From NCBI GenBank assembly GCA_035644215.1, contig DASQPA010000202.1:4162-68161 (forward strand): a stretch of DNA of 64,000 nucleotides, in the 5' to 3' direction. The stretch comes from Thermoanaerobaculia bacterium. GTDB taxonomy: Bacteria > Acidobacteriota > Thermoanaerobaculia > Multivoradales > UBA5704. This document shows, piece by piece, positions 1-64,000 of the stretch. The notes under the pieces are model-generated. The model was not told the origin of the DNA and did not search any database. It saw only the letters and a list, made by a program, of their open reading frames with translations. Every line of letters starts with the position of its first letter. Position 1 is the first letter of the stretch. The translations under genes were made by a program, and so were the position numbers.

Positions 1-45
1 GTTGGCCGCGTCGTCACAGCCGTCGATGGCGAAAATGCCGCACAT
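1..45 (-). CDS. purF: amidophosphoribosyltransferase, 5' end only (gene runs off the left edge)
   Basis: The reverse complement of 1-45 reads ATG TGC GGC ATT TTC GCC ATC GAC GGC... = MCGIFAIDGCDDAAN. This is the Met-Cys-Gly-Ile N terminus typical of PurF-type glutamine amidotransferases. It lies just downstream of purL on the same strand and is too short for the ORF track. Confidence 0.7.
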   Translation of the reverse strand, partial: MCGIFAIDGCDDAAN

Positions 46-91
46 AAGGGTCCCCATCGAAAACTAACGAAATCGCCGCCGGCGATATTCT

Positions 92-2305
92 CTACAGTCC
101 CAACGCCTTCGGAAGCGCCGTCGACCAGATCTCATGGAGGTCGGCGACCGGCGACCGCAGGGTCTCCCCGTCCGTCCGGATCACGAGGTCGGAGCCGCCC
201 ACCACGCCGATCGGGAGGGCCGGCACCCCTGCTTCCTCCGCGGCGCGGAGCAGCTTTTCGAGGGTGAACGGCCGGGCCGCCACGATCGCCCGCCCCTGGG
301 TCTCCGAGAAGAGGTCGACCGACGAGAGCGGCACCGAGACCTCTGCTCCCAGGAGCCGGCCGAAGCAGGCCTCGACGAGGGCGATGGCCAGCCCGCCTTC
401 CGAGAGGTCGTGGGCGGTGTGGATCAGCCCCTCCGCCACCAGCCTTCTCAAGAGCGCCGCGAGCCGCGCTTCGGCGGCCAGGTCGACCGCCGGCGGCAGC
501 CCCTGCTCGACGTCGTGGAGGAGCCGCAGGTAGGCCGAGCCGCCGAGCTCCCCCGGTCCGCTCGCGTTCCCCAGGAGCAGGATGCGGTCCTCCGCCGCCA
601 GGAAATGCGCCTCGGGCAGGTGCCGGAGGTCGGGGATCACCCCCACCATCCCCACCGTCGGGGTGGGATGGATGGAGCGTCCCTCGGTCTCGTTGTAGAA
701 GGAGACGTTCCCCGAGATGACCGGCGCGCCCAGGGCGCGGCAGGCCTCCGTCATGCCGCGGATGACTTCGCGGAACTGCCAGGTGATCTCCGGCCGCTCG
801 GGGTTGCCGAAGTTCAGGCAGTCGGTCAGGCCCACCGGCTCGGCCCCCACGCAGGCGAGGTTGCGCACCGCCTCGGCCACCGCCTGCATCCCACCCCGGC
901 GGGGGTCCAGATAGCAGTAGACCGGGTTGACGTCCGAGGTCATGGCGAGCCCCGAGGGGGTGCCCTTCAAGAGGAGGACCGCGGCGTCGCCCCCCGGACC
1001 GGACACCGTGTTGGTGCGCACCGTGTGGTCGTACTGACGCCAGATCCACTGCTTGCTCGCCAGCTCCGGGGTGGCGAGGAGGCGACGCAGGTCGCCCATG
1101 GGATCGGCGGGGAGGGGCACCTCGGGGGGGCGCTGGCGCTCGGCCATGTCGGCCGGCGGCTCGGCCGGCCGGCGGTAGACCGGCGCCTCCTGGGTGAGCG
1201 GCAGGACCGGCATGTCGGCCACCGTCTCGCCGTGCCAGACGAGGACGGCGCGGCCGGTATTGGTGACCTCGCCGATCGCCGCCACCTGGAGCCCCCAACG
1301 CCGAAAGACCTTGACCACCTCCTCCTCGCGGCCGCGCTTCGCCACCAGGACCATCCGCTCCTGGGACTCGGAGAGCATCATCTCGTAGGGGGTGAGCCCG
1401 GCTTCGCGAAGGGGGACCTTGTCGAGGTCGAGCCGCATCCCCATGCCGCCGCGGCCGGCCATCTCGAAAGAGGAGCTGGTGAGCCCCGCCGCCCCCATGT
1501 CCTGAATCGCCACCACGGCGCCGGTCCGCATGGCGTCGAGGCAGGCCTCGAGCAGGATCTTCTCGGTGAACGGGTCGCCCACCTGGACGGTCGGGCGCTT
1601 GTGCTCGCTTTCGGCGTCGAACGACTCCGAGGCCATGGTGGCGCCATGGATGCCGTCGCGGCCCGTACGGCTGCCGGCGTAGAGGACGGGGTTCCCCGGG
1701 CCGCTCGCCCGGGCATGGAAGACCCGGTCGCGCCGCGCCACCCCGAGGGCGAAGGCGTTGACCAGGATGTTACCGTTGTAGGAGCGATGGAACCCGGTCT
1801 CCCCCCCTACCGTGGGGATGCCGACGCAGTTGCCGTAGTCGCCGATGCCGCGCACCACCCCGTCGATCAGGAAGCGCATGCGGGGGGCGTCGATCTCGCC
1901 GAAGCGCAGGGAGTCCATGCAGGCGATGGGGCGCGCCCCCATGGTGAAGACGTCGCGGAGGATTCCCCCCACCCCGGTCATCGACCCCTGGTAGGGCTCG
2001 ATGAAGCTCGGGTGGTTGTGCGACTCCATTTTGAAGACCGCGACCCAGCCGTAGCCGATGTCGACCACCCCGGCGTTCTCGCCCGGTCCTTCGAGGACGT
2101 GCGGCCCCTCGGTGGGGAACTCCTTGAGGTAGATCTTGGACGACTTGTAGGAGCAGTGCTCGGACCACAGGGCCGAGGTGATGCCGAGCTCGGTGTAGGA
2201 GGGCTCGCGGCCGAGGATCTTTTTGAGCCGCTCGTACTCCTCGTCGGTCATCCCCTGGGCGCGGGCGAGCTCGGGGCCGACGGTGGGTTCCTGGAGCACG
2301 GTCAT
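92..2305 (-). CDS. purL: phosphoribosylformylglycinamidine synthase subunit PurL
   Basis: The conserved PurL sequence starts at an internal Met of the 800-aa ORF ([41 protein letters not shown]...SEHCSYKSS...ESHNHPS). The ATG at 2305 overlaps the purQ stop (ATGA). The upstream 63 codons are Arg/Pro-rich read-through. Confidence 0.95.
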
Positions 2306-3039
2306 CGCCGGCCTCCGTAGCCCGACATCGCGACCTTGGCCCCGAACTGGACGGAGCTCTGGAAGATCTTCAAGCCGTCGGTGTTGCCCAGGATCTCCTC
2401 GGCGCAGCGCTCGGGGTGGGGCATGAGCCCGAGGACGTTGCCGCCGGCGTTCACGATCCCGGCGATCGCCCGGGCGGCGCCGTTGGGGTTCCACTCGTCG
2501 CCCTCCCCGCCGATCGCGGGCGAGCCGTCGGGCTGGACGTAGCGGAAGACCACCTGGCGCGCCGCCTCCAGGGCGTCGAGGTGCTCGGCCGAATCCTCGT
2601 AGTTCCCCTCGGCGTGGGCGATCGGCAGGCGGAGCACCTGGCCCACGGCGAGATCGCGGGTGAACGGCAGGTCGTTCCTCTCGGTCTTGAGATAGACGTC
2701 CTGGCAGAGGAAGCGGAGGCCCTGGTTGCGCCGCATGGCGCCGGGGAGAAGCTTGGCTTCGAGCAGGACCTGGAAGCCGTTGCAGATCCCCAGCACTAGG
2801 CCGCCGGCCTCGGCGTGGCGCTTCACTGCCGCCATCACCGGCGAGAGGGCGGCCATGGCTCCGGCGCGCAGGTAGTCGCCGTAGGCGAAGCCGCCCGGAA
2901 GGACCACCAGCTCGGCGCCCTTCAACGTCTCCTCGTCGTGCCAGAGGAAGGAGACCTCCTGGTCCAGCACGTGCTTCAGGACGTGGTAGACGTCATGGTC
3001 GCAGTTGCTGCCCGGGAAGACGACGACGCCGCATCTCAC
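2302..3039 (-). CDS. purQ: phosphoribosylformylglycinamidine synthase glutaminase subunit PurQ
   Basis: [16 protein letters not shown]...[15 protein letters not shown]...GICNGFQ...HAEG are PurQ/class I GATase motifs. The GTG at 3039 overlaps the purS stop (GTGA). Confidence 0.92.
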
Positions 3040-3290
3040 GGCTCGTCTCCGTTCAGCAATTCGACCTGGAAGTCCTCGACCACGGTGTTGGCGAGGAGCT
3101 TCTCGCACATGGCGCGCAGCTCGCCCTCTGCCGCCTGGGGGTCGTCGGTGCCGAGGCGGATGTCGAAGCTCTTGCCGGCCCGTACCGACTGCACTCCCGG
3201 GAAGCCGACGCGGCGCAGGGCGTTCTCGATCGCTTTGCCCTGGGGATCGAGGATCTCGCGCCGGGGGTAGACTGTCACTCTCGCTCTCAC
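3036..3290 (-). CDS. purS: phosphoribosylformylglycinamidine synthase subunit PurS
   Basis: 84-aa protein MRARVTVYPRREILDPQGKAIENALRRVGF...VEDFQVEL has the size and sequence pattern of PurS. It sits in the purS-purQ-purL order. Confidence 0.88.
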   Translation of the reverse strand: MRARVTVYPRREILDPQGKAIENALRRVGFPGVQSVRAGKSFDIRLGTDDPQAAEGELRAMCEKLLANTVVEDFQVELLNGDEP

Positions 3291-3291
3291 G

Positions 3292-4347
3292 TTAGAAATC
3301 TCCTCCGGGGACTCCGGTTGCTTCGAGCCAGGGGCTGGGCTGGAACTGGTCGGTCACCGCGAGCCCCGCCCGGCACCCCTCCCGCTCCAGGGCCTCGCCG
3401 ATCGCCGCCGCGGCGAGCGCCGGCAGGTTGTTGGTACGGGAAAGATGGTACAGCGCCACCCAGCGCAGGCGGGAGGACAGGAGCTCGGGCAGCCCCTCCG
3501 CCGCCTCGCGGTTCGAGAGGTGGCCGTGCCGCCCGGCGACCCGCTGCTTGAGAGCCCAGGGGTAGGGGCCGTTCCTGAGCATGTCGAGGTCGTGGTTGGT
3601 TTCTAAGAGCAGGACGTCGACCTCGGCGAGCCGCGCCCAGGCGAGCCGGGTGCGGCTCCCCAGGTCGGCGGCGAGGCCCACCCGGCGGCCGGCCTCGTCC
3701 TCGACCAGGAAGCCGACCGGCTCCCGGGCGTCGTGGGGGATGGCGAAGGGCTCGATGCGGAAGCCGGGGATCTCGATCGGCTCACCCGAGCGGAGAACGC
3801 CGGCCGAGTCCGCGATCTCCGGCTTGAAGCCCCAACCGTCCAGGGTGCCGCGGGTGGCATAGACCGGCAGGCGATGGCGCTTGGCGAGCCGCGCCGCACC
3901 GCGGCAGTGGTCGACGTGCTCGTGGGTGAGGACGAGGGCCGAGAGCGATTTGGGATCCACTCCCACGGCGGCCAACCGGCGCTCGATCTCCCGGCAGGCG
4001 AAGCCGGCGTCGATGAGGATGCGGTGGGGGCCGGACTCGATCACCACCGCGTTGCCGCCGCTCCCCGAGCCGAGGACGGCGACCCGGAGCGACGGACCGG
4101 CCGGCGGGCGCGGGGCGGCGGCGGCGGGAGGCGGCGGCTCGACCCGGACGGCTGCCGGTTGGACGAGCGGCTGGGGCTCCTCGAAGCACAGCTCCCCCTG
4201 GCGCCAGAGCGGAGCGGACACACGACGCCGCCGAAAAAGCTCGGGTTGGAACGGGGGGACCACCTGGAACAAGGTAGCACGGAAGAGCTGGGTTGTCAGC
4301 CCAAGGGATAGCGTTTCCGGTCGGTCGACACCACTTTCCCTGGGCAC
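3292..4347 (-). CDS. MBL-fold metallo-hydrolase with a Pro/Ala-rich N-terminal extension
   Basis: LRVAVLGSGSGGNAVVIESGPHRILIDAGF and LTHEHVDHCRG (HxHxDH) are metallo-beta-lactamase fold motifs. I saw no ATG or GTG between the ORF-initial ATG and the conserved core, so the start is kept at 4347. The stop lies 1 nt before the purS start. Confidence 0.75.
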   Translation of the reverse strand: MPRESGVDRPETLSLGLTTQLFRATLFQVVPPFQPELFRRRRVSAPLWRQGELCFEEPQPLVQPAAVRVEPPPPAAAAPRPPAGPSLRVAVLGSGSGGNAVVIESGPHRILIDAGFACREIERRLAAVGVDPKSLSALVLTHEHVDHCRGAARLAKRHRLPVYATRGTLDGWGFKPEIADSAGVLRSGEPIEIPGFRIEPFAIPHDAREPVGFLVEDEAGRRVGLAADLGSRTRLAWARLAEVDVLLLETNHDLDMLRNGPYPWALKQRVAGRHGHLSNREAAEGLPELLSSRLRWVALYHLSRTNNLPALAAAAIGEALEREGCRAGLAVTDQFQPSPWLEATGVPGGDF

Positions 4348-4356
4348 TCCCCGCTT

Positions 4357-5118
4357 TCAGATCTCGTAGACCTTCCCCTGCTCCAGGTAGTCGATGTCCG
4401 GGTTGCCCAGCCGCCGGACCTCCTCCTTGATCCGCTCGATCGAGGGGGGCTTCAGGTGGTGGAGGAGGATGGGCACCCGTTTCTGGAGCTTCCGGAGCTC
4501 GGTCTCCAGGCTCCGTGGGGTGAGGTGGAGGGAGACGTCCGCCACCTCCTGGAGGGCGTTGTCGAAGCTGGTGTCGATGCAGAGCGCCTTCAGGTTCGGG
4601 GTGCGGTTGGCGACCTCCCAGAGGCGCTGGGTGGGGCCGGTGTCGGAGGACCAGAGGAGCGCCGCGCCGTCCTGCTCGATCAGGAAGCCGTGGGTCGGCA
4701 CCAGGTGGTCGACCGGGATGGGGGTGAAGGTGACCCCCTCCAGGGTGAGCGGCACCTCGCTCTGGAACTCCTGGAAGCGGACCGCCGGGAGCAGGTGGTT
4801 GGGCAGCCGGGTGAAGTCCGGCCAGGTAGCGTTGTTGAACAGGTACTTGCGGATGGCGTAGATCGTCGCCTCGGAGGCGTGGATGTCGATCGGCCGCTCG
4901 CTCTTGCCGTAGACGTTCTCGATGAAGAACGGCAGCGAGTTGGTGTGGTCCATGTGGGAGTGGGAGAGCAGGATCGAATGGACCTCGACCTGCTGCTCGA
5001 CCGAGAGGACCTGTGACAGCGATCCCGCGTCGAGGGCGATCGACCCGTTGATCAACAGGCAGGTCATCCGGCAATCCCGGCTTTCCCCCCCGTACCCGCC
5101 GAGCACCTGGAGACGCAT
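4357..5118 (-). CDS. MBL-fold hydrolase resembling class II 3',5'-cyclic-nucleotide phosphodiesterase
   Basis: MRLQVLGGYGGES...LLINGSIALDAGS...ILLSHSHMDHTNSLPFFI resembles the class II PDE HxHxDH signature region. The start is taken at the Met preceding the conserved N terminus. Confidence 0.65.
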   Translation of the reverse strand: MRLQVLGGYGGESRDCRMTCLLINGSIALDAGSLSQVLSVEQQVEVHSILLSHSHMDHTNSLPFFIENVYGKSERPIDIHASEATIYAIRKYLFNNATWPDFTRLPNHLLPAVRFQEFQSEVPLTLEGVTFTPIPVDHLVPTHGFLIEQDGAALLWSSDTGPTQRLWEVANRTPNLKALCIDTSFDNALQEVADVSLHLTPRSLETELRKLQKRVPILLHHLKPPSIERIKEEVRRLGNPDIDYLEQGKVYEI

Positions 5119-5224
5119 AGATGGACTGAAATTGTATCCTCGCAACCGGAATGCCACAAGGAAGCCGCAAAAACAGGGCGCCCGGCCGAGGCCGGACGCC
5201 GTTTGGAACGGGTACGGGGAGAGC

Positions 5225-8146
5225 CTAGAAGCGGGTGCCGATCCAGAAGTCGGTGCGGTAGCCGCTCAGCTGCTGCTTCAAATCCCACTGCCTGGCGAAG
5301 TCCCAGTTGACGTCCAGCCCCAAGAGCTGGGTGGTGATCCCCCAGCCGTAGGCGGCGACGCCGTCCTTCAGCCGCTTGGTGTCGCTGTCGTAGTACTGGA
5401 AACGCTGGAAGCGGTGGAAGTAGGCCCCGCCGGTATCGAAGAAGATCACCCCCCGGATGCCCCGGAAGCCCAGGATCGGGGTGGCGAACACGTCGACCAG
5501 GGGGAAGCGGATCTCGGCGTTGGCGAAGAAGGCCCGGTCGCCGACCACGGTGGCGTAGTCGAAGGCGCGCAGGGTGTCCAGGCCGCCGAAGAAGAAGGGA
5601 TTGGGGGTCTTGCCGCTGCTCGTCCCCAGGAAGACGCGGAAGGCGAAGTTGCTGCGCTGGGTGAGCGGCACGTACTGCCGGAGGTCCAAGCTCACGGTGG
5701 TGAACTCGCTGCCGCCCCCCTTGGTCGAGGGCGCGAAACTCCCCTCGAGACGCCAGCGCCGGCCGGAGATGGGACCCCATTCGGCGAAGCGCGCCGAGTC
5801 GCCCACGATCGACGCCTGGAGCAGGGGGAAGTTGTCGTCGACCGGCACGACCACCGGCACCGGGTTGCCGTTCTGGTCGAAGACGAACTCCTGGAAGTCG
5901 ATCTTGCGGACGATGTAGCCCAGCCCGATCTCGGCGCGGTGGTAGAAGGTGAAGGGATAGATGAGCGAGGCGAGCGCCCCGGTCTCCTGGAAGGCGGCCC
6001 GGCCGCGGGTCAAAAAGCCGGTCGAGTCCTGGGCGATGTAGAAGGTGCGGTGGTCGAAGACCTCGATCTGCCACTGCTGCCGCTTCGACAGGTTGGCATA
6101 GGTGAAGTCGAAGTTCGAGAAGCTCTCGATCGACGAGAAGTTGGCGAGGATGCGGCGGTCGCCCAGGTAGTCGGAGAAGCTGAGCAGGACCCGGCCGAGG
6201 ATGGTCTGGTCGCTCTGCACCCCGGCGTAGGCCTGGGCGTCCTCCAGGAAGAACTTGCGGCCGCCGTACTTCTCCTTGTTGCTGTTGTCGACCGTCACCT
6301 GGATGTCCGGCTCGTAGCGCGGCAGCTCCTTGGCCGTCGACGGCGCGGTCGCCGGCTTCTCCGGCGCCGCCTCGCGGACCGGCTGGTCGGTGTCGGTGAC
6401 GTAGAGGTCGAAGTTGCCCTTCCAGTAGCCGGTGAAGACCAGCCGCTCCTTGTTCCCCTCTTTGCTCCGCAGGACGGAGGGCATGAAGGCGCCGGTGACG
6501 ACGTTGGTGTACTGCTGGACCTTGCCGGTCGCGAGCTCCAGGCTGTAAATGTTGTCGGTGCCGTCGCGGTCGGAGGTGAAGTAGACCCGCGTGCCGTCGG
6601 TCGAGAAGATGGGGTCGTTGTCGTTGCCCTCGACGGTCGTCAGCTGGTAGCGCTGGCCCGGTTTGTCCAGGTCGATGCGGAAGAGCTTGTCGACCCCGGT
6701 GCCGTTGTTGTCGGCCTTGCCCACCGCGGAGACGAAGACGACCGAGCGGCCGTCCGGCGAGTAGACCGGGGCGCCGTCGAAGACCTCGTCGTCGGTCAGG
6801 TTGGTGATCGCCAGGGAGTCCAGGTCGACGGTAAAGATGTCGAACTGGCCCTTCCGGGAGCCGGCGAAGACGATGTGCTTGCTGTCGGGGCTCCAGTTGG
6901 GCGACTGCTGCTGCTCGACGTCGTCCATGTCGACGATGCGGCGGATGCCGCCATGGAGCACGTCCAAGAGGAGGAGGCTGCGGCCCTTCTCCCGCTTGGC
7001 GAAGACGGCAATGGTGTTGCCGTCCGGCGAGAAGGAGAGGTCGCGCCCGAGGCCACGGCCGGCGGAGACGAACTGCCCCGACAGGTACTGGTAGTCGTTC
7101 GAGTGGCGGGGAGTGACGTTGCGCAGGTGGATCCGCTTGGCGGTGTCGAAGAGCACGACTCCCACCTCTCCGGAGACGATCCCCATCGAGGCGACCAGGT
7201 CGCCTGAGGGCGCGGCCGAAGGCGAGATGGCCAGGGCGACCGACTTGTCCTTCTCGCGGAACAGGCGCCCGAAGTCGGAGGGCTCGCCGGTCTTGATCAG
7301 CTCGCCCAGGTACTTCTTGCGCAGCCAGCGCCTGAACTCCAGGTCGAAGTCCTCGGTCTCCAGCTTGAAGGCGCGCTTCAGCGCCCGGTCGACCCGCCCT
7401 CCCAGGCTGTTCCGCATCTCGTCGAGGAAGTCCAGGAACCCTTCCTTCCCCCAGCGCTCCTCGATGAAGTCGAAGACCGCGTGGCCGTAGCGGTAGGCCG
7501 GGTAGCCCTCGATGTCCTGGGTGACCGAGGGGATGCGGTCGTTGACCACGAAGTCGCGCAGGAACATCCGGTCGCTCGCCTGCTCGTCCTTCCCCATGTA
7601 GCTCGCCATGCCCTCGATGAACCAGGTCGGCGGCCCGGAGGCGAGCGAGCGGGCGAGGTTGCCCTGGTAGAGGATGTGGTACTGGAAGATGTGGGTGAGC
7701 TCGTGCGAGATGAGCTTGATCAAGAAGGCGTCGGGCGAGTCGACCGGCAGCACCATGCGGAAGCGCGCCGGGCTGGCGAAGGCGCCGATCCCCTCCTCGA
7801 TGAAGTTCAGGATGACGTTGTTCTGCTCGAACGCCGAGTGGGTGGCGTAGAAGATGAGCGGCACCGGCTCCTTGATCTGGTAGTTGAACTCCCGCGACAG
7901 GGTGTCGTAGGCGCTCTCGGCGAACGACACCACCTTCGGCAGGAGGACCTCCTCGGCCGAGTAGTAGTAGACGTTGAAGTGCGGGGAGTGGTAGATGTTC
8001 CAGCGGAAGTTCCGGTACTGGATCTTGTTCTTACCGAAGATCTGCTCGGCTTCGTAGCCGGAGACCTGCGCTCGGAGCGGGCTCGCGGAGACGGCGAGGG
8101 CCGCGGCCAGACAGAAGAACGCCAGGCGATGGAATGGTCGGATCAA
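5225..8146 (-). CDS. large outer-membrane protein: HExxH peptidase-like domain + TolB-like PD40 beta-propeller + Omp85/surface-antigen-like C-terminal barrel
   Basis: Signal peptide MIRPFHRLAFFCLAAALAVSASPLRAQ. HELTHIF zinc-peptidase motif. Repeated SPDG../FSxDG.. PD40-like blades (SFSPDGNTIAVF, NWSPDSKHIVF, VYSPDGRSVVF, IFSTDGTRVYF). The C terminus is beta-strand rich and ends ...FWIGTRF with a terminal aromatic, as in OM barrels. Confidence 0.8.
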   Translation of the reverse strand: MIRPFHRLAFFCLAAALAVSASPLRAQVSGYEAEQIFGKNKIQYRNFRWNIYHSPHFNVYYYSAEEVLLPKVVSFAESAYDTLSREFNYQIKEPVPLIFYATHSAFEQNNVILNFIEEGIGAFASPARFRMVLPVDSPDAFLIKLISHELTHIFQYHILYQGNLARSLASGPPTWFIEGMASYMGKDEQASDRMFLRDFVVNDRIPSVTQDIEGYPAYRYGHAVFDFIEERWGKEGFLDFLDEMRNSLGGRVDRALKRAFKLETEDFDLEFRRWLRKKYLGELIKTGEPSDFGRLFREKDKSVALAISPSAAPSGDLVASMGIVSGEVGVVLFDTAKRIHLRNVTPRHSNDYQYLSGQFVSAGRGLGRDLSFSPDGNTIAVFAKREKGRSLLLLDVLHGGIRRIVDMDDVEQQQSPNWSPDSKHIVFAGSRKGQFDIFTVDLDSLAITNLTDDEVFDGAPVYSPDGRSVVFVSAVGKADNNGTGVDKLFRIDLDKPGQRYQLTTVEGNDNDPIFSTDGTRVYFTSDRDGTDNIYSLELATGKVQQYTNVVTGAFMPSVLRSKEGNKERLVFTGYWKGNFDLYVTDTDQPVREAAPEKPATAPSTAKELPRYEPDIQVTVDNSNKEKYGGRKFFLEDAQAYAGVQSDQTILGRVLLSFSDYLGDRRILANFSSIESFSNFDFTYANLSKRQQWQIEVFDHRTFYIAQDSTGFLTRGRAAFQETGALASLIYPFTFYHRAEIGLGYIVRKIDFQEFVFDQNGNPVPVVVPVDDNFPLLQASIVGDSARFAEWGPISGRRWRLEGSFAPSTKGGGSEFTTVSLDLRQYVPLTQRSNFAFRVFLGTSSGKTPNPFFFGGLDTLRAFDYATVVGDRAFFANAEIRFPLVDVFATPILGFRGIRGVIFFDTGGAYFHRFQRFQYYDSDTKRLKDGVAAYGWGITTQLLGLDVNWDFARQWDLKQQLSGYRTDFWIGTRF

Positions 8147-8162
8147 AGAGGTCTCCTTCGCA

Positions 8163-8876
8163 CTATTGCGTGAAGAGGGTCCGGGTGGCCTCGACTTCTT
8201 TCTGGGTGAACACCCCGAGGATGCGGTCCTCGAGCGAGAGGAGATTCTCGAACATCCCCTTCAGGGGGTCGGCCTTCTGCCCCTCCTGGCTCTGGAAGTC
8301 CTTGAAGTTGTCCGTATAGAGGAGGTCGCCGGTCTTGCCGTCGTAGACCTGCATCAGGATGTCGTACTGGAAGCCGGTCTGCTCGACCAGGACCTGGCGG
8401 TAGTAGGGCTGGCCGTTGAACGGCGAGGTGTACTCCTCCGTCCGGTAGCCGGTCTTGTCCTGGATGTCGAAGTCCAGGCTCCCGGCGAGGATGAGGTCGG
8501 CCTGGGTGCGCTCGCCCAGGGCGCGCCAGAAGTCCTTCTGCTTGACCAGCTGGTCCGAGTCGTAGACCGGGAAGTCGAGCGGTCCGGAGTCGACGACCTT
8601 GAGCTCGGTCTCCCGCTTCAGCACCTTGCTCAGGTAGCGGCCGAACTCCTTCTGCACGTCGACGTCCCGGCCCAGGACCTTGTCCTTCTCCTGGCCCTCC
8701 TGGCTGACGACGATGAAGGGAGTGACCGCGATCGACTTCCTCCCCTGGAGGTTCAGGCGCGCGCGCTGCGGCAGCTTGAGCTTGACGTCGACGGCTCCCG
8801 CGCGGACGAGGGGGGGAAGCGCCAGGGCGGCGAGAGTGGCGAGCAGGACGATCGTCCGGGGGTGACTACGGCTCAT
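8163..8876 (-). CDS. secreted protein of unknown function (TolB-N/LpoB-like flavour)
   Basis: Signal peptide MSRSHPRTIVLLATLAALALPPLVRAGA. The ORF fills the gap between two same-strand envelope genes. The KSIAVTPFIV motif resembles periplasmic TolB-N/CsgG-type modules; this is weak, by-eye evidence. Confidence 0.55.
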   Translation of the reverse strand: MSRSHPRTIVLLATLAALALPPLVRAGAVDVKLKLPQRARLNLQGRKSIAVTPFIVVSQEGQEKDKVLGRDVDVQKEFGRYLSKVLKRETELKVVDSGPLDFPVYDSDQLVKQKDFWRALGERTQADLILAGSLDFDIQDKTGYRTEEYTSPFNGQPYYRQVLVEQTGFQYDILMQVYDGKTGDLLYTDNFKDFQSQEGQKADPLKGMFENLLSLEDRILGVFTQKEVEATRTLFTQ

Positions 8877-8912
8877 GACATACCTCTCCTTGTGAGCGTT
8901 CCTGATCTCGAA

Positions 8913-9488
8913 TTATTCGCCGGCAGGGCCGGGCGGGGGCGGGTCGACCCCGGGGGGCGGCGGGGGGACACCGCGCGGCGGCACGGTGGGGGGCTGCGGC
9001 CCTCCCGGGGGAGGGATCGCTCCCGGCGCGCCCCGCTCGACGCCGCCGGGACCCGGCGGCAGCTGCGGCTTGCCGGAGCCGGGGGTAGGGGCAGCCGGGG
9101 CGCTCTTGCCAGCGGCGGTCTTCGGCTTGCCCTTGAAGCTCTGGTAGAACTCGACGAAACGCGCGTAGTTGGATTTCGCCTCGCGACTGTTGGGGGCGAG
9201 CTCCAGGGCGCGCTTGTAGTGCGTGAGGGCCTGCTCGAAGTTCCCCGCCGCCTCGTAGGCGACCCCCAGGTTGTTGTGGACGCGGAAGTTCTGGGGGTCC
9301 AGGCGCTCGGCCTCGTTGAAGCGGAAGAGGGCCTCCTGCCAGAGGCCGCGCTGGGCCATGCTGGCGCCGAAGGCGAGCTGGGCGGCGGCGCTGTCGGGCT
9401 GCCGCCGGTTGCCCGAGCAGGCGGCAAGCGGCAGGAGGATACCAAGGACGGCGAGGACGGCGGCGGTGGTCAGTGGCTTTCGGTGCAT
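8913..9488 (-). CDS. TPR-repeat lipoprotein with a Pro-rich C-terminal tail
   Basis: MHRKPLTTAAVLAVLGILLPLAACSG is a lipobox signal peptide. TPR-like helices follow (LWQEALFRFNEAERLDPQNFRVHNNLGVAYEAAGNFEQALTHYKRALELAP). The start is taken at the Met just before the signal peptide. Confidence 0.7.
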   Translation of the reverse strand: MHRKPLTTAAVLAVLGILLPLAACSGNRRQPDSAAAQLAFGASMAQRGLWQEALFRFNEAERLDPQNFRVHNNLGVAYEAAGNFEQALTHYKRALELAPNSREAKSNYARFVEFYQSFKGKPKTAAGKSAPAAPTPGSGKPQLPPGPGGVERGAPGAIPPPGGPQPPTVPPRGVPPPPPGVDPPPPGPAGE

Positions 9489-9796
9489 CGGCGTGGGGCT
9501 CCGGTACGGACGGGATCGATCGAGCTTGCGTGGCTCCTTCACCCTTTGGGCCCCCGGGAAAACGTCGCTGTCGATGGCCCGCCGGGTTCGCCAGGCGGCC
9601 TAGTATATACGGCTGCGTCCCCGTGGGAGCGGGCGCCCGGCGGGTCCGCCGCAAGGAACCGTTCCGCAGTGAGTCCGGAGCCGACCCCGGGACGGTTCAA
9701 CCCGGTCTTTTTTGGTCGTGAGCGATCGGCACCCCCTTTCTCCGTCCTCCTGGGTACGGGGGGTCTCCTCCCCCCGCTGCTCTTGAGGAGGATGCC

Positions 9797-10936
9797 ATGG
9801 ACGACCGTTCCGCCGCCCGCGACCTGTTGCTCGCGCTCACCGCCACCCCCACCCTCTCCCGCGCCGCCGTCTGCCGGCTGGCCGCCGAGCTCGACCGCTG
9901 GACCGGCCGCGACCTGCCGGCGGACCCCGCCCGGCGGGCGGCCGAGCTGGGGGTGCCGCCAGTCCAGCTCGCCCGCGCCCTGGCGATCCTCCCCCAGGCC
10001 GGAACGCTCGCCCGGCGCGAGGAGGAGCGGACCGAGCGGCTGGGAGCCCACCTCCTCACCCGGCTCGACCCGGGCTATCCCGATCTCCTCCACCAGCTCG
10101 CCCTGGCGCCTCCCGTCCTCTATGTCAAGGGTCACCTGCCGGCCGGTCCGGCGGTCGCCATCGTCGGCTCCCGGCGGGCAGACGCCTACGGCCGGGAGGT
10201 GGCGGACCTCTTCTCCCGCGCCCTGGCCGAGGCCGGGGTCGCCGTGGTCTCCGGCTTCGCCCGTGGCGTGGACGCGGCGGCCCACCGCGGTGCCCTGGCG
10301 GCCGGCGGGCCGACCGTCGCCGTCCTCGGCTGCGGGCTGGGGGTCGACTATCCGCAGGGGCACGCCGCCCTGGGGGAGGAGATCGCGGCCCAGGGCGCCC
10401 TGGTCTCCGAGTTCCCCTGTGGCCTGCCGCCCCGCACCTGGCACTTCCCGGTGCGCAACCGGATCATCGCCGGCCTGACCGCGGGCACCCTGGTGGTCCA
10501 GGCGGCCCCCCGCTCGGGGTCGTTGATCACCGCCCGCCACGCCCTGGACCTCGGGCGGGAGGTCTGGGCGGTCCCCGGGAGGATCTTCGACGAGCGCTCG
10601 CTGGGGCCCAACGCCCTCCTTCGCGACGGCGCCAGCCTCGCCGAGCACCCGCGGGACGTCCTGGAGGGGCTCCGGCTGGAGAGCCCGGGGCCGGCGGTGG
10701 CCCGTGCGGAGAGAGCCGAACCGGAGGTCCCGGTCGGCCGGGCACTGCCCGCGGGACTCGCCGGCCAGGTCCTCGCCGCCTTGCCGGAGGGGCCAGGAGG
10801 AAAGAATCTGGCTCCCGAGGACGTGGCGGCCCGCGCCGGGCTCAGGGTGGACGTGGTCCTCGGCGCTCTGCTGGAGCTCGAGCTGGAAGGCTGGGTCAAG
10901 CGCCACCCCGGGCCGGCGTACGGGCGGTTGGGGTAG
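9797..10936 (+). CDS. dprA: DNA-processing protein DprA
   Basis: GSRRADAYGREVA...VVSGFARGVDAAAHRGAL...VAVLGCGLGVDYPQGH...LVSEFPCGLPPRTWHFPVRNRIIAGL is the conserved DprA Rossmann-like core. Confidence 0.9.
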   Translation: MDDRSAARDLLLALTATPTLSRAAVCRLAAELDRWTGRDLPADPARRAAELGVPPVQLARALAILPQAGTLARREEERTERLGAHLLTRLDPGYPDLLHQLALAPPVLYVKGHLPAGPAVAIVGSRRADAYGREVADLFSRALAEAGVAVVSGFARGVDAAAHRGALAAGGPTVAVLGCGLGVDYPQGHAALGEEIAAQGALVSEFPCGLPPRTWHFPVRNRIIAGLTAGTLVVQAAPRSGSLITARHALDLGREVWAVPGRIFDERSLGPNALLRDGASLAEHPRDVLEGLRLESPGPAVARAERAEPEVPVGRALPAGLAGQVLAALPEGPGGKNLAPEDVAARAGLRVDVVLGALLELELEGWVKRHPGPAYGRLG

Positions 10937-10975
10937 AGGCACTGACTTTGGCTCCGAGCGGTCCGGGTGGTGGGT

Positions 10976-10999
10976 CCCTCCCCCCTGGGAGGGGGAGGG
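10976..10999. terminator. GC-rich hairpin between the convergent dprA and coiled-coil genes (possible terminator, no U-tract)
   Basis: CCCTCCCCC (10976-10984) pairs with GGGGGAGGG (10991-10999) across a 6-nt loop. It lies 40 nt after the dprA stop. No T-run follows, so intrinsic-terminator status is uncertain. Confidence 0.3.
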
Positions 11000-11079
11000 T
11001 TGGATCAGGGGGGAGGCCAGGAGGGGGGCGCCGCCGACCCGAGACCTTCTTGGCGGATGCAAGGAGGGCCAGGGATGGC

Positions 11080-11454
11080 TTAGAGGATATCGCCCTGCTG
11101 GCGCTCGGCCCGGCTTTCGAGGCTCCGGATGCGGCTGTCCAGATGTCTCAAATAGGGCTCGAACCACGCCTTGACCTGACCGAAAATCTGCGCGACTTCG
11201 CTCTTCAGCCGCTCCAGTCTGTCGTTGAGCCCCGCAAAGCCTTCGGCCACCAAGTTCACTTCGCCGCGGAGGTCCTCGATCAGGACGCGAGTCTGCCGGC
11301 CGGTCTCTTCCACCCGCTCGATGCGTCGGTCGATCTGCTCGAACCGCTGGTCCACCTTTTCGAACCGTTGTACGGTCTCGTCGCGGAAGGTCGAGATCTG
11401 CTGGGCGTTCTCGCCGAAACGCCGTTCGAGATAGGCGATCAGTTCCGGGTCCAT
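11080..11454 (-). CDS. hypothetical coiled-coil protein
   Basis: 124-aa ORF with a heptad-like charged/hydrophobic pattern (FEKVDQRFEQIDRRIERVEETGRQTRVLIEDLRGEV...LERLKSEV). Its composition is unlike the Arg/Pro/Gly shadow ORFs around it. No family was recognised. Confidence 0.45.
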   Translation of the reverse strand: MDPELIAYLERRFGENAQQISTFRDETVQRFEKVDQRFEQIDRRIERVEETGRQTRVLIEDLRGEVNLVAEGFAGLNDRLERLKSEVAQIFGQVKAWFEPYLRHLDSRIRSLESRAERQQGDIL

Positions 11455-11529
11455 CGTGCCTGGGCTCCTCAGAGACAGTTACGTCACTACGCGACAGCCT
11501 ACCACGGAAACCGGTCCCGGCGTCGGCCG

Positions 11530-12231
11530 CTACCCGACCAGCGGCTCGATGCAATCCGGTGCATCGTGCGCCGGGCTGTTGACCGCCTTGCTGACCGGCA
11601 GGGTCTCGAAATCCGCGTCCGGCGCCGGTTTCAACAGCGCCTGGAGCTTCTCCTTGTCCTCGACCTTGGGATCGAGCCAGAGCCCGAAATCCGCGCGGTC
11701 GAGGACCACCGGCATGCGATCGTGGAGCCCCTTGATCGTCCCGTTGGCGTCCGTCGTCAGGATGGTGAAGGTCTCGACCAGACCGCCCTCGGGATTCTTC
11801 CAGGTGGACCACAGGCCGGCGAAGGCGAAGGGGCGGTGGTCTTTGTGGCGGATGAGGTAGGGCTGCTTGGCTTTGCCCTCCTTCTTCCACTCGTAGAAAC
11901 CGTCGGCCGGGATGAGGCAGCGCTTCTTCTTGAAGCTGAAGCGATAGGCGGGCTTCTCGGCCACCCCCTCGGAGCGGGCGTTGATCATCCGGTTGCCGAT
12001 GCTCGCCTCCTTCGCCCAGTAGGGGATGAGCCCCCAGCGCAGGAGGGCCAGGGTGCGCGGGGCGCCGGGCTCCCGCACCAGCGCCACCAGCGCCTCCTGG
12101 GTGGGGGCCAGGTTGTAGCGGGGAGGGAGGTCCGGCAGCTCCAGTTGCTCCGTGCCGCGGGCGGGGAAGGTGATCTCGAAGAGGTCGGCGACGACCTCGA
12201 CGGGCGAGCTCAAGGTGTAGCGTCCACACAT
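11530..12231 (-). CDS. yedK: SOS response-associated peptidase (SRAP/YedK family, abasic-site sensor)
   Basis: N terminus MCGRYTL with the catalytic Cys2. Family pattern ...RYNLAPTQ...WGLIPYWAK...INARSE...IPADGFYEWK.... Confidence 0.88.
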   Translation of the reverse strand: MCGRYTLSSPVEVVADLFEITFPARGTEQLELPDLPPRYNLAPTQEALVALVREPGAPRTLALLRWGLIPYWAKEASIGNRMINARSEGVAEKPAYRFSFKKKRCLIPADGFYEWKKEGKAKQPYLIRHKDHRPFAFAGLWSTWKNPEGGLVETFTILTTDANGTIKGLHDRMPVVLDRADFGLWLDPKVEDKEKLQALLKPAPDADFETLPVSKAVNSPAHDAPDCIEPLVG

Positions 12232-12248
12232 GTCGTCAGGCCCTCCCT

Positions 12249-14483
12249 TCAGTGCGCCGCCCCTGCCGAAAGCATCGGAAGCGGGATCTCCAGCTCGGGC
12301 GCCGCCGCAGCGCCAAGATATTCGTTCAGGGTGAAGCTGTCCACCGCCAGCGCCTCCTGCCAGGCGGCCTCGGCCTCCCGGACCTGATCGGCCTCGGCCG
12401 CGGTGATCTCCCCCGCCGCCACCGCCCGCTCGAGGAAGGTGGCGACCGGTTCGGCCGGGAGCCGGCCGGCGCGGGTGGCCCGCCGCAGCCGCTCTCCCAC
12501 CTCGGCGCTTCGGGTGACCCGGAGAAAGGCCCGCTCCAACCGGCCGACCGCCTCGGCGGGGTCGTCCGGCAGGTCGATCCCGGCGGTCAACCGGTCACGC
12601 TGCTCGCCCGGGACCTGGAGGAGGGCCGCGAGGACCGCACCCAGGCGGTCCCCAGGAGGCGAGGCGATAGGATTCAAGCGCGACCAGAGAGCCCCGGGGC
12701 CACGGAGGAGAAAGCCCAGGGGGCCGGGGAAGTTCCTGTAGATGCCGTCGAAGGCCGCCTGCACCCGGGCCAGGCACTCCTCCACCGACCAGAGGACAAG
12801 CGGCAGGTCCTCCGGGCGGCGCCCCTCGGCCTCGAAGCGGCGCAGGGCGCAGGTGCCCAGGAAGAGGAAGGAGAGAGCGTCGGCGAAACGGCCGGAGAGC
12901 TTCTCGCTCGCCTTCAAAGCCCCGCCCAGGCTCACCAGGGCGAGGTCCGCGAGGGCGGCGAAGCGGGCCGAGCCCCAGGCGAGCCGGCGATACCAGGCGG
13001 CCGTCGGTCCGGGGACGGGGCTCCTGGCCAGCCGGCCGCGGGTGACCCCCAGGAGGGCGGCGCGGACGAGGTTCCGGACGACCGCAACCGCGTGCCCGAG
13101 GAGGGCCCGGCGGAGCGCCTGGCGGTCCCCCGCCGCGTGCGCCTGCATCTCGCGCTGGAGATAGGGATGGCAGCGGATCGCCCCCTGGCCGAAGAGGATG
13201 AGGGTACGGGTGAGGATGTTCGCCCCCTCGACGGTGATTCCGATGGCGGCCCCGGCGTAGCCGTCGGCGAGGAGGTTCCGCGGGCCGTGGCAGAGGCCGG
13301 CGCCGGCGAGGACGTCCATGCCGTCCTGCACCCGCTCGCGCAGCAGCTCGGTCGCCTGGAGCTTCAAGATCGCCGAGACCACCGCCGGCTTCTCCCCGGC
13401 GTCCACCGCGCCGCAGGTGAAGACCCGCGCCGCCTCCAGGAGATAGGTGGTGCCGGCGATCCGCGCCAGCGGCTCCTCGATCCCCTCGAAGCGGCCGATC
13501 GGCACCCCGAACTGCCGGCGGACGGCGGCGTAGGCCCCGACGGTGCGGGCGATCCGCTTGGCGCCGCCCACCGACTGTGCCGGAAGGGAGATCGAGCGCC
13601 CGGCGGAGAGCGCCTCCATCAGCATCCGCCAGCCGCGGCCGGCCTGCTCGATCCCGCCGAGGATCTGGTCGGCGGAAACCCGCACGTCCACCCCCTCGGT
13701 GGGGCCGTTGGGGATCGGGATGCCCATGGGATCGTGCCGCCGGCCGATCCGCACCCCCGGGGTCGCGGTGGGGATCAGCGCGCAGGTGATGCCCAGATCC
13801 TCCCCGCGATCGCCACGATCCAGGAGGTTCTCCGGATCGTAGAGCCGGAAGGCGAGCCCCAGGAGGGTGGCGACCGGGGCGAGGGTGATGTAGCGCTTCT
13901 CCCAGTCGAGGCGGAGCCAGGGCTTCCCCTCGGGGCCGCGATAGAGGACGCCCCGGGAGGTGAGCGAGGCGGCGTCCGAGCCGGCCTCGGGCTCGGTCAG
14001 GGCGAAGCAGGGGATCTCCTCGCCGCGGGCGAGGCGGGGGAGATAGCGCCGTTTCTGCTCCTCGGTGCCGTAGGCGAGGAGGAGCTCCCCGGGACCCACC
14101 GAGTTGGGGATGAGGACGACCGCCGAGAGCGCCAGCGACCGCGAGGCGAGCTTGCCGAAGACGGCCGAGGCGCCGAGGGCCGAAAAGCCGAGCCCGCCGT
14201 GCGCCTCGGGGATCGTCAAACCGAAGAAGCGCTGGCGCTTGAGGAATTCCCATACCGCGGCCGGCAGCTCCCGGCGCCGCGAGAGCTCCCACGGATCGAC
14301 CCGCCGGCAGACCTCCGCCACCGGCCCATCAAGGAAGGCCTGCTCGCGTGCGGAGAGAGAAGGGTACGGCTCCGCCAGGATCCGCTTAAAGTCGGGCCGG
14401 CCGGAGAACAGCTCCCGCTCCACCCAGACCGTCCCCGCCTCCAGCGCCTCGCGCTCGGTGGCGGACATGCGGGGGATGCGCAT
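12249..14483 (-). CDS. fadE: long acyl-CoA dehydrogenase (FadE-type, lacking the E. coli N-terminal membrane segment)
   Basis: It appears to run collinear with E. coli FadE as I recall that sequence: TEREALEAGTVWVERELFSGRPDFKRIL, LARGEEIPCFALTEPEAGSDA, WEKRYITLAPVATLLGLAF, GITCALIP, ITVEGANILTR, FGQGAIRCHPY. The start could instead be the Met at 14468. Confidence 0.88.
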   Translation of the reverse strand: MRIPRMSATEREALEAGTVWVERELFSGRPDFKRILAEPYPSLSAREQAFLDGPVAEVCRRVDPWELSRRRELPAAVWEFLKRQRFFGLTIPEAHGGLGFSALGASAVFGKLASRSLALSAVVLIPNSVGPGELLLAYGTEEQKRRYLPRLARGEEIPCFALTEPEAGSDAASLTSRGVLYRGPEGKPWLRLDWEKRYITLAPVATLLGLAFRLYDPENLLDRGDRGEDLGITCALIPTATPGVRIGRRHDPMGIPIPNGPTEGVDVRVSADQILGGIEQAGRGWRMLMEALSAGRSISLPAQSVGGAKRIARTVGAYAAVRRQFGVPIGRFEGIEEPLARIAGTTYLLEAARVFTCGAVDAGEKPAVVSAILKLQATELLRERVQDGMDVLAGAGLCHGPRNLLADGYAGAAIGITVEGANILTRTLILFGQGAIRCHPYLQREMQAHAAGDRQALRRALLGHAVAVVRNLVRAALLGVTRGRLARSPVPGPTAAWYRRLAWGSARFAALADLALVSLGGALKASEKLSGRFADALSFLFLGTCALRRFEAEGRRPEDLPLVLWSVEECLARVQAAFDGIYRNFPGPLGFLLRGPGALWSRLNPIASPPGDRLGAVLAALLQVPGEQRDRLTAGIDLPDDPAEAVGRLERAFLRVTRSAEVGERLRRATRAGRLPAEPVATFLERAVAAGEITAAEADQVREAEAAWQEALAVDSFTLNEYLGAAAAPELEIPLPMLSAGAAH

Positions 14484-14518
14484 GCGCTAGTGTACCGCGC
14501 CGGCCGGCGAGCGATTTC

Positions 14519-16918
14519 CTAGGGCACCTTGAGCACGAGGACCGTCTGGTCGTCCTCGCGCGGCGCGCCGCCGGTAAAGCGCTCGATGTCTTGGAGCACC
14601 CCGTCGCGCATCCCCTCCACCCCCCGCCGGGCGTGCCTGGCGAGGCTCTGCTCCAGGCGCTCGAAGCCGAACTCGTCCCCGTGCTCGGTCCGCGCCTCGA
14701 CCAGACCGTCGCTGTACAGGAAGAGGATGTCGCCGGACGCGAGCTGCGCCTGCCGTGGCTCGACGACGAGCTGGCCGCGCACGCCCAGGGGATAGGCGAT
14801 CGATTCCAGGGCGCGGACGCCGCCCTGGGGCGAGACGACGTAGGGGAAGAGGTGGCCGGCGCTGGCGTAGAGCAGTTCGCGGCTCTCGGGGTCGAGCAGG
14901 GCGTAGCAGAGGGTCGCCAGGAGACGCTTCCTCGCCGTCTGGTAGACCGTGCGATTGAGCGTCCCGAAGACCGCCGCCACCTCGGGATTGAAGGTGACCT
15001 GGACGGCGAGCGCCGACTTGGCCATCGACATCACGAGCCCCGAGGAGACGCCATGGCCGGCGACGTCCCCCACCGCCACGGCGAGCCGCCCGTCCTCCAG
15101 GGCCAGCACGTCGTAGAAGTCGCCCCCTACCTCGGAGGCCGGGAGGTAGGCGTGGGCGAGGGCGACCCCGTGAAGGCTCGGCGGCAGGTCGGGGAGGATG
15201 GAGCTCTGGATGCGGCGGGCGGTCTCCAGCTCGACCCGCTGGCGCTCGCGCTCGGCGATCCGCCGCACGTGGGGCGGGACGTCCTCGTAGCGGTAGACGA
15301 GCTCCTGGCCGCCGGCCAGGTGGCGCAGGCTGACGAGGAGCGGTGCCAGGAGCACGGCGAGGGCGAGCCACCCCTGGGCCGCGAGGCTCGGGGCCGCCGC
15401 CGTCAGCAGCGGGTAGCCGGCGAGGAGGACCGTCGAGACCACCGTGGCGGTCAGAACGGCCAGGAAGCCGTGGCGCAGGAAGAGGACCACCAGGGCCGCC
15501 ACGAAGAACAGGGAGACCGCGAGACCCCAGACGAACGGCAGGGGAGAGGAGGGAGGGAGGAGGAGGACCGAGCCGAGGAGGACGGCGACGGCCACCCCCG
15601 GCCCGCGACCCAGCCGGCGCACGGCGACGGGCAGCAGACAGAGCGCCAGCACGAGGAGCAACGGCAACGTCGAGAACAGGGAAACGGCGAGGAGATCGAA
15701 GCCCGGCGCCGCGGTGGGCGGCAGGTCGAGCAGCGCGGCGACCGGCCAGGCGCCGAAGCGCTGGAGCGGCAGGAAGGCCAGGACGAGCCCGCCGGCGAGG
15801 GCCGTGCCGGCGGCGGCGCCGGCGAGCGAGGAGCGCGCGACCGTGGCGTTGCCCCACTCGCCCTGGAACAGGGCGTCGAAGGCGGCGAGCTTGCCGCCCC
15901 AGCGTTCCCGGCAGATCGACTCCCCCACCGACCAGGCGACGAAGGCGAGGAGAGCCGTGGGCAGGACCCGGAACATCGAGTAGACCACGACGAGGAGCCA
16001 GGTCGTCGGCTGACGCAAGGTAGCGCCGATGTTCCAGCCCTGGGCGGTGGCGCGGGCGCCGAGCAAAGTCGCCGTGAGGCCCAGGGCCAGCATGAGGAGA
16101 AAGATCTGGACACCCCGCCGCACCCCGATCTCGCCCTCGTGGTAGCGCTTGAGGAAGGGGACGGTGAGCACGAGCAGGGCGAGGTAGGCGAGGACCAGGC
16201 CGCCGACGCCGGCGAAGACGTTCTGCTGGAAGATCCGCTGCAACGACCGCTGTTCCGGGTCCTCCTCGAAGTGGGAGAAGCCGGTGAGCCGGTCGCCGGA
16301 GAAGCGCACGAGGACGCCGTAGACCAGGCCCTCCGCTCCGGGCAGTGGCCGGCGGTCGCGGTAGCGGACGGCCAGGTCGGTGCGGGCGGCGAGCTGCTCG
16401 CTGCGGATCTCGGGCTCGCGGTAGCGCCGGAGGTCGAACCCCTGGCGGCCGAGGAAGGCGTCGGCGCGGGCGCGCGCCTCCGGCGGGGCGAGCGGATTGC
16501 CGCGCGCCTCCGGATCGAGGTTCAGGCGCAGCCGTGCCACCTCGCCGGTGAACGCCACCTCGGCCTGGTAGGTCCAGTCCTGCGGCAGCGCCCCGGGAGG
16601 GTAGACCGTCACCTCCCAGGCCAGCACGCGGTCGGGGAGCCCCGACTCCCGCAGGCCCCGGCTCCCGGCGCGGCGGCGGGCGAGTTGGAGACGCCGCTCC
16701 AGCACCGCGTCGGTCTGGAAGCTCGCCACGACGTAGGCGTTGGGGACCGGCTCGCCCAGGTCCTTGAAGCGCGCCAGTGCGATGGCGATCGCCTCGTCCC
16801 GGGTCACCTTCAAGGCCCGCGGCGCGAACGGGAAGGCGAGCGGGTAGGCCCAGACGAGCGCCACCGCCCCGGCCGCGCCGAGGAGGAGCCAGAGGAGCAG
16901 GAACCGCACGTTGCGCAT
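14519..16918 (-). CDS. polytopic membrane PP2C/SpoIIE-family protein phosphatase
   Basis: About 10 hydrophobic segments precede a C-terminal PP2C domain (GGDFYDV...AVGDVAGHGVSSGLVMS...ASAGHLFPY...LFLYSDGLVEA...DDQTVLVLKV). Confidence 0.85.
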   Translation of the reverse strand: MRNVRFLLLWLLLGAAGAVALVWAYPLAFPFAPRALKVTRDEAIAIALARFKDLGEPVPNAYVVASFQTDAVLERRLQLARRRAGSRGLRESGLPDRVLAWEVTVYPPGALPQDWTYQAEVAFTGEVARLRLNLDPEARGNPLAPPEARARADAFLGRQGFDLRRYREPEIRSEQLAARTDLAVRYRDRRPLPGAEGLVYGVLVRFSGDRLTGFSHFEEDPEQRSLQRIFQQNVFAGVGGLVLAYLALLVLTVPFLKRYHEGEIGVRRGVQIFLLMLALGLTATLLGARATAQGWNIGATLRQPTTWLLVVVYSMFRVLPTALLAFVAWSVGESICRERWGGKLAAFDALFQGEWGNATVARSSLAGAAAGTALAGGLVLAFLPLQRFGAWPVAALLDLPPTAAPGFDLLAVSLFSTLPLLLVLALCLLPVAVRRLGRGPGVAVAVLLGSVLLLPPSSPLPFVWGLAVSLFFVAALVVLFLRHGFLAVLTATVVSTVLLAGYPLLTAAAPSLAAQGWLALAVLLAPLLVSLRHLAGGQELVYRYEDVPPHVRRIAERERQRVELETARRIQSSILPDLPPSLHGVALAHAYLPASEVGGDFYDVLALEDGRLAVAVGDVAGHGVSSGLVMSMAKSALAVQVTFNPEVAAVFGTLNRTVYQTARKRLLATLCYALLDPESRELLYASAGHLFPYVVSPQGGVRALESIAYPLGVRGQLVVEPRQAQLASGDILFLYSDGLVEARTEHGDEFGFERLEQSLARHARRGVEGMRDGVLQDIERFTGGAPREDDQTVLVLKVP

Positions 16919-16956
16919 CAGAGCTTGCTACGCGGGAAGGGGCTGCCAGGTTGCGT

Positions 16957-17093
16957 GGGGGGGAGGGGGGAGGGCTGACACGGACGAGCACAGACGGACA
17001 CAGACTGGCACAGACAGCGTCCGTGGTGGTCCGTGGAGAGTCCGTGTTCTGTCCGTGTCGTCCGTGTGGGCCGCCCGCCCCCCCACAACCCCC
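16957..17093. repeat. long imperfect hairpin clamped by a G-run and a C-run, 3' of mdh (possible terminator / REP-like element)
   Basis: GGGGGGGAGGGGGGAGGG (16957-16974) faces CCGCCCGCCCCCCCACAACCCCC (17070-17092). Between them, ACGGAC/CACAGAC motifs on the left face five GTCCGT motifs on the right. Confidence 0.5.
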
Positions 17094-18019
17094 TACAGTT
17101 TCAAGCTTTTGACCAGGTTCTTGACCGCGTCGACCGACTTGTTGAGCTCGGCCTTCTCCTCGGCGGTCAGGCGGAGCTGGATCACCTCTTCGATGCCCTT
17201 CCGGCCGAGCTTGACCGGAATGCCGACGAAGAGGTCGTCGATGCCGTACTCGCCCTGGAGCAGTACGGCGCAGGGGAGGATCTTCTTCTTGTCGTGGAGG
17301 ATGGCCTCGACCATGTCGAGCACCGCGGCCGAGGGGGCGTAGTAGGCCGAGCCCTGCTTGTAGTAGTTGACGATCTCGGCGCCGCCGTCGCGCGTCCGCT
17401 GGTTGATCGCCTCGATCCGGTCGGCGGGGAGGAGCTGCGGCAGGGGGATGCCGGCGACCGTGGCGTAGCGCGGCATCGGCACCATGGTGTCGCCGTGGCC
17501 GCCCAGGACGAAGGCGTCGACGTCCTCTACCGAGACCTTGAGCTCGTCGGCGATGAAGAGGCGCATGCGGGCCGAGTCGAGCACCCCGGCCATGCCAAAG
17601 ACCCGCTCGCGCGGGAAGCCGGAGACCCGGCGCGCCACCTCGCACATGGCGTCCAGGGGGTTGGTCACGATGATCAGGATGGTCTCGGGCGAGCGCTTCA
17701 CCAGCTGCTCGACGACCTCCTTCAGGATCTCGGTGTTCTTGGCCAGCAGGTCGTCCCGGCTCATGCCGGGCTTCCTCGCCAGGCCGGCGGTGACGACGCA
17801 GATGTCCGAGCCGGCGGTCGGGTCGTAGTCGCCGCCGCCGGTGATGCAGGCGTTGAAGCCCAGGACCGGCGCGGCCTCCATCATGTCCAGGGCCTTGCCG
17901 GTCGCCAGGTCGGCGGCCACGTCGACCATCACCACGTCGGCGAGCTCGCGCTCGGCGATCCTTTGCGCAGTGGTGGCGCCGACGTTGCCGGCCCCCACCA
18001 CGGTCACTTTGTGCTGCAT
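17093..18019 (-). CDS. mdh: malate dehydrogenase (LDH-like family)
   Basis: [18 protein letters not shown]...[16 protein letters not shown]...IVTNPLD...GGHGDTMVP. The ATG at 18019 is preceded by AGGAGA. The upstream part of the 560-aa ORF is read-through. Confidence 0.95.
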
Positions 18020-18030
18020 GGAAATCTCCT

Positions 18031-19275
<1,245 letters not shown>

Positions 19276-19383
19276 TTCCCTTGCTCCTCCGCGGGTGTTG
19301 GGGGGGAGATACCAACCGATGGGAAAACAATCGGGTCTCGCGGCGGAGAGTATCACGGGAGGTCCGTGCTAGATTCATCGAGT

Positions 19384-19797
19384 ATGCAAGTGGAATGGGA
19401 GGCCCTGATCGCCGCCGCGACCGCCGTCCGCGCGCACGCCTACGCGCCCTACAGCGGCTTTCCGGTCGGCGCGGCGGTGCTCATGGAGGACGGCTCGATC
19501 CACGCCGGAGCGAACGTCGAAAACGGCATCCCGGCGCTCGCCGTCTGCGCCGAACGGGTGGCGATCGCCAAGGCCGCCTCGGCCGGCCTGCGCGCCCCGG
19601 TCGCCATCGCCGTGGTCACCGGCACCAGCCCGCCCTCCCGCCCCTGCGGCCTCTGCCGGCAGACCCTCTCCGAGTTCGCCCGCGACCTGCCCATCCTGGT
19701 CGCCAACCCGGCCGGCGACCGCGAGGAGCTGCGCCTCTCCGCGCTCTTCCCCCAGCCCTTCTCGCTCGCCGACGCCGAAGCGCGGAAGTCGCCATAA
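19384..19797 (+). CDS. cdd: cytidine deaminase
   Basis: YAPYSGFPVGAA...CAERVAI...PCGLCRQ zinc-binding motifs. The product is 137 aa starting from the ATG at 19384. Confidence 0.9.
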   Translation: MQVEWEALIAAATAVRAHAYAPYSGFPVGAAVLMEDGSIHAGANVENGIPALAVCAERVAIAKAASAGLRAPVAIAVVTGTSPPSRPCGLCRQTLSEFARDLPILVANPAGDREELRLSALFPQPFSLADAEARKSP

Positions 19798-19854
19798 AAA
19801 AACGCAGGGGCACCCGAGGGTACCCCTGCGCTGTATCGCTAGGCTTGAATCGGG

Positions 19855-20262
19855 TTAGCTGGGCTTCTTGTCGGCGGCCGGCTTGGCAGCCTTCGCCTTG
19901 TGGATGGCGACCTTGGTGGCCATGTCGCTGTCCTTGGCGGTGGTGACGGTGACCTTGTCGCCGACGGCCGGGGCGGAACCCTTCGGGGTGACGACGGTCT
20001 TGTCGTCCCACTTGAAGTTCTTGTCGCCAGCCTTCGCCTTGACGGTCATGGTCTTGGCGGTCGCGTCGACAGCGGTCACCTCGCCCATGGTGTGGTCCCA
20101 CTTGGCCTTGGACTTCGCCATACCCTTGTCCATGCCCGCATCGGTGGAGGCAGCCGCGGTGCCCTTGTCCTTCGGCGCGTCAGCCGCCGGGGCGGTGGCA
20201 GCCATGGCGGCAACCGACGAAGCAATCATGAGACCGGTGAGAACCCAAGCAGTCTTGCGCAT
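19855..20262 (-). CDS. small secreted protein with a Lys/Ala-rich tail
   Basis: Signal peptide MRKTAWVLTGLMIASSVAAMAATAPA. Its core (GEVTAVDATAKTMTVKAKAGDKNFKWDDKTVV...VGDKVTV) resembles the ORF at 36081-36377. Confidence 0.55.
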   Translation of the reverse strand: MRKTAWVLTGLMIASSVAAMAATAPAADAPKDKGTAAASTDAGMDKGMAKSKAKWDHTMGEVTAVDATAKTMTVKAKAGDKNFKWDDKTVVTPKGSAPAVGDKVTVTTAKDSDMATKVAIHKAKAAKPAADKKPS

Positions 20263-20434
20263 AGCACTCTCCTTTTGGGGATCGGAGTCTAATCTCCGCC
20301 CTGTTGCATACTACAGATTGCATCCGTAATGCCAGCCTCTCCCCCAACGTTTTCCCCGGGGAACCCGTATACGGGAGGGGGCGGCGCGCATTCCTGGCGT
20401 GCCAGTCAGGGTAGAGGCTTGCCAAAACGGCGTA

Positions 20435-21460
20435 TCAGGCCCGGAGCCGGGCCGCCACGCTCGCCGCCCCGAACATCGCCGCCCGATCGTTCCGGATGAC
20501 CGAGACCGGGATCGCCTCCAGATAGGATTGGAACCGCCCCTTGGCGACGAAGGCACGGAGGAAGGTGCCGTCCAGGAGCTTCCCGAGGATCTTGGGAGCG
20601 ATCCCTCCCCCCAGGTAGACCCCCCCGGTGGCCGTGCCGACGAGCGCCAGGTTGCCGGCGGCGGCGCCGTAGACGCCGGTGAAGAGGTCGAGGGCGCGGA
20701 CAGCGAGCGGCGACTCCCCGGCGAGGGCCGCCTCGGCGATCACCCGCGAGGGATCGTCCGCCGCCGCCAGGCGCGCCGAGGTCTCCGGCGTCTCCGAGGC
20801 TCCCCCCCCCGCGCTCCCCCGCAGGTACTGATAGATGGCGTGCAGGCCCGGCCCGGAGACTACCCGCTCGACGCTCACCCGGCCGAAGCGGGCGCGGAGG
20901 GCCGTCGCCAGGGCCGCCTCCGCCTCGTCGCGGGGGGCGAAATCCATGTGCCCCCCCTCCGACGCCACCGGCACGTGGCGCCCGTCGATCCAGGGGAGGA
21001 GGGCCATTCCCAGCCCGGTGCCGGCGGCGATGAGGGCGCGGTTGCCCTCCGGGGGCGCCCCCGGCGCGCCCGGCGCCCCCGGATAGAGGACCGCCAGGTC
21101 GGCGGGTCCCAGCAGGGGGATCGCCTCGGCGGTCGCCACCAGGTCGTTGACCAGCTGGACGGCGGCGATCCCCGACGTCCGGGCGATCTCTTCGCCGTCG
21201 AGCTCCCAGGCGAGGTTGGGGGTCCGGGTCCGGTTGGCGAGCACCGGACCGGGGACGCCGAAGCAGGCGGCGCCGACCCGCCCGCCGTCCGTTCCCAGGA
21301 AGGCGGCGAGCATGGGCGCCAGGCCCGGGAAGTCGGGGCTCGCATAGTGGCCGGAGCGCAGCAGCCGCGGCGCCCCTCCCGCCGGTCGCTCGAAGAGGCC
21401 GAGGTTGGTCTTCGTCCCGCCGACGTCCCCGGCCAGCAGAAGGTCCCGGTCGGGACTCAA
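20435..21460 (-). CDS. glk: glucokinase
   Basis: LLLAGDVGGTKTNLGLF N-terminal ATP-binding motif and a Glk-like body. The TTG at 21460 overlaps the pgi stop (TTGA) and gives 341 aa. Confidence 0.82.
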   Translation of the reverse strand: MSPDRDLLLAGDVGGTKTNLGLFERPAGGAPRLLRSGHYASPDFPGLAPMLAAFLGTDGGRVGAACFGVPGPVLANRTRTPNLAWELDGEEIARTSGIAAVQLVNDLVATAEAIPLLGPADLAVLYPGAPGAPGAPPEGNRALIAAGTGLGMALLPWIDGRHVPVASEGGHMDFAPRDEAEAALATALRARFGRVSVERVVSGPGLHAIYQYLRGSAGGGASETPETSARLAAADDPSRVIAEAALAGESPLAVRALDLFTGVYGAAAGNLALVGTATGGVYLGGGIAPKILGKLLDGTFLRAFVAKGRFQSYLEAIPVSVIRNDRAAMFGAASVAARLRA

Positions 21461-23160
21461 GTCGGGAGCGCCTCGCCGACCACCTGGCGGATCGCCTGGT
21501 GGATCGCCGAGACGCCGGCCGCGGCGTCCTCCCCCAGATCGACGGTCAGGACCTTCCGGCCACGCTGCTCGAGCGCCTTCCTGTCCCCCGCCGCCTGGGC
21601 CTGGATCAAGCGCGCGAAGGTGTAGTCGGTCTCCGGCACCGGCAGCTCCTGGTGGGGGTGGTCGACGAGCTGCAGGAAGCGGCTGCCGGGAGGCCCCCCC
21701 TTGTGGAGCTGGCCGGTCGAGTGGAGGAAACGCGGGCCGTAGCCGAAGGTGGTGGCGAGCCGGGTGCGGTCTCTCACCTCGCCCTGGAGGGCGTGGAGGG
21801 CCGCCCCCAGCGCGGGGGTGGGGGCCAGGTAGGCGTGGAGGCCGACGTAGCCCCCCGTCCCGCCCAGGAGATCGGCGAGCGCCGCCCCCAGGGCCGCCCG
21901 GTCGGCGACCGGCACCGTCTTCGCCTCCCCGCCGCCCCCCGCCCCGGCCTGCTTCATGGCCTCCCGGGCCAGCACCTTGGCGAACTCCACGTCCGGCTGG
22001 TTGAAGGGATGGATGCCCAAAACCGCGCCGGCCGCCGCCACCGCCACCTCCCAGCGGAACATCTCGCGGCCGAGGTCCAGCGGATCGGCGAGGGTGAGCC
22101 GCGCCACCGGGTGGCCCTGGGCTTCGAGCGCCGAGAGCAGGTCGCCCACCCCGGCGTCCTCCCCCGCCACTTCCAAGGTGACGAAGAAGCGGTCGGCGCC
22201 GTAGGCCTCCGGCCGGCCGAGCGGCTCGCCCGCCACCGGGACGATCCCCGTGTTGTCCTTCCCGGTGCTCTCGGCGATGAGCTGCTCCAGCCAGTCGGGG
22301 AAGGCGGCGATCGAGGGGGAGGTCCAGAGGGTCAGCTTGTCGCGCCCGGCACGGGCGAGCTCCCCCATCGCGGCGCCCAGCTGGAGCCCCGGGTCGTCGG
22401 CCGCCGCCACCTCCGGCCCGCAGGCGGCCGCCGCCTGGCGGGCGCGGTCGAGGAGCCCCGCGAGGTCGACCCCGGCCACCGCCGCGGGGACCAGGCCGAA
22501 GGGGGTCAGGGCGCTGTAGCGGCCGCCGACGTCCGGCGGGGCGGAAAAGACGGCGCGGAAGCCGCGCTCCCGGGCGAGCTTCTCGAGCGAGGTGCCGGGG
22601 TCGGTGATCGCCGCGAAATGTCGGCCCGGATCGCCCTTGGGGTCCCCTTTTTCGGCCAGCGCCCGCTTCACCCGCTCCCAGAAGGTATAGAAATAGGACA
22701 GGGTCTCGGTCGTCCCCCCCGACTTGCTCGACACCAGGAAGAGGCTCTTCAGGGGGTCGAGCCGGCCGGCCAGGGCGGCGACCGCGTCGGGGTGGGTGCT
22801 GTCGAGCACCGAGAGCTCCAGCCCGCCGGGACGGTGCCCGAAGGTGTGGGCGAAGACCTCCGGCGCCAGGCTCGACCCGCCCATCCCGAGGACCACCGCG
22901 TGGGTGATGCCGTCCGCCCGCACCCCGTCGACGAAGCGGCCGAGGTCGGCCAGGGTGGCGGGCGCGGTCTCCGGCAGGGGGAGCCAGCCCAGGCGGTCGG
23001 CGAGATCCGGCACCGGCTCGCGCGACCAGAGGGTGGTGTCCTTCTGCCACAACCGCCGGCCGAACCGCTCCTCCTGCCAGCGCGCCAGGCGCGCCGTCAC
23101 CGCGGGCGCGTAGCGCCCCAACCTCAGCTCGGAACCGCTCGCTCCACCCGGGTTCGCCAT
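21457..23160 (-). CDS. pgi: glucose-6-phosphate isomerase (family also seen fused to transaldolase)
   Basis: RLWQKDTTLWS..., VLGMGGSSLAPEV, SKSGGTTETL and DVGGRYSALT are SIS-domain/PGI motifs. The ATG at 23160 is preceded by GGAAGGAGG. Confidence 0.85.
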   Translation of the reverse strand: MANPGGASGSELRLGRYAPAVTARLARWQEERFGRRLWQKDTTLWSREPVPDLADRLGWLPLPETAPATLADLGRFVDGVRADGITHAVVLGMGGSSLAPEVFAHTFGHRPGGLELSVLDSTHPDAVAALAGRLDPLKSLFLVSSKSGGTTETLSYFYTFWERVKRALAEKGDPKGDPGRHFAAITDPGTSLEKLARERGFRAVFSAPPDVGGRYSALTPFGLVPAAVAGVDLAGLLDRARQAAAACGPEVAAADDPGLQLGAAMGELARAGRDKLTLWTSPSIAAFPDWLEQLIAESTGKDNTGIVPVAGEPLGRPEAYGADRFFVTLEVAGEDAGVGDLLSALEAQGHPVARLTLADPLDLGREMFRWEVAVAAAGAVLGIHPFNQPDVEFAKVLAREAMKQAGAGGGGEAKTVPVADRAALGAALADLLGGTGGYVGLHAYLAPTPALGAALHALQGEVRDRTRLATTFGYGPRFLHSTGQLHKGGPPGSRFLQLVDHPHQELPVPETDYTFARLIQAQAAGDRKALEQRGRKVLTVDLGEDAAAGVSAIHQAIRQVVGEALPT

Positions 23161-23276
23161 CTCCGACCTCCTTCCCTCTCCAGCCGGGCACTGTATGCAA
23201 AACCCCGCGCACCGGCAACGTCGGGAGACCTGGGAGCGCATGCTACGATCGGCCCCGCGCGGAGAGCGAGGAACGC

Positions 23277-23711
23277 ATGAAGAGCTACGAAATCAAAACC
23301 AAGAGGGGAAGCGCGACGGTTCTCCCCGGTCTCCTTCTCGCCTTTCTTGCCTTTCTCGCCAGTACCGGCTGCGCGCGCGGCGGGGGCGGGCGCGACTACA
23401 CGGTCCGCGGCCGGGTGGCCGAGCTGCCCCAGGCCGGGAATCCGGCGAGCGCTTTCGAGATCGCCCACCAGGCGGTGGACGACTTCGTCGACCGCCAGGG
23501 GGAGGTGGTGGGGATGGATCCCATGACCATGTCCTTCCCCTTGGGTCCCCAGGTGTCGCTCGCCGGCCTCGCCGTCAACGACCCCATCGAATTCACCTTG
23601 CACGTCGACTGGCAGGCCAACCCGCCGGTCCGCATCACCCGTCTGAGGAAGCTCCCCCCCGGCACTCCCATCGAGTTCCGGGCGGCCCGGCCGCCCGGCA
23701 AGAAGCCGTGA
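23277..23711 (+). CDS. CusF-like copper-binding lipoprotein
   Basis: Lipobox LAFLASTGC. The pattern RGRVAEL...IAHQAV..F....GMDPMTMSFPL...LAGLAVNDPIEFTL matches the CusF-type H...MxM OB-fold pattern. This is a by-eye assignment. Confidence 0.6.
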   Translation: MKSYEIKTKRGSATVLPGLLLAFLAFLASTGCARGGGGRDYTVRGRVAELPQAGNPASAFEIAHQAVDDFVDRQGEVVGMDPMTMSFPLGPQVSLAGLAVNDPIEFTLHVDWQANPPVRITRLRKLPPGTPIEFRAARPPGKKP

Positions 23712-23781
23712 GCTACCACCCGGGGCGGGGCATCGGCCAACCGAGAACTGAAGAGACATCCATTTCAAAAAGGAGGGAAAC

Positions 23782-24210
23782 ATGCCCGTACGTTCAGCCA
23801 AAGCGGTGTGGGAAGGGGGATTGAAGGACGGTCAGGGGAAGGTCTCCCTGGGGAGCGGCGCCTTCGAGGGGCGCTACTCGTTCGGCTCCCGTTTCGAGGA
23901 GGCCGGCGGCACCAACCCGGAGGAGCTGATCGGCGCCGCCCATGCCGGCTGCTTCTCGATGGCCCTCTCGGCCGGTTTAGGCCGCGCCGGCTTCGCGCCC
24001 CAGCGGGTCGCGACCTCGGCCAAGGTCCACCTGGAAAAGGTGGGCGAGGGTTTCAAGATCACCCGCATCGAGCTCGAAAACGAATCCCAGATCCCCGGGA
24101 TCGACGACGCCGCCTTCCAGGATCAGGCCCGCAAGGCCAAGGAAGGGTGCCCGGTCTCCCAGGCCCTGGGCGGCGTCGAGATCACGTTGAACGCCCGTCT
24201 GGTCAGCTGA
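23782..24210 (+). CDS. osmC: OsmC-family peroxiredoxin
   Basis: AVWEGGLKDGQGKVSLGSGAF...TNPEELIGAAHAGCFSMAL...CPVSQAL, with the two conserved Cys of OsmC. Confidence 0.9.
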   Translation: MPVRSAKAVWEGGLKDGQGKVSLGSGAFEGRYSFGSRFEEAGGTNPEELIGAAHAGCFSMALSAGLGRAGFAPQRVATSAKVHLEKVGEGFKITRIELENESQIPGIDDAAFQDQARKAKEGCPVSQALGGVEITLNARLVS

Positions 24211-24350
24211 GGGTGGGTTGGGGCGCCGTCCGCGGACGGCGCCCCAGCCCATGCAAACATAGAAGAAACCCTATTTTTCTTCTTGACATCCTTTCGCCGC
24301 GCCCATACCCTCCATCTCATCCCGCTAGACGGTCAAGAAGGAGATTCTCG

Positions 24351-24872
24351 ATGGCGTGGAAAAGAGACGATTCCCCCAACCCGCAGCCCGAACCCCCCGC
24401 CGCCCCCCGCCCCATGACCAGCGCCCCTCCCCCGCCGCCCGCCGCGGAGCCGACCCGCCGCCCGTCCGAACGGGCGACCATCGGCCCCTCGATCTTCATC
24501 AAAGGCGATCTCGCCGGCGAGGAGGACCTGGTGATCGAAGGGCGGGTCGAGGGCAAGGTCGACCTGAAACAGCACAACGTCACGATCGGCAAGAACGGCC
24601 GGGTGAAGGCGGACGTCTTCGGCCGCGTCGTCACCGTCGAGGGCGAGGTGGACGGCAACGTCTTCGCCCAGGAGCAGGCGGTCCTGCGCCAGTCGGGCGC
24701 CGTGCGCGGCAACATCACCTCTCCCCGCGTCACCCTGGAGGACGGCTCGCGGTTCAAGGGCTCGATCGACATGGAGCCCAAGGACCTCGGCCGGGCATCC
24801 GGCCCGGCGCCGGGAGGGCCGCGGCGCGAGCCCGGAACCGAAGCCCCGGCCAACCGGATCGCCAACGCGTAG
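24351..24872 (+). CDS. bactofilin (polymer-forming cytoskeletal protein) with a Pro-rich N terminus
   Basis: IGPSIFIKGDLAGEEDLVIEGRVEGKVDLKQHNVTIGKNGRVKADVFGRVVTVEGEVDGNVFA...VRGNITSPRVTLEDGSRFKGSIDM is the beta-helical DUF583 repeat pattern. The ATG at 24351 follows AAGGAGA. Confidence 0.85.
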   Translation: MAWKRDDSPNPQPEPPAAPRPMTSAPPPPPAAEPTRRPSERATIGPSIFIKGDLAGEEDLVIEGRVEGKVDLKQHNVTIGKNGRVKADVFGRVVTVEGEVDGNVFAQEQAVLRQSGAVRGNITSPRVTLEDGSRFKGSIDMEPKDLGRASGPAPGGPRREPGTEAPANRIANA

Positions 24873-25523
24873 ATGAGCTGGTTTTCGTCGCACGGCTCCC
24901 GCGACAAGAAAAAGGAGCACCGCCCGACGGCCGAGACCGAGCCGCAGATCCACCGCTCGCTCGCCCTGACCGCCCTGCTCGAAGAGTTCCGCCGCGGCCG
25001 CAAGCTCCAGGTCCTGGACCTGGGGCCGGCCATCGGCAGCAACGTCGAGTTCCTCTCGCAGTTTGGCTGCAAAATCTATATCGAAGACCTCTACGCGGCC
25101 CTCTCGGCGCGCGCCGGGGGAGGCGACGGCGAGGAGGCCGGCCCGGAGTTCTTCGCCGAGTTCCTCCCCCGCTCGGAGGCGGTGAGCTTCGACGTGGTGA
25201 TCGCCTGGGACACCTGGAACTACCTGACCCGCAAGGAGCTCGGCTACTTCCTCAAGCACCTGGCCCTATTCTGTCAGCCGGGGACGGTGATCTTCTCCCT
25301 GATCTCGATCCTGAAGCAGATCCCGGCGCAGCCGATCCGTTTCCGCATCGTCGACGAGCAGAACCTGGCCTACGACGTGCGGACGACCGCGCTGCGGCCC
25401 GCGCCGCGCTTCGCGCCGGCCGACTTGAACGACCTCCTGCGCGGCTTCCGGGTCGACCGCTCCTTCCTGCTGCGCCACGGCATCCAGGAGTACCTGTTCG
25501 TGAAGGAAGGGGAGCGGCGGTAG
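24873..25523 (+). CDS. SAM-dependent methyltransferase-like protein, start abuts the bactofilin stop
   Basis: KLQVLDLGPAIGSNVEFL resembles motif I, and FDVVIAWDTWNYL resembles the post-II region. The start ATG directly follows the bactofilin TAG (TAGATG). The family assignment is tentative. Confidence 0.5.
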   Translation: MSWFSSHGSRDKKKEHRPTAETEPQIHRSLALTALLEEFRRGRKLQVLDLGPAIGSNVEFLSQFGCKIYIEDLYAALSARAGGGDGEEAGPEFFAEFLPRSEAVSFDVVIAWDTWNYLTRKELGYFLKHLALFCQPGTVIFSLISILKQIPAQPIRFRIVDEQNLAYDVRTTALRPAPRFAPADLNDLLRGFRVDRSFLLRHGIQEYLFVKEGERR

Positions 25524-25547
25524 GCGGCGTACCCCCGAGCGTACCTT

Positions 25548-26118
25548 CGCCCCTTCGGGGCTTTATTTTCTTGTGGTTACCCCAACCTGGGGCTCTCGCC
25601 CCAGGCTACCCACCTGCGCCCCTTCGGGGCTGTCTTCCCAGATAGGACGATCGATCTTGGGTCCCTTCACCTCGGCGGCCGGCAAGGATCAACCCTTGCG
25701 ATTCTGAGAGTTCTTCATGCGGCTACGCCGCACCCGAAGATGGATGAAAGGCGTATCCGCCTGCCACCCCCCTCCTGTCCTCCCCCCATCCCCTGGCACC
25801 CTCCCGCCCAGGGGGGAGGAACGCGGTAGTCAGCGTCGTCGTCGGGTGGTCAGAGCTCGAGTTGAAGCTGCCGATCGGGTCCCTCCCCCCTGGGTGGGTG
25901 TGAGGGTGGGGATGGGGGGAGGACAGGAGGGGGGTGGCACAGACGAGCGACGCCTAGCTCACAGGCTTTCGCCCCTTTGGGCACCTGGGCGGCGGCTGTC
26001 AAAGATCAACTACGATTGCTTGCGATTCTGAATCCGCCCCGAAGGGGCGCAGGTGGGTAGCCTGGGGTGCCAACCCCAGGTATGGTTAACCTCAAGAATC
26101 TACAGCCCCGAAGGGGCG
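25548..26118. repeat. nested palindromic composite element (about 83-bp terminal inverted repeats, 40-50-bp internal direct repeats, perfect 31-bp central stem)
   Basis: IR-L 25548-25630 is close to the reverse complement of IR-R 26036-26118; both contain two CGCCCCTTCGGGGC hairpins plus AGGCTACCCACCTGCGCC. DR1 is 25668-25707 and DR2 is 25982-26031 (CACCT.GGCGGC...GATCAAC...TTGCGATTCTGA). 25763-25793 is the exact reverse complement of 25908-25938 (31/31). Confidence 0.8.
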
Positions 26119-26320
26119 ACGGTAGTTTGAGACGTAACTGCCGTGGTCCCCTTTCAGGTTAAAGCCCCTCCTCTTCAACGCATCTCAGGCTCCTGGATGC
26201 CGATCGGAGGCCTCGGATGTCGATCTCAGGCCAGAGATCGCGATCCGAAGTCTCGGATATCTCTGGCGAGTCGCTTGGGCTCTCCGCAGGATGACGATGG
26301 GGAGGAGCGTGGCGAAACGA

Positions 26321-26935
26321 CCTCCGGAGAGGACGAACTCACCTCCGGCCGGCTCGGGAAACCCTCCGCGGGCGCCCAAACCCCCGAAAAGGCCTCCAAA
26401 AACTCTCCGGGTCGACTTCCTGCGTCTCCGGGTCGACTTCTGATCCCTCCGGCTCGACTTCCGACGCCTCCGGGTCGACTTTTTCCCTCTCCGGGTCGAC
26501 TTCCCATCCCTGGAAAGTCACTTTCGACGTCTCCGGGAAGACTTCTCATCCGTGGTGTTTTACTTTTCACGCGTGCAGCTCGACTTTCCGGGCGTGGAAA
26601 GTTACTTCCCAGGTGTCCAGGAAGACTTTCCGCGGTTTTGGAAGCTCCCGGAGGCCGTCCGGAAGCTCCCGGAGGGTTTCTGGAAGGTCCCGGAGGGTTT
26701 TGGGAACCTCCCGGAGAAATTTCGGCAGCGCCCGGAGGATCTCTGGAAGCTCCCGCAGACCGTCCGGAACCTCCCGGAGAGTCTCCGGAAGGACTTTGCA
26801 CGGGTGCCGGACGACTTTCCAGAGGTTCCGGAAGCGTCCGGAGACGTCCCGGAAGCACCCGGAGGCGCTACGGACTTTCCACGGGTTCCGGACGTTCCCG
26901 GAGGGGTTTCTGAAGATCCCGGAGGCTTTCGCCGC
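26321..26935. repeat. degenerate tandem array with strict 21-bp periodicity (about 29 units) in two inverted blocks
   Basis: Units like CTCCGGGTCGACTTCCnnnnn run from about 26405 to 26550. Units like nnnnGGAAGCTCCCGGAGnnn (the reverse-complement motif) run from about 26636 to 26930. The 21-bp phase is kept throughout, and several reading frames on both strands stay open for long stretches. Confidence 0.85.
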
Positions 26936-26939
26936 GTTC

Positions 26940-27572
26940 TTACGTCGCGGCCACGCGGGCCGTCGCCGTCATCATGCCCCAGGGCCAGGGCGCACTATAA
27001 GACTCGACCGCCACCTCGGCCAGGCCGGCGGCTTCGAGGAGCTGCCGGCACCGGGCCTTGCCGTAGATGCGCTGGTGCGCGTGATCGAACCGGCGCACGA
27101 TCCACTCGCAGATCCGGCAGGCCAGGAAGTCGGCGCACCAGTCGGTGATCACCAGGCGGCCGCCGGGCCGCAGGACTCGCCGGATCTCCTGCAGCGCCTC
27201 CTCCGGGTGCGGCCAGTAGTGAAAGGAGCTGATCGAGACGACGACGTCGAACGAGCCCGAAGGGTAAGGCAGGGCGCCGACGTCGCCCAGGGCGAGCGGG
27301 ACCGCCGGAGGAAGACTCGCCCGGGCGCAGGCGAGCATGGCGAGCGACAGATCGACACCGCAGAGCCGCGGCGCGGCGCTCTCCAGGACCAGTTCCCGGA
27401 GCAGGGCGCCGGTACCACAGCCGAGGTCGAGCAGCTGTTCGCCCGGGCGCAGGGCCAGGCGGGCCAGGGTGGCCCGCGTCGTCGCCCGGATGTAGCGCGC
27501 CCACCGCCGGTCGTAGACCGCCGCGAGCCGATCGTAGGTCTGGCGGACCGGGGCGTTGGCAGAGTTCCTCAT
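26940..27572 (-). CDS. class I SAM-dependent methyltransferase (Methyltransf_11/UbiE-like)
   Basis: YDRLAAVYDRRW..., LLDLGCGTGAL (motif I), FDVVVSISSFHYWP and RVLRPGGRLVITDW. Confidence 0.85.
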   Translation of the reverse strand: MRNSANAPVRQTYDRLAAVYDRRWARYIRATTRATLARLALRPGEQLLDLGCGTGALLRELVLESAAPRLCGVDLSLAMLACARASLPPAVPLALGDVGALPYPSGSFDVVVSISSFHYWPHPEEALQEIRRVLRPGGRLVITDWCADFLACRICEWIVRRFDHAHQRIYGKARCRQLLEAAGLAEVAVESYSAPWPWGMMTATARVAAT

Positions 27573-27684
27573 CCGGGCTCGCCCCGCATGTCAGTAGAGG
27601 ATCGAGTCTGACCGCGAGTCTGGAGCTGTCCCCTGATCCCGCGCCGTGGGAGCCACCCGCCTTTAGTTAGGCGTCGTCCATATT

Positions 27685-28191
27685 TCAAGCCTCCGGCTCT
27701 GCCGGAGGTCTGTAACGGGTCAGTCCGATCTCGGCGGACAACTCGGCGCTGACCAACACGCGGATGCCGTGGCGCAGCAGGGATGTGAAATGGCGGCGGT
27801 TCTCGGTGGTGACGAGCTGCGCACCAGCCTGCCGCGCGATCTCGGCAATGTGTGCATCGTAGATCCTACCGCCCATCGTGCCCTCCCCTACGGTGGAGAT
27901 CAGGAACTCCTCCCGCAGTTTCGATGGGAGGTCGTGGACCGAGAAACGAGGGAAGATCTCCTCCCGCAGGAGCCGTAGGGCGATCTCCGGTTCGAGGCGG
28001 TATTCTTCCGGTAGGCGCGTCGTCACCGAGTAGAACTCGAGACAGCAATGCCAAGCGGTTAGCGGGCGCTCGATCTGGCCGTTCGCGACCGCATCCATCA
28101 GCAGTAGGGCGTGCTGCGAGCTGCGGCCAAAGTCGATGCTTCCGGCGATGAGGATACTGGTATCGAAGAAGGCCCCCCTCAGCCCGGCCAC
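27685..28191 (-). CDS. vapC: PIN-domain ribonuclease toxin (VapC-like) with an extended C terminus
   Basis: GAFFDTSILIAG (first acidic PIN residue), ...IYDAHIAEIARQAGAQLVTTENRRHF (distal PIN motifs). It overlaps the upstream AbrB-type gene by 13 nt. Confidence 0.78.
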   Translation of the reverse strand: MAGLRGAFFDTSILIAGSIDFGRSSQHALLLMDAVANGQIERPLTAWHCCLEFYSVTTRLPEEYRLEPEIALRLLREEIFPRFSVHDLPSKLREEFLISTVGEGTMGGRIYDAHIAEIARQAGAQLVTTENRRHFTSLLRHGIRVLVSAELSAEIGLTRYRPPAEPEA

Positions 28192-28463
28192 CGGTCCCGC
28201 TCCTCTTCCATCAACCGCGCCACGTCGACCTCGGCGCGCTCTCCTTCCGGCACCCGAGGGCGGACGACCAGCCGCTCGCCGCGCCGGACGAGCTCGGGGC
28301 CGGCGACCGACCGGACCAGGTGGATGGCGAAGCCCTCGACCACCATCTCAAGCTCCGTGCCGGCGGCCAGACCGAGCCGCTTGCGCACCTCGGCAGGAAT
28401 GACCACACGCCCGGCCTTGTCAATGGTCATGATCATGGGTGTAGCGTACCATGCCTTTGCCAC
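28179..28463 (-). CDS. vapB: AbrB/SpoVT-family antitoxin (VapB-like)
   Basis: MTIDKAGRVVIPAEVRKRLGLAAGTELEM is the swapped-hairpin AbrB motif. The start is ambiguous: GTG at 28463, or ATG at 28434 or 28428. Confidence 0.78.
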   Translation of the reverse strand: MAKAWYATPMIMTIDKAGRVVIPAEVRKRLGLAAGTELEMVVEGFAIHLVRSVAGPELVRRGERLVVRPRVPEGERAEVDVARLMEEERDRWPG

Positions 28464-28479
28464 TACCCTTCCCTCGTCC

Positions 28480-30666
28480 CTACCGCCCCCCCGCCCAGAG
28501 GCTCTTGCCGTCGAGCTGCACCGGCGGCTTCACCCCGTAGATGTCGAGAATCGTGGGCATCACGTCGCCCATCTTGGGCTCCGGGGCGTTCAGCTTGGCG
28601 TTGCTGAACAGGATGCCCTTGACGAGCGGCGGGTAGACCGAGCAGTGATCGCCGCTCCAGATGCGGAGGTTGGGCTCGACCACCGCCTTGGCGATGCCGC
28701 CCAGGCTGTCCTGCCAGCCCACCCGGTAGCCCTCGCTGTTCGAGGGGATGAGGTCGGGGATCAAGAGCGGGTCATAGGTGCCGTAGGCCTCGTCGCGGGT
28801 GAAGACGTGCTGCACCGGGTGCTGCCCGGTCTCGGGGTCGACGTAGGCTTCGAGGCCGGCCTTGATCTCCGCCGCCAGCTTCTTGTAGTCCTCGCCCGGC
28901 TGCACGATCCCCTTCGCCTCCCGCCCGGCGAGGTTCAAGTAGACCTGCCCCAGCCCGAGGGCGTAGGCGCGGGTCTTCGACCAATCGACGTTGACGAAGA
29001 AGTCCCCCTGGTCGAAGAGGTCCTCCAGGTTCTTGCGCTTGGTGTCCTCCCCGGTCAGCACCATGTAGTTGTTCTTCGCCAGCCAGGTGTTGTAGTTCAT
29101 GCCGCGGCGGAAGGAGGCGAAGCCGTGGTCGGAGACGATGAGGAGGGTCGTCCCCTGAGGCAGCTTCGCCATCGTGGCCCCCACGATCTCATCCATCTGC
29201 TGGTAGGCGCCAAGGATCGCGCCGCCCCACTTGGCCGCCCCCTCCGCGGTGTAGAGCGGGTGCTTGGGATCGAGGAAGCGGAACATCATGTGCTGCACCC
29301 GGTCGGTGAACTCGAAGTAGTCGACGAGCACGTCCCAGTCGTCGTCCTTGAGGAAGCCGTCGAGGATCTGGCGATCCTTGGTCACCGTGTTCTTGACGTC
29401 CTCTAGGAAGACGTCCTCGGGGATGGTGCCGTTGTCCATCGACCAGGTGTCGATCTGCCAGCCGATGGTCTTGAAGAGGCCGAAGCGGTCGGTCATCTGG
29501 TGGATGAAGCGGGGCGGCGTCGTGAGGTCGACGATCGGCGGCAGGTTCTCCGGGTCGAACTGGATGGGCGAGAGGTAGAGCCGCACCTCGGGCGTGAGCG
29601 AAAGGAGCCGGAAGCGGCCGATGCCGTGCAGCTTGATAATCGCGTTGAAGGGGAAGGTGAAGCGCGCCCAGTCGCTCCACTCGCCCGGCTTCAAGGTCAG
29701 GTGCTGGCCCGAAACGTCGATCCCCAGACTCTTCTTGTCGTTCGCGACCACCAGGCGCATGGGGATCTTGAGGTACTCCTTCTCTTTCTGCTTGGGAAAA
29801 AGCTCGTTGGGCGGCCCCTTGATCTCGGTGTCGATCGTCCCCTTGTTGTCGGGGAGCTCGGTGACCTCGACCGAGAAGTCGCCGCCGCCCTTGGGGGTGA
29901 AGAAGAGCTCGGAGGTGAAGTAGAAGGGCTTGCCGATCCGCCCGGAGAGGTCGGGGGTGCCGAGGCCGGTCAAGAGCTCGCCGTGCTCGAACGGCTTGGG
30001 CGGAAAGGTGACCGGGACGCGGATCACCCGCACCCGCTGGCCGGCCTTGCCGAGGATCGACCAGAAGGGCTCCCCCTGCTGGCGGTTGGTGGCGTTGGGA
30101 CGGTCGACCGGCAGGAGCCGCGCCGCGGCCGCCCCGGCGCCGATCCCCAGGACACCCCCGAGGACGAGGGCGGTGACGAAGGCCGGCCGGGTGCGCAGGC
30201 GGAAGAGCTTGAGGAGCAGGAAGAAGACGAGGGCCAGCGCCAGGGCGCCGCCCACCCCGACGATCCAGGGGTTGGCCGTCCCCCAGAGGAAGGGGGTGCG
30301 CTTCTCGTCGTACATGGCGAAGCTCGGCTTGTAGGTCGCCGGATCGCGCTTCAGGAAGTCGAAGATGCCGTGGCGGCCGGGGGAGAGGCCGGTCGAGAAG
30401 GTCGACCAGGAGACCGGCGTCTGCGACGGCAGGGTGGGGAGGAGGGGGGCGAAGGTCCCCTCCGCCCGCAGCTTCGCCAGGTTCGGGAGCTTCCCCTCGT
30501 TCATCCACTGCTCGGTGAGCTTGGCGTCCACCCCGTCGAAACCCAGGATGACGAGCTTGTGCCCGGCGGCGGCGGCGGCCGGCCGGGGGAGGGCGAGGGC
30601 CAGAAGGACGGTGAGCGCGGCGAGGATCAAGTACAGCCGGCGGACGTGCGGGGTGCGATCGGGCAT
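28480..30666 (-). CDS. alkaline-phosphatase-superfamily protein (type I phosphodiesterase/nucleotide pyrophosphatase-like), membrane anchored
   Basis: The start is at MPDRTPHVRRLYLILAALTVLLALAL. Motifs: LVILGFDGVD, PSQTPVSWSTFSTGLSPGRHG (nucleophile region), LLIVSDHGF and WSGDHC. The upstream 244 codons of the 972-aa ORF are shadow sequence. Confidence 0.82.
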   Translation of the reverse strand: MPDRTPHVRRLYLILAALTVLLALALPRPAAAAAGHKLVILGFDGVDAKLTEQWMNEGKLPNLAKLRAEGTFAPLLPTLPSQTPVSWSTFSTGLSPGRHGIFDFLKRDPATYKPSFAMYDEKRTPFLWGTANPWIVGVGGALALALVFFLLLKLFRLRTRPAFVTALVLGGVLGIGAGAAAARLLPVDRPNATNRQQGEPFWSILGKAGQRVRVIRVPVTFPPKPFEHGELLTGLGTPDLSGRIGKPFYFTSELFFTPKGGGDFSVEVTELPDNKGTIDTEIKGPPNELFPKQKEKEYLKIPMRLVVANDKKSLGIDVSGQHLTLKPGEWSDWARFTFPFNAIIKLHGIGRFRLLSLTPEVRLYLSPIQFDPENLPPIVDLTTPPRFIHQMTDRFGLFKTIGWQIDTWSMDNGTIPEDVFLEDVKNTVTKDRQILDGFLKDDDWDVLVDYFEFTDRVQHMMFRFLDPKHPLYTAEGAAKWGGAILGAYQQMDEIVGATMAKLPQGTTLLIVSDHGFASFRRGMNYNTWLAKNNYMVLTGEDTKRKNLEDLFDQGDFFVNVDWSKTRAYALGLGQVYLNLAGREAKGIVQPGEDYKKLAAEIKAGLEAYVDPETGQHPVQHVFTRDEAYGTYDPLLIPDLIPSNSEGYRVGWQDSLGGIAKAVVEPNLRIWSGDHCSVYPPLVKGILFSNAKLNAPEPKMGDVMPTILDIYGVKPPVQLDGKSLWAGGR

Positions 30667-30732
30667 GCGGCGGATTCTAGCAAAAGCCCCGCGGCAAACC
30701 CCGCGGCGCAGACAGCGTAGTATGAAGAGACC

Positions 30733-33075
30733 ATGACCGACCGCCCTCCCGTCGTCCGGCCGTTGGGGTCGATCCTCGTCGGTGCCCTGGTCTTCGCCGC
30801 CGGGCTGGCCCTGGCCCTCGCCTGGCTGCCCGAGTGGCGGGCCGGCCGGCTGCCGGAGGAGGGGCGTTTCGTGGAGCGCTATCGCGAGCTCGCGGGGCGC
30901 GCCGGGGTGGGCCTGGCGCCCCAGCCGCCCCAGGTCGCCCTCGGTTTCGCCGCCCACGACCTGGGCCTGGCCGGCGCGGCCAGGGGCCGGCGGGGGCCGC
31001 GCGCCATCTCGCCGCGGCTCGCCGGGGTCAAGGTGACGGTGGCCCAGGAGGGGACCCTGCCCGGCGATCCGGCCCTGCGCACCCTGGCCCTCTCGTTCTC
31101 GCCGGACGGCGCGCCGCTGGGGATCACCTGGACCGCCCCCGGGCTCCAGCAGTTCTTCACCTCGCCCCTGCAGACCCTCCCACGCGCCCAGTCCCTGGTC
31201 TTCGTCCAGCAGCTCCTCGCTCCCGGCGAGTCGCTGGGAAAGCCGCTGGAGGAGGCGACGAACGACATGGCCCTCCTCTACGCGCTGCCGGGGACCCGGC
31301 CGGTCCAGCACCTGGGGGCCGCCTTCCTGCCCGGCGCGAGCCTCATCGCGCAGCGCAGCCCCGGCACCGTCGAGCAGGCCCTCGCCCGGGGCCGCCACAT
31401 CAACATCGGGACTCTCCTGCAGCGCTGGTTCCCCGACATCCTTCTCTTCTTCCTCGTGGCCGGCCTCTTCTTCTTCCTCGTCTCACGCGGGCGGATCGAC
31501 TTCAAGAACGGCCTGGTCCTCTGCGGGCTCACCCTCGTCGCCTCGCTCGGGGGGCTCTTCCACGCCCTGCCCGACACCCCCTCGATCGCCTCGGCCCTCC
31601 TCGCCCTGGCGCTCCATGCCCTCTGGGTCTTCCTCGCCTGGTCGGCGGGCGAGTCGTTCATCCGTTCGACCTCCCCCGACTTCACCACCAGCCTGGACGC
31701 CCTGCGCGCCGGGCGGCTGGGGCCGCGCGGCGGCCGCGCCCTGCTCTTCGGGCTGGCCCTGGGAGCGGCGTTCGCCGGCCTCCGGCTCGCCGTCACGGCC
31801 ACCGCCCTGGCCCTGCCCGGGATCTGGCCGGAGAGGGCGAGCCTGTCGCTACCGATCTTCGATACGACGAGCCCGGTGGGCGTGGGGATCGCCTTCGCCG
31901 CCGAGTCGCTGGTCCTCCTCGCCGTCGCCGGCCGCCTCCTGCCGCGGCGCTGGGTGGTGCCGGCGGCGGCCCTCGCCGGCGCCTTCTTCCTCGCTCCCCT
32001 GGACCTCCACCCCTGGCCCGTGGGGTACGCCGCCAACGTCGCCCTCCTCCTCTTCCTCTTCGAGGGTGGACGGCGCTTCGGGCTGACCGCCCTCCTGACC
32101 GCCGCCATGATCTCCTTCCTGCTGCCGGCGGCGGCCTTCTCGGCCCTCCACCTCGACTGGCTGCCGGGGACCTTCGTCTTGACCGCCGTCGACCCGCTGG
32201 CCTTCGTCTTCCTCGGGCTCCTCGGGTTGCGGCGGCCGGACCAGGTGGAAATCGAGCGCCTCGCCCCGCCCGCCTTCATCCGCCGCCTGGAGGAGGAGCG
32301 CCGGGTGAGCTACGAGATGGACCTCCTCACCCGCATGCAGCTCGGGCTCCTCCCCGAGGCGGTGCCCGAGATCCCCGGCTGGGAGATCGCCGCCCAGTCG
32401 CTCCTCGCGACCGAAGCCGGCGGCGACCTCTACGATTTTCTGCACACCGGAACGCCGGGAACGCCGGGGACGCCGGAGAAAACGGACGGCCACCTGTGGA
32501 TCGCGGCCGGCGACGTGGCCGGCCACGGCTACTCCTGCTCGATCGTCCAGGCGATGACGACGGCGGCCCTGACCAGCATCATCGCTCCCGGTCGTACCCC
32601 CGCCGAGGTGCTCAAGGAGGTCGACCGGGTGATCCGCCGCGGCGGCAGAAGGCGCAACTTCACCAGCCTCGCCCTCCTCCGCCTGGACCTCGCGACCGGC
32701 CAGGCGCTCCTCGCCAACGCCGGCCACCCCTACCCGCTCCTCCTGGTGGACAACGCGGTCGAGGAGATCGTCCTCCCTGGCCTCCCCCTCGGGCAGGGAC
32801 CGAAGAGGGAGTACGCGGATCTCGCCCTCACCCTGCCGCCAGGGAGCGTCCTCATCCTCTGCTCGGACGGCCTCTTCGAAGCCCCCAACTGGGCAGGCGA
32901 CCCCTACGGCTACGAGCGGCCGAGCGAGATCCTGCGCTGGACCTCCCGCCGTCCCGCCCAGGCCATCCTGGAAGCCCTCCTGGCCGACTGGCGCCGCCAC
33001 CTCCACAACGAGGAGCCGCCGGACGACACCACGGTTTTGGTGATCAAGCGGCGGTGGGAGTCGATGATCGGGTAG
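30733..33075 (+). CDS. polytopic membrane PP2C/SpoIIE-family protein phosphatase (paralogue of 14519-16918)
   Basis: It has the same architecture: an N-terminal periplasmic segment, about 10 TM segments, then GGDLYDF...AAGDVAGHGYSCSIVQA...ANAGHPYPL...LILCSDGLFEA...DDTTVLVIK. Confidence 0.85.
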   Translation: MTDRPPVVRPLGSILVGALVFAAGLALALAWLPEWRAGRLPEEGRFVERYRELAGRAGVGLAPQPPQVALGFAAHDLGLAGAARGRRGPRAISPRLAGVKVTVAQEGTLPGDPALRTLALSFSPDGAPLGITWTAPGLQQFFTSPLQTLPRAQSLVFVQQLLAPGESLGKPLEEATNDMALLYALPGTRPVQHLGAAFLPGASLIAQRSPGTVEQALARGRHINIGTLLQRWFPDILLFFLVAGLFFFLVSRGRIDFKNGLVLCGLTLVASLGGLFHALPDTPSIASALLALALHALWVFLAWSAGESFIRSTSPDFTTSLDALRAGRLGPRGGRALLFGLALGAAFAGLRLAVTATALALPGIWPERASLSLPIFDTTSPVGVGIAFAAESLVLLAVAGRLLPRRWVVPAAALAGAFFLAPLDLHPWPVGYAANVALLLFLFEGGRRFGLTALLTAAMISFLLPAAAFSALHLDWLPGTFVLTAVDPLAFVFLGLLGLRRPDQVEIERLAPPAFIRRLEEERRVSYEMDLLTRMQLGLLPEAVPEIPGWEIAAQSLLATEAGGDLYDFLHTGTPGTPGTPEKTDGHLWIAAGDVAGHGYSCSIVQAMTTAALTSIIAPGRTPAEVLKEVDRVIRRGGRRRNFTSLALLRLDLATGQALLANAGHPYPLLLVDNAVEEIVLPGLPLGQGPKREYADLALTLPPGSVLILCSDGLFEAPNWAGDPYGYERPSEILRWTSRRPAQAILEALLADWRRHLHNEEPPDDTTVLVIKRRWESMIG

Positions 33076-33954
33076 CTAGGAGCGGCTGTCGATATAGTTC
33101 TGCGCGATCTGAGCAAGCTCCGCGGCGCGCTGTGGGTCTCTCCTATAGAGATCGTGAAAACATCGGGCGCAACTGGCGTGCTCGCTGGCGGAAGACAAGA
33201 GGCTTACGACGGCCCGATCCGCCAGGTCCCCCAAAGGGGAGTCCGCTCTTTCCTTCCATAGGAGAGCCAGATAAAGAGACCGGATGGTCTCGGCCCGCCC
33301 GCAAAGGAGATCCCCTCTCTCGTCAAGCGCGAAGAAATCGATCGTGACGATCGCACGCCGCATGGGATGGCCCTCCCGGATCTTCGGCACGGGGTTGATG
33401 CCGTTGAAGGTGAGGATCTCCTCCGGGTCTTCGTCCAGCTCTCCCAAGGGATACAGAAGGAACGGTCGCTCGGCGCGCAGCTCCACCGGATCGAGGCTCC
33501 CTGGGAGGCGTTCGGCGGCGATGGGAAAGAAGCTGCCCTTGAGCGAGGTATTGCAAGTCTTGCAGGCAATGGCATAGTTGAAGAGCTGATAGGCGAGGAG
33601 ATAGTAGCCGGCCGGCAGGTCGCTCCCGGTCGCGAAGTCGTAGTGGAGGCCCCGTTCGCGCTCGATCCTCCGCGCCGGCCATACTCTGACCGTGCTCTTC
33701 GGACGGTAGTGCTCCACGTCGTGCTCGACGGAGCCAAATCGCTGGCCGGATAGCCTGCGCTCGCAGTAGGCGCACTTCTCCCGCTGGAGATCCATGAACA
33801 CCCGCTTCACCTCACCCCAGGTGCTCTCGTCCTCCTCGTACCTGCCCAGCTCTCGGAACCGCTCGGTTCTCCGGGCAGCCTCCTCCAGCCAGCCGGGCAC
33901 CGCAGCCTGGACCCGCTTCTCCAGCTCTTGCAAGGAGATAGGGTAACGGATCAC
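33076..33954 (-). CDS. ptuB: HNH endonuclease, TIGR02646/PtuB-like (Septu nuclease component)
   Basis: REKCAYCERRLSG....VEHDVEHYRPKS ... YAIACKTCNTSLKGSFFP has the Cys4 plus His-Asn-His layout of the PtuB family. The GTG at 33954 lies 10 nt after the ptuA stop; the longer ORF-track start overlaps ptuA. Confidence 0.78.
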   Translation of the reverse strand: MIRYPISLQELEKRVQAAVPGWLEEAARRTERFRELGRYEEDESTWGEVKRVFMDLQREKCAYCERRLSGQRFGSVEHDVEHYRPKSTVRVWPARRIERERGLHYDFATGSDLPAGYYLLAYQLFNYAIACKTCNTSLKGSFFPIAAERLPGSLDPVELRAERPFLLYPLGELDEDPEEILTFNGINPVPKIREGHPMRRAIVTIDFFALDERGDLLCGRAETIRSLYLALLWKERADSPLGDLADRAVVSLLSSASEHASCARCFHDLYRRDPQRAAELAQIAQNYIDSRS

Positions 33955-33964
33955 AGGTCTTGGA

Positions 33965-35212
33965 TCACCGGCCCGGGACTTCGGAGCCTTTGGCGAGTGT
34001 CTCCAGGAAAGAGCGGGCCGCTTCCGGATCTCCCTCCATCGCCCGTTTCGACAGCTGGCGCAGGTAATCCACGGCATCCGGAGCACGGCTCGACCTTAGA
34101 TTGAAGTAGGAGCTCAATAGTATCTGATCGGCATCGAGCCCGTGGATGTTCTCCTCCAACTGCTGTACCGTCGATGCCCCGGAGTCGTCCATTTCCAAGA
34201 CGAAAATGTTCTTCGCGCTCAAGGTGCCGGCGACGATCGGGCTATGGGTCGAGAGGACGAACTGGAGGTTGGGGAGCGTCTGTGAAATCGTGGGAACCAC
34301 TCGTCGTTGCCACTCCGGATGGAGGTGAAGGTCGACCTCGTCAACTAAGACGACCCCCTTGAGGTCTCGTAGCTTTGTACCGGCAGGGCAGCCGAGAGTC
34401 ATGTTATAGAGGAGGTCGGTAATCCAACCCAGGTAGGCACGGTAGCCATCGGAAAGTGCTCCGAAGGGCACCGTGATACCGCAATGCTCGAATAGATACT
34501 CCTCCTTCTCTAAATCTCCTATGAACCTTGTCCCCTCCGGCAACATGTCATTGACGATCCCCTGAATCTCTTGAAAGCGCTCGCCGTAGGCGAAGCGGGG
34601 TAGCCAGGCGGCTAGGGGAACGAGCGGGATGTGCTCCTCAAAAATCCCCGCTACCCGTTGATACCGGAGACGCCTTCTCTTGCGCTGCGTCGGAAGTGGC
34701 TCTGAACCGCTGGCATCGGTCGACCAACGAGTTGCTCCATAGCCCAGCAATAAAAAGGCTGGAGATTCCTCGTCATACATCTCATCCTTCCAACTACTGA
34801 GCCAGGACTCTTCGTAAAGCTCTCTCAGTACCTCCTCATCTCTGACCTTGCCAATTCGGACTCCAGAAGAGCCAGATCGGGAGGGTGAATCGATGCCATT
34901 GCCAAAGTGGCCTTGATCCTGACCATGCATCAACAGACCAGCATCGACGGAGGCCATTTCCATCTGTACGCCGCCGGTTTCTCTCCGGGTCAATTGGTAG
35001 GGTACGTACCCTGAGCCTTCCAGGAATCTGGAGAGGACCGCCAGCGCGATCGCCTTGAAGACGGTGGTCTTGCCGGACCCGTTGTCCCCGAGGAGGAGAT
35101 TGACGTTCGACAGGGCCGGCGGCGACTCCTGCTCCCGCCCCGGGAACTGGAGCTCCAGCTCGGCTTCCCGGAAGCACCGGAGGTTCGCTATGCGCAGAGA
35201 TCGGACGTACAC
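33965..35212 (-). CDS. ptuA: ABC/SMC-like AAA_15/AAA_21 ATPase, PtuA-like (Septu ATPase component)
   Basis: MYVRSLRIANLRCFREAEL..., Walker A LLGDNGSGKTTVFKAIA, Walker B/D-loop VVLVDEVDLHLHPEWQ and H-loop FVLSTHSP. GC is about 56% in 34381-34500 (67/120, hand count). Confidence 0.78.
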   Translation of the reverse strand: MYVRSLRIANLRCFREAELELQFPGREQESPPALSNVNLLLGDNGSGKTTVFKAIALAVLSRFLEGSGYVPYQLTRRETGGVQMEMASVDAGLLMHGQDQGHFGNGIDSPSRSGSSGVRIGKVRDEEVLRELYEESWLSSWKDEMYDEESPAFLLLGYGATRWSTDASGSEPLPTQRKRRRLRYQRVAGIFEEHIPLVPLAAWLPRFAYGERFQEIQGIVNDMLPEGTRFIGDLEKEEYLFEHCGITVPFGALSDGYRAYLGWITDLLYNMTLGCPAGTKLRDLKGVVLVDEVDLHLHPEWQRRVVPTISQTLPNLQFVLSTHSPIVAGTLSAKNIFVLEMDDSGASTVQQLEENIHGLDADQILLSSYFNLRSSRAPDAVDYLRQLSKRAMEGDPEAARSFLETLAKGSEVPGR

Positions 35213-35591
35213 CGCGCCAGTCTAACCCCTTCTCGCCGAAGGGTAAACAGCCCCCCTACCGCGCCGGCAGATGCAGGAACCGCACGTTGGTCACCGGCAC
35301 CAGCACCAGGGGGAAGGCGGTGAGCTCGGCCAGCTCGCGGGCGGAGAGGGGGCGGATGCGCGCCACCGTGGTGGGCACACCCGTCCGGGTGGGATCGCAG
35401 CCGCGCTCGAGGAAGGTCAGAAGGAGCCAGCGGCCGAGGGTGCGACGCGCCGCGTTCACCGGCTGATTGTACCCGATGGTCTCTTAAGGTTCTCCGTAAT
35501 CTTCGGGACATAGGATACGCTCGTCCCGCGGGCGCAGCCCGCCTCCCCCAACCCCCCCACAGGGCCCCCCCCACGGGCCAGGAGACTCGCC

Positions 35592-36035
35592 ATGGACCTT
35601 TTCGGAGATGTGTTGAACGCCGTGACCGGTGCCGCCAATACCGCCGGCACCGCCAACCCCAACCCCCCCGCCACCGCCGACCTCGGCCATCCTGGGATGG
35701 TCCAGGCCCTCCTCGGCCTCCTGGGCAACCAGGGCGGCGCGGGCGGCCTCTCGGGACTTGTGCAGCTGTTCGAGCAGCAGGGGTTGGGCCACCTCGTCGG
35801 CTCCTGGATCGGCAGCGGGCAGAACCTGCCGGTCTCGGCGCAGCAGGTGGAGAACGTCCTGGGAAGCGACCGTCTGGGCCAGCTCGCCCAGCAGGCCGGC
35901 GTCCCCGCCGACCAGGCCGGCTCGCTGCTCGCCTCGGTGCTCCCCGGCCTCGTCGACCGGCTGACCCCCACCGGCACCGCCGACCACGGCCTCCTCGAAG
36001 AGGGCCTGATCTTCCTCCGCGGTAAGATGGCCTGA
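35592..36035 (+). CDS. yidB: YidB-family protein (DUF937)
   Basis: GLSGLVQLFEQQGLGHLVGSWIGSGQNLPVSAQQVENVLGSDRLGQLAQQAGV...LASVLPGLVDRLTP is the DUF937 signature pattern. Confidence 0.8.
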   Translation: MDLFGDVLNAVTGAANTAGTANPNPPATADLGHPGMVQALLGLLGNQGGAGGLSGLVQLFEQQGLGHLVGSWIGSGQNLPVSAQQVENVLGSDRLGQLAQQAGVPADQAGSLLASVLPGLVDRLTPTGTADHGLLEEGLIFLRGKMA

Positions 36036-36080
36036 AATTTTGCGTCGAGCCTGCCCTTCCGGCGGGCGGAAAGGATCAAC

Positions 36081-36377
36081 ATGCTGAAGAAGCTGATCGT
36101 GGCTCTCGTGCTGACCGCCTCCCTGTGGACCCTCCCCGCCCACGCGGCGGCGCCCAAGACCTACCAGGTGACCGGCCCCGTCCTCGAGCTGACGGCCGAC
36201 ACCATCGTCGTGCAGAAGGGGAAGGACCGCTGGGAGATCGGGCGCGACGCGGCGACCAAGGTCACCGGCGACTTGAAGGTCGGCTCCAAGGTGACGATCG
36301 AGTATCGGATGACCGCGGCCACCGTCGACGTCAAGCCCGAGAAGGCGGCCAAGCCGGCCAAGAAGCCCAAGAGCTGA
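36081..36377 (+). CDS. small secreted protein with a Lys-rich tail (paralogue-like of 19855-20262)
   Basis: Signal peptide MLKKLIVALVLTASLWTLPAHA. Core YQVTGPVLELTADTIVVQKGKDRWEIGRDAATKV...VGSKVTIEY. Tail KPEKAAKPAKKPKS. Confidence 0.6.
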   Translation: MLKKLIVALVLTASLWTLPAHAAAPKTYQVTGPVLELTADTIVVQKGKDRWEIGRDAATKVTGDLKVGSKVTIEYRMTAATVDVKPEKAAKPAKKPKS

Positions 36378-36475
36378 TCCCCCGGGAGGCGCCCCGCGAG
36401 GGGCGCCTCCGCGTCCTCCTGGAGACGCCCTGGCAATCGTGCGATGCAAAGGTCTGTGGTAGCGGCTGGGCGTCT

Positions 36476-37567
36476 CTACTCCGTGAGGAACCTCGCCAGC
36501 AGGCGATGGAAGTGGTGCACCCCCGCTTCGCGGTCAGGGGAGTAGCGGCCGCGGTCGTAGAGCCGCGAGCGCACCCCCCGCTGCACGCTCTCGACCACCG
36601 CCTCGTCCTCGCGCTCCACCCGGTCGAGCCCGGCGCCGGCCCCGCGGTCGAGCTTGCCCGGGTCCCAGACGTAGGTCAAGAAGGAGACCCGGGTGCGGTC
36701 GACCGCGAGAGGCTTGACGACGTTGACCGAGATCCCCCAGGGGTAGACGTTCAGCATGGTGTTGGGAAAGAGAAAGAAGTAGTAGGCGGCGATCGACTGC
36801 CCCCCCGCCTGATCATCGGGCGAGGTGGCGGGGAGATCGAAGGTCTCGTCGCCCCCCGCGGCCACCCCGACCTGGAGATTGGCGTAGGGGAAGAGCTCGG
36901 TCCGGTAGCTGCCGTAGTCGAGCGCCCCGGCCAGGCCGGCATGGACGAAGGGGATGTGGAAACCCTCCAGGTAGTTGTCGCAGTAGAGCGCCCAGTTGGC
37001 CCGCACCAGGTAGTCGCGCGAGCGGCCGGGATCGAAGGTCGCCTCGGCCAGGGGGAGAAAGCCGATCCGCTCGCGCACCGGGGCGAGCAGCTCGTCGAGC
37101 GGGAAGGCCGGAGCGAGGGAGGCGAAGAGGAAGCTGCCGAAGGCGCCGAAGTCCACCCGCGGCAGGTCGTCCGCGGCAGTGGGGAAACCCGCCGTGCGCT
37201 CGAACTCCGGCATGGAGAGGAAACGGCCGTCCAGCCCGAAGCGGCGGCCGTGGTAGCGGCAGCGCAGGAAGGGGTCGTTGCCCGGGCTCTCCGCCACCAG
37301 GTTGCCGCGGTGGGTGCAGACGTTCGACAGGCAGTGCAGCTGGTCCTTGGCGTCGCGGGTCCAGAGGAGCGGCTCGTCCAGGCTCCCTTCGAGGAGGGTG
37401 ACCGGGTGGACCTGCCCCGGCACCTTGACCGCGGCGGTGTCCGCCACCAGCTGCCAGCTGCGGGCGAAGACCCCCTCCAGGACCTGGCGATAGACCTCGG
37501 GATCGAAGTAGAGGCGCGAAGGCGGGGTCGCCGCCCGGGTGATGTCGGGGTCGATGTCGAGGCGCAT
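36476..37567 (-). CDS. Rieske [2Fe-2S] aromatic-ring-hydroxylating oxygenase alpha-subunit-like protein
   Basis: CLSNVCTHRGNLV....LRCRYHGRRF is the CxH...CxxH Rieske motif. The C-terminal catalytic region contains NYLEGFHIPFVH. Confidence 0.85.
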   Translation of the reverse strand: MRLDIDPDITRAATPPSRLYFDPEVYRQVLEGVFARSWQLVADTAAVKVPGQVHPVTLLEGSLDEPLLWTRDAKDQLHCLSNVCTHRGNLVAESPGNDPFLRCRYHGRRFGLDGRFLSMPEFERTAGFPTAADDLPRVDFGAFGSFLFASLAPAFPLDELLAPVRERIGFLPLAEATFDPGRSRDYLVRANWALYCDNYLEGFHIPFVHAGLAGALDYGSYRTELFPYANLQVGVAAGGDETFDLPATSPDDQAGGQSIAAYYFFLFPNTMLNVYPWGISVNVVKPLAVDRTRVSFLTYVWDPGKLDRGAGAGLDRVEREDEAVVESVQRGVRSRLYDRGRYSPDREAGVHHFHRLLARFLTE

Positions 37568-37596
37568 GGTCCCTCCAGGGGGCCTAGAATAGAGGG

Positions 37597-38112
37597 ATGC
37601 GCCCCGACCTCCAAACCAACGGCCTCGCCGTCTTCCTCGACCACCCCGGTCTCCCCGGCCCCTTCGGTGCCCTGATGGACGAGTACGCCCGGGCCGCCGG
37701 GGAGCTCTGCAGCGTGATCGAGGCGGTCCCCGCCGACCGGTTCGAGCGCGAGCTCCCCGACCCGGCGATCGAATTCCGCTCGCTCCGCTCCGTCGTCCAG
37801 CACGTCGCCCGCTCCGCCTACGGCTATGCCGGCGCCCTGCGGAAGGCGCGGTCGCTGCCCAAAGCCACGCTCGGCACGATCGAGGTCGCCGTCCCGGCCG
37901 ATCTGCGGTCCCACCTCGCCGGCGCCCTGCGCTCCATGGAGGGGGCCCTCACCGGGTTCTACGACGCCGACGACGCGACCGTCACCGCTCTGCGCTTCGA
38001 GATGCCCTGGGGGCCCATCTACGATCCCGAGATCCTCCTCGAGCACGCCATCGTCCACCTCCTACGGCACCGCCGGCAGGTCGAGCGCTGGCCCGCAGGA
38101 CTTCCGGGATGA
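37597..38112 (+). CDS. DinB-family protein
   Basis: A four-helix DinB-like pattern with conserved His residues (...VQHVARSAYGY..., LLEHAIVHLLRHRRQV). Confidence 0.7.
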   Translation: MRPDLQTNGLAVFLDHPGLPGPFGALMDEYARAAGELCSVIEAVPADRFERELPDPAIEFRSLRSVVQHVARSAYGYAGALRKARSLPKATLGTIEVAVPADLRSHLAGALRSMEGALTGFYDADDATVTALRFEMPWGPIYDPEILLEHAIVHLLRHRRQVERWPAGLPG

Positions 38113-38119
38113 TGCAGGG

Positions 38120-38521
38120 ATGACCCCCGGGCGCGCCTGCCGCTACCTCTGGGCCTTCCCGGTGACGGCCCTGGGTCTCCTCGCCGCGCTGTTGACCGCC
38201 CTGACCGGCGGGGTCCTCAGGCGGCAGGAGGGGACCCTGGAGATCCACGGCGGCTTCTCCTTTCCGCTCCTTTGCCTCCTCAACGCCCAGGCCCTCACTC
38301 TGGGGCACGTCGTCCTGGGGATCTCGCCCTACGCCCTCGCCTTCTACCGGATGCACGAGCGGGCGCACGTCCGGCAGTGCGAACGGTGGGGGATCTTCTT
38401 CCTCCCCGCCTACTTCCTGGCCGGCCTCTGGGCCTGGCTCCGGGGTGGGCGCTTCTATCACGACAACCGGTTCGAGATCATCGCCGAACGGGCCGAACGG
38501 GCCTCGCGAGCCGGCTTTTGA
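38120..38521 (+). CDS. small membrane protein carrying an HExxH motif
   Basis: The ATG at 38120 lies in the frame of ORF 37826-38521. Hydrophobic segments are WAFPVTALGLLAALLTAL and IFFLPAYFLAGLWAWL. MHERAH is an HExxH motif. No family was recognised. Confidence 0.45.
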   Translation: MTPGRACRYLWAFPVTALGLLAALLTALTGGVLRRQEGTLEIHGGFSFPLLCLLNAQALTLGHVVLGISPYALAFYRMHERAHVRQCERWGIFFLPAYFLAGLWAWLRGGRFYHDNRFEIIAERAERASRAGF

Positions 38522-38589
38522 GCCTGGCCCGGACGGCAGCGGGAACTTCGCGTCTTTCTTCGTCGTACAAGACCGCAGGGAGGACTGGG

Positions 38590-39489
38590 ATGCAGCTCAC
38601 GATCGAGCGGGTCGGCAAGGTCTACAAGGGGGGTGCGGTGGCGCTCTCCGACTTCACTCTGGAGATGGGGCCGGGGGTGCTCGGCCTCCTCGGTCCGAAC
38701 GGCGCCGGCAAGTCGACGCTGATGCGCATCCTGGCGACCATCACCCACCCCACCTCCGGGCGGGTGCTGTGGAACGGCGAGGACGTCGCCCGCTCCCCCG
38801 CCGCTCTCCGCGCCAGCCTGGGCTACCTGCCGCAGGACTTCGGGGTCTATCCCAACCTCACCGCGGTCGAGTTCCTCGAGTACCTGGCGGCGGTCAAGGG
38901 GGTGCCGGCCCGCCTCGCCCGGCCGCGCATCGCCGAGCTCCTCGCTCTGGTCAACCTCACCGAGGCGGCGCAGCGGCCGCTCGGCGGCTACTCCGGCGGC
39001 ATGCGCCAGCGGGTGGGGATCGCCCAGGCGCTCCTCTCCGACCCGCGGCTCCTGATCGTCGACGAGCCGACGGTGGGGCTCGACCCGGAGGAACGGGTGC
39101 GCTTCCGCAATCTCCTCTCGGACCTCTCCGGCGACCGCATCGTCATCCTCTCGACCCACATCGTCTCGGACGTCGAAGCCACGGCGACCGGGATCGCGCT
39201 CATCGACGGCGGCCGGCTGGTCGATCACGCCTCTCCCGAGGCGCTGCTCGCCGCCGTCGAGGGGAAGGTCTGGGAGTGCGTGGTGCCGAGCGCCGAGCTG
39301 CCGGCGGCCAAGGCGCGCTGGCTGATCTCCGGCACCGTCCGCCGCGGCGACGGCGTCCACGTGCGGGCGGTGGCCGAGACGCCGCCGTGCGCCGGAGCGC
39401 GGCCGCTGCCGCCGACCCTGGAGGACGCCTATCTCTACCGGTTGACTTCCGGCCGGGCCGGCGGGTCGAGCCGGAAGGCGGCGGCATGA
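38590..39489 (+). CDS. ABC transporter ATP-binding protein
   Basis: Walker A GPNGAGKST, signature YSGGMRQRVGIA, Walker B LLIVDEPTVGLD and H-loop LSTHI. The start is at MQLTIERVGKVY. Confidence 0.9.
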   Translation: MQLTIERVGKVYKGGAVALSDFTLEMGPGVLGLLGPNGAGKSTLMRILATITHPTSGRVLWNGEDVARSPAALRASLGYLPQDFGVYPNLTAVEFLEYLAAVKGVPARLARPRIAELLALVNLTEAAQRPLGGYSGGMRQRVGIAQALLSDPRLLIVDEPTVGLDPEERVRFRNLLSDLSGDRIVILSTHIVSDVEATATGIALIDGGRLVDHASPEALLAAVEGKVWECVVPSAELPAAKARWLISGTVRRGDGVHVRAVAETPPCAGARPLPPTLEDAYLYRLTSGRAGGSSRKAAA

Positions 39490-41045
39490 CCACCCGGCTC
39501 CTCTACCACATGGCCCGCGCCGACTTCCTGGAGCGGGCGCGGCGCTACAGCTTCCTGGTCACGGTCGCCGGGGCCGTCTTTCTCGGCTACATGATCAACG
39601 CCGGGAACGTCAACCTGTCGTTCCAGGACCAGCGCGGCATCCTCAACTCGGCCTGGGTGGGGACGCTCATCGGGCTCACCGCCGCCATGATGCTGCCGCT
39701 CTTCGGCTTCTACCTGGTGAAGAACACGCTGGAACGCGACCGGGAGACCCGGGTGGGCGAGATCCTCGCCGCGACCCCGCTCGGCAAGGCCGCCTACACC
39801 TGCGGCAAGACCTTGAGCAACTTCCTCTTCCTCGGCGTGATCCTGGCGATCCTCACCGCCGCCGGCCTGCTCCTCCAGATGCTCTCGGGGGAGGACCGCC
39901 ACGTCCACCTCGCGGCGTTCCTCCAGCCGATTCTCTGGATCGCCCTGCCGCCGATCGCGGTGGTGGCGGCGCTCGCCGTCCTCTTCGAATCGATCCGCTG
40001 GCTCCGCGGCTCGCTCGGCAACGTCCTCTTCTACTTCCTGTGGACCGGCTTGCTCACCGCGGCCCTCCTCTCGCCCGCCCTCGATTCACTCGGCTGGCAC
40101 CTGGTGCAGGACAGCCTGCTCCAGAAGGTGCCGTCGCTCCAGACGGTTGCCGCCGGCAAGGTGGAGCAGGCCTCCTTCAGCATCGGTCCCCACCAGGAGA
40201 TCCACAAGACGTTCCATTGGGACGGCATCGACTGGACCGCCGCGATCGTGGCCCAGCGGCTCGCGGTGGCCGCCGCAGCGGTGGCGGTGGCTCTGCTGGC
40301 CGCTTTCTTCTTCGGCCGGTTCGATCCGGCCAAGGAGGGAGGCCGGCTGCCCAGGGCGGCGTCAGAGGCGGAAGGGGAGGCCGGAGCCGAGGCCCGCCGA
40401 CCGCGGAAGCGCCGGATCGCGCTGCCCTCCGGGTCGCCGGCGAATCCCTTCCTCGCCCTGGTGGTGGCCGAGCTGCGCCTGATGCTTCAGGGGCGGAACT
40501 TCTGGTGGTACGTGGTGGCCGCCGGCCTCTTGGTGGCCGGGACCGTCTCCCCGCTCATCGCGATCCGCGTCGGCATCCTCCCCGCCGCCTGGCTCTGGCC
40601 GATCGGCCTCTGGTCCGGGATGGGAACACGGGAGAAGCGCTTCGGAACCGAGGAGCTGGTCTTCTCCGGCCCGCGCCCGGCGGCCTACGGCGGGGCGGCG
40701 ATCTGGACCGCCGGGGTGCTGGTGGCGGCGGGTACGACCTTAGGCGCCGGCCTACGGTTGCTCGCAAGCGGCGATGGACGATCGTTCCTGGCCTGGGTGG
40801 CCGGGTGTCTGTTCATCCCCGGGCTGGCCTTCGCGCTGGGGACGGTCTCGGGGACCAGCCGGCTCTTCGAGGTGATCTACCTGATGCTCTGGTACATCGG
40901 CCCGATGAACCACGTGCCGGCCTTCGACTACATGGGAGTGACGCCGCAGGCGCTGGCGCAGGGGATGCCGTGGGTGTATCTGGGGCTGACGGCGGGATTG
41001 GTGGTGGCGGGGCTTGCGGCGCGGGGGCGGTGGGGGCGGGTGTAA
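39486..41045 (+). CDS. polytopic ABC-2-type permease-like membrane protein
   Basis: Its ATG overlaps the ATPase stop (ATGA). It has many hydrophobic segments. Its 3' portion carries the left copy of the 60-bp duplication. Confidence 0.7.
   Translation: MTTRLLYHMARADFLERARRYSFLVTVAGAVFLGYMINAGNVNLSFQDQRGILNSAWVGTLIGLTAAMMLPLFGFYLVKNTLERDRETRVGEILAATPLGKAAYTCGKTLSNFLFLGVILAILTAAGLLLQMLSGEDRHVHLAAFLQPILWIALPPIAVVAALAVLFESIRWLRGSLGNVLFYFLWTGLLTAALLSPALDSLGWHLVQDSLLQKVPSLQTVAAGKVEQASFSIGPHQEIHKTFHWDGIDWTAAIVAQRLAVAAAAVAVALLAAFFFGRFDPAKEGGRLPRAASEAEGEAGAEARRPRKRRIALPSGSPANPFLALVVAELRLMLQGRNFWWYVVAAGLLVAGTVSPLIAIRVGILPAAWLWPIGLWSGMGTREKRFGTEELVFSGPRPAAYGGAAIWTAGVLVAAGTTLGAGLRLLASGDGRSFLAWVAGCLFIPGLAFALGTVSGTSRLFEVIYLMLWYIGPMNHVPAFDYMGVTPQALAQGMPWVYLGLTAGLVVAGLAARGRWGRV
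40821..40880. repeat. left copy of a 60-bp direct repeat (inside the permease gene)
   Basis: GGGCTGGCCTTCGCGCTGGGGACGGTCTCGGGGACCAGCCGGCTCTTCGAGGTGATCTAC matches 41854-41913 at 58 of 60 positions. Confidence 0.9.
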
Positions 41046-41126
41046 GGGGGGCTATCGCTGACGCGGCGCCGAGGTAGTACAGCCGCCGTGGGTGTATTTG
41101 CGGCTCAGCGACTCCGCAGGCTCCTC

Positions 41127-41432
41127 TTACCTGCGCAGATCGGCACCCTTGCGACGCGGCCGGAGATCCAGGGTCAGTTGCCATCCAATGGCTTGGGCAT
41201 AGCGCTCGAGCGTCGAGAGCCGGATGCTCCCGGCACTGTGTTCGATTCGGCTGATCGCCGATTTCTTCGTCTCCAGCCGCTGGGCGACCTGCTCCTGCGT
41301 CAGGCCGGCCTTTTCTCGGGCCTGCCGAAGCAGGGCACCGACCTTGAAATCCTCATAGCCCGCCTCCAGGTTGTCCGCAAACTCAGGATCGCGTGCCGCC
41401 CGCGCCCTCGCGTACTTAGTTAGATCGCTCAT
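41127..41432 (-). CDS. higA: XRE-family HTH antitoxin (HigA-like)
   Basis: LRQAREKAGLTQEQVAQRLETKKSAISRIE is the Cro/C1 HTH. It overlaps the upstream toxin gene by 17 nt. Confidence 0.85.
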   Translation of the reverse strand: MSDLTKYARARAARDPEFADNLEAGYEDFKVGALLRQAREKAGLTQEQVAQRLETKKSAISRIEHSAGSIRLSTLERYAQAIGWQLTLDLRPRRKGADLRR

Positions 41433-41781
41433 GGTCTTGCCTCCTGCTCAGGTAGTCCTGCCGCCGCTTCTCGGCCAGCGTAATCTCCTGGTGCGGCGTC
41501 TTCTCGGTCTTCTTTGCGAAGCCGCTGGTGAGCACGAGCAGCCGGGCACCGTCGAAGAAGCCGATCAACCGGAAGGTGTCTCCACCGTGCTGCGCCCGTA
41601 CCTCCCATAGGTCCCTTGTGCCGACCAGCTTCTTGAGATACTGCGAGGGTACCGTCTCTAACTCTTCCACCAAGCGCAGAACCCAGACCACCTTCTGGGC
41701 CTGCTTGCCACTGAGCGCATCAAGGAACTCTCCAACGGGACAGTGGCCCGCCTGGGTCCGGTAGAAGCGGACTTCGCGCAC
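41416..41781 (-). CDS. higB: RelE/ParE-superfamily toxin, phage Gp49-like (HigB-like)
   Basis: VRFYRTQAGHCPVGEFLDALSGKQAQKV...LKKLVGTRDLWEVRAQHGGDTFRLIGFFDGARLLVLTSGFAKKTEKTP follows the DUF891/Gp49 pattern. The toxin-first order is typical of HigBA. Confidence 0.85.
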   Translation of the reverse strand: MREVRFYRTQAGHCPVGEFLDALSGKQAQKVVWVLRLVEELETVPSQYLKKLVGTRDLWEVRAQHGGDTFRLIGFFDGARLLVLTSGFAKKTEKTPHQEITLAEKRRQDYLSRRQDHERSN

Positions 41782-41853
41782 TCGTCGAGGTTAACACAAA
41801 CGTGAACCTGACGCTAGGTGTGCCTGCGGGCTTCTGCGCCGCATTCACCTTCA

Positions 41854-41913
41854 GGGCTGGCCTTTGCGCTGGGGACGGTCTCCGGGACCAGCCGGCTCTT
41901 CGAGGTGATCTAC
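41854..41913. repeat. right copy of the 60-bp direct repeat (intergenic, upstream of higB)
   Basis: It is identical to 40821-40880 except for two substitutions. Homology stops abruptly on both sides. Confidence 0.9.
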
Positions 41914-42000
41914 GAGGATCTCCGCCCGCTGATTCCCGCGATTCATAGTGCTCTCACGGTCGTTTCTCCCGGGCAGGTGCTGCGACTGGGGACGTGAGCT

Positions 42001-42357
42001 TACGCTGGACCATTGTCTCGGGAGACGGGCCGTATCTGCTTACGCTGGACCATTGTCCCGGGAGACGAGCCGTATCTGCTTATGCTGGCCCATTGTCTCG
42101 GGAGACGAGCCGTATCTGCTTATGCTGGACCATTGTCCCGGGAGACGGGCCGTATCTGCTTACGCTGGACCATTGTCTCGGGAGACGGGCCGTATCTGCT
42201 TATGCTGGACCATTGTCTCGGGAGACGGGCCGTATCTGCTTACGCTGGACCATTGTCTCGGGAGACGGGCCGTATCTGCTTACGCTGGACCATTGTCTCG
42301 GGAGATGGGCCGTATCTGCTTACGCTGGACCATTGTCCCGGGAGATGGGACGTATCG
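42001..42357. repeat. tandem array, 40-bp unit x about 9, each unit with a GTCTC-GG-GAGAC palindrome
   Basis: TACGCTGGACCATTGTCTCGGGAGACGGGCCGTATCTGCT repeats head-to-tail from 42001, with units starting every 40 nt up to 42321. There are no spacers. The only variants are transitions at about 5 positions, and the last unit decays. Confidence 0.92.
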
Positions 42358-42385
42358 CAGACGATCGGTGTTGAACAGCCCACTC

Positions 42386-44977
42386 TCACTCGACATGGCA
42401 CTTTTCGACGACGTCATTGATGAGAGTCACCCATTCCCCCTCCCACCCGACCCACTCCCGAACGATCGACTCTTTTTCCGTCGCCAAGGCATCAGGCCCT
42501 AGACGGCCTCCGATCCTGGCGATCGAGTCGAAGCACAAACTGATAATCCCGTCCACCGGCGGCACATAGGTTTCGAGTGCGAGGTGAGCAGCGGCCGCGC
42601 TCGCCGGTACAAGGTTCTCGAGCTTCTTCAGCACGGCCGGCCAGAACTCTCGATGGACGAACCCCAGGGCTCGCAGGCTGCCCAGCCAACACCGCACGGC
42701 GTCTGGCAATACACCACGGTCTTCCTGGACTCGGCCCAACGCATACAACGAGTAACACGCTCCGCTCAGGTCGTGCTTGCGCAGGTAGAGTGTCACAACC
42801 CACTGGAACTGCTTCGCGGCTTTGTCGAGCTCCCCCTTACGATGAAGGACGTTCCCGATGCGCCTCGCTGCGCGCGGCATGCCGACCGGGTCGAGGTCGG
42901 CATCCGCACGCTCCAAGCTCCGGCCATATAGATCGGCGGCCTCTTCGAACTTACCCTCCTCGAAAGCCAGATCGCCAAGCGAACGGAGGCAGCGCGCGAT
43001 GCCGATCGCATCCGCGAGCGTTTCCGCGGCAGACAAGCTCTCTTGGTACAGCTCGCGTGCGGCTTCGCGCCGGTTCTGGCGCACCTCGATATGAGCGAGG
43101 CGGCGCAATGCCATGATTCCGCGCTTGGGATCATCTATCTCTTTGCAGAGCTCTATGCAGTGCACGAGATGGCTTCTGGCCGCTTCCAGCTTGCCGCGGA
43201 TGATCTCGATGTTACCGAGCTCCAACAGGAATCTACACTCGTCTTTTCTGCTATTCGCCTTGACTGCCGCAGCCAGCCCCTTCTCGCAAACGTACTTCGC
43301 CTGCGCAAGATAGCCACTGAGCCGGTTGGGCGGAACCAGCGAGAACCGATCCTGGCGAAGCACGAAGTGCCGGACCTGCATGGTGATGTCGACGAGATCC
43401 TTCCAGTCCTCCATGGTCGCGAGAAGATCCATGGCGCCAAAGATGTTCTTTTGCTCTCGGTCCAGTGCTCCATAGTTGTCCCAGGCTCTGCCGCCGTGCT
43501 GGCGCGTGATGCCCAAAAAGTGTATTACGAACTGTCGGCGCATCTCGTTTTGCAAGGACGGATTTTCCTGCAGCTTGGATTCGGCGAATTTCTTGGTGAG
43601 GGGATGGAGTTGATATCCTCGCATGGTGTCGGCCGTCTCCTCCGAGGCTTCGACGAGGATCATCTCTACGAGGGCTTCGATAGCCGCCTCGAGGCGCTCT
43701 TCTGTCAGCCCGGTGGTGGCGAGGAGAGAATCCCAACGGGCCGGGGCAGCGAAGATCGCGAGGCCACAGAGGACCAATCGGGCATCGTCACTCATCTCAT
43801 CCCAAAGATCTTCATAGAAGCTGAACGTCTCACCCTTGGCTCTGTCGAGAGCGTCCAGGATGCGGTCCAGCGACAAGCCTTTTTTGAACCGCGCCATCGC
43901 GAGCTTCATGAACAGCGGGTTGCCGCCGGTACGTTCCCAAATGATCCGTAACTTCGGCCTCTTCTTCTGGCCCGGATAATACCTGCTCCACTCGCTACGC
44001 AGCAGCCGCAGCGCATCCCCCTCCCTCATCTGGCCGACGGCAACGTGCGTCGCTTCAAGTTTCTCGAGCCGGCGACTCGCGATCAGCGCCTTGCTCGGCG
44101 GTGGCAAATCGCTCAGAAACGAGCTGATGGAAGAGCGGTCGCGTTCGATGGTATTGAAGTTGTCGATGATCACGAGGGTCTTCCACGTCTTCAGCAGGCG
44201 GTGAGTGAGCTGGACCTGATCGTACTCCTCCAGGTTGGCATTGTCTTGAAGAGTCCGCAAGATCGAAACCATCACATCCTGAAGGCTAAGGTCGGAATCC
44301 TTCGCAGTGTTGAACACCGCGGCATCGAAGATCCCGTCCTCGACCGCGACGTAGGCCGCCTGGATCGCGAGGCTCGTCTTCCCAATCCCGGCGATCCCTT
44401 CGATGGCCGTCAGCCAGGAACGGGGATGCTTGAAGCTCGCGATCACGGAGTCCAACTCCTGAGCTCGGCCGATGAAATCGGGCCGGTGTGGCAGGTGGAG
44501 GCGTGGCAAACGATCAGGAGCGGGTTCGGAGCCTGGATGCATCGCAGCGGGAGAATCCAGGCGCTTGAGCAACAACCGGATAAGGTGATCCTCGAGCTGC
44601 CTGGCGAACGCATGTATGCCGGCTTGACTCCTGTCGTTATACTTCAAATAGACGCGTGAGCCCAGCTCGCCAGGAATGGCTTGCTCATCCAGCGGTTCGA
44701 TGACGACCGGAACGATGTAGCCCTGTCCGCGATGCTTTTCCTTTTCGAGCGCCCACTGCAGCTCGGCCTTGACCCACGGTGACTTGACCGAGTCTCGACT
44801 GAGAAAGATGACCAGGCACGAGGTCCCATCGTCGATGGCCGCCTTGATACCTTGGCTCAAGGGTTCACCGGCAATCAATTCGTGCTCGTCCACCCAGGTC
44901 TCGAGATGGCTGAAATGCTGCCGCAGGGCATGGATCAAGGGCTTGTCTTGATTGCCGTGAGAGAAGAAAATCTTCAC
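42386..44977 (-). CDS. TIR domain / P-loop STAND (NB-ARC-like) NTPase / TPR-repeat protein
   Basis: VKIFFSHGNQDKPLIHALRQHF...CLVIFLSRDSVKSPWVKAELQWAL is TIR-like. Walker A is GIAGIGKTSLAIQAAY and Walker B is WKTLVIIDNFN. About 400 aa of TPR-like helices follow. The GTG at 44977 lies 8 nt after AGGAGG; the rest of the 1253-aa ORF is shadow. GC is about 53% in 43141-43260 (64/120, hand count). Confidence 0.85.
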   Translation of the reverse strand: MKIFFSHGNQDKPLIHALRQHFSHLETWVDEHELIAGEPLSQGIKAAIDDGTSCLVIFLSRDSVKSPWVKAELQWALEKEKHRGQGYIVPVVIEPLDEQAIPGELGSRVYLKYNDRSQAGIHAFARQLEDHLIRLLLKRLDSPAAMHPGSEPAPDRLPRLHLPHRPDFIGRAQELDSVIASFKHPRSWLTAIEGIAGIGKTSLAIQAAYVAVEDGIFDAAVFNTAKDSDLSLQDVMVSILRTLQDNANLEEYDQVQLTHRLLKTWKTLVIIDNFNTIERDRSSISSFLSDLPPPSKALIASRRLEKLEATHVAVGQMREGDALRLLRSEWSRYYPGQKKRPKLRIIWERTGGNPLFMKLAMARFKKGLSLDRILDALDRAKGETFSFYEDLWDEMSDDARLVLCGLAIFAAPARWDSLLATTGLTEERLEAAIEALVEMILVEASEETADTMRGYQLHPLTKKFAESKLQENPSLQNEMRRQFVIHFLGITRQHGGRAWDNYGALDREQKNIFGAMDLLATMEDWKDLVDITMQVRHFVLRQDRFSLVPPNRLSGYLAQAKYVCEKGLAAAVKANSRKDECRFLLELGNIEIIRGKLEAARSHLVHCIELCKEIDDPKRGIMALRRLAHIEVRQNRREAARELYQESLSAAETLADAIGIARCLRSLGDLAFEEGKFEEAADLYGRSLERADADLDPVGMPRAARRIGNVLHRKGELDKAAKQFQWVVTLYLRKHDLSGACYSLYALGRVQEDRGVLPDAVRCWLGSLRALGFVHREFWPAVLKKLENLVPASAAAAHLALETYVPPVDGIISLCFDSIARIGGRLGPDALATEKESIVREWVGWEGEWVTLINDVVEKCHVE

Positions 44978-45057
44978 TCCCTTCACCTCCTGGGGTCGAG
45001 ACGGCGGACGAGACGCTTGCCGCGACGAGCGGCCAAGCCGGCACTCGGAGGGGACGG

Positions 45058-47283
45058 CTAGTTCCGCGCTTCCGCGATGTCCCCGCCGTTCATCCGGCGG
45101 TCCACCCGGAGCACCCCGGTGAGGGAGCGGACGTTGCGCATCAGGCGCTCCAGGTGCTTCCTGTCGCGCAGGCCGCAGACGACGCTGATCGTGGCGTGGC
45201 CGGTCTCCCGGGTGATCGCCTCGATGTGGCTGATGTTGCTGTCGAGCTTGGCGATCACCTCGGTCAGGCGGGCGAGCATCCCCTGGGTGTTCTCCGTCTC
45301 GACGAGGAGCGAGACCTGGTAGACGTCGTTCTTCTGCTTCGCCCACTCGACCTCGACCTCGCGCTCCGGGTTGTAGAGCAGGTTCTTGACGTTCGGGCAG
45401 TCGATCGAGTGGACCGACACCCCCCGGCCCCGGGTGATGTAGCCCACGATGTCCTCGCCGGGCAGCGGGTTGCAGCACTTGGCGAGGTAGGAGAGGAGGT
45501 CGCCGTGCCCCTTGACCGCGATCGGCCCCTCCTTGAAGGGGAGAATCTTCGACACCGCCTGGCGCAGCCGGCCGGGCGGCGACGCCTCCTGGAGCTTTTC
45601 CTCCCCCAGGGCACGGGCCAGCACGTTCTTGACCTCGATCTTGCCGAAGCCGATCCGCGACAGGAGGTCCTCGCTCTTGGCGATCCCCTCCGCCGCCAGG
45701 TACTCCACCATCCCCGGGCTCTCCAGCACCTTCCGGGGGCTCAGGTTGTAGCGCCTTACCTCCTTCTCGTAGAGCCGCCGCCCGATCTCCATCGCCCGCT
45801 GCTTCTGCTGGGTGTTCAGCCACTGGCGGATCTTCGACTTGGCGCGCGGCGTCTTGACGTAGGTCAGCCAGTCGCGGCTCGGGTTCCGGGTGGGGCTCAC
45901 CAGCACCTCGACCATGTCGCCGTTCGAGAGCGCCGTGCGCAGGGGCACCAGCTTGCCGTTGACCCGCGCCCCGGCGCAGTGGTGGCCGAGGTCGGTGTGG
46001 ACCTTGTAGGCGTAGTCGAGCGGCGTCGCCCCGCGCGGGAAGGAGAAGACCTCCCCCTTGGGAGTGAAGACGTAGACCTCGTCCGGATAGAGGTCCATCT
46101 TGAGCGTGGTGAGGAAAGTGCGCGGGTCCTGCACTTCCTTCTGCCACTCCAGGAGCTGGCGCAGCCAGAGGATGTTGGGATCGGTGGGGCGCGGCTCGAC
46201 CTTCCCCTCCTTGTAGCGCCAGTGGGCGGCGATCCCCTCCTCGGCGATCAAGTCCATCTCGCGGGTGCGGATCTGCACCTCGAAGGGTTGCCCCTTCTCC
46301 CCCACCACCGTCGTGTGCAACGACTGGTAGAGGTTGGGCTTGGGCATCGCGATGTAGTCCTTGAAATGCCCGGGAATCGGCCGCCAGCTCTGGTGGACGA
46401 CGCCCAGGGACGCGTAGGTGTCCCGGATGCTCCCGGTGACGATGCGGAAGGCCAGGTAGTCGTAGAGCTGCGAGATGTCGATCCCCTGCCGGCGCAGCTT
46501 CTCATAGATCGAGAAATAGCGCTTCACCCGGAAACTGATCTCGGCTTCGATCCCCGCCGATTCGAGGCTCTTGACCATGCGGTCGTGGATACGCTCCATC
46601 GCCTCCTGGCCGAGCTTCATCTTCTCCGCCACCTTCGAGTGCAGCTCGGCGAACTGGTGCGGGTAGAGGTGGTAGAAGGCGAGGTCTTCGAGGTCGCCCT
46701 TCACCCGCGCCATCCCCAGGCGGTGGGCGATCGGCGAGTAGATCTCCAGGGTCTCGCGCGAGATGCGGCGCCGCGAGTCGACCGGCAGGTGCTCCAGAGT
46801 CTGCATGTTGTGCATGCGGTCGGCGAGCTTGACGACGATCACCCGGATGTCCTTCGCCGAGGCGAGGATCATCTTGCGGAAGGTCTCGGCCTGCACCTCG
46901 TCGCGCCGCACGTACTCGTGGCGGCCGATCTTGGTCACCCCGTCGACCAGCTCGGTGATCTCGGGGCCGAAGGTCGACTCCAGCACCTCCCGCGTCGTCA
47001 GGGTGTCCTCCAGCACGTCGTGGAGGAGGCCGACGGCGACGCAGGTCTGGTCGAAGTTCAGCTCGGCCAGGATGAAGGCGACGTGCAGGGGGTGGATGAG
47101 GAACGGCTCCCCCGAGCGGCGCACCTGGTCCTGGTGCATGCGGGCCGAGAAGTCGTAGATCGCGGAGAGAAAGTCGCGGTCGACCTTGCGGCCATGCGCC
47201 GCCAGGCAGGCGAGGAGGTCCTCGAAGCGCAGGGTGGACCGCGCCGGAACCGGTGGTGTGAGGTTCTGTCTCAACCCTGGCAT
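45058..47283 (-). CDS. spoT: bifunctional (p)ppGpp synthetase/hydrolase, RelA/SpoT family
   Basis: HD domain (GEPFLIHPLHVA...LLHDVLEDT), synthetase domain (YQSLHTTV...FEVQIRT), TGS (VFTPKGEV...GATPLDYAY) and a C-terminal ACT-like region. The start is taken at MPGLRQN (47283); alternatives lie upstream. Confidence 0.92.
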   Translation of the reverse strand: MPGLRQNLTPPVPARSTLRFEDLLACLAAHGRKVDRDFLSAIYDFSARMHQDQVRRSGEPFLIHPLHVAFILAELNFDQTCVAVGLLHDVLEDTLTTREVLESTFGPEITELVDGVTKIGRHEYVRRDEVQAETFRKMILASAKDIRVIVVKLADRMHNMQTLEHLPVDSRRRISRETLEIYSPIAHRLGMARVKGDLEDLAFYHLYPHQFAELHSKVAEKMKLGQEAMERIHDRMVKSLESAGIEAEISFRVKRYFSIYEKLRRQGIDISQLYDYLAFRIVTGSIRDTYASLGVVHQSWRPIPGHFKDYIAMPKPNLYQSLHTTVVGEKGQPFEVQIRTREMDLIAEEGIAAHWRYKEGKVEPRPTDPNILWLRQLLEWQKEVQDPRTFLTTLKMDLYPDEVYVFTPKGEVFSFPRGATPLDYAYKVHTDLGHHCAGARVNGKLVPLRTALSNGDMVEVLVSPTRNPSRDWLTYVKTPRAKSKIRQWLNTQQKQRAMEIGRRLYEKEVRRYNLSPRKVLESPGMVEYLAAEGIAKSEDLLSRIGFGKIEVKNVLARALGEEKLQEASPPGRLRQAVSKILPFKEGPIAVKGHGDLLSYLAKCCNPLPGEDIVGYITRGRGVSVHSIDCPNVKNLLYNPEREVEVEWAKQKNDVYQVSLLVETENTQGMLARLTEVIAKLDSNISHIEAITRETGHATISVVCGLRDRKHLERLMRNVRSLTGVLRVDRRMNGGDIAEARN

Positions 47284-47422
47284 GGAGGACAAGCCCGACG
47301 GAACGGGCGACAGGCTCGTTGAAGTGAACAAGTATACGGGAGGGTTCGTTCCCATGGCAAAGACGGCGACGCCCGGCACCAGGCCGGGCGTCGACGGGAG
47401 CTGCGGGAGCGGGCGGACCGGA

Positions 47423-50266
47423 TCAGCGCCGGCGGCTCGCCACCCGGGTGGGACGGTTGGGCTGGGCCGGCCGCGGCGCCTCGCCCTTGGGCGAAGCGGT
47501 GACCGGCTGCGGCCCCTTGGCGGGAGGAGCGCCCTTGCGCAGGCGACCCTCGCCGCCGAAGAGCTGCTCCCAGAGGAGCGCGAAGGGGCTCGCCACGTAG
47601 ATCGACGAGTAGGTCCCGACGACGATGCCGACAGTCATGACGAAGGCGAAGCCGCGCAGCACGTCGCCGCCCCAGACGAGGAGGGCGAGGACGGTCAGCA
47701 TGGTGAGGCCGGAGGTCATGACGGTCCGCGACAGGGTCTGGTTGATCGACTCGTTCATGATCTCGATCAACGGTTTACGCCGGTTCTTCCGCATGTTCTC
47801 GCGCATGCGGTCGAAGATGACCACCGTGTCGTTCACCGAGTAGCCGACCAGGGTGAGGAACGCCGCGATGGTCGTCAGGTTGAACTCGAAGCCCAGCAGG
47901 GTGAAGAGCCCGAGCGTCACCAGCACGTCGTGGATACAGGCCATGATGGCGCCGATCCCGAAGCGCATCTCGAACCGGAAGCCGATGTAGAGCAGCATGC
48001 CGAGGAGCGAGCAGAGGACCGCGAGGAGGCCCTGGCGCGACAGCTCCTTGCCGATCTGCGGGCCGACGGTCTCCACCCCGATGACCGAGAAGTCGCCCAG
48101 AACCGTGCGCGCCTTCAGGGCCTCGACCGCCGCCGGGCTCACCCCCTTGATGCCGGCGAGCTGGTCCCAGGAGCTGAAAAGCCCGTCCTTCTTGCGCTCG
48201 CCCAGGAGCGTGTTGGTGATCTGGGTGTAGTGGAGGTTGGCCGCCTCCGGCCCCTGCGCCACGAAGTGGTCGGGGTCGGCCTGGAGCAGGAGCTGCGCCA
48301 CCTGCTCGGCCGCCGCCTGGTTGAGGTCGGGTTTGCCGGCTTGCCCGCGGTTGAAAGCTTGGTTGAAGGCGCCATAGATGCGTTCGCGGTTCCCGGCCTC
48401 GTTCTGGGTTGCCGCCGTCTTGATGATGACCTCATTGCTGTTCTTGTCGCCGTAACGCTGGATCGAGGCCTGGCCCAATCCCTGGGTCTCCAGGATGCGG
48501 CGCAGCTGGTCGATCTGCGGCTTCTCCTTGAAGCGCAGCTCCATCTGGGTGCCGCCGGCGAAGTCGATGCCTAAGTTCAGGTGCTTACTCTCCAGGCCGA
48601 AGACGGCGGCGACGCCGCCCGCCACGAGGAGAGCCGAGACCACGATCCAGAACTTCCGCCACTTCATGAAGTCGAAGTTGGTGTCCAGGAAGAGGCGGGT
48701 CATGGTCAGGTTGTGCACCCAGCGGCGCGACAGCCAGAAGTCGAAGATGAAGCGGCTGACGAAGACGGCGGTGAAGAGCGACGCCGAGAGACCGATGATC
48801 AGGGTGACGGCGAAGCCCTTGACCGGACCGGTGCCGAACTGGAAGAGGAAGAGGGCCGAGACGATCGTCGTCACGTGGGTGTCGATGATCGAGCTGAAGG
48901 CCCGCTCGAACCCCAGGTCGATGGCCGAGCGGAGGGTCCTCCCCGCCCGCATCTCTTCCCGTATCCGCTCGAAGACCAGGACGTTGGCGTCGACCGCCAT
49001 GCCGATCGTCAGGATGATGCCGGCGATGCCGGGAAGGGTGAGGGTCGAGTGGAGCGCCCCCATGCCGCCGAAGACGATGAGGATGTTCAGGATCAGCGCC
49101 AGCACGGCGTTGACCCCCGAGAGGTGGTAGATGAGGAGCATGGTCAGGATGACCAGCGAGGTGCCGATGATGCCGGCCTTCAGGCCCTGCTGGATCGAGT
49201 CGCGGCCGAGCGAGGGCCCGACCGTCCGCTCCTCCAGCCAGCTGAGGCTGGCCGGCAGGGCGCCCGAGCGCAGGACGGTCGAGAGATCCTGCACCTCGGT
49301 CGCCGTGAAGTGCCCCTCGATCACCCCGGAGTCGCTGATCTTCGACTTGATGACCGGCGCCGTGACCACCCGCCCGTCGAGGACGATGGCGAGGCCGGTG
49401 CCGACGTTCGCCGCGGTGGCGTTGCCGAACAGCTCCGAGCCGGCGCCGGTCATGCTGAACTGCACCACCGGCTCCTGGAACTGCCCCTGGCTGGGCCGCG
49501 CGTCCTTGAGCTCGCGGCCGGTCATCACCCGGTGCTTGTCGACCGCCCAGTACTGCTTGCCGACGACGTTCTGGTGCTCGTCGCGCACGTCGCCGTCCAG
49601 GATCTCGACGTCGGGCGGCAGGTGGCCGCCGAGGGCGTCGACGACCGCCTGGCGGGTGGTCAGGCCGTTGCCGCCGGACTTCGGCACCCGGGTCAGACGG
49701 AATTCCAGGAGGGCGGTGTTCTTGATCAGCCGGCGCACCCGCTCGGGGTCGTCGACGCCGGGGAGCTGGATGACGATGCGGTTGCCCGAGGCCTCCTGGA
49801 TCACCGGCTCGGTGACGCCGAACTGGTTGACCCGGTTGTCGATCGTCGTCTTCGCCTGGGTGACGGCGAGCCGCTCGTTGCGGCTGACCGCGGCGGGACC
49901 CATCTCGTAGACCAGGCCAGGCGCGCCCTGGCGCCGCTGGTAGTCCTTGTAGGAGTCCTCGATGAGCTTGGTGACCTGGTCGCGGTTGGCGTCGGTCGCG
50001 CCGGCGACCTCGAAGGCGGTGTCGCCGAGGCGACGCGCGGTGATGCCGGGGAGGCTCTTGTCCTGGGCCAGCCGGGGCAGCCGGTCGATGTCGTTGTCGA
50101 CCGTGGCGCGCAGCGCCTCCTGGGTGTGGACCTGGAGGACGAGGTGCATGCCTCCCTGGAGGTCGAGACCCAGGTTGATCTTGTCCTTGGGCGGGTAGGC
50201 GAGGGCGATGGCGGCGAGGACCACCGTCAGGATGAGAATGCCCCGCCCGAGCAGCTTGCGTTTCAT
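47423..50266 (-). CDS. secDF: protein translocase subunit SecDF (fused)
   Basis: SecD N terminus (LGLDLQGGMHLVLQV), SecD TM block, then SecF (FMKWRKFW..., GIDFAGGT...) and a second TM block, all in one ORF. The ATG overlaps the yajC stop (ATGA). Confidence 0.93.
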   Translation of the reverse strand: MKRKLLGRGILILTVVLAAIALAYPPKDKINLGLDLQGGMHLVLQVHTQEALRATVDNDIDRLPRLAQDKSLPGITARRLGDTAFEVAGATDANRDQVTKLIEDSYKDYQRRQGAPGLVYEMGPAAVSRNERLAVTQAKTTIDNRVNQFGVTEPVIQEASGNRIVIQLPGVDDPERVRRLIKNTALLEFRLTRVPKSGGNGLTTRQAVVDALGGHLPPDVEILDGDVRDEHQNVVGKQYWAVDKHRVMTGRELKDARPSQGQFQEPVVQFSMTGAGSELFGNATAANVGTGLAIVLDGRVVTAPVIKSKISDSGVIEGHFTATEVQDLSTVLRSGALPASLSWLEERTVGPSLGRDSIQQGLKAGIIGTSLVILTMLLIYHLSGVNAVLALILNILIVFGGMGALHSTLTLPGIAGIILTIGMAVDANVLVFERIREEMRAGRTLRSAIDLGFERAFSSIIDTHVTTIVSALFLFQFGTGPVKGFAVTLIIGLSASLFTAVFVSRFIFDFWLSRRWVHNLTMTRLFLDTNFDFMKWRKFWIVVSALLVAGGVAAVFGLESKHLNLGIDFAGGTQMELRFKEKPQIDQLRRILETQGLGQASIQRYGDKNSNEVIIKTAATQNEAGNRERIYGAFNQAFNRGQAGKPDLNQAAAEQVAQLLLQADPDHFVAQGPEAANLHYTQITNTLLGERKKDGLFSSWDQLAGIKGVSPAAVEALKARTVLGDFSVIGVETVGPQIGKELSRQGLLAVLCSLLGMLLYIGFRFEMRFGIGAIMACIHDVLVTLGLFTLLGFEFNLTTIAAFLTLVGYSVNDTVVIFDRMRENMRKNRRKPLIEIMNESINQTLSRTVMTSGLTMLTVLALLVWGGDVLRGFAFVMTVGIVVGTYSSIYVASPFALLWEQLFGGEGRLRKGAPPAKGPQPVTASPKGEAPRPAQPNRPTRVASRRR

Positions 50267-50619
50267 GGTTTACCCCCTGTGTTGCCGTCCCCCTCGAGGC
50301 CGGCGATCGCCGATTTGGCGACTCGGAGCTTCACGTTGTCGGCGACCTTGAGCACGACGACCGCGGTGTCGATCGCGACGACCTCGCCGTAGAGGCCGCC
50401 CGTGGTGACCACCCGGTCCCCCTTCTTGACGTTGTCGATGAGCGACTGGAGATTCTTCTGCCGTTTGCGCATGGGCACGACGAGCAGGAAGTAGAAGATG
50501 GCGAAGATGGCGACCATCGGCACCATGCCCAGCCACGGGCTCTGGGAGGCCGTCCCACCCCCGCCGGCCTGGAAGGCCACGGGCGCAGGTAGGGATAGGA
50601 AAAAGGGAATCAAACTCAT
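50263..50619 (-). CDS. yajC: preprotein translocase subunit YajC
   Basis: FYFLLVVPMRKRQK...KGDRVVTTGGLYGEVVAI is the YajC signature. It has the conserved tgt-yajC-secDF position. Confidence 0.85.
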   Translation of the reverse strand: MSLIPFFLSLPAPVAFQAGGGGTASQSPWLGMVPMVAIFAIFYFLLVVPMRKRQKNLQSLIDNVKKGDRVVTTGGLYGEVVAIDTAVVVLKVADNVKLRVAKSAIAGLEGDGNTGGKP

Positions 50620-50656
50620 CTGTACCCCCGCCAGTCCGGCCTGGCTTCACGAGCTC

Positions 50657-51793
50657 TCAAGCTCTACGTTCCTCTTGGGGATTGAAACGGGTGGCCTGTC
50701 GTGCTGCCAGTTCCGTTAGCGTATCGAGCACTATAGACTGCCGGACCTCGGCCATGAAGTCAAGGTAGAAGCGCAGGTTGTGGAGGGTGGCGAGGACCTT
50801 GGCGGTCAGCTCCCCCGCGCGCTCCAGGTGGTGGAGGAAGGCGCGAGAGAGGCGGGAGCAGAGCGGGCAGGCGCAGCCCGGGTCGACCGGCCGCGGGTCG
50901 TCCCGGTAGCGGGCATTGCGGATCTTGACGACCCCATCCCGGGTGAAGAGGACGCCGTGGCGGGCGTTGCGGGCCGGCAGCACGCAGTCGAAGAGGTCGA
51001 CCCCGCAGGCGACGGCGTGGAGGATGTCCGCCGGATAGCCCACCCCCATGAGGTAGCGCGGCCGGTCGGCCGGGAGCGCCGGGGCGGTCCACTCGACGGC
51101 CGCCCGCCGCAGCTCCGACGGCTCGCCCACCGAGACCCCGCCGATGGCGTGGCCGTCGAAGCCCTCCCCGGCGAGGTCGGCGGCGGCCTGGAGACGGAGG
51201 TCCTGGTAGCCGCTCCCCTGGACGATGCCGAAGAGAGCCATGCCGCCGATACCGCCCGTACGACGCGACGCGGCGCGGGCGCGGAGAGCCCAGCGCCGGG
51301 TCCGCTCCCAGGCGGCGGCCGCCGCCTCGTGGGTCACCGGGTAAGGCGGGCACTCGTCGAGGACCATGGCGACGTCGACCCCCATCCGCTCCTGCATGGC
51401 GACCACGCTCTCCGGGGTGAAACGGGCGGGCGAGCCGTCCAGGTGGCTCTTGAAGGTCACCCCGTCGTCGTCGATCGCCCGCAGCCCCCCCAGGCTCCAG
51501 ACCTGGAAGCCGCCGCTGTCGGTCAGGATCGGGCGCTCCCAGCCGGCGAAGCGGTGGAGCCCGCCGAGCGTCTCGACGACGTCGATGCCCGGCCGCAGGG
51601 AGAGGTGGTAGAGATTCGAAAGGAGGATCGACGCGCCGGCCGCCTCCAGCTCCTGCGGGGTCACCCCCTTGACCGCCCCCAGCGTCCCCACCGGCATGAA
51701 GGCCGGGGTCTCAACGATCCCGTGGGCGGTGGTGAGGCGGCCACGCCGGGCGGCGCCGGAGGTCGCGACGATCTCGAACGAGAGGGCCTTCAG
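50657..51793 (-). CDS. tgt: tRNA-guanine transglycosylase (queuine tRNA-ribosyltransferase)
   Basis: SFEIVATSGAARRGRLTTAHGIVETPAFMPVGT...LSNLYHL...TDSGGFQV...CxCxxC zinc site (CACPLCSR). I saw no ATG, GTG or TTG immediately upstream of the conserved N terminus. The best candidate start is a CTG at 51793 overlapping the upstream stop (CTGA), giving 378 aa. Confidence 0.88.
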   Translation of the reverse strand: MKALSFEIVATSGAARRGRLTTAHGIVETPAFMPVGTLGAVKGVTPQELEAAGASILLSNLYHLSLRPGIDVVETLGGLHRFAGWERPILTDSGGFQVWSLGGLRAIDDDGVTFKSHLDGSPARFTPESVVAMQERMGVDVAMVLDECPPYPVTHEAAAAAWERTRRWALRARAASRRTGGIGGMALFGIVQGSGYQDLRLQAAADLAGEGFDGHAIGGVSVGEPSELRRAAVEWTAPALPADRPRYLMGVGYPADILHAVACGVDLFDCVLPARNARHGVLFTRDGVVKIRNARYRDDPRPVDPGCACPLCSRLSRAFLHHLERAGELTAKVLATLHNLRFYLDFMAEVRQSIVLDTLTELAARQATRFNPQEERRA

Positions 51794-52554
51794 CGCCCGG
51801 AGCCCTTCGCCTTGTCCTTCGCGTCGGCCTTCTGGTCGAGGTCGATCACCCGGGTCTCGACGCCCTGGGGGATCTTGAGCACGAAGCGGTCGGCCGGGAT
51901 CTGGGCGTTGATCTTCAAATCCTTGAACTGGTACTCCGTGACGTCGCCATCCCCTTCGACGTAGCGCAAGCGCGACGGAAAGAAGGTCTTCGGATCGATC
52001 CACAGGGTCATCGCCTGCACCCGCTTGGCGACGCGCGCGAACTTGGGGACCAGGTCGAGCTGGTAGGGGTCGCTCGTCTTGTCCGGCACCTTCAGGGTAA
52101 TCTTGAAGTACTCGAGGAGGGTCTGCGTCGAGCCGGTCGCTCCCATGTACTTCATCACCTGGTTCGAGTAGCGGCCGATCTTCAGCCGCTCGGCCCGCTT
52201 CAAGTCCCGGTACCAGGTGGTCATCTCGCTGCCGTCGATCACCACCGAGATGGGGTTGGGCGAGGTGTATTCCCAGCGCACCCGGCCGGGGACGGCATAG
52301 GAGAAGGTGCCGGTCGATTGCTCGGCGGCGACCAGGAGCGAGCTCTCGCGGTTCTGGACGAAGCGGGCCTCCAGGGTCTTCACCCCCTGCTGCTCGATCC
52401 GCACCCGCTCCATCAGGGCCTCCAGCCGCTGGGTGCCGGAGAGGCCCGGGGCGCGCGGATCGGGCTTCTCGGCCGGCTTCGCGGCCTGCACGGCCGGAGA
52501 AAGGGACAAGAGGAGCAGAAGAGCGAGGCCGGAGCGCTTGAGGCGAGCGTACAT
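51790..52554 (-). CDS. LolA-like outer-membrane lipoprotein carrier protein
   Basis: Signal peptide MYARLKRSGLALLLLLSLSPAVQA. TLEARFVQ...GTFSYAVPGRVRWEY is the LolA-family N-terminal pattern. Confidence 0.72.
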   Translation of the reverse strand: MYARLKRSGLALLLLLSLSPAVQAAKPAEKPDPRAPGLSGTQRLEALMERVRIEQQGVKTLEARFVQNRESSLLVAAEQSTGTFSYAVPGRVRWEYTSPNPISVVIDGSEMTTWYRDLKRAERLKIGRYSNQVMKYMGATGSTQTLLEYFKITLKVPDKTSDPYQLDLVPKFARVAKRVQAMTLWIDPKTFFPSRLRYVEGDGDVTEYQFKDLKINAQIPADRFVLKIPQGVETRVIDLDQKADAKDKAKGSGR

Positions 52555-52642
52555 GAGAGATCCATGCTACCGTCCCAGCACCGATCACGCAAGGCGGAGG
52601 GGGCCGGAGGAGCCGGAGAGGCCGGAAATCACCCCGCGCGAG

Positions 52643-52671
52643 TTGACAGCCCCTCGGGGGGGTGCTACCTT
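52643..52671 (+). promoter_or_regulatory. possible sigma-70-type promoter for the FYDLN gene
   Basis: TTGACA (52643-52648), a 17-nt spacer, then TACCTT (52666-52671), about 50 nt upstream of the ATG at 52720. The -10 element is weak and the call is sequence-only. Confidence 0.3.
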
Positions 52672-52719
52672 CCGCCCCGCTAAAAAAGACCGGTCGCCGC
52701 CGACCGCGTAGGAGCAGCC

Positions 52720-53028
52720 ATGCCAGAGCTCAACCTGGGTACCAAATACGAGTGCTACAACTGCGGCACGAGGTTCTATGATCTCGGCAAGCCCGAGTCC
52801 CTCTGCCCCAAATGCGGCGCCAATCAGAAGGACGCCGAGCGCAACGAGAGCCCCGCGGTCAGCCAGGCGGCGCGCAAGAAGCGCAAGGCGGAGGTCGCCA
52901 AGGCCCTGGAGGTCGACGACGACGTCCCGATCGAGGACATCCCGGAAGAAGACCTGGAGGGGGCCGGCCTCGACGCCGACCTCGACGCCGGCGAAGAGGA
53001 AGAGGACCTGGACGACGAGGAGGTCTAA
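52720..53028 (+). CDS. TIGR02300-family zinc-ribbon protein (FYDLN_acid)
   Basis: [27 protein letters not shown] has CxxC...FYDL...CxxC, followed by a highly acidic tail. Confidence 0.8.
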
Positions 53029-53029
53029 G

Positions 53030-53554
53030 GCGGTCCCCGTCGCCCTCGGGCTGGGGGGTAACCTGGGGCTGGTCGAGGCGACGCTCGTGGCGGCGCTCGA
53101 CCGGCTCCGCGCCACCCTCGGGCCGCTCACGGTCGCGCCGCTCTACCGCAGCCTCCCCGTCTCCCCCGTCCCCCAGCCGCCCTACCTCAACACCGCCGCC
53201 CTGGCGCACACCGACATGGAGCCCGACGCCATCCTCGCCCTGGCGAAGGCCCTGGAGTGGGCCGCCGGACGGCGGCACGGCGTCCGCCTCGGGCCACGGC
53301 CGCTCGACGTCGACCTCCTGCTCTGGGGCACCCGCACCGTCACGGCGCCCGAGCTCACCCTCCCCCACCCCCGTCTCCGGGAGCGCCGCTTCGTACTGGC
53401 GCCGCTCGCCGACATCGCCCCCCACCTGCCGGTGCCACCCGGCGGCGAGACGGTCGCCGACCTCCTCGCCCGGCTCGGCCTGGATTCCGCCGGCGAAATC
53501 GAACGGCTCGACTGGACCGTGCCGCCGCCGGCCGGCACCGGCACCGGCGGCTGA
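53030..53554 (+). CDS. folK: 2-amino-4-hydroxy-6-hydroxymethyldihydropteridine diphosphokinase (HPPK); 5' boundary unresolved
   Basis: VALGLGGNLG...PLYRS.PV...QPPYLNTAA...LGPRPLDVDLLL...LTLPHPRLRERRFVLAPLADI are HPPK motifs. I found no ATG, GTG or TTG in frame within about 30 codons upstream of the conserved N terminus (see findings). Confidence 0.78.
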   Translation, partial: AVPVALGLGGNLGLVEATLVAALDRLRATLGPLTVAPLYRSLPVSPVPQPPYLNTAALAHTDMEPDAILALAKALEWAAGRRHGVRLGPRPLDVDLLLWGTRTVTAPELTLPHPRLRERRFVLAPLADIAPHLPVPPGGETVADLLARLGLDSAGEIERLDWTVPPPAGTGTGG

Positions 53555-53566
53555 AGGGAGAGACCG

Positions 53567-54334
53567 ATGGGGGGCCTGCTGCTCGCTCTGATCCTGCTCG
53601 CCTGGGGCGCCCAGGCGGTCGCCCCCTGGCGCCTGCGCCGCGGGGACACCCCCGAGAACCCGGCCGCTCGCCGGCTCTGGGGGCATGCCGCCCTGCCGCT
53701 CCTCCTGGCCGGCGCCCTGGCCGCTCTCCTCTACGTGCACGACCGGCCCGACGCGGCGCTGGGCTCCGGCCTGACGCCCATCCTCGTCACCCTGCCGGGG
53801 CGCCTGCTCGTCCTCCTCTTCGCCGCGCTCCTCCTGGCCGACCTGATCCTCGCCCTCGGCAAGAGCCGGATCGAGACCCTGGGCTGGCCGCTCGCCGCCG
53901 TCTTGAGCCTCTTCTTCCTCGCCGCGGCCTCCCTCGCCGGGGAGCTCCTGCGGGTGGGCGAGAACGAGCGCGGCCCGCTCCCCCTGCTTTTCGCCGCCGC
54001 GGGCTGCCGGCTCCTCCTCACCCTGGCCGCCGGCGAGGGTCTGGCCCCCGGGCGGCCGCTCCTCGCCCTCCTGGGCGGCCTCGCTCTCCCGCTCTACTTC
54101 CTCTGTCTCCCGCGGCTGCTCCAGGCCAGGCTCGCCGCCGGTGGCGAAGGGATCACCCTGGCCGCCGCCGCCCTCCTCCTCCTCCTCGCGCGCTGGCTCC
54201 CCGCCTCTCTGCGGCGGGCCACCCTCCTCGCCGGAGTGCTCCTCGCCGCCTTCGTGCTCTCCCGGGCCGGAGACCTCGGGCAGAGCCTCCCCGTGCCGCC
54301 GCTCCCCCCCATGCCGCCGCTGCCCGGACGGTAG
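53567..54334 (+). CDS. hypothetical polytopic membrane protein
   Basis: The ATG is preceded by GGGAGAG. There are several Leu/Ala-rich hydrophobic segments, and the ORF fills the folK-regulator gap. No family was recognised. Confidence 0.5.
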   Translation: MGGLLLALILLAWGAQAVAPWRLRRGDTPENPAARRLWGHAALPLLLAGALAALLYVHDRPDAALGSGLTPILVTLPGRLLVLLFAALLLADLILALGKSRIETLGWPLAAVLSLFFLAAASLAGELLRVGENERGPLPLLFAAAGCRLLLTLAAGEGLAPGRPLLALLGGLALPLYFLCLPRLLQARLAAGGEGITLAAAALLLLLARWLPASLRRATLLAGVLLAAFVLSRAGDLGQSLPVPPLPPMPPLPGR

Positions 54335-54364
54335 ATCGCCGTAAGATCGCCTAAGATCGCCGGC

Positions 54365-55729
54365 ATGGCGACCTCTACCGCCAGCCTCGACATCCTGCTC
54401 GTCGACGACGAGCCCAACATCCGGCGGATGATGACCCTCCATCTGGAGAGTCGCGGCCACCGGGTGCGGGCGGCCGCCTCCGCCGGGGAGGCCGCCGCGG
54501 TTTCGGGGGAGCGCTCGTTCGACGTCGCCTTCGTCGACCTGCGCCTGGGGACCGAGTCGGGGCTCGACCTGATTCCCCGCCTGCTCGCCGCCGCGCCGGG
54601 GCTGAAAGTGGTGGTGATCACCGCCTACGCCTCGGTCGAGACCGCCGTCGAGGCCATGCGCCGGGGGGCCGCCGACTACCTGGAGAAGCCGTTCACCCCG
54701 GCGCAGATCGACTTGAGCCTGGAGAAGGTCACCGCCCTCTCCCGTCTGGAGCGGAAGGTCCAGGCGCTCGAAGGGCACCTCGCCGAGGCCGATCCCGCGG
54801 TCGATCTCGACAGCGCCAGCCCCGCCATGCAGGCGGCCCTCTCGCTCGCCCGCCAGGCGGCGCCGGGCGACGCCCGGGTCCTCCTGCGTGGCGAGAGCGG
54901 CACCGGCAAGGGGGTGGTGGCGCATGCCATCCACGCCTGGAGCCCGCGCCGCGACCGCCCCTTCGTCACCATCTCCTGCCCGGCGCTCCCCGCCGAGCTG
55001 CTCGAAAGCGAGCTCTTCGGCCACGTCCGTGGGGCGTTCACCGGCGCCGGCCGGGACAACCTCGGCCGGGTCGCCGTCGCCGAGGGGGGGACTCTGCTGC
55101 TCGACGAGATCGGCGACCTTCCTCTCGCCCTCCAGCCCAAGCTCCTGCGCTTCATCCAGGACCGCGAATACGAGCGGGTGGGCGATCCTACCCCCAGGCA
55201 CGCCGACGTGCGTATCCTGGCCGCCACCAACCAGGCCCTGGAGCCGGCGGTGGCGGCCGGCCGCTTCCGCGAGGACCTCCTCTACCGGCTGAACGTCCTG
55301 ACCATCGAGATCCCGCCTCTCCGCGAGCGACCCCAGGATCTTCTCCCGCTCGCCCGCCGCTTCCTCGCCTTCTTCGGCCGCGACTACGGCAAACCCGGCC
55401 TCACCCTGGCGCCGTCGGCGGAGCGGGCGATTCTCGCCCACGCCTGGCCGGGCAACGTCCGCGAGCTCCGCAACGCCGTCGAGCGCGCCGCCATGCTCGC
55501 CCAGGGTCCCGAAGTCGGCCCCGAGCTCCTCATGGTCAAGGGCACAGCCACCGCGACCAGCCCTGAGCCGCGGGGAATGGAGATCGGGGACCTCCTACCG
55601 CTCGCCGCGGTCGAGGAGGAGCACATCAAGCGGGTCCTCGCGCGCACGAGCTCGCTCAAGGAGGCGGCGGAGGTCCTGGGGATGGACCAGGCGACGCTGT
55701 GGCGGAGAAGGAAGCAGTACGGGATGTGA
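54365..55729 (+). CDS. sigma-54-dependent response regulator (NtrC family)
   Basis: Receiver domain (ILLVDDEPNIR...DVAFVDLRLG), AAA+ domain (GESGTGKG, ESELFGH, GAFTGA), and a C-terminal Fis-type HTH (AAEVLGMDQATLWRRRKQYG). Confidence 0.9.
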   Translation: MATSTASLDILLVDDEPNIRRMMTLHLESRGHRVRAAASAGEAAAVSGERSFDVAFVDLRLGTESGLDLIPRLLAAAPGLKVVVITAYASVETAVEAMRRGAADYLEKPFTPAQIDLSLEKVTALSRLERKVQALEGHLAEADPAVDLDSASPAMQAALSLARQAAPGDARVLLRGESGTGKGVVAHAIHAWSPRRDRPFVTISCPALPAELLESELFGHVRGAFTGAGRDNLGRVAVAEGGTLLLDEIGDLPLALQPKLLRFIQDREYERVGDPTPRHADVRILAATNQALEPAVAAGRFREDLLYRLNVLTIEIPPLRERPQDLLPLARRFLAFFGRDYGKPGLTLAPSAERAILAHAWPGNVRELRNAVERAAMLAQGPEVGPELLMVKGTATATSPEPRGMEIGDLLPLAAVEEEHIKRVLARTSSLKEAAEVLGMDQATLWRRRKQYGM

Positions 55730-55756
55730 GGGTGCGTTTACGCTATACTTTTCACC

Positions 55757-56071
55757 ATGGGCCCGATCGTTATCAACGCGGTTGCCTTTCAGGCGGATGG
55801 CATGTGGATCGCCCAATGCCTGGAGTACAACTTCGTCAGCTGCGCCACCACCCGAGACGAGCTACCCGGCGCCCTCATGCGGCAGGTCCTCGGTCAGATC
55901 GAGCTCGACCTGGAGGATGGCCACGAGCCCTTCTTCGAATTCAAGCCTGCCCCTGCCAAGTACTGGCAGCTGTTCGAAGAGGCGAAGCGTCAGTCAACGC
56001 CGATCCGGAAGTGGTCGGAGAGTGCGGAGCATACGAGGGTAGAGACCCAGCTCTTCCCCATTGCGGCTTAG
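55757..56071 (+). CDS. HicB-like (UPF0150-fold) small protein, orphan
   Basis: INAVAFQADGMWIAQCLEYNFVSCATTRDELPGALMRQV resembles the N-terminal HicB antitoxin fold pattern. There is no DNA-binding tail and no HicA gene nearby. Confidence 0.45.
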   Translation: MGPIVINAVAFQADGMWIAQCLEYNFVSCATTRDELPGALMRQVLGQIELDLEDGHEPFFEFKPAPAKYWQLFEEAKRQSTPIRKWSESAEHTRVETQLFPIAA

Positions 56072-56328
56072 CCGTCGTTCTGGCCGTCCAGAGCGAAGTC
56101 CGAGTGCGGTAAGTCAAATCGATAGCACAAGGATTCAACGAGATCTGAAGAGAGGGGGCCCTCCAGGTCTGGGAGGACATAGTGTCTCTTCCCATCGGTG
56201 ATCCACATCAAGCCATCCCGAGTCCCAGTCCACAGCGTCTTACCTCGATCCGCTGCGAGCCGAAGGAATTCCGATACGGTCAACAGGGCGAGGTCATCGC
56301 CGTCGGGGTCCTTCGTCTGGATGGGCAC
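56068..56328 (-). CDS. hypothetical 86-aa protein, convergent with and overlapping the HicB-like ORF by 4 nt
   Basis: An ORF with non-shadow composition (MPIQTKDPDGDDLALLTVSEFLRLAADRGKTLW...) in the low-GC islet. No family was recognised. Confidence 0.4.
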   Translation of the reverse strand: MPIQTKDPDGDDLALLTVSEFLRLAADRGKTLWTGTRDGLMWITDGKRHYVLPDLEGPLSSDLVESLCYRFDLPHSDFALDGQNDG

Positions 56329-56432
56329 GGGCGCCGAGTCTATCTCACGGCATCGACTCTCGGGGAGAGACGGGTTTCTTGACCGACGGAGCTTAACAGC
56401 TGTACAATTTTCTGTACGGGAGGTAACCGCTG

Positions 56433-56684
56433 ATGGACTCGATCACCTACACCTCAGCCCGCGCCAATCTGGCAAAGACCATGGACCATGTCTGCGAGAG
56501 CCACGAGCCGGTCCTCATCACTCGCAGCGGCCAGACGCCGGTGGTGATGCTCTCGGTCGAGGACTACAACTCTCTCGAAGAGACCGCCTACCTCCTGCGC
56601 AGCCCCAAAAACGCAAAGCGCTTGATCGAGGCGATCGCCGACCTCGAGCAGGGTCGAGGCACGGAACGAGAACTCGCTGAGTGA
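56433..56684 (+). CDS. yefM: Phd/YefM-family antitoxin
   Basis: ITYTSARANLAKTMDHVCESHEPVLITRSGQTPVVMLSVEDYNSLEETAYLLRSPKNAKRL is a near-canonical YefM. Confidence 0.92.
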   Translation: MDSITYTSARANLAKTMDHVCESHEPVLITRSGQTPVVMLSVEDYNSLEETAYLLRSPKNAKRLIEAIADLEQGRGTERELAE

Positions 56685-56935
56685 GGCTGATCTTCGCCGA
56701 GCAGGCCTGGGAGGACTACCTCTACTGGCAGAGGACCGACCGCAAGATATTGGCCAGGATCAACCAGCTCATCCGAGACATCCAGCGGGAGCCCTTCGGC
56801 GGCATCGGCAAACCGGAGCCGCTGAAGCATACCTTCCCGGGCTACTGGTCACGCCGAATCGACAGCGAGCATAGAATCATCTACAAGATTCACGACGGCT
56901 CCGTGCTCCTCGCTCAACTTCGCTATCACTATTAG
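56681..56935 (+). CDS. yoeB: YoeB/Txe-family toxin (ribosome-dependent mRNA interferase)
   Basis: AWEDYLYWQ..D.K....NQLI.DIQR.PF.GIGKPEPLKH...GYWSRRID.EHR..Y is a near-canonical YoeB. It overlaps yefM by 4 nt. Confidence 0.92.
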   Translation: MRLIFAEQAWEDYLYWQRTDRKILARINQLIRDIQREPFGGIGKPEPLKHTFPGYWSRRIDSEHRIIYKIHDGSVLLAQLRYHY

Positions 56936-56938
56936 TCC

Positions 56939-57162
56939 CCGACCGACACCCTGCTCGTCGGTCATCGGCGTCATGCATTCGGTGATCGCCATCCTGCTCG
57001 CAGTCATCGACGCCATGCATTCAGTGACCGACACCCTGCTCGCCAGTCATCGACGGCATGCATCCGGTGACCGACACCCTGCTCGCCAGTCATCGACGGC
57101 ATGCATTCGGTGACCAACACCCTGCTCGCCGGTCATCGCCAGCATGTATTCGGTGACCGCCA
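56939..57162. repeat. tandem array, about 43-bp unit x 5.2, each unit with an imperfect palindrome centred on GCATGC
   Basis: Units start at 56939, 56982, 57024, 57067, 57110 and 57153 (partial). Consensus is GTGACCGACACCCTGCTCGCCAGTCATCGACGGCATGCATTCG. Across unit junctions, GTCATCGACGGCATGCATTCGGTGAC matches its own reverse complement at 20 of 26 positions. Confidence 0.88.
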
Positions 57163-57322
57163 TCTCCTTGCAGTTTGCAATCTCCCGCGCGTCCCTCCTT
57201 TGCAGCCTGCAACACCCCACTCTCTCCGCCGCGCCCCCTGATTTCCGCTAAGCTACACTCTTCAAAGAGTTTCCCCGATTCCGGGGAACCTGGTATCGCC
57301 GCTGCACCAGGGAGAGATCGCC

Positions 57323-59209
57323 ATGTTCGGACTACGAACCAAACTCGCCCTCGGCTTCGCCGGCCTCCTCGCCATCCTCGCCATCCTGGGATTGCAGAGC
57401 GTCGCCCTCCTCTCTCAGCTGGGGGGATCGATCGACGTCATCCTGCGGGAGAACTACAAGAGCGTCGTCGCCTGCCAGGAGATGAAGGAGGCTATCGAGC
57501 GGATGGACAGCGGTGCCCTCTTCGCCCTCGCCGGTGACGCCGGGAGGGGCCGCTCGCTGGCCGACTTGAACCGCCCGCGCTTTGAGAGCGCCCTTGCGAC
57601 CGAGCTCTCGAACGTCACCCTGCCGGGGGAGGGCGAGGCGGCGCACCGGCTGGACGGCCTCTACCAGAGCTACCGCGGCGTTCTGCCTGAGGTGCTCGAC
57701 GAGGCCCATCCGCTGACTGCGCGGCGGGAGATCTACTTCGGCCGCCTGCTCCCGGTCTTCCAGGACATCAAGACGACCGCCGACCGCATCCAGCAGCTCA
57801 ACCAGACGAACATGGTCGAGGCCAACGCCCGCGCCCGGCGCCGGGCGGCGGCGGCGAACGAGCGCATGGTCCTCCTCCTCCTTCTCGGGGCGGCGGTGGC
57901 GGTGGGATTCGTCTTCTTCCTCTCCCGCGCCATCCTCGTCCCCTTGCGGCGGCTGACCGAATCGGCGCGCGAGATCGAGGGCGGCAACCTGGATCTCGTC
58001 GTCCAGGTCGCCTCGCACGACGAGTTGGGGCAGCTCGCGGCGGCCTTCAATGCCATGGCGGCCAGCCTGCGCGAGCTGCGGCGGAGCGACCAGGCCCAGC
58101 TCCTGCGCGCCCAGCAGACCTCGCAGCTCGCCATCGACAGCCTTCCCGACGCGGTCGCCGTCTTCTCCGCCGAGGGGGCCGCGGGAGCGGCGGGGATCGT
58201 CGAGCTGGCCAACCAGACGGCGATCGCCACCCTGGGGCTGAAGCCGGGGGAGCCGGCCCCGGAGCGGCATGCCGAGTGGTTGAAGCCGCTCCTCGCCCAG
58301 GCGATCCGCGAGGGGACGATACCGGCGGGGGCCGAGCGCGGCCACGAGGCGGCCATCCAGCTCTTCCAGGAGGGCAAGGAGCGCTTCTTCCTGCCGCGGG
58401 CGAGCGCCATCCGAGACGGCCGTGACCGGCTGCTCTCGGTGATCCTGATCCTCGCCGACGTCACCGACCTGCGCCGCGTCGAGGAGATGAAGAGCGGTCT
58501 CCTGTCGACCGTCTCCCACGAGCTGCGCACCCCCCTGACCTCGCTCCAGATGGCGATCCACATCCTGATCGGCGAGGAGCAGGGACCGCTCACCCCACAG
58601 CAGACCGATCTCCTCCTTGCGGCGCGCGACGACGCGGAGCGCCTGCGCGAGATCATCGCGAGCCTCTTGGAGATCTCACGCCTCGAATCGCGGGAACGGT
58701 TCCTGCGCTACGCGCCGGTCGCGCCGCGCGACTTCATCGAGGAAGCCACCGAGGAATTCCGCTCCGCCTTCCGCGACCAGGGAGTCAAGCTCACCGTGGA
58801 GGTCGATCCGCGGGCCGAGCCGATGCTGATCGATTCCGCCCGCGCCCGCCTGGTGCTCGGCAACCTGCTCGGCAACGCTCTCCACCATACACCGCCTGGC
58901 GGCTCCGTCCAGGTGAGCGCCGAGCCACAGCAGGGCTTCGTCCGCATCGCCGTGGCGGACACCGGCCGCGGCATCCCCCTGGAACACCTTGGAAAGGTTT
59001 TCGATCGCTTCTACCAGGTGCCGGAAACCGAGGACCTGGGAGGCGCCGGGCTGGGCCTTTCGATCGCCAAGGAGATCGTCCAGGCGCACGGCGGCGAGAT
59101 CCACGTCCAGAGCCTGGCAGGGAAGGGGACGACCTTCTGGTTCACCCTGCCGCTGGCGAAAACCGCACCGGCGGCCGTCCCCACCGCCACCCACAGCGTC
59201 CCGGCCTGA
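57323..59209 (+). CDS. sensor histidine kinase (N-terminal TM/4-helix sensor, HAMP, PAS-like, HisKA, HATPase_c)
   Basis: HAMP-like LVPLRRLTESAREIEGGNLD. H-box SHELRTPLTS. N/G boxes LGNALHHTPPGG, DTGRGIP and GLGLSIAKEIVQAHGG. Confidence 0.9.
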   Translation: MFGLRTKLALGFAGLLAILAILGLQSVALLSQLGGSIDVILRENYKSVVACQEMKEAIERMDSGALFALAGDAGRGRSLADLNRPRFESALATELSNVTLPGEGEAAHRLDGLYQSYRGVLPEVLDEAHPLTARREIYFGRLLPVFQDIKTTADRIQQLNQTNMVEANARARRRAAAANERMVLLLLLGAAVAVGFVFFLSRAILVPLRRLTESAREIEGGNLDLVVQVASHDELGQLAAAFNAMAASLRELRRSDQAQLLRAQQTSQLAIDSLPDAVAVFSAEGAAGAAGIVELANQTAIATLGLKPGEPAPERHAEWLKPLLAQAIREGTIPAGAERGHEAAIQLFQEGKERFFLPRASAIRDGRDRLLSVILILADVTDLRRVEEMKSGLLSTVSHELRTPLTSLQMAIHILIGEEQGPLTPQQTDLLLAARDDAERLREIIASLLEISRLESRERFLRYAPVAPRDFIEEATEEFRSAFRDQGVKLTVEVDPRAEPMLIDSARARLVLGNLLGNALHHTPPGGSVQVSAEPQQGFVRIAVADTGRGIPLEHLGKVFDRFYQVPETEDLGGAGLGLSIAKEIVQAHGGEIHVQSLAGKGTTFWFTLPLAKTAPAAVPTATHSVPA

Positions 59210-59233
59210 CCGGCTCCGCAAAGGAGAGCTTCG

Positions 59234-59317
59234 ATGCTCGACCTGGTCTTCATCCTGTTGACCTGCCTGTTTTTCGTTCTGGCGATCGGCTACGTCCGCT
59301 TCTGTGAGCGGATCTGA
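59234..59317 (+). CDS. 27-aa hydrophobic peptide upstream of kdpF
   Basis: AAGGAGAG, a 5-nt spacer, then ATG. It translates as MLDLVFILLTCLFFVLAIGYVRFCERI, a single TM helix. It is below the ORF-track size cutoff. Confidence 0.4.
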   Translation: MLDLVFILLTCLFFVLAIGYVRFCERI

Positions 59318-59339
59318 CCCGGAGCCAAAGGAGAACGCC

Positions 59340-59429
59340 ATGAACTGGGAATACCTGCTCTCCGGGCTGGTGAGCGCGGCCCTGCTCGTCTATCTGACCT
59401 ACGCTCTCCTCAAACCGGAGAAATTCTAA
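59340..59429 (+). CDS. kdpF: K+-transporting ATPase subunit KdpF
   Basis: AAGGAGAA, a 5-nt spacer (CGCC A), then ATG. MNWEYLLSGLVSAALLVYLTYALLKPEKF matches the KdpF C-terminal pattern YL.YAL..PE.F. Its stop overlaps the next ATG (TAATG). Confidence 0.7.
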   Translation: MNWEYLLSGLVSAALLVYLTYALLKPEKF

Positions 59430-60661
59430 TGCTCTCTCGCATCACGTTTTGCCTGACCGTCCTGATCGCCGTCGCTGCGGTCGCTCCGATCCCTCCGGTT
59501 ATGGCCCAGGAGGTGAATGGCGTCTACACCGACGCCTCGACCAAGGACCTGGGCGACCTCACCGGCGTGGCCGCTTTCAAGGGGATCAAGGTCCGCGGCT
59601 GGCTGGAAGGTTACTATGCCTGGAACGCCAACCGCCCGGATAAGGTCACCGTCAATGCCAACCAGGGAAGCTCGGTGCTCCGCGCGAGCGACCTGACAAT
59701 CGAGGGGCGCACCTTCGACGTCAAGGCCGAGTCGCTCCGGCTCAACCTCGCCGAGATCGAAATCGAGAAAGTGCCAGAGCGCGGCCGGTTTGGCTTCAAG
59801 GTGGACCTGGCCGGCGGCGACACCCAGGACATCCTCTACGACACCATCCGCGCCATCGCCCCGGGGAGCGTCGAGGGCTGGGATCGAATCGTCCAGCATG
59901 CCTCCGTCAGCTACCTCGCCCCGCTCGGCTCCGGCCTCCGGATCGACGTCGGCAAGTTCGTCACCCACATCGGGATGGAGTCGATCGAAAGCATCAAGAA
60001 CAGGAACTTCTCGCACGACTGGCTCTACAGTTACGCCATCCCCTTCCAGGACACCGGCCTGCGCCTCAACTACAACTTCAATCCCAAGGTCTACGGCGAG
60101 ATCTACGTCCTCAAGGGGTGGAACGTGACGTATGACAACAACGACCGGCGGAGCTACGGCCTCTCGGTCGGCTGGAATCCTTCCGAAAAGTTGAGCTTCA
60201 CCGCCAACTACCTGGGCGGCCCCGAGCGCAACGGCGACGACTACGACCGGCGCGATCTCCTCGACCTCCAGCTCACCTATGCGCTCTCGTCGACGCTTTC
60301 GACCGCGGTCAACGTCGATTTCGGCCGCGACGCCCTGGCCCTACCCGAGGGGCGGGACGCGAATTGGGGCGGAATCGCCGTCTACCTGCGCAAAAACGTG
60401 GGGGACCGCTTCTCCCCCACCCTGCGCGTCGAATACTTCTCCGACCCCCAAGGCTTCACCACCGGCGTCGCCCAGCACGTCGTCGACCTCACCCTGACCG
60501 GCGACACTCGGGTCGGCGGCAGGACGAGCTTCGTCAAGCTCCTGCTCCGCCCCGAGGTGCGCTACGACCGGTCGGACGCGCCGTTCTTCACCGACCACGA
60601 CCGCTTCCGCGACAGAAAGGACCAGTTCACGGCGGCCCTGGCCGCGGTTCTGTGGTTCTAA
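59429..60661 (+). CDS. outer-membrane beta-barrel porin embedded in the kdp operon
   Basis: Signal peptide MLSRITFCLTVLIAVAAVAPIPPVMAQE. The body has alternating beta-strand-like segments and the C terminus is ...AAVLWF. Confidence 0.72.
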   Translation: MLSRITFCLTVLIAVAAVAPIPPVMAQEVNGVYTDASTKDLGDLTGVAAFKGIKVRGWLEGYYAWNANRPDKVTVNANQGSSVLRASDLTIEGRTFDVKAESLRLNLAEIEIEKVPERGRFGFKVDLAGGDTQDILYDTIRAIAPGSVEGWDRIVQHASVSYLAPLGSGLRIDVGKFVTHIGMESIESIKNRNFSHDWLYSYAIPFQDTGLRLNYNFNPKVYGEIYVLKGWNVTYDNNDRRSYGLSVGWNPSEKLSFTANYLGGPERNGDDYDRRDLLDLQLTYALSSTLSTAVNVDFGRDALALPEGRDANWGGIAVYLRKNVGDRFSPTLRVEYFSDPQGFTTGVAQHVVDLTLTGDTRVGGRTSFVKLLLRPEVRYDRSDAPFFTDHDRFRDRKDQFTAALAAVLWF

Positions 60662-60672
60662 AGGAGAATGCC

Positions 60673-62379
60673 ATGACCAGAAACGGTTGGCTTCAGCTTG
60701 CCCTCTACGTGCTCGCCCTGCTCGCGGTGACCAAGCCGCTGGGCGTCTACATGGCGCGGGTGTTCTCGGGCGAGAAGACCTTCCTCGACCGCCCCCTGCG
60801 ACCGGTCGAGCGAACGATCTATCGCCTCTGCCGCGTCGACCCCGAGGAAGAGCAGACGTGGAAAACCTATACGATCGCCATGCTCCTCTTCAGCCTGGTG
60901 TCGATGCTCGTCCTCTATCTGATCGAGCGCACCCAGGGCCTGCTCCCTTTCAACCCGCAGAAATTCGGCGCCGTCGCCCCGGACCTCGCCTGGAACACGG
61001 CGGCCTCCTTCACCACCAACACCAACTGGCAGGCCTACTCGGGCGAGTCGACGATGAGCTATCTCACCCAGATGGCCGGTCTCGCCTTCCACAACTTCAC
61101 CTCGGCGGCCACCGGCATCGTCCTTGCCATCGCGCTCATCCGCGGCATCTCCCGCCGCGAGGCGAAGACGCTCGGCAACTTCTGGGTGGACCTCGTCCGC
61201 TGCTGTCTGTATCTCCTTCTCCCGCTTTGCCTGGTCGGCTCGCTCGTCCTCGTCTCCCAGGGAGTGGTGCAGAACCTGGCGCCCTACACGAAAGCGACGC
61301 TCGTCGAGCCGCAGGGCAAGCAGACCGAGCAATCGATCGCCCAGGGGCCGGTCGCCTCGCAGGAGATCATCAAGGAGCTGGGCACCAACGGGGGCGGCTT
61401 CATGAACGCCAACTCGGCGGACCCCTTCGAGAACCCGACGCCGCTCTCGAACTTCCTGGAGATGCTCGCCATCTTCTCCCTCGGCTCGGGGCTCACCTAT
61501 ACCCTGGGACGGATGACCGGCAACCCGAAACACGGCTGGGCGGTCTTCGCCGCCATGCTGATCCTCTTCCTCGCCGGTTTCTCCATCCTCTGGTGGGCCG
61601 AGGCGAGCGGCAACCCCAATCTCAGCCTGCCGGGCGGCAACCTGGAGGGCAAGGAGGTGCGCTTCGGCATCACCAATTCCGCCCTCTTCGCGACCATCAC
61701 GACCGACGCCTCGTGCGGCGCGATCAACGGCTGGCACGACTCCTTCACCCCGTTGGGCGGCATGATCCCGCTCCTGAACATCATGCTCGGCGAGATCATC
61801 TTCGGCGGCGTCGGCTCCGGGCTCTACGGCATGCTGGTGATGGTCATCCTGACCGTCTTCATCGCCGGCCTGATGGTCGGCCGAACCCCCGAGTACCTGG
61901 GGAAGAAAATCGAGAGCAAGGACGTCAAGATGGCGATGCTCTACGCCCTGATCTTCGCCCTCTCGATCCTCGTCCTCTCCGCCTGGGGGAGCGTTGTCAA
62001 ACCCGGCCTCGCCGGCCTCAACAACCAAGGGCCGCACGGCCTGTCGGAAATCGTCTACGCCTACACCTCGGCGACCGGCAACAACGGCTCGGCCTTCGCC
62101 GGGCTCTCCGTCAACACCCTCTGGTACAACGTGACGCTCGGGATCGCCATGCTGATCGGTCGCTTTTTCATGATCATCCCGATGATGGCGATCGCCGGCA
62201 ACCTCGCGGCGAAGAAGATCGCCCCGCCCTCGGCCGGCACCTTCCCGGTTCACACGCCCCTCTTCGTGGGGCTCCTCCTCGGGGTCATCCTCATCGTGGG
62301 AGCGCTCACCTTCTTTCCCGTCCTCTCGCTCGGTCCCATCGTCGAGCACTTCCTGATGAAGGCCGGGACGCTGTTCTAG
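60673..62379 (+). CDS. kdpA: K+-transporting ATPase subunit KdpA
   Basis: MTRNGWLQLALYVLALLAVTKPLGVYMARVF..., NTNWQAYSGE, TNGGGF and NNGSAFAG are selectivity-filter-like motifs. The ATG at 60673 follows AAGGAGAA. Confidence 0.95.
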   Translation: MTRNGWLQLALYVLALLAVTKPLGVYMARVFSGEKTFLDRPLRPVERTIYRLCRVDPEEEQTWKTYTIAMLLFSLVSMLVLYLIERTQGLLPFNPQKFGAVAPDLAWNTAASFTTNTNWQAYSGESTMSYLTQMAGLAFHNFTSAATGIVLAIALIRGISRREAKTLGNFWVDLVRCCLYLLLPLCLVGSLVLVSQGVVQNLAPYTKATLVEPQGKQTEQSIAQGPVASQEIIKELGTNGGGFMNANSADPFENPTPLSNFLEMLAIFSLGSGLTYTLGRMTGNPKHGWAVFAAMLILFLAGFSILWWAEASGNPNLSLPGGNLEGKEVRFGITNSALFATITTDASCGAINGWHDSFTPLGGMIPLLNIMLGEIIFGGVGSGLYGMLVMVILTVFIAGLMVGRTPEYLGKKIESKDVKMAMLYALIFALSILVLSAWGSVVKPGLAGLNNQGPHGLSEIVYAYTSATGNNGSAFAGLSVNTLWYNVTLGIAMLIGRFFMIIPMMAIAGNLAAKKIAPPSAGTFPVHTPLFVGLLLGVILIVGALTFFPVLSLGPIVEHFLMKAGTLF

Positions 62380-62388
62380 GGAGACACC

Positions 62389-64000
62389 ATGTCCGAGAGA
62401 CTCAAGAAACGTCCGATCTTCGATCCGCCCCTCGTCAGGCGGGCGGTGCGCGACGCGTTCGTCAAGCTCGATCCACGCCTGGTGGCGAAAAACCCGGTGA
62501 TGTTCGTCGTCGAGGTGGGGAGCGCCCTCACGACGCTGCTGATCGTCCGCGATCTTTTCCGCGGTGGCCACGCCGACCTGGGCTTCACCATCCAGGTGAC
62601 GCTCTGGCTCTGGTTCACCGTGCTCTTCGCCAACTTCGCCGAGGCCATGGCCGAGGGCCGCGGCAAGGCCCAGGCCGACACCCTGCGCAAGGCCAAGACC
62701 GAAACGGTGGGCAACCGCATCGTCAAAGATTCGACCGACGTCGATACCGTTCGCACCGAGCCGGTGCCGGCGCCGCAGCTCAAGAAAGGGGACCTGGTGC
62801 TGGTGCGGCCCGGCGAAGTGATTCCCGGCGACGGCGAGGTGGTCCTCGGAGTCGCCTCGGTCGACGAGGCGGCGATCACCGGCGAGAGCGCCCCGGTGAT
62901 CCGCGAGTCCGGCGGCGACCGCTCGGCGGTCACCGGCGGCACCCGCGTGCTCTCGGATTGGATCAAGGTGCGCATCACCTCGAACCCCGGAGAAACCTTT
63001 CTCGACCGCATGATCGCTCTCGTCGAAGGAGCCGAGCGGCAGAAGACGCCGAACGAAATCGCGCTCAACATCCTCCTCGCCGGCCTGACGATCATCTTTC
63101 TCCTTGCCGTCGTCACCCTCCTCCCCTACGCCCTCTACAGCGTCGGCGCGGCGAAAGCCGCGGGAGGCTTTGCCGCGGCCGCGCCCCCCACGGTCACCGT
63201 GCTCGTCGCCCTTCTCGTCTGCCTCATCCCGACGACCATCGGCGGCCTGCTCTCGGCGATCGGCATCGCCGGCATGGACCGCCTGATCCAGCACAACGTG
63301 CTCGCCATGTCGGGGCGCTCGGTCGAGGCGGCGGGCGACGTCAACACCCTGCTCCTCGACAAGACCGGTACCATCACCCTGGGCAATCGCCAGGCGGTCG
63401 AATTCATCCCCCTGGGGGACGTCACCGAAAAGGAGCTCGCCGACGCCGCCCAGATGGCGAGCCTCTCCGACGAGACCCCCGAGGGGCGCTCGATCGTCAT
63501 CCTCGCCAAGGACCGCTACGGCCTGCGCGGCCGCGAGCTCCAGGAAGGCGAGGCGACCTTCATCGCCTTCTCCGCTCACACCCGGATGTCGGGAGTCGAC
63601 ATCTTCGGCTACTCGATCCGCAAGGGAGCCGCCGACGCCGTCGCCACCTGGGTGCGCGAGCAGGGTGGTGCCGTGCCGCCGGAGCTCGACGAGCAGGTGA
63701 GCCGGGTGGCGGTCTCGGGCGGCACGCCCCTGGTCGTCGCCAAGGGACGCCGGCCGCTCGGCGTCATCCATTTGAAAGACATCGTCAAGGGCGGCATGCG
63801 CGAGCGCTTCGACCAGCTGCGGCGGATGGGGATCAAGACGGTGATGATCACCGGCGACAACCCGCTGACCGCGACCGCCATTGCGCGCGAGGCCGGGGTC
63901 GACGAGTTCCTCGCCCAGGCGAAGCCGCAGGACAAGATGGACCTGATCCGCCGCGAGCAGGCCCAGGGCAAGCTCGTCGCGATGACCGGCGACGGCACCA
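62389..64000 (+). CDS. kdpB: K+-transporting ATPase subunit KdpB (P-type ATPase), 3' end beyond the window
   Basis: The ATG at 62389 gives [45 protein letters not shown].... The phosphorylation motif [11 protein letters not shown] lies near 63355-63390. The ORF is absent from the track because there is no stop within the window. Confidence 0.95.

What the first reader, a model, noticed from the sequence alone, without database searches (positions are those of the whole stretch)
26321..26935. About 615 bp of strict 21-bp periodicity arranged as two inverted blocks
About 29 consecutive 21-bp units keep phase. The left block is built on CTCCGGGTCGACTTCC. The right block is built on GGAAGCTCCCGGAG, essentially its reverse complement, so the whole array is a giant imperfect palindrome of tandem repeats. 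Twenty-one bp equals two helical turns, so any bound protein would line up on one face of the DNA, as in iteron-type plasmid centromeres; that comparison is inference. Alternatively it may encode a heptad-repeat protein. Plus-strand frame 2 (open from 26444) reads LRVDFxx heptads, then FWKLPEA VRKLPEG FWKVPEG FGNLPEK FRQRPED LWKLPQT VRNLPES. By my count 45 of 53 third positions in 26636-26794 are G/C, clearly more than in the other frames I translated. However, the codons are not independent because they are repeats. I saw no ATG and no obvious RBS. That frame also only stops at 27148, 209 nt into the convergent methyltransferase gene. The array ends 4 nt from that gene's stop codon.
Basis: partly seen in the sequence, partly recalled or inferred. 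Interest (0 to 1): 0.7.

Follow-up and report, generated by a model that had tools for sequence, protein, structure and literature searches.

The report
Dispersed non-coding 21-bp repeat element
The 21-bp array is real, but it is neither a gene nor a local centromere: it is one copy of a roughly 0.5-0.7 kb non-coding repeat element scattered through the genomes of a group of soil Acidobacteriota, and its short conserved cores look like phased binding sites for an unknown factor.

Summary
Window 26321-26935 has lag-21 autocorrelation of 0.56 against a mean of 0.27. A left block of CTCCGGGTCGACTT units is followed by a right block of GGAAG-N3-CCGGAG units in the inverse motif orientation.

The array is not unique to this locus. 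One DNA-pattern scan of metagenomes returned 60 loci. About 47 have the same left-then-right architecture, and 27 are distinct full copies with unrelated flanks. One contig carries two copies, and one Acidobacteriota MAG has arrays on two contigs. By comparison with a copy in a different context, the element spans about 26270-26939.

Coding is rejected:
- The heptad frame has stop codons in 21 of 27 copies.
- No start or stop codon is conserved.
- Substitutions split 41/25/34% over codon positions.
- One-base indels occur.
- "Synonymous" positions of the cores are 97-99% invariant.

Cores diverge 3-5% between copies and spacers 10-39%. Unit order is preserved between copies, so the cores are kept by selection rather than homogenisation.

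Best reading: a lineage-specific interspersed minisatellite or mosaic element whose phased cores are protein-binding sites. The binding step is inferred and the factor is unknown. The element resembles the BrickBuilt MITE, MIRU and BIME elements but is a member of none of them.

The parts
26270..26939 (+). Whole element: one copy of the dispersed repeat family (leader, U, L, M, R and tail modules)
   Evidence: Homology with L019, a copy with different flanks on both sides, runs from -135 to +534 relative to 26405 at 90% identity. The right edge is sharp, 10-19 nt after the last core, in many pairs of copies. The left edge varies by subfamily from -55 to -157.
26270..26320 (+). Leader, not periodic; shared with copies L019 and L018
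   Evidence: Alignment of left flanks. The reading frame is not kept between copies: 1-nt indels separate W, L018 and L019.
26321..26404 (+). U units: 4 degenerate 21-bp units of CCTCCGG type
   Evidence: 21-nt rows. In other subfamilies the equivalent units read GTGGAAAGTCCTCGGGAACCC.
26405..26509 (+). L block: 5 units, core CTCCGGGTCGACTT plus a 7-8 nt variable spacer
   Evidence: In the logo of 186 units from 27 copies, positions 1-13 are near-invariant and positions 14-20 variable.
26510..26635 (+). M block: 6 transition units. It includes two near-palindromes, GGAAAGTNACTTYCC at 26512-26526 and 26596-26610, and two CTCCGGGAAGACTT-type units. It is the most conserved part of the element.
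   Evidence: Rows. Column variability is 0.03-0.11, against 0.07-0.16 in the L and R blocks. ACTTYY sits at phase 10 in 11 consecutive units, 26415-26625.
26636..26782 (+). R block: 7 units, core GGAAG-N3-CCGGAG, the inverse motif orientation of the L units
   Evidence: In the logo of 267 units, GGAAG and CCGGAG are 92-99% invariant.
26783..26939 (+). Tail: about 7 units alternating GACTTTCC-type and GGAAG..CCGGAG-type, with phase slips of +1 and -3; ends just before the stop codon of the convergent gene
   Evidence: Rows and phases. There is a 3-nt gap against the ortholog L061 at +468. The terminal 22-26 nt can pair with 26303-26328 in the predicted fold.

Best explanation
Window 26270-26939 is one copy of a lineage-specific, non-coding interspersed repeat element of soil Acidobacteriota.

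Shown:
- The element is a fixed series of modules (leader, U, L, M, R, tail) built from 21-bp units.
- It occurs at many unrelated intergenic sites.
- It varies by whole units between alleles.
- Its 11-13-nt cores evolve several times more slowly than its spacers, at nucleotide rather than codon level.

Inferred:
- Each unit is a binding site made of two half-site types, CCGGAG and GGAAAGT/ACTTYCC, placed at fixed positions within the 21-bp unit.
- Because the units repeat every two helical turns, an array would load some 25-30 copies of a sequence-specific DNA-binding protein on one face of the DNA.
- That protein could be a host nucleoid-type factor or the recombinase/transposase that spread the element.

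The element has nothing specific to do with the adjacent bactofilin or methyltransferase genes.
For: Dispersal:
- The pattern CCGGGTCGACTT-N9-CCGGGTCGACTT returned 60 metagenome loci.
- About 47 of them show the same L-then-R architecture.
- 27 are distinct full copies of 396-606 bp.
- Flanks are unrelated and no neighbouring protein recurs.
- Two copies lie on one 97.7-kb contig.
- MAG BP_61 has arrays on two contigs, each at a contig end.

Not coding:
- The heptad frame has stops in 21 of 27 copies and no conserved start or stop.
- Substitutions split 41/25/34% over codon positions.
- Between W and its positional ortholog L061 the array shows 22/14/21 substitutions, while the flanking methyltransferase shows 8/17/28. 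The array also carries a 1-nt indel.
- The third positions of the would-be CCG and CGG codons are 99% and 97% G.
- There is no Pfam hit in any frame.

Constraint:
- Core divergence is 3-5.5% against 10-39% for spacers.
- With cores defined from W alone, divergence is 4.9% against 14.0%, Fisher p = 0.003.
- Third-position divergence of the methyltransferase gene in the same pair is 13%.
- Spacer identity is 0.65-0.66 for same-index units between copies and 0.47-0.51 for different-index units within a copy. Order is therefore inherited and the cores are not kept by homogenisation.

Phasing:
- 146 of 159 L-L spacings and 228 of 240 R-R spacings are exact multiples of 21.
- Motifs keep fixed positions in the unit.

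Other points:
- The near-palindrome GGAAAGTNACTTTCC is typical of sites for dimeric DNA-binding proteins (established knowledge).
- Orientation is unrelated to the flanking genes.
Against: - No binding protein has been identified and no binding data exist.
- The 21-bp phase could simply be inherited from the founding duplication.
- 21 is also a multiple of 3, and GC by position (0.70/0.38/0.70-0.85) mimics a codon pattern.
- Half-site spacing differs by 2 nt between L and R units, which is awkward for a single rigid bipartite reader.
- No target-site duplications, clean terminal inverted repeats or partner transposase were found, so the means of dispersal is unknown.
- Orthologous pairs share only one flank. 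This may reflect real rearrangement or chimeric assembly across the repeat.
- The single-strand fold is more stable than shuffles (z = -4.9 and -4.4), so an RNA or hairpin role is not excluded.
Confidence: 0.6

Rival explanations
1. The element acts as RNA or single-stranded DNA. Transcribed arrays would fold into a long rod (L cores pairing with R cores) or into strings of small hairpins. They would then act as a structured RNA, for example a sponge for an RNA-binding protein that recognises GGA-type motifs.
For: - The L and R cores are complementary: 7 + 5 bp per unit pair.
- The minimum free energy is -321.5 kcal/mol, with z = -4.9 on the plus strand and -4.4 on the minus strand.
- Within R units the potential 6-bp stem (positions 0-5 with 12-17) is paired in 73-96% of 267 units. 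Its C/T variation sits opposite an invariant G, which keeps G-U pairing only on the plus strand.
Against: - No Rfam family matches the array.
- No promoter-like or terminator-like sites were found within the array; the only two terminator-like hits lie about 760 bp upstream, at chance level.
- G-G mismatches occur in 20-23% of units at two stem positions.
- The paired cores are invariant, so there is no covariation to count.
- L and R unit numbers differ within copies, for example 8 against 12 and 6 against 11.
- Orientation shows no relation to flanking transcription.
Confidence: 0.15
2. The element is a decaying selfish or neutral satellite with no present function. Its cores look conserved only because of the way the repeat turns over.
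For: - Overall array divergence between orthologs (10.9%) is close to third-codon-position divergence of the neighbouring gene (13%).
- Some copies carry many 1-nt phase slips, for example L014.
- The edges are ragged and there are no target-site duplications.
- The element co-locates with other repeat families in the same intergenic regions.
Against: - Cores diverge 3-8 times more slowly than spacers in every pair tested.
- Unit order and spacers are inherited position by position, which argues against homogenisation.
- The distinct M units are the best conserved part across subfamilies.
- About 94% of spacings stay exact multiples of 21 despite up to 39% spacer divergence.
Confidence: 0.17
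3. The array is a gene, or a family of genes, for a heptad-repeat protein (LRVDFxx then WKLPEGF) read in plus frame 2, or LRELPxx read on the minus strand.
For: - GC by position resembles a codon pattern, with frame-2 GC3 of 0.85 in the R block.
- Frame 2 is open in 6 of 27 copies.
- Two database ORFs, P0001 and P0002, read this frame at 47-49% identity.
- In L006 the frame stops at the end of the array.
- A Streptomyces SLT-domain protein has LRELPxx heptads (P0003, E = 1.6e-5).
Against: - Stops occur in 21 of 27 copies, at recurrent spacer positions (TTC TGA).
- L005 has 8 stops in its left block.
- No start codon, ribosome-binding site or stop codon is conserved.
- Substitutions split 41/25/34%.
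- One-nt indels separate orthologs and paralogs.
- Core 'synonymous' sites are invariant.
- Genes in this genome have GC3 of 0.90-0.95.
- There is no Pfam match.
- The only frame open in 22 of 27 copies has GC3 of about 0.38 and its most conserved position is the third.
Confidence: 0.03
4. The array is a locus-specific centromere or iteron-like site serving the adjacent bactofilin and methyltransferase genes.
For: - The array has iteron-like tandem units at two-turn spacing.
- A bactofilin gene lies about 1.4 kb upstream.
Against: - Dozens of copies have unrelated neighbours.
- No partition ATPase gene is adjacent.
- The element is absent beside the orthologous methyltransferase in L067.
- In L061 the left neighbour is a tRNA, not the bactofilin.
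- There is no plasmid match.
Confidence: 0.02

Closest known systems
BrickBuilt MITE of Porphyromonas gingivalis (PMC4596501)
   Same: - It is a species-restricted, always-intergenic, multi-copy element (19 copies).
- Its body is a spacer-less minisatellite of about 20-nt units (23 nt), flanked by 'leader' and 'tail' parts.
- The number of units varies between copies.
   Different: - Here the unit is 21 bp.
- There are two blocks with opposite motif orientation plus a distinct, conserved transition block.
- The units are ordered variants rather than one repeated brick.
- No clear terminal inverted repeats or target-site duplications were found.
- Promoter activity is untested.
- The host phylum is different.
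MIRU-type interspersed minisatellites of Mycobacterium tuberculosis (own knowledge: Supply et al. 1997)
   Same: - Tandem repeats of tens of bp occur at many dispersed intergenic loci of one lineage.
- Alleles differ by whole units, as here with L046, P0001 and P0002.
   Different: - MIRUs are 46-101 bp, sit inside operons in the direction of transcription, and carry small ORFs that overlap the flanking genes.
- Here orientation is independent of the neighbours and no frame is conserved.
BIMEs (mosaics of REP/palindromic units) of enterobacteria (own knowledge)
   Same: - They are dispersed intergenic mosaics.
- A small set of motifs alternates in orientation in a stereotyped order.
- They are bound by host proteins (IHF, gyrase, Pol I), which is the kind of role proposed here.
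   Different: - REP units are 35-40-bp hairpins separated by other motifs, not a strict 21-bp tandem register.
- There is no sequence similarity.
- No RAYT-type partner gene was seen here.
Iteron arrays of plasmid centromeres (R1 parC, F sopC, pB171 parC; own knowledge)
   Same: They consist of tandem short repeats, sometimes in two sets, that load many copies of one DNA-binding protein in helical register.
   Different: - They occur in one or a few copies per replicon, next to a par operon.
- The present element is chromosomal, dispersed and has no par genes nearby.
Foldback / Galileo-type transposons of Drosophila (PMC3573991)
   Same: They have long arms in inverted orientation that are themselves built of short tandem repeats.
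   Different: - They are eukaryotic and have defined terminal inverted repeats, target-site duplications and a transposase.
- Here the arms are inverted only at the motif level and no transposase was found.

Membership tests
Heptad-repeat protein-coding gene | An open reading frame with conserved start and stop across homologs | tested here: not met
   Frame 2 has stops in 21 of 27 copies, and there is no shared start or stop. L005 has 8 stops in its left block.
Heptad-repeat protein-coding gene | Substitutions concentrated at third codon positions; indels in multiples of 3 | tested here: not met
   Substitutions split 41/25/34% over positions 1/2/3. Between W and L061 the array shows 22/14/21, against 8/17/28 in the flanking gene. 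One-nt indels occur. Would-be synonymous core sites are 97-99% fixed.
Heptad-repeat protein-coding gene | Codon-position GC like the genome's genes (GC3 0.90-0.95) | tested here: inconclusive
   Frame-2 GC1/2/3 is about 0.70/0.38/0.70-0.85. This is codon-like in shape but GC3 is below that of real genes.
Heptad-repeat protein-coding gene | Membership of a recognised protein family | tested here: not met
   No Pfam hit in any frame. The only database relatives are two uncharacterised ORFs called over another copy of the element.
Iteron-type plasmid centromere (parC/sopC-like) | Adjacent partition operon (ParA/ParM/TubZ plus a centromere-binding protein) | tested here: not met
   The neighbours are methyltransferases, a bactofilin and a MazE/PIN pair. 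No neighbour recurs across copies.
Iteron-type plasmid centromere (parC/sopC-like) | One or a few copies per replicon, on a plasmid or near an origin | tested here: not met
   47 or more loci carry the element, two of them on one contig. There is no match in 72,556 plasmids.
Iteron-type plasmid centromere (parC/sopC-like) | Repeats bound cooperatively by a dedicated DNA-binding protein | not testable with these tools
   This needs EMSA, DAP-seq or ChIP.
MITE (miniature inverted-repeat transposable element) | Short (<~800 bp), non-coding, multi-copy and dispersed | tested here: met
   Copies are 396-606 bp of units plus a leader. There are 27 distinct full copies with unrelated flanks.
MITE (miniature inverted-repeat transposable element) | Defined terminal inverted repeats | tested here: inconclusive
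   In the W subfamily the ends (26303-26328 and 26915-26939) are partly complementary. The left edges differ by subfamily, from -55 to -157, and look ragged.
MITE (miniature inverted-repeat transposable element) | Target-site duplications flanking each copy | tested here: not met
   None are visible at six pairs of junctions. The edges are not known to the base, so this is a weak negative.
MITE (miniature inverted-repeat transposable element) | A cognate autonomous element or transposase with matching ends | tested here: inconclusive
   No recurrent protein is found within 5-10 kb of the copies. Whole genomes were not available to search.
Interspersed minisatellite (MIRU/VNTR-like) | Tandem 10-100-bp units at many dispersed intergenic loci, with alleles differing by whole units | tested here: met
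   L046, P0001 and P0002 share their ends but differ by 1 and 6 units.
Interspersed minisatellite (MIRU/VNTR-like) | MIRU-specific: co-oriented with the operon, with small ORFs overlapping the flanking genes | tested here: not met
   Both orientations and all flank configurations occur. No frame is conserved.
CRISPR array | Identical repeats separated by unique spacers of similar length (>=20 nt) | tested here: not met
   The variable stretches are only 5-8 nt inside a 21-nt unit.
Curated structured RNA (Rfam) | A match to a covariance model at gathering score | tested here: not met
   There is no hit in the array in the window or in the 16 other loci scanned (L005, L006 and 14 metagenome loci). 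Only Acido-Lenti-1 is found, outside the array.

The most novel reading that the evidence does not exclude
The arrays are a genome-wide set of functional protein-loading platforms. Each would hold about 25-30 dyad-type sites at exact two-turn spacing, kept by selection at dozens of intergenic sites. They would be used by an uncultured Acidobacteriota lineage to organise, silence or insulate its chromosome, which would make them a bacterial 'functional satellite' with its own dedicated DNA-binding protein.
Probability: 0.2. Interest if true: 0.7.

Novelty: new variant of a known kind. Interest (0 to 1): 0.45.

Why it matters
If the phased cores are binding sites under selection, these arrays mark a previously undescribed DNA-protein system in a poorly known, uncultured soil phylum. 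The palindromic GGAAAGTNACTTTCC unit would give a concrete probe for finding the protein.

There are also practical consequences:
- The family causes spurious protein predictions. A 238-aa ORF is called over it here, and P0001 and P0002 sit in public protein sets.
- It breaks or mis-joins metagenome assemblies: several arrays sit at contig ends, and ortholog pairs share only one flank.
- It could serve as a VNTR-type strain marker.

It also shows that a codon-like three-base pattern and a heptad-looking translation can arise from a non-coding 21-bp repeat.

Tried and rejected
- Pfam scan of the four repeat-bearing translations of the array (plus frames 1 and 2, two minus frames): nothing.
- Chimeric protein search with the plus-frame-2 and in-phase minus translations. 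It returned only two ORFs called over another copy, plus a Streptomyces SLT protein with LRELPxx heptads. I treat the latter as a low-complexity coincidence.
- Exact look-up of P0001 and P0002: not on record.
- Viral contigs, plasmids and phages: no match.
- Link to Acido-Lenti-1 RNA: the motif flanks the array in the window, but it appears in only 1 of 14 further loci by Rfam and in 6 of the other loci by BLAST. I rejected it as a constant partner.
- tRNA adjacency as an integration site: only 2 real cases in 28 loci.
- Recurrent neighbouring gene or transposase: none.
- Target-site duplications and clean terminal inverted repeats: not seen.
- End-to-end palindrome: the best self-alignment is the R block against itself.
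- An extended -10-like TGGTATTTT in the M block of several copies reads TGGTGTTTT in the window copy, and the promoter scan found nothing.
- L017 and L040 matched the search pattern but are unrelated repeats. L048 is a fold-back contig, probably an artefact.
- Literature searches for a described Acidobacteria repeat of this type found none.

Full report
**1. Observation**

Window 26321-26935 is strongly 21-periodic. Identity at lag 21 is 0.56, at lag 42 0.52 and at lag 63 0.46, against a mean of 0.27. TRF reports period 21/42/63 arrays.

Written in 21-nt rows, the region shows an ordered series of unit types:
- four degenerate CCTCCGG units (26321-26404);
- five CTCCGGGTCGACTT units (26405-26509);
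- six transition units (26510-26635), which include two near-palindromes GGAAAGTNACTTYCC;
- seven GGAAG-N3-CCGGAG units (26636-26782);
- a mixed tail running to about 26939.

Phase is exact for about 24 units and then slips by +1 and by -3. Both core motifs are far above chance and occur only here in the window.

The left block matches the reverse complement of the right block with a score of 39, against 15.2 +/- 2.6 for shuffles and 14 for the direct orientation. This inversion holds at the motif level only, with a 2-nt difference in half-site spacing. A self-reverse-complement alignment of the whole region does not give an end-to-end palindrome.

Four independent assemblies carry the identical sequence.

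**2. It is one copy of a dispersed family**

A protein search with the array translations found two ORFs with the same order of heptad types. A scan of species-representative genomes then found arrays on two contigs of one Acidobacteriota MAG, BP_61.

A DNA pattern of two adjacent left-block cores returned 60 metagenome loci, mostly from one series of soil samples.
- About 47 show the same left-then-right architecture.
- 27 are distinct full copies with at least 300 bp of flank on each side, and measure 396-606 bp.
- Two loci matched by chance and one is a fold-back contig.

Flanks differ between copies, and all-against-all comparison of flanking ORFs finds no recurrent neighbour. One 97.7-kb contig carries two copies.

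Comparison with L019, which is 90% identical with different flanks on both sides, puts the element at about 26270-26939. L061 is the positional ortholog: it has the same methyltransferase on the right but a tRNA-Ala on the left. L067 has an 81%-identical methyltransferase and 90% DNA identity in the neighbouring phosphodiesterase gene. It has only 28 nt and then a Tricorn protease gene where the array would be.

The element lies in either orientation, next to gene starts or gene ends. There is no match in viral contigs, plasmids or phages and no Rfam hit in the array.

**3. It is not a gene**

- Plus frame 2 (LRVDF/WKLPEGF) contains stop codons in 21 of 27 copies. They are typically TTC-TGA in left-block spacers, with none in 6 copies. 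L005 has eight in its left block.
- No start codon, ribosome-binding site or stop codon is shared. The frame simply runs on into whatever follows.
- Among ten copies that align without gaps over 378 nt, pairwise differences fall 41/25/34% on codon positions 1/2/3.
- Between the orthologs W and L061 the array has 57 differences split 22/14/21, plus a 1-nt indel. The adjacent methyltransferase has 53 differences split 8/17/28.
- In 267 right-block units the third base of the would-be Pro codon CCG is G in 99%. In 186 left-block units the third base of CGG is G in 97%. 'Synonymous' sites are therefore as fixed as the rest of the core.
- The only frame open in most copies (22 of 27) is a minus frame whose third position has GC of about 0.38 and is the least variable. 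This is the opposite of a gene in a genome with GC3 of 0.90-0.95.
- The ORF that gene callers place here (26197-26913, 238 aa) is in yet another frame and has no family.

**4. Evidence for constraint at the nucleotide level**

Between copies, core positions differ by 3-5.5% and the remaining positions by 10-39%. When the cores are defined from the window copy alone, the ortholog pair gives 4.9% against 14.0% (Fisher p = 0.003). Third-codon positions of the neighbouring gene differ by 13% in the same pair.

Spacers of same-index units in different copies are 65-66% identical. Spacers of different-index units within one copy are 47-51% identical. The internal order was therefore inherited when the element spread, and homogenisation is weak. 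Core conservation thus reflects selection on each unit.

The transition block is the most conserved part. Of 399 core-to-core spacings in 27 copies, 374 are exact multiples of 21. Alleles of one locus (L046, P0001, P0002) differ by whole units.

**5. Anatomy that suggests a mechanism**

Every unit type places its motifs at fixed positions in the 21-bp frame:
- ACTTYY at position 10 in eleven consecutive units;
- CTCCGG at position 0 in the left block;
- GGAAG at position 4 and CCGGAG at position 12 in the right block.

Units can be read as combinations of two half-site types around one dyad. The pure form is the 15-bp palindrome GGAAAGTNACTTTCC. Dyad symmetry, sequence-level conservation, independence from transcription direction and a two-turn repeat are what one expects of sites for a dimeric DNA-binding protein lined up on one face of the helix. 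That last step rests on established knowledge and inference.

I therefore commit to a protein-loading array as the most likely mechanism. The protein may be a host factor or the enzyme that spread the element. The binding, the protein and the mode of spread are not shown. No target-site duplications, clean terminal repeats or partner gene were found.

**6. Rivals**

- **RNA or single-strand hairpin role.** This is not excluded. The fold has z = -4.9 and -4.4, and C/T variation opposite an invariant G keeps wobble pairs on the plus strand. Against it, there is no covariation to count, mismatches are frequent, arm unit numbers are unequal and no promoter is seen.
- **Functionless decaying satellite.** This fits the overall near-neutral divergence and the ragged edges, but not the contrast between cores and spacers.
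- **Coding gene and locus-specific centromere.** Both are effectively refuted.

**7. Comparison with what is known**

The element works most like the interspersed repeats that carry or consist of minisatellites or motif mosaics. These are the BrickBuilt MITE of P. gingivalis (23-nt bricks with leader and tail, 19 intergenic copies; PMC4596501), MIRUs and BIMEs.

It is not a member of any of them. There is no sequence similarity, and the defining MITE features (terminal inverted repeats, target-site duplications) and MIRU features (operon orientation, overlapping small ORFs) are not met.

What is new is the fixed series of ordered unit variants in a strict two-turn register, with two blocks of opposite motif orientation around a conserved palindromic centre. 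I rate it a new variant of a known kind, of moderate interest.

Noticed in passing
window 25542-25630 and 26036-26124: An 89-bp inverted repeat (86.5% identity). Each arm contains an Rfam Acido-Lenti-1 hit (25586-25631 on the plus strand, 26035-26080 on the minus strand), and the arms bracket about 400 bp just upstream of the array. Copies lie near arrays in only a minority of other loci, so it is not a constant partner.
   Followed up: partly
window 25704-25940 (sub-piece 25877-25934 also at window 10972-11028): A further dispersed repeat family. It is a self-complementary segment of about 240 bp with copies in L010/L036, L046, L048, L049 and L064. Its 60-bp piece occurs in about ten other loci. 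The intergenic region 25524-26939 is a pile-up of at least three repeat families.
   Followed up: partly
window 41998-42356: A tandem array of 9 copies of a 40-bp unit (95% matches): GCTTACGCTGGACCATTGTCTCGGGAGACGGGCCGTATCT. Each unit holds the hairpin GTCTC-GG-GAGAC, and the array starts right after a stop codon. It is unrelated in sequence to the 21-bp array.
   Followed up: partly
window 56941-57159: A tandem array of about 5 copies of a 43-bp unit (87% matches), GACCGACACCCTGCTCGCCAGTCATCGACGGCATGCATTCGGT. Its nature is unknown.
   Followed up: no
window 27685-28463 (minus strand): A MazE-like/PIN toxin-antitoxin pair sits between the phosphodiesterase and methyltransferase genes in the window. 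It is missing from that position in the related loci L061 and L067; in L067 a 90%-identical pair lies about 4 kb away. This indicates a recent insertion or relocation.
   Followed up: partly
window 26197-26913 (+); proteins P0001, P0002: Gene callers predict proteins over copies of this element, and these have entered public protein collections: a 238-aa ORF here and 266- and 301-aa ORFs at an L046-like locus. They are most likely spurious.
   Followed up: yes
window 24414-25523 (+): A bactofilin gene is immediately followed by a 216-aa weakly methyltransferase-like gene (Methyltransf_23, E = 1.9e-6). The same pair is called in L001 and L003. It may be a conserved two-gene unit but has no demonstrated link to the array.
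   Followed up: no
L017 399-730 (reverse strand); L048 2500-3260; L041 1638-1715: L017 (a different sample series) holds an unrelated 21-nt repeat that looks genuinely coding (RRVDFDH-type heptads). L048 is a contig that folds back on itself across an array, probably an assembly artefact. ARAGORN calls a tRNA-Gln inside the right block of L041, probably a false positive.
   Followed up: partly
pairs L023/L027, L014/L025, L032/L041 and window/L061: Copies that are orthologous on one side have unrelated sequence on the other side. Either the arrays are synteny breakpoints through recombination between copies, or metagenome assemblers mis-join contigs across them.
   Followed up: no

What the first reader, a model, noticed from the sequence alone, without database searches (positions are those of the whole stretch)
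42001..42357. Nine head-to-tail 40-bp repeats, each with a GTCTC-GG-GAGAC palindrome, between the TIR-STAND stop and higB
The unit length of 40 is not a multiple of 3, and all three plus-strand frames are open across the array, so a protein-coding repeat is unlikely. There are no spacers, so it is not CRISPR. Units differ only by transitions at a few fixed positions (for example C/T at position 3, T/C at position 18, G/A at position 28), which suggests recent amplification or homogenisation. Each unit carries a 5+5 palindrome. Across unit junctions a CGTA...TACG pairing is also possible, so either a reiterated protein-binding site or a reiterated small RNA fold is plausible. Read on the minus strand, the array lies upstream of a toxin gene (higB). 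This is formally reminiscent of type III TA loci, where a tandem-repeat antitoxin RNA (ToxI, 36 nt x 5.5) precedes the toxin. However, higB already has a protein antitoxin, so that analogy is speculative.
Basis: partly seen in the sequence, partly recalled or inferred. Interest (0 to 1): 0.75.

Follow-up and report, generated by a model that had tools for sequence, protein, structure and literature searches.

The report
Dispersed 40-bp minisatellite, not an antitoxin
The nine 40-bp repeats are real, but the same repeat also forms tandem arrays at other, unrelated places in what appears to be the same uncultured soil bacterium, so it is best read as a variable minisatellite and not as part of the neighbouring toxin or immune genes.

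Summary
Tandem Repeats Finder reports 9.0 head-to-tail copies of a 40-bp unit at 41998-42356, 95% matching. The array lies between the stop of a TIR/NB-ARC/TPR gene and a higB(Gp49)-higA pair.

The locus-specific readings do not hold. A metagenome scan with the unit core found the same 40-mer as tandem arrays at three more intergenic sites. One master unit is identical at all three. These sites have no shared flanks and no TIR-STAND or higBA:
- between a peptidase S10 gene and a peptidase M36 gene;
- upstream of a topoisomerase-like gene;
- between convergent pntA-like and membrane-protein genes.

One of these sites occurs in the same three samples as the window locus, in a Thermoanaerobaculia population.

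Copy number varies. At the S10 site it is 1.5 versus 2.5 units. At the window locus it is 2, 5 or 9 units, and short-read contigs end inside the array.

The closest TIR-STAND homologues (72% and 60% identity) carry no array. There is no terminator and no ToxN-type toxin. RNA folds are no better than shuffles, there is no covariation, and Rfam gives no hit. The GTCTC/GAGAC palindrome is not conserved across the family.

Best reading: a MIRU/VNTR-like interspersed minisatellite that grows and shrinks by slippage or unequal recombination. How it spreads between loci is unexplained. Interest is modest.

The parts
41998..42356 (.). Tandem array of 9.0 copies of a 40-bp unit. The + strand consensus is GCTTACGCTGGACCATTGTCTCGGGAGACGGGCCGTATCT. 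It is one locus of a dispersed 40-bp minisatellite family.
   Evidence: TRF. The 40-mer occurs only here in the window and in none of 100 shuffles. The same unit forms arrays in L012, L013 and L015 (=L014). A unit HMM finds no solitary copies.
41988..41997 (.). Degenerate partial unit at the left edge. GGGGACGTGA resembles the unit end GGGCCGTATCT. Its last three bases, TGA at 41995-41997, are the stop codon of the ORF fragment that begins in the ectopic 60-bp permease copy.
   Evidence: Read directly from the sequence. Low confidence. Degenerate edge units are clearer at the other loci, L013 and L015.
42357..42370 (.). Degenerate partial unit at the right edge. G-CAGACGATCGGTG resembles the unit start GCTTACGCTGGAC. 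Only 15 non-repeat bases separate it from the TIR-STAND stop codon at 42386-42388.
   Evidence: Read directly from the sequence. Low confidence.

Best explanation
The array is a non-coding minisatellite (VNTR). It is one locus of a small family of 40-bp tandem arrays scattered through intergenic spacers of an uncultured Thermoanaerobaculia (Acidobacteriota) lineage.

Shown:
- The same unit is arrayed at four or more unrelated sites.
- Units within an array are homogenised.
- Copy number changes in exact 40-bp steps.
- The array is not tied to either neighbouring gene.

Inferred:
- Units are gained and lost by replication slippage or unequal recombination between identical units. This also homogenises the array and leaves degenerate units at the edges.
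- Similarity between loci is kept by recent seeding or by ectopic gene conversion.
- At this locus the array simply fills the spacer between the TIR-STAND gene and higBA. It is probably transcribed passively as the 3'UTR or intercistronic RNA of the TIR-STAND message, because no terminator precedes it.
- It has no specific role in the toxin-antitoxin pair or in the STAND protein. Any effect would be generic, such as spacing or insulating the neighbouring genes or affecting mRNA 3'-end stability.
For: 1. Dispersal. A metagenome scan with GCTGGNCCATTGTCYCGGGAGAYGRG returned arrays of 2.5, 7.5 and 8.6 copies at three distinct loci; L014 is the same locus as L015. The unit GCTTACGCTGGCCCATTGTCCCGGGAGACGGGCCGTATCT is identical at all three. 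The flanking genes are unrelated: S10 and M36 peptidases, a topoisomerase-like gene, and a pntA-like gene convergent with a membrane-protein gene. The loci share no flanking DNA.
2. Same population. The S10 locus and the window locus co-occur in ERZ27253148, ERZ27253149 and Ga0137407. The S10 protein is named Thermoanaerobaculia bacterium. ORFs called across the L013 array (P0014, P0016) and the window-locus array (P0013, P0015) come from the same run, SRR5882724.
3. VNTR behaviour. The S10 locus has 1.5 units in L021 and 2.5 units in L012 and L022-24. The difference is exactly 40 bp, in an array shorter than the assembly k-mer. The window locus has 2, 5 or 9 units, and L016 equals window units 1-4 plus 9. 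Contigs L007, L008, L019 and L020 stop inside the array.
4. Concerted evolution. Window units share A at position 12 and T at position 21, against C and C elsewhere. L015 units share GAGCT.
5. No link to the neighbours. TIR-STAND homologues at 72% and 60% identity lack the array. A related genome has a different STAND gene and no array at this site.
6. No sign of RNA or operator function.
Against: - Membership of all four loci in a single genome is inferred from co-occurrence in three samples and from compatible composition. The tetranucleotide correlation is not discriminating. No binned or closed genome was available.
- Near-identity of units between loci, without shared flanks, target duplications or terminal inverted repeats, has no demonstrated mechanism.
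- The 2, 5 and 9 copy counts at the window locus could be short-read assembly collapse and not real polymorphism.
- A neutral reading does not explain why a 13-nt core is shared with a 22-bp array family in another Thermoanaerobaculia MAG. That core was the search pattern, so the overlap is partly by construction.
- No expression or binding data exist.
Confidence: 0.68

Rival explanations
1. The arrays are phased binding sites for a lineage-specific DNA-binding protein. Each unit would offer one short inverted repeat (TCCCGGGA or GTCTC-GG-GAGAC) about every four helical turns, so a dimeric protein could coat the array cooperatively. This would resemble the 43-bp sopC centromere repeats of F plasmid, or iterons. 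The arrays would then act as architectural, insulating or partition-like sites at several places on the chromosome.
For: - The form fits: head-to-tail units of about 40 bp, each with a short inverted repeat.
- CCCGGG/TCCCGGGA and the CGTA..TACG junction repeat are nearly invariant over 19 distinct units.
- A 22-bp array family at two loci of another Thermoanaerobaculia MAG has the same TGTCTCGGGAGA core. Unit lengths of 22, 40 and 44 bp are near multiples of the helical repeat.
- None of the six arrays examined lies between divergent promoters.
Against: - No candidate binding protein is known. The 64-kb window has no parAB, rep, transposase or integrase gene.
- The core does not occur as a single site anywhere else in the window, even allowing one mismatch. 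A regulon-type motif is therefore unlikely.
- The GTCTC/GAGAC symmetry is broken in 22-25% of unit positions. One whole array (L015) carries GAGCT instead.
- Invariance within a young, homogenised repeat family says nothing about selection.
- The shared 13-mer was the search pattern itself.
Confidence: 0.14
2. The family is a small non-autonomous mobile or copy-and-paste element, in the sense proposed for MIRUs or for the minisatellite-bearing MITE of Porphyromonas. Under this view the arrays were seeded at new sites by transposition, or by template switching or gene conversion, and then expanded locally. This concerns the origin of the arrays. It is compatible with their being functionless today.
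For: - Units differing by only 0-3 bases sit at four or more unrelated sites, with one master unit identical at three loci.
- Relatives at 70-81% protein identity lack the unit in about 40 kb of syntenic or neighbouring sequence. This points to recent spread within one lineage.
- The arrays occupy most of each intergenic spacer.
- An ectopic 60-bp copy of permease coding DNA lies 84 bp from the window array and contains a near-core, GGTCTCCGGGACC. This shows past illegitimate recombination at this spot.
Against: - No terminal inverted repeats, target-site duplications or conserved flanks were found at any locus.
- No transposase or recombinase gene lies in the window.
- No clean empty site was available for comparison, because the orthologous spacers in relatives hold different genes.
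Confidence: 0.12
3. The minus-strand transcript of the array would be a repeat RNA that is processed into 40-nt units. It would act as an antitoxin or regulator for HigB, or for the TIR-STAND protein, in the manner of type III ToxI.
For: - The array lies upstream of a RelE-superfamily toxin gene on the same strand.
- A 40-nt unit is within the type III range of 31-62 nt (PMC3401426).
- A 22-bp array in another MAG also lies upstream of a TA pair, mntA-hepT.
- The minus-strand dimer folds slightly better than shuffles, with z = -1.74.
Against: - The same repeat occurs at sites with no toxin gene.
- There is no terminator between the array and higB, and no promoter-like site upstream of the array.
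- The toxin is Gp49/HigB and has its own HigA. It is not ToxN, CptN or TenpN.
- Nine copies is outside the known type III range of 1.9-5.6.
- Single units and the whole array fold no better than shuffles, with z from +1.0 to -1.4.
- There are no compensatory changes and no Rfam match.
- A 60-bp direct repeat brackets higBA and leaves the array outside that cassette.
Confidence: 0.03
4. The + strand ORFs that run through the array encode a real repeat protein. The 40-bp unit would be read in three successive frames, giving a 40-aa protein repeat.
For: All three + strand frames are open. Gene callers have called such ORFs in public assemblies: P0013 to P0016.
Against: - The only relatives among 5.8 billion proteins are ORFs across the same arrays.
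- The arrays sit in either orientation relative to the neighbouring genes.
- Copy number changes by single 40-bp units, which would shift the reading frame.
- The ORFs run antisense into the neighbouring genes.
Confidence: 0.01

Closest known systems
MIRU-VNTR loci of Mycobacterium (mycobacterial interspersed repetitive units; Supply et al. 1997, as summarised in PMC3184786)
   Same: - Units are 40-100 bp and arranged head to tail.
- The same unit is found at many dispersed intergenic sites of one genome, often between co-directional genes and directly abutting stop codons.
- The units contain short GC-rich inverted repeats and open reading frames.
- Copy number differs between strains.
- The mechanism of dispersal is unclear (for MIRU; here).
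   Different: - There is no sequence relationship, and the phylum is different (Acidobacteriota).
- Only four or more loci are known here, against about 40-50 for MIRU.
- Orientation relative to the flanking genes is not constant here.
- No overlap of unit ORFs with the start and stop codons of flanking genes was shown.
- No flanking tetranucleotide direct repeats were seen.
Type III toxin-antitoxin antitoxin arrays (ToxI, CptI, TenpI; PMC3401426)
   Same: A tandem direct array of roughly 40-nt units lies upstream of, and on the same strand as, an endoribonuclease-type toxin gene.
   Different: - There is no terminator between the repeats and the toxin gene.
- The toxin belongs to the Gp49/HigB family and has a protein antitoxin.
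- There are nine copies, against 1.9-5.6.
- The repeat also occurs at unrelated loci without toxins.
- There is no evidence of RNA structure.
REP/BIME extragenic palindromes of Enterobacteria and Pseudomonas (PMC3184786)
   Same: Short extragenic repeats of about 35-40 bp with internal dyad symmetry. They lie in 3' intergenic spacers and between convergent genes.
   Different: - REPs are stable stem-loops, present in hundreds of copies, singly or in alternating orientation, and linked to RAYT transposases.
- Here the stems are only 4-5 bp and no more stable than shuffles.
- Here the copies occur only as head-to-tail arrays, with no solitary copies in 64 kb.
sopC centromere of F plasmid and iteron arrays
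   Same: About ten to twelve direct repeats of about 43 bp, each with a short inverted repeat. The form is very similar.
   Different: - sopC lies next to sopAB on a plasmid and is a single locus.
- Here the context is an ordinary chromosome, there are several loci, and there are no par or rep genes in the window.
Minisatellite carried inside a MITE in Porphyromonas gingivalis (PMC4596501; title and abstract only)
   Same: A bacterial minisatellite present at multiple genomic sites.
   Different: That minisatellite is embedded in an element with terminal inverted repeats. No such shared flanks exist here.

Membership tests
Type III toxin-antitoxin (toxIN/cptIN/tenpIN) | Tandem array of nucleotide repeats (31-62 nt, 1.9-5.6 copies) upstream of the toxin gene | tested here: inconclusive
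   The unit length of 40 nt fits. Nine copies is outside the reported range (Table 2 of PMC3401426).
Type III toxin-antitoxin (toxIN/cptIN/tenpIN) | Short palindromic Rho-independent terminator between the repeats and the toxin gene | tested here: not met
   The scan of 41000-43000 found one terminator-like site, at 41247-41261 on the + strand. That is inside higA, not between the array and higB.
Type III toxin-antitoxin (toxIN/cptIN/tenpIN) | Toxin of the ToxN/AbiQ, CptN or TenpN family immediately downstream | tested here: not met
   The downstream gene is Gp49/HigB (PF05973, E = 2.4e-19), followed by an XRE-type antitoxin. PADLOC and NCBIfam give no ToxN-like hit.
Type III toxin-antitoxin (toxIN/cptIN/tenpIN) | The repeats co-occur with their cognate toxin gene | tested here: not met
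   The same unit is arrayed at three other loci with no toxin gene nearby.
CRISPR array | Direct repeats separated by unique spacers of similar length | tested here: not met
   Units abut with an exact 40-bp spacing and no spacers.
Interspersed minisatellite / VNTR of the MIRU type (kind, not sequence family) | Head-to-tail units of about 40-100 bp | tested here: met
   TRF gives period 40, 9.0 copies and no indels.
Interspersed minisatellite / VNTR of the MIRU type (kind, not sequence family) | The same unit at several dispersed intergenic loci of one genome | tested here: met
   There are four distinct loci with unrelated flanks. Origin in the same population is supported by co-occurrence in three samples. 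Origin in one genome is inferred, not proven.
Interspersed minisatellite / VNTR of the MIRU type (kind, not sequence family) | Copy number varies between strains in whole units | tested here: met
   The S10 locus has 1.5 versus 2.5 units, a difference of exactly 40 bp, in an array shorter than the assembly k-mer. The window locus has 2, 5 or 9 units, which may partly reflect assembly collapse.
Interspersed minisatellite / VNTR of the MIRU type (kind, not sequence family) | Sequence homology to mycobacterial MIRU units | not tested
   No MIRU sequences were compared. The phylum and unit differ, so I claim analogy only.
REP/BIME elements | The unit is an imperfect palindrome that forms a stable stem-loop | tested here: not met
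   Unit minimum free energies are -6.9 to -9.0 kcal/mol, with z from 0.0 to +1.0 against shuffles. The stems are 4-5 bp.
REP/BIME elements | Many solitary or alternately oriented copies across the genome | tested here: not met
   A unit HMM and a core-motif search find no copy outside the array in 64 kb. All copies are head to tail.
REP/BIME elements | Association with a RAYT (IS200/IS605-like) transposase | not testable with these tools
   The whole genome is not available. No such gene lies in the window.
Plasmid centromere (sopC-like) or iteron origin | Adjacent parAB/sopAB or rep gene, on a plasmid or in an origin context | tested here: not met
   The window holds ordinary chromosomal genes (purL, dprA, icd, secDF, relA, kdpA and others) and no Par or Rep domains. 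There is no blastn match in the plasmid or phage collections.

The most novel reading that the evidence does not exclude
The 40-bp arrays may be functional repeat loci and not neutral minisatellites. The same could hold for the 22-bp arrays with the same TGTCYCGGGAGA core in another Thermoanaerobaculia genome. Under this reading they form a class-specific system of phased sites for an unknown DNA-binding or DNA-processing protein, or templates for repeat RNAs. That same protein would seed, spread and homogenise them across intergenic spacers. This would be a new kind of host-maintained or selfish repeat system in Acidobacteriota.
Probability: 0.12. Interest if true: 0.55.

Novelty: new member of a known kind. 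Interest (0 to 1): 0.3.

Why it matters
- It removes a tempting false lead. A tandem repeat next to a toxin gene and an immune-type STAND gene looks like a type III antitoxin or a defence RNA, but here it is a generic repeat of the host lineage.
- It adds an interspersed, copy-number-variable minisatellite family in an uncultured Thermoanaerobaculia lineage, analogous to mycobacterial MIRU-VNTRs. I found no earlier report of this, though my literature search was limited. Such loci could serve as strain markers in metagenomes.
- It shows that these arrays break or collapse short-read assemblies. Four contigs end inside this array, and assemblies give 2, 5 or 9 units. This matters for MAG quality and for reading gene neighbourhoods.
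- How near-identical units come to be arrayed at unrelated sites without recognisable transposon features remains open, as it does for MIRUs.

Tried and rejected
- RNA element. Whole-array folds on both strands gave z = 0.18 and -1.39. Single units gave z = 0.0 to +1.0, and dimers gave 0.07 and -1.74. Rfam found nothing at gathering threshold or at E <= 10. Pair counts over 19 distinct units showed no two-sided changes. Rejected for lack of support.
- Type III TA. See the membership rows. Rejected.
- HigA or STAND operator. The core motif is absent elsewhere in the window, including the 216 nt upstream of higB. The array is absent next to TIR-STAND homologues. Rejected as locus-specific.
- Plasmid or phage origin. 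blastn against plasmids and phages found no match. Two pattern scans of viral contigs found none.
- Coding repeat. A search with the array ORF found only array ORFs. Exact look-ups of P0013 and P0014 found no contig.
- Shared mobile-element flanks. blastn among loci with the arrays masked found only short chance matches, apart from L014 = L015.
- Same-genome test by tetranucleotide composition. The array loci correlate at 0.79-0.89 with the window, within the window's own range of 0.75-0.91. An unrelated Streptosporangium locus also gives 0.79, so the test is uninformative.
- Empty-site comparison. Orthologous spacers in relatives (L017, L025, L026) hold different genes, so no clean filled-versus-empty pair was obtained.
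- Genome scan with two palindromic cores. It returned 22-bp and 43-bp arrays that share only the 13-mer searched for. Most are probably chance hits multiplied by tandem repetition. Only the Thermoanaerobaculia pair (L003, L005) is kept as a weak lead.
It was then reached through a homology search.
- HigB homologue neighbourhoods were not surveyed.

Full report
**1. The observation**

Tandem Repeats Finder reports one array at 41998-42356 with period 40, 9.0 copies, 95% matches, no indels and score 634. The consensus 40-mer is GCTTACGCTGGACCATTGTCTCGGGAGACGGGCCGTATCT.
- With up to three mismatches it matches eight times, all inside the array. It matched in none of 100 dinucleotide-preserving shuffles. 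The ninth unit has four mismatches.
- The units abut exactly, with no spacers.
- Three overlapping + strand ORFs cover the three frames across the array.

- Only five of the nine units have a perfect GTCTC-GG-GAGAC.
- The T/C change at unit position 21 switches the motif to a different palindrome, TCCCGGGA.
- Two of the six variable positions are transversions.

**2. Surroundings**

The window is ordinary chromosome at about 68% GC. It carries purL, dprA, an SRAP peptidase, acyl-CoA dehydrogenase, isocitrate dehydrogenase, SpoIIE phosphatases, yajC-secDF-relA and kdpA. It has no partition, replication, transposase or integrase genes.

Downstream of relA, on the minus strand, the order is:
- a TIR/NB-ARC/TPR STAND gene (42386 to about 44977) with lower GC of 57-62%;
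- 29 nt;
- the array;
- 216 nt;
- higB (Gp49 family, 41416-41781);
- higA (XRE HTH, 41127-41432).

An ABC-2 permease gene (39486-41045, + strand) converges on higA. No terminator-like or sigma-70-like site lies between the STAND gene, the array and higB.

A sharp 60-bp direct repeat brackets the permease 3' end plus higBA. One copy (40821-40880) lies inside the permease gene and the other lies at 41854-41913, at 97% identity. The array is left outside this bracket. Permease homologues align to the very C-terminus of the window protein, so the copy at 41854-41913 is an ectopic fragment.

**3. Is the array tied to its neighbours?**

The closest STAND homologues have no tandem repeat downstream. 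These are P0003 at 72% identity (next to relA but in the opposite orientation) and P0002 at 60% identity. A related genome has a permease 71% identical and conserved synteny on one side. At the same position it carries a different STAND gene (DUF4062-NACHT) and no array. The site is therefore a variable spot for STAND genes, and the array is not part of the TIR-STAND module.

**4. The decisive result: the same repeat elsewhere**

A scan of JGI metagenome contigs with the unit core GCTGGNCCATTGTCYCGGGAGAYGRG returned four stretches. Each holds a 40-bp tandem array of the same unit. L014 and L015 are the same locus from two samples, so three further loci exist:
- L012: 2.5 copies, starting 6 nt after the stop of a peptidase S10 gene and preceding a peptidase M36 gene.
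- L013: 7.5 copies, between an unknown gene and a topoisomerase-like gene.
- L015: 8.6 copies, between a pntA-like gene and a convergent membrane-protein gene.

Further points on these loci:
- The unit GCTTACGCTGGCCCATTGTCCCGGGAGACGGGCCGTATCT is identical in all three. The window units differ from it mainly by A at position 12 and T at position 21.
- Each array has its own shared variants and degenerate edge units. This is the signature of concerted evolution within arrays.
- With the arrays masked, the loci share no flanking sequence, inverted repeats or target duplications.
- Orientation relative to the neighbouring genes is not constant.

**5. Same organism?**

The window locus itself is found in ENA assemblies ERZ27253148 and ERZ27253149, in Logan run SRR5882724 and in JGI Ga0137407.
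- The S10 locus is found in ERZ27253148, ERZ27253149, Ga0137407, Ga0137404 and Ga0137403. Its protein is named as from a Thermoanaerobaculia bacterium MAG.
- ORFs called across the L013 array come from SRR5882724.
- Co-occurrence in three independent samples supports one population, although a single genome is not proven. Tetranucleotide composition is compatible but not discriminating.
- Relatives at 70-81% protein identity showed no unit in about 40 kb examined.
- The window itself has no solitary unit and no other copy of the core.

**6. Copy-number behaviour**

- At the S10 locus, one assembly has exactly one unit fewer than four others (1.5 versus 2.5). The array there is shorter than the assembly k-mer, so this is probably real polymorphism.
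- At the window locus, assemblies show 2, 5 and 9 units. The 5-unit version equals window units 1-4 plus 9, an in-register loss between identical units.
- Four short-read contigs end inside the array, from both sides. Some of the variation at the window locus may be assembly collapse.

**7. RNA and binding-site tests**

- Rfam has no match at gathering score or at E <= 10.
- The whole array, single units and dimers fold no better than dinucleotide shuffles. The z-scores run from +1.0 to -1.74, and none is convincing.
- Over 19 distinct units from four loci, the GTCTC/GAGAC helix is paired in only 75-78% of cells. The CGTA/TACG helix is almost invariant. No pair shows compensatory change.
- One array (L015) mostly carries GAGCT instead of GAGAC.
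- PADLOC and NCBIfam add nothing that links the neighbours to a repeat RNA.

**8. Comparison with known systems**

- Type III TA loci require a repeat array, then a terminator, then a ToxN, CptN or TenpN toxin (PMC3401426). The terminator and the toxin family were tested and not met, and the repeats are not confined to a toxin locus.
- CRISPR is excluded because there are no spacers.
- REP/BIME elements are stable hairpins present in many solitary or alternating copies. That was not met.
- sopC-like centromeres share the form but need a par operon and a plasmid context, which are absent.
- The closest analogue in kind is the mycobacterial MIRU-VNTR. These are 40-100-bp units in tandem at dispersed intergenic sites, with internal GC-rich inverted repeats, open frames and variable copy number (PMC3184786). 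This is analogy, not homology.

**9. Mechanism**

- Shown: the unit is arrayed at four or more unrelated sites, units are homogenised within arrays, and copy number changes in steps of 40 bp.
- Inferred: slippage or unequal recombination between identical units drives expansion, contraction and homogenisation.
- Inferred: similarity between loci reflects recent seeding or ectopic conversion.
- Inferred: at this locus the array is passively transcribed with the STAND gene and has no specific role for HigBA or the STAND protein.
- Unexplained: how the arrays reach new sites.
- Unexplained: why a 22-bp array family at two loci of another Thermoanaerobaculia MAG has the same 13-nt core. That core was my search pattern, so the overlap is partly by construction.

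**10. Verdict**

The feature is real and highly non-random. It is an interspersed minisatellite of the host lineage and not a component of the adjacent toxin-antitoxin or immune genes. It is a new member of a known kind. Interest is 0.3. The most novel reading still open is a functional, class-specific repeat system built on the shared core. I put that at about 12%.

Noticed in passing
window 40821-40880 and 41854-41913: A sharp-edged 60-bp direct repeat at 97% identity. The first copy lies inside the ABC-2 permease gene. The second is an ectopic fragment 808 bp beyond that gene's stop. Together they bracket the permease 3' end plus higA and higB. Permease homologues align to the very end of the window protein, so the first tail is native. 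The ORF fragment that starts in the second copy stops (TGA at 41995-41997) exactly at the first array unit. The repeat contains GGTCTC(G/C)GGGACC, close to the array core. It may be a scar of cassette insertion or of illegitimate recombination.
   Followed up: partly
window 25530-26940: A 1.4-kb non-coding stretch between two methyltransferase genes. It holds two Acido-Lenti-1 RNA motifs in inverted orientation: 25586-25631 on the + strand (47.7 bits) and 26035-26080 on the - strand (41.1 bits). They flank a long G/C-rich palindrome at about 25760-25950. Blocks of 21-bp tandem repeats follow: CTCCGGGTCGACTTCC-type units at 26403-26545, and the roughly reverse-complementary GGAAGCTCCCGGAGG-type units at 26634-26935.
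   Followed up: no
window 56941-57159: A second intergenic tandem array with a 43-bp unit, 5.1 copies and 87% matches, with a 21/22-bp sub-period. It lies between a small ORF (55730-56071) and a HAMP/PAS histidine kinase gene (57242-59209), downstream of a sigma-54 response regulator gene. Its unit is unrelated to the 40-mer.
   Followed up: no
L003 4146-4426 and L005 5404-5664 (Thermoanaerobaculia MAG149): A 22-bp tandem-array family of 11-13 copies. The unit GTCTCGGGAGATCGACGTTGAT is made of two back-to-back palindromes. It occurs at two unrelated loci of another Thermoanaerobaculia MAG and shares the TGTCTCGGGAGA core with the 40-mer. The L005 array lies upstream of an mntA-hepT toxin-antitoxin pair.
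   Followed up: partly
window 41100-45050; L011; L017 9551-13000: The spacer between relA and the ABC permease appears to be a variable spot for STAND NTPase genes. The window has a low-GC TIR/NB-ARC/TPR gene there. A 72%-identical homologue sits next to relA in the opposite orientation (L011). A related genome has a DUF4062-NACHT-FGE-sulfatase gene next to the orthologous permease (L017).
   Followed up: partly
L007 1, L008 1, L019 4816, L020 3177; L006 9706-9784; L016 5631-5830: Short-read metagenome contigs end inside the array from both sides. Other assemblies carry it collapsed to 2 or 5 units. The array is an assembly breakpoint for this population.
   Followed up: yes

Follow-up and report, generated by a model that had tools for sequence, protein, structure and literature searches.

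A TIR-NB-ARC-TPR gene within a foreign segment that separates relA/spoT from an ABC transporter in a soil bacterium of the Thermoanaerobaculia

Gene and domain architecture

The window, by which we mean the whole analysed stretch of 64,000 nucleotides from a Thermoanaerobaculia bacterium (contig DASQPA010000202.1, positions 4,162 to 68,161), carries on its reverse strand at 42386..44977 a complete TIR-NB-ARC-TPR gene, an uninterrupted ORF of 863 codons plus stop. As read from the sequence, translation would start with the GTG at 44977, which has a Shine-Dalgarno element (AGGAGG, 44986..44991, same strand) 8 nt ahead of it, and the 863-aa product aligns over its full length with homologues of 849-877 aa. 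Private changes at otherwise invariant columns number 9 in this protein versus 7-40 in its relatives, a count on which we reject pseudogene-like drift of the gene. A previous interpretation made from the letters alone (the sequence-only reading) had recognised a TIR domain, a P-loop NTPase and TPR-like repeats; the peptides it quoted (VKIFFSHG, SPWVKAELQWAL, GIAGIGKTSLA and LVIIDNFN) are all found in the translation, and in the HMM searches it had proposed the TIR_2, TIR, NB-ARC and TPR models score above their cut-offs and NACHT below. Pfam matches of this protein, as of its RelA/SpoT neighbour, lie far above chance. The gene product is an intact NLR-like protein, with a TIR enzyme head, an NB-ARC ATP switch and a TPR sensor tail.

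The TIR domain (residues 1-140; 44558..44977, minus strand) is matched by Pfam TIR_2 over residues 3-117 (E 1.1e-17; 65.1 bits, cut-off 28) and by Pfam TIR at 27.8 bits (cut-off 21.3). A structure model of this domain alone (pLDDT 81) has as its top fold matches AbTir (7uxu), the SPARTA TIR-APAZ protein, Cat1 and plant TIRs, at TM about 0.6-0.66; across the AbTir, SPARTA, Cat1, RUN1 and SARM1 TIRs the range is 0.5-0.66. In HMMER alignments at the sequence and profile level, Glu72 (codon 44762..44764, minus strand) lines up with the Glu of AbTir WTNYEL, which by residue count we take to be the catalytic E208, and with that of Cat1 WCWDEL. In a set of five TIR heads with a mutual identity of just 14-26%, five columns are invariant, and Glu72 is among them. 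On the combined basis of sequence alignment, profile alignment and fold class, Glu72 is predicted to occupy the position that is catalytic in TIR NADases. The TIR fold and catalytic-position Glu that had been proposed for the N terminus are thereby backed by HMMs, structure models and fold searches, the structural check taking the form of a predicted TIR fold with Glu72 placed by sequence and profile alignment and by fold class. The closest TIRs are those of NAD-depleting effectors (TIR-SAVED E 9e-13, Cat1 E 3e-8, pAgo-TIR E 1e-6).

Behind the TIR head, Pfam NB-ARC matches residues 189-359 at 26.3 bits (cut-off 23.5), with other family members scoring 46-54 bits, and NACHT reaches 19.3 bits (cut-off 26.7). 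The nucleotide-binding domain proper (residues 166-300; 44078..44482, minus strand), with Apaf-1, CED-4, RPP1 and NRC as fold relatives, contains a Walker A motif, GIAGIGKTS (residues 194-202; 44372..44398), in which G194, G197, G199, K200 and T201 are almost invariant among 32 homologues, and a Walker B motif, LVIIDNFN (residues 268-275; 44153..44176), in which D272 is likewise almost invariant. The clade motif at Walker B is hhhhDNxE, the second Walker B acid being replaced by Asn in the window protein as in most of its bacterial relatives. The ARC part, consisting of helical and winged-helix domains (residues 301-470; 43568..44077, minus strand) recognised from motif columns and modelled secondary structure, carries a GLPL-like GGNP motif (43916..43927) and an MHD-like LHP motif (43601..43609), both on the minus strand, and the NB-ARC order GIAGIGKTS, IIDN, GGNPL, LHP is kept. 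The NBD-HD-WHD fold is matched in Foldseek by 6mfv, 7dfv, 1z6t, 4m9s and 8bv0 (E 5.5e-14 to 5.6e-7). The Walker motifs had been read as those of a STAND NTPase, and the NB-ARC score, the Apaf-1-like fold and the retained motifs agree; the NTPase belongs to the AP-ATPase (NB-ARC) branch of that superfamily.

The TPR sensor (residues 471-790; 42608..43567, minus strand) is alpha-helical, is matched by TPR_12 (E 1.8e-18) and TPR_MalT (48.6 bits, cut-off 45), and is modelled as paired helices at pLDDT above 90, in accord with the earlier proposal that a TPR-like C-terminal half serves as the sensor. Within the family it is the conserved part, at 49-74% identity versus 21-27% for the TIR domain. 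It is followed by a conserved C-terminal helical cap (residues 791-863; 42389..42607, minus strand) with a LETYVP...LC motif, invariant at L801, E802, Y804, V805, P806, D809, L814 and C815 and without any Pfam match. The full-length AlphaFold model (pLDDT 85.5, pTM 0.73) has as its best Foldseek match the archaeal STAND-TPR protein PH0952 (6mfv, E 5.5e-14), which aligns with the NB-ARC plus TPR body over 739 columns but lacks a TIR effector and is only 14% identical; the plant TIR-NLR RPP1 is second-best, and Apaf-1, CED-4 and plant resistosomes are also matched.

Two positions of the nucleotide pocket set the window protein apart: it departs from the consensus of its relatives by T300A, and it has N275 at Walker B, a position taken by D or E in its four close relatives. 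Because of these two deviations, its ATP handling may differ from theirs. Together with a codon usage foreign to the host (GC3 0.74 versus 0.94-0.97 in native neighbours), they could be taken to mark a recently acquired cassette that has lost its function in this host. We regard such decay as extremely improbable: the 863-codon ORF is intact behind a strong ribosome-binding site, private changes are as few as in relatives, and near-identical pieces of the gene are present in two other soil metagenomes.

Close family, foreign segment and genomic setting

The close family is tiny, comprising about five clusters at 45% identity or more, all metagenome-derived, with the next relatives at about 30% identity. 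A scan of metagenome contigs for further family loci yielded one 1-kb fragment, a plasmid search only relatives at 21-25% identity, and searches of IMG/VR and a phage collection no homologue. On one homologous chassis, members bear TIR, EAD5, EAD7 or CHAT as N-terminal heads; the chassis is 64% identical between a TIR-headed and an EAD5-headed member (P0005 and P0006).

Homologues occupy unrelated places. The closest, 60% identical (locus L001), lies at another site in its genome, also in a low-GC island, outside any recognisable defence island; its neighbours, a TPP enzyme gene and a hypothetical gene, are unrelated to those in the window, and it has its own 564-nt intergenic region upstream. 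No neighbour gene is common to the three contexts of the window, L001 and a further locus, L003, and no Pfam match was obtained for a 239-aa ORF in L001 or for the small ORFs that follow the homologue in L003. When a conserved upstream element was sought, the upstream regions of the window gene, L001, L003 and L004 gave no meaningful alignment. Because base composition sets the gene apart as an island at this locus and at L001 alike, and because the three contexts lack a common neighbour, we conclude that it is a horizontally acquired, self-contained single-gene cassette.

In the window that island is a foreign segment of 4.0 kb (41049..45063) reaching from relA to an ABC transporter, with a GC content of 0.56-0.65 versus 0.66-0.74 outside. 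Its limits are given by locus L008, from the sole genome syntenic on both sides, with which homology is lost at 45064 and picks up again at 41048; there, the place of the 4.0-kb segment is taken by 603 bp that carry a MazF toxin-antitoxin pair. The cargo of the segment consists of the TIR gene, a 40-bp repeat in nine copies and a Gp49/HTH toxin-antitoxin pair. The tandem repeat (41997..42356, minus strand; TRF score 634, 95% matches) begins 30 nt after the TIR-NB-ARC-TPR stop codon, its nine matches comparing with 0 expected, and was absent from the fetched loci, IMG/VR and the surroundings of homologues. It was considered as an RNA, CRISPR or terminator element and rejected in each role, there being no spacers, no Rfam match and a fold z of -1.4. 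The pair of a Gp49 (HigB-like) toxin and an HTH antitoxin (41127..41781, minus strand; Pfam Gp49 E 2.4e-19, HTH_31, HTH_3) lies at the end of the insertion that is remote from relA. A search for direct or inverted repeats marking the island ends found only a 19/21 match with both copies at one edge. The insertion is foreign and occupies a variable slot between relA/spoT and the ABC transporter of this Thermoanaerobaculia soil bacterium; in related genomes the slot behind relA carries differing toxin-antitoxin or defence cargo. The other neighbours of the gene are mostly housekeeping, with a Septu system 7 kb away and toxin-antitoxin pairs nearby.

These surroundings bear on what such a protein would be for. 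A non-antiviral role, either in regulated death during kin or colony conflict or in stress signalling, or with the TIR as a mere interaction module, would be in line with the transcription regulators AfsR/SARP found among bacterial NB-ARC-TPR relatives (NCBIfam and PDB 8k60 matches) and with the lack of homologues in the phage and IMG/VR collections, no direct tie to phage having been seen. The window protein, however, lacks a DNA-binding domain and is headed by a TIR of the enzyme type, in which the catalytic-position Glu is conserved; its relatives bear the death-type effectors and adaptors CHAT, EAD5 and EAD7; and its mobility as a low-GC cassette, with toxin-antitoxin pairs alongside and Septu in the vicinity, is in keeping with a defence gene. 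We therefore hold a non-antiviral role to be quite improbable. NB-ARC-TPR switches in such roles have been proposed for multicellular bacteria.

The junction with relA/spoT

Immediately upstream lies a bifunctional Rel-type relA/spoT gene (45058..47379, minus strand; Pfam HD_4, RelA_SpoT, TGS and ACT), which probably starts near 47160-47250 and has a promoter-like site (10/12 match) upstream at 47331..47360. The gap from relA stop to TIR start measures exactly 80 nt (44978..45057, minus strand). Consensus scans, covering sigma-70 promoters and U-tract terminators only, detected neither a terminator-like hairpin nor a sigma-70-like promoter in it, its folding is no better than that of shuffled sequence (z = 0.26), and it is homologous neither to L008 nor to the sequences found upstream of the homologues. 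Coordinates and terminator scan thus agree with the sequence-only reading on the placement of the gene 80 nt downstream of relA/spoT, on the same strand and with no obvious hairpin between. That reading had gone on to suggest that expression of the receptor is tied to spoT transcription. Since the gap has no predicted terminator or promoter, passive read-through from relA may occur.

A functional tie is another matter. In its full form, a stringent-response-coupled receptor would be co-transcribed with relA/spoT, its level would track spoT transcription, and the coupling would be functionally important. The common strand, the short gap with its shuffled-like folding and the promoter-like site ahead of relA all accord with this, but the adjacency of relA and a TIR-STAND gene occurs in 0/80 related relA loci (Thermoanaerobaculia/Acidobacteriota), the foreign insertion begins at the relA stop, homologues reside at other sites, where the upstream regions have no sequence in common with the gap, and the gene comes with a strong ribosome-binding site of its own; we judge functional coupling decidedly unlikely. 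SecDF-relA synteny is found in most of the related loci; what follows relA in 20 relatives is variable, including small ORFs without a Pfam match and, in distant ones, ribosomal protein L28; of these loci, L008 alone was informative. Sequencing runs holding the locus are of soil DNA only, the one metatranscriptome match being a 70-nt pure-repeat contig. Because the adjacency is unique, the insertion foreign and the closest homologue among unrelated neighbours, any spoT coupling would be an accident of insertion; the data do not support a functional link with relA, and the position of the gene behind it is most likely incidental.

A further reading would have transcription that runs on from the relA promoter account for most expression of the receptor, whose abundance would then follow stringent-response gene expression; in this reading the unusually well-conserved TPR sensor might also read a conserved host-state cue and not a phage protein. 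Taken jointly, these two propositions strike us as very doubtful. If true, read-through would couple (p)ppGpp metabolism to an immune switch that depletes NAD+, a coupling that would have arisen by accident but would be open to selection.

Known systems and a proposed mechanism

Within the STAND superfamily, bacterial TIR-AP-ATPase(NB-ARC)-TPR proteins were reportedly described by Koonin and Aravind in 2002 and by Leipe and colleagues in 2004. Such proteins and the EAD adaptors have been described as conflict systems (Kaur et al. 2020, PMC7159879); like the window protein they run from TIR through NB-ARC to TPRs and have exchangeable N-terminal effectors or adaptors, but the descriptions are computational, mainly concern actinobacteria and cyanobacteria, and often involve multi-gene vWA-MoxR systems, whereas the window gene stands alone in an acidobacterium. 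The architecture is already described, and the gene is a rare instance of it, not a new kind of system.

The antiviral Avs/AVAST proteins (Avs1-5; Avs7-21, PMC13581612) are similar in that one polypeptide joins a STAND NTPase and a TPR-like sensor to an effector at the N terminus, which in some of them is a TIR, and they are pattern-recognition receptors activated by ligand-induced oligomerisation, as we propose here. In a STAND tree of 589 clades, 198 have been called defence-associated from their effector domain (PMC13581612), and TIRs within Avs or standalone proteins are seen as likely NAD+ depleters (bioRxiv 10.64898/2025.12.03.692087). No Avs model (Avs1-5, PADLOC-DB 2.0) matches the window protein at E up to 1, and the PADLOC matches, for it as for the relatives P0002 and P0006, are at the domain level only (TIR, TPR and a weak PDC-S27). 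It differs from Avs in the NB-ARC type of its NTPase and in a sensor of about 390 aa, smaller than most characterised Avs sensors. NACHT falling below and NB-ARC above the Pfam cut-off, with an Apaf-1-like fold, likewise separates it from bNACHT proteins. E. coli TIR-II is a single-protein phage defence in which mutating conserved active-site residues of the TIR abolishes defence (PMC11350192); it combines TIR with TPR, to which about 30% of its members add an ATPase domain, and is likened here by description only (PMC11350192). PDB entries 9m0n and 9umd ('Tetratricopeptide repeat protein', 824 aa) offer a solved structure of similar length but distant relationship: family profile positions 2-264, the TIR plus P-loop of the query, match 9m0n chain positions 3-269 at E 2.4e-7, and the single sequence matches in the TIR domain only (E 0.12). 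A literature search on 9m0n and on the term 'TIR-STAND' found nothing.

Plant TIR-NLRs such as RPP1 and Roq1 have TIR and NB-ARC in the same order, with the catalytic-position Glu, P-loop, GLPL-like and MHD-like motifs, and the family profile matches Roq1 over TIR plus NB-ARC (370 positions, E 1e-11); they differ in an LRR plus C-JID sensor in place of TPR, in identity (about 14-23%) and in Walker B (DD versus DN), and we know of no EDS1-type downstream pathway in bacteria. The resemblance to plant TIR-NLRs, and the place of AbTir as the closest structural counterpart of the TIR domain, raise the question of whether the TIR could generate a signal, a nucleotide messenger (cADPR isomer or ADPR conjugate) that would activate an effector encoded by another gene, in the manner of Thoeris or of plant TIR-NLR/EDS1 signalling, instead of killing the cell through loss of NAD+. 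AbTir makes cADPR isomers. No candidate receptor-effector (SLOG, Macro, SIR2 or caspase-like), however, adjoins the gene in the window, L001 or L003. Matches of ThsB models to the TIR domain are weak (E 0.03-0.06), with Pfam ThsB_TIR at 20.0, under its cut-off of 21.2. A messenger-producing TIR is accordingly unlikely.

We consider it probable that the protein is an NLR-like receptor-effector which undergoes ligand-triggered oligomerisation, acts through TIR NADase activity and leads to abortive infection; an anti-phage one-gene suicide switch is the most likely role. At rest, the TPR sensor and an ADP-bound NB-ARC would keep the protein monomeric. An invader ligand, most likely a phage protein, would bind the TPR solenoid and bring about nucleotide exchange and oligomerisation, and the oligomer would gather the N-terminal TIR domains into NADase sites using Glu72. 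Cellular NAD+ would then be destroyed, so that the infected cell would halt before the phage matures. The cassette would have been inserted behind relA/spoT by chance, relA read-through having no part in the working of the system.

To our knowledge, almost no immune systems have been characterised in Acidobacteriota; if active, this protein would be a compact one-gene TIR-NB-ARC-TPR receptor from that phylum. The TIR-NB-ARC core that it has in common with plant TIR-NLRs makes it one more case that bears on the bacterial origins of NLR immunity, and the recent swap from TIR to EAD5 on one chassis is a clean natural experiment on the exchange of effector heads. Current concepts are left unchanged; the value of the gene lies in what it adds to the catalogue of the family and in its use as a candidate for trigger screens.

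Architecture and motifs of the TIR-STAND protein

The ORF on the minus strand at 42386..44977 encodes 863 residues with no break, and its Pfam matches bear out the TIR / STAND NTPase / TPR architecture described from sequence alone: TIR_2 over residues 3-117 (E 1.1e-17; 65.1 bits, cut-off 28), TIR (27.8 bits, cut-off 21.3), NB-ARC over residues 189-359 (26.3 bits, cut-off 23.5), TPR_12 (E 1.8e-18) and TPR_MalT (48.6 bits, cut-off 45), with NACHT falling under its Pfam cut-off. A 1253-aa ORF (42386..46147) can also be read, merely because the same frame stays open across relA; the true start is GTG 44977, with AGGAGG (44986..44991) 8 nt upstream and aligned homologues beginning at the same point. 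The top Foldseek match in the PDB for a full-length AlphaFold model built from 32 homologues (mean pLDDT 85.5, pTM 0.73) is the archaeal STAND-TPR protein PH0952 (6mfv, E 5.5e-14), followed by the plant TIR-NLR RPP1, Apaf-1, CED-4, ZAR1 and NRC resistosomes, matches that place the NTPase in the AP-ATPase/NB-ARC type, not NACHT.

The Walker A (GIAGIGKTS) and Walker B (IIDN) motifs of a STAND NTPase are kept, as the sequence-only reading had proposed, together with GLPL-like GGNPL and MHD-like LHP. Two positions near the nucleotide pocket differ from the homologues: residue 300 in the hhhTSR motif (T300A; codon 44078..44080) is Ala here and Thr in all relatives, and residue 275 (codon 44153..44155) is Asn, a position taken by Asp or Glu in four close relatives (DNF[DE]). 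Only 9 of the columns that are invariant elsewhere carry a change private to this protein, as few as in the relatives, so we see no sign of decay. A model of the TIR domain alone (pLDDT 81) best matches the folds of AbTir (7uxu), SPARTA TIR-APAZ, Cat1, plant TIRs and SARM1 (TM 0.5-0.66). The Glu said to occupy the NADase catalytic position, Glu72, does appear to do so, aligning by HMMER with the Glu of AbTir 'WTNYEL' (by residue count E208, which we take to be catalytic) and of Cat1 'WCWDEL'. It is also one of five invariant columns among five TIR heads borne on this NB-ARC-TPR body, whose mutual identity is only 14-26%.

A conserved chassis with exchangeable heads

Close relatives are few: only five turned up among 5.8 billion proteins in a word-indexed search, and exhaustive HMMER searching over 1.84 billion representatives gave about five clusters at >=45% identity. 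Beyond these there is an abrupt step in score, E 1e-202 to 1e-62, down to proteins of the NB-ARC-TPR kind that are ~30% identical (226 representatives at E < 1e-30). Within the close family, identity is 52-70% in the NBD and 45-74% in the TPR region, and only 21-27% in the TIR head. The NB-ARC-TPR body, or chassis, is well conserved in the close family, and its N-terminal head is exchangeable. One close homologue, P0006, carries EAD5 (PF19957) instead of TIR, and the heads of more distant relatives are EAD7, CHAT or TIR. The chassis of P0006 is 64% identical to that of a TIR-headed homologue, P0005 (both on contigs under 3 kb), which indicates that the TIR/EAD5 swap is recent. Such swapping follows the effector/adaptor-slot logic of AP-ATPase conflict systems (PMC7159879).

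An inserted segment downstream of relA

The gene lies, as had been noted, exactly 80 nt downstream of a full Rel-type relA/spoT gene on the same strand (HD_4, RelA_SpoT, TGS, ACT; ending at 45058). The source DNA is a soil metagenome; this relA, whose best relatives are 90% identical, assigns the stretch to Thermoanaerobaculia (Acidobacteriota). Across 80 related relA loci the secDF-relA order is generally kept, and a TIR-STAND homologue occurs at none (0/80). One related genome, L008, the closest with synteny, matches on either side: its homology extends to 45064, stopping a few bases short of the relA stop codon, and picks up again at 41048, at the ABC permease end. The intervening 4.0 kb stands in place of 603 bp in L008 (12098..12700) that encode, on the strand opposite relA, a MazF/PemK toxin (Pfam E 1e-12) and its partner, a small upstream ORF. 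That these genes lie between relA and the ABC permease suggests that the site is a minor hotspot for cargo of the toxin-antitoxin or defence kind.

GC content in the 4-kb segment is 0.56-0.65 (0.66-0.74 outside), and GC3 stands at 0.74 for the TIR-STAND gene and at 0.94-0.97 for native genes. Besides that gene it carries a 40-bp tandem repeat and, at its far end, a Gp49-family (HigB-like) toxin and HTH (HigA-like) antitoxin pair (41127..41781, minus strand, 17-nt overlap); related copies of the pair, about 92% identical, occur in another soil run. Within the island edge (41045..41126, 82 nt), 41085..41105 repeats the 3' end of the ABC permease gene (40967..40987) at 19/21 positions, and contigs of two other soil runs have 15 nt in place of these 82. 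Homologues lie elsewhere: a 60%-identical one, in another Thermoanaerobaculia MAG, sits between a TPP enzyme gene and a hypothetical gene in a similar low-GC island (0.51-0.59 vs 0.65-0.71), and a 49%-identical one is on contigs with GC ~0.40. Taken with the 80 relA loci, the L008 replacement and the foreign composition, this makes the TIR-STAND gene a mobile cassette of one gene that occupies a variable slot, its adjacency to relA particular to this genome.

The repeat (41997..42356; 9 copies, 95% matches) lies 30 nt past the TIR-STAND stop codon. Word depth in the source soil run is 260-700 or more for the repeat but 10-11 on either side of it, and that run's own assembly breaks at the repeat, with loose ends running into other flanks; either the array therefore extends far beyond 9 units, or other loci also contain the unit. 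A 70-nt contig of pure repeat was found in a soil metatranscriptome; the repeat has no Rfam match and was not found in 87 fetched loci, IMG/VR or the homologues' loci.

Expression tied to spoT had also been raised as a possibility, from the same-strand placement and a gap lacking any obvious hairpin. Scanning the gap (44978..45057) for U-tract terminators and consensus sigma-70 promoters returned none, and shuffled sequence folds as well as the relA-TIR junction does (z = 0.26). With a promoter-like site upstream of relA (47331..47360), read-through into the TIR-STAND gene is physically plausible. The gap is part of the inserted DNA and has nothing in common with the upstream regions of homologues, and with a homologue at 0/80 relA loci, it is unlikely that the gene is functionally tied to the stringent response.

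Other defence and toxin-antitoxin genes lie nearby. PADLOC identifies a complete Septu system 7 kb away (33076..35212, minus strand; PtuA 33965..35212, E 4e-146; PtuB 33076..34086, E 1e-92) in a low-GC patch of foreign composition (GC3 0.69/0.78). Two further toxin-antitoxin pairs are YefM/YoeB at 56433..56935 (plus strand; E 1e-25 and 8e-39) and, at 27685..28463 (minus strand), a PIN toxin whose antitoxin is MazE-like.

Probable mechanism and known systems

The most likely mechanism, every step of which we infer from characterised STAND receptors and TIR effectors, would begin with ligand binding to the TPR sensor, followed by NB-ARC-mediated oligomerisation; the clustered TIR heads would then gain Glu72-dependent NADase activity, leading to abortive infection. 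We favour NAD+ depletion over messenger synthesis because homologues share no partner gene across three gene contexts, because the TIR domain is nearer to effector TIRs (TIR-SAVED, Cat1, pAgo-TIR) than to ThsB, and because Avs-embedded and standalone TIRs are regarded as likely NAD+ depleters (bioRxiv 10.64898/2025.12.03.692087).

The same distance from ThsB sets the protein outside Thoeris; its NTPase type and sub-threshold NACHT score set it outside bNACHT, and it does not belong to Avs1-5 as PADLOC models them. The first ~265 residues of a solved 824-aa 'Tetratricopeptide repeat protein' (PDB 9m0n / 9umd), for which our literature search found no paper, match the family profile (E 2.4e-7) over the TIR plus P-loop of our protein. 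Bacterial TIR / AP-ATPase / TPR architectures have long been known (PMC7159879), single-protein TIR+TPR(±ATPase) defence has been shown experimentally in E. coli (PMC11350192), and STAND sensors of core phage proteins are now broadly mapped (PMC13581612). The TIR-STAND protein is a rare addition to an already known architecture.
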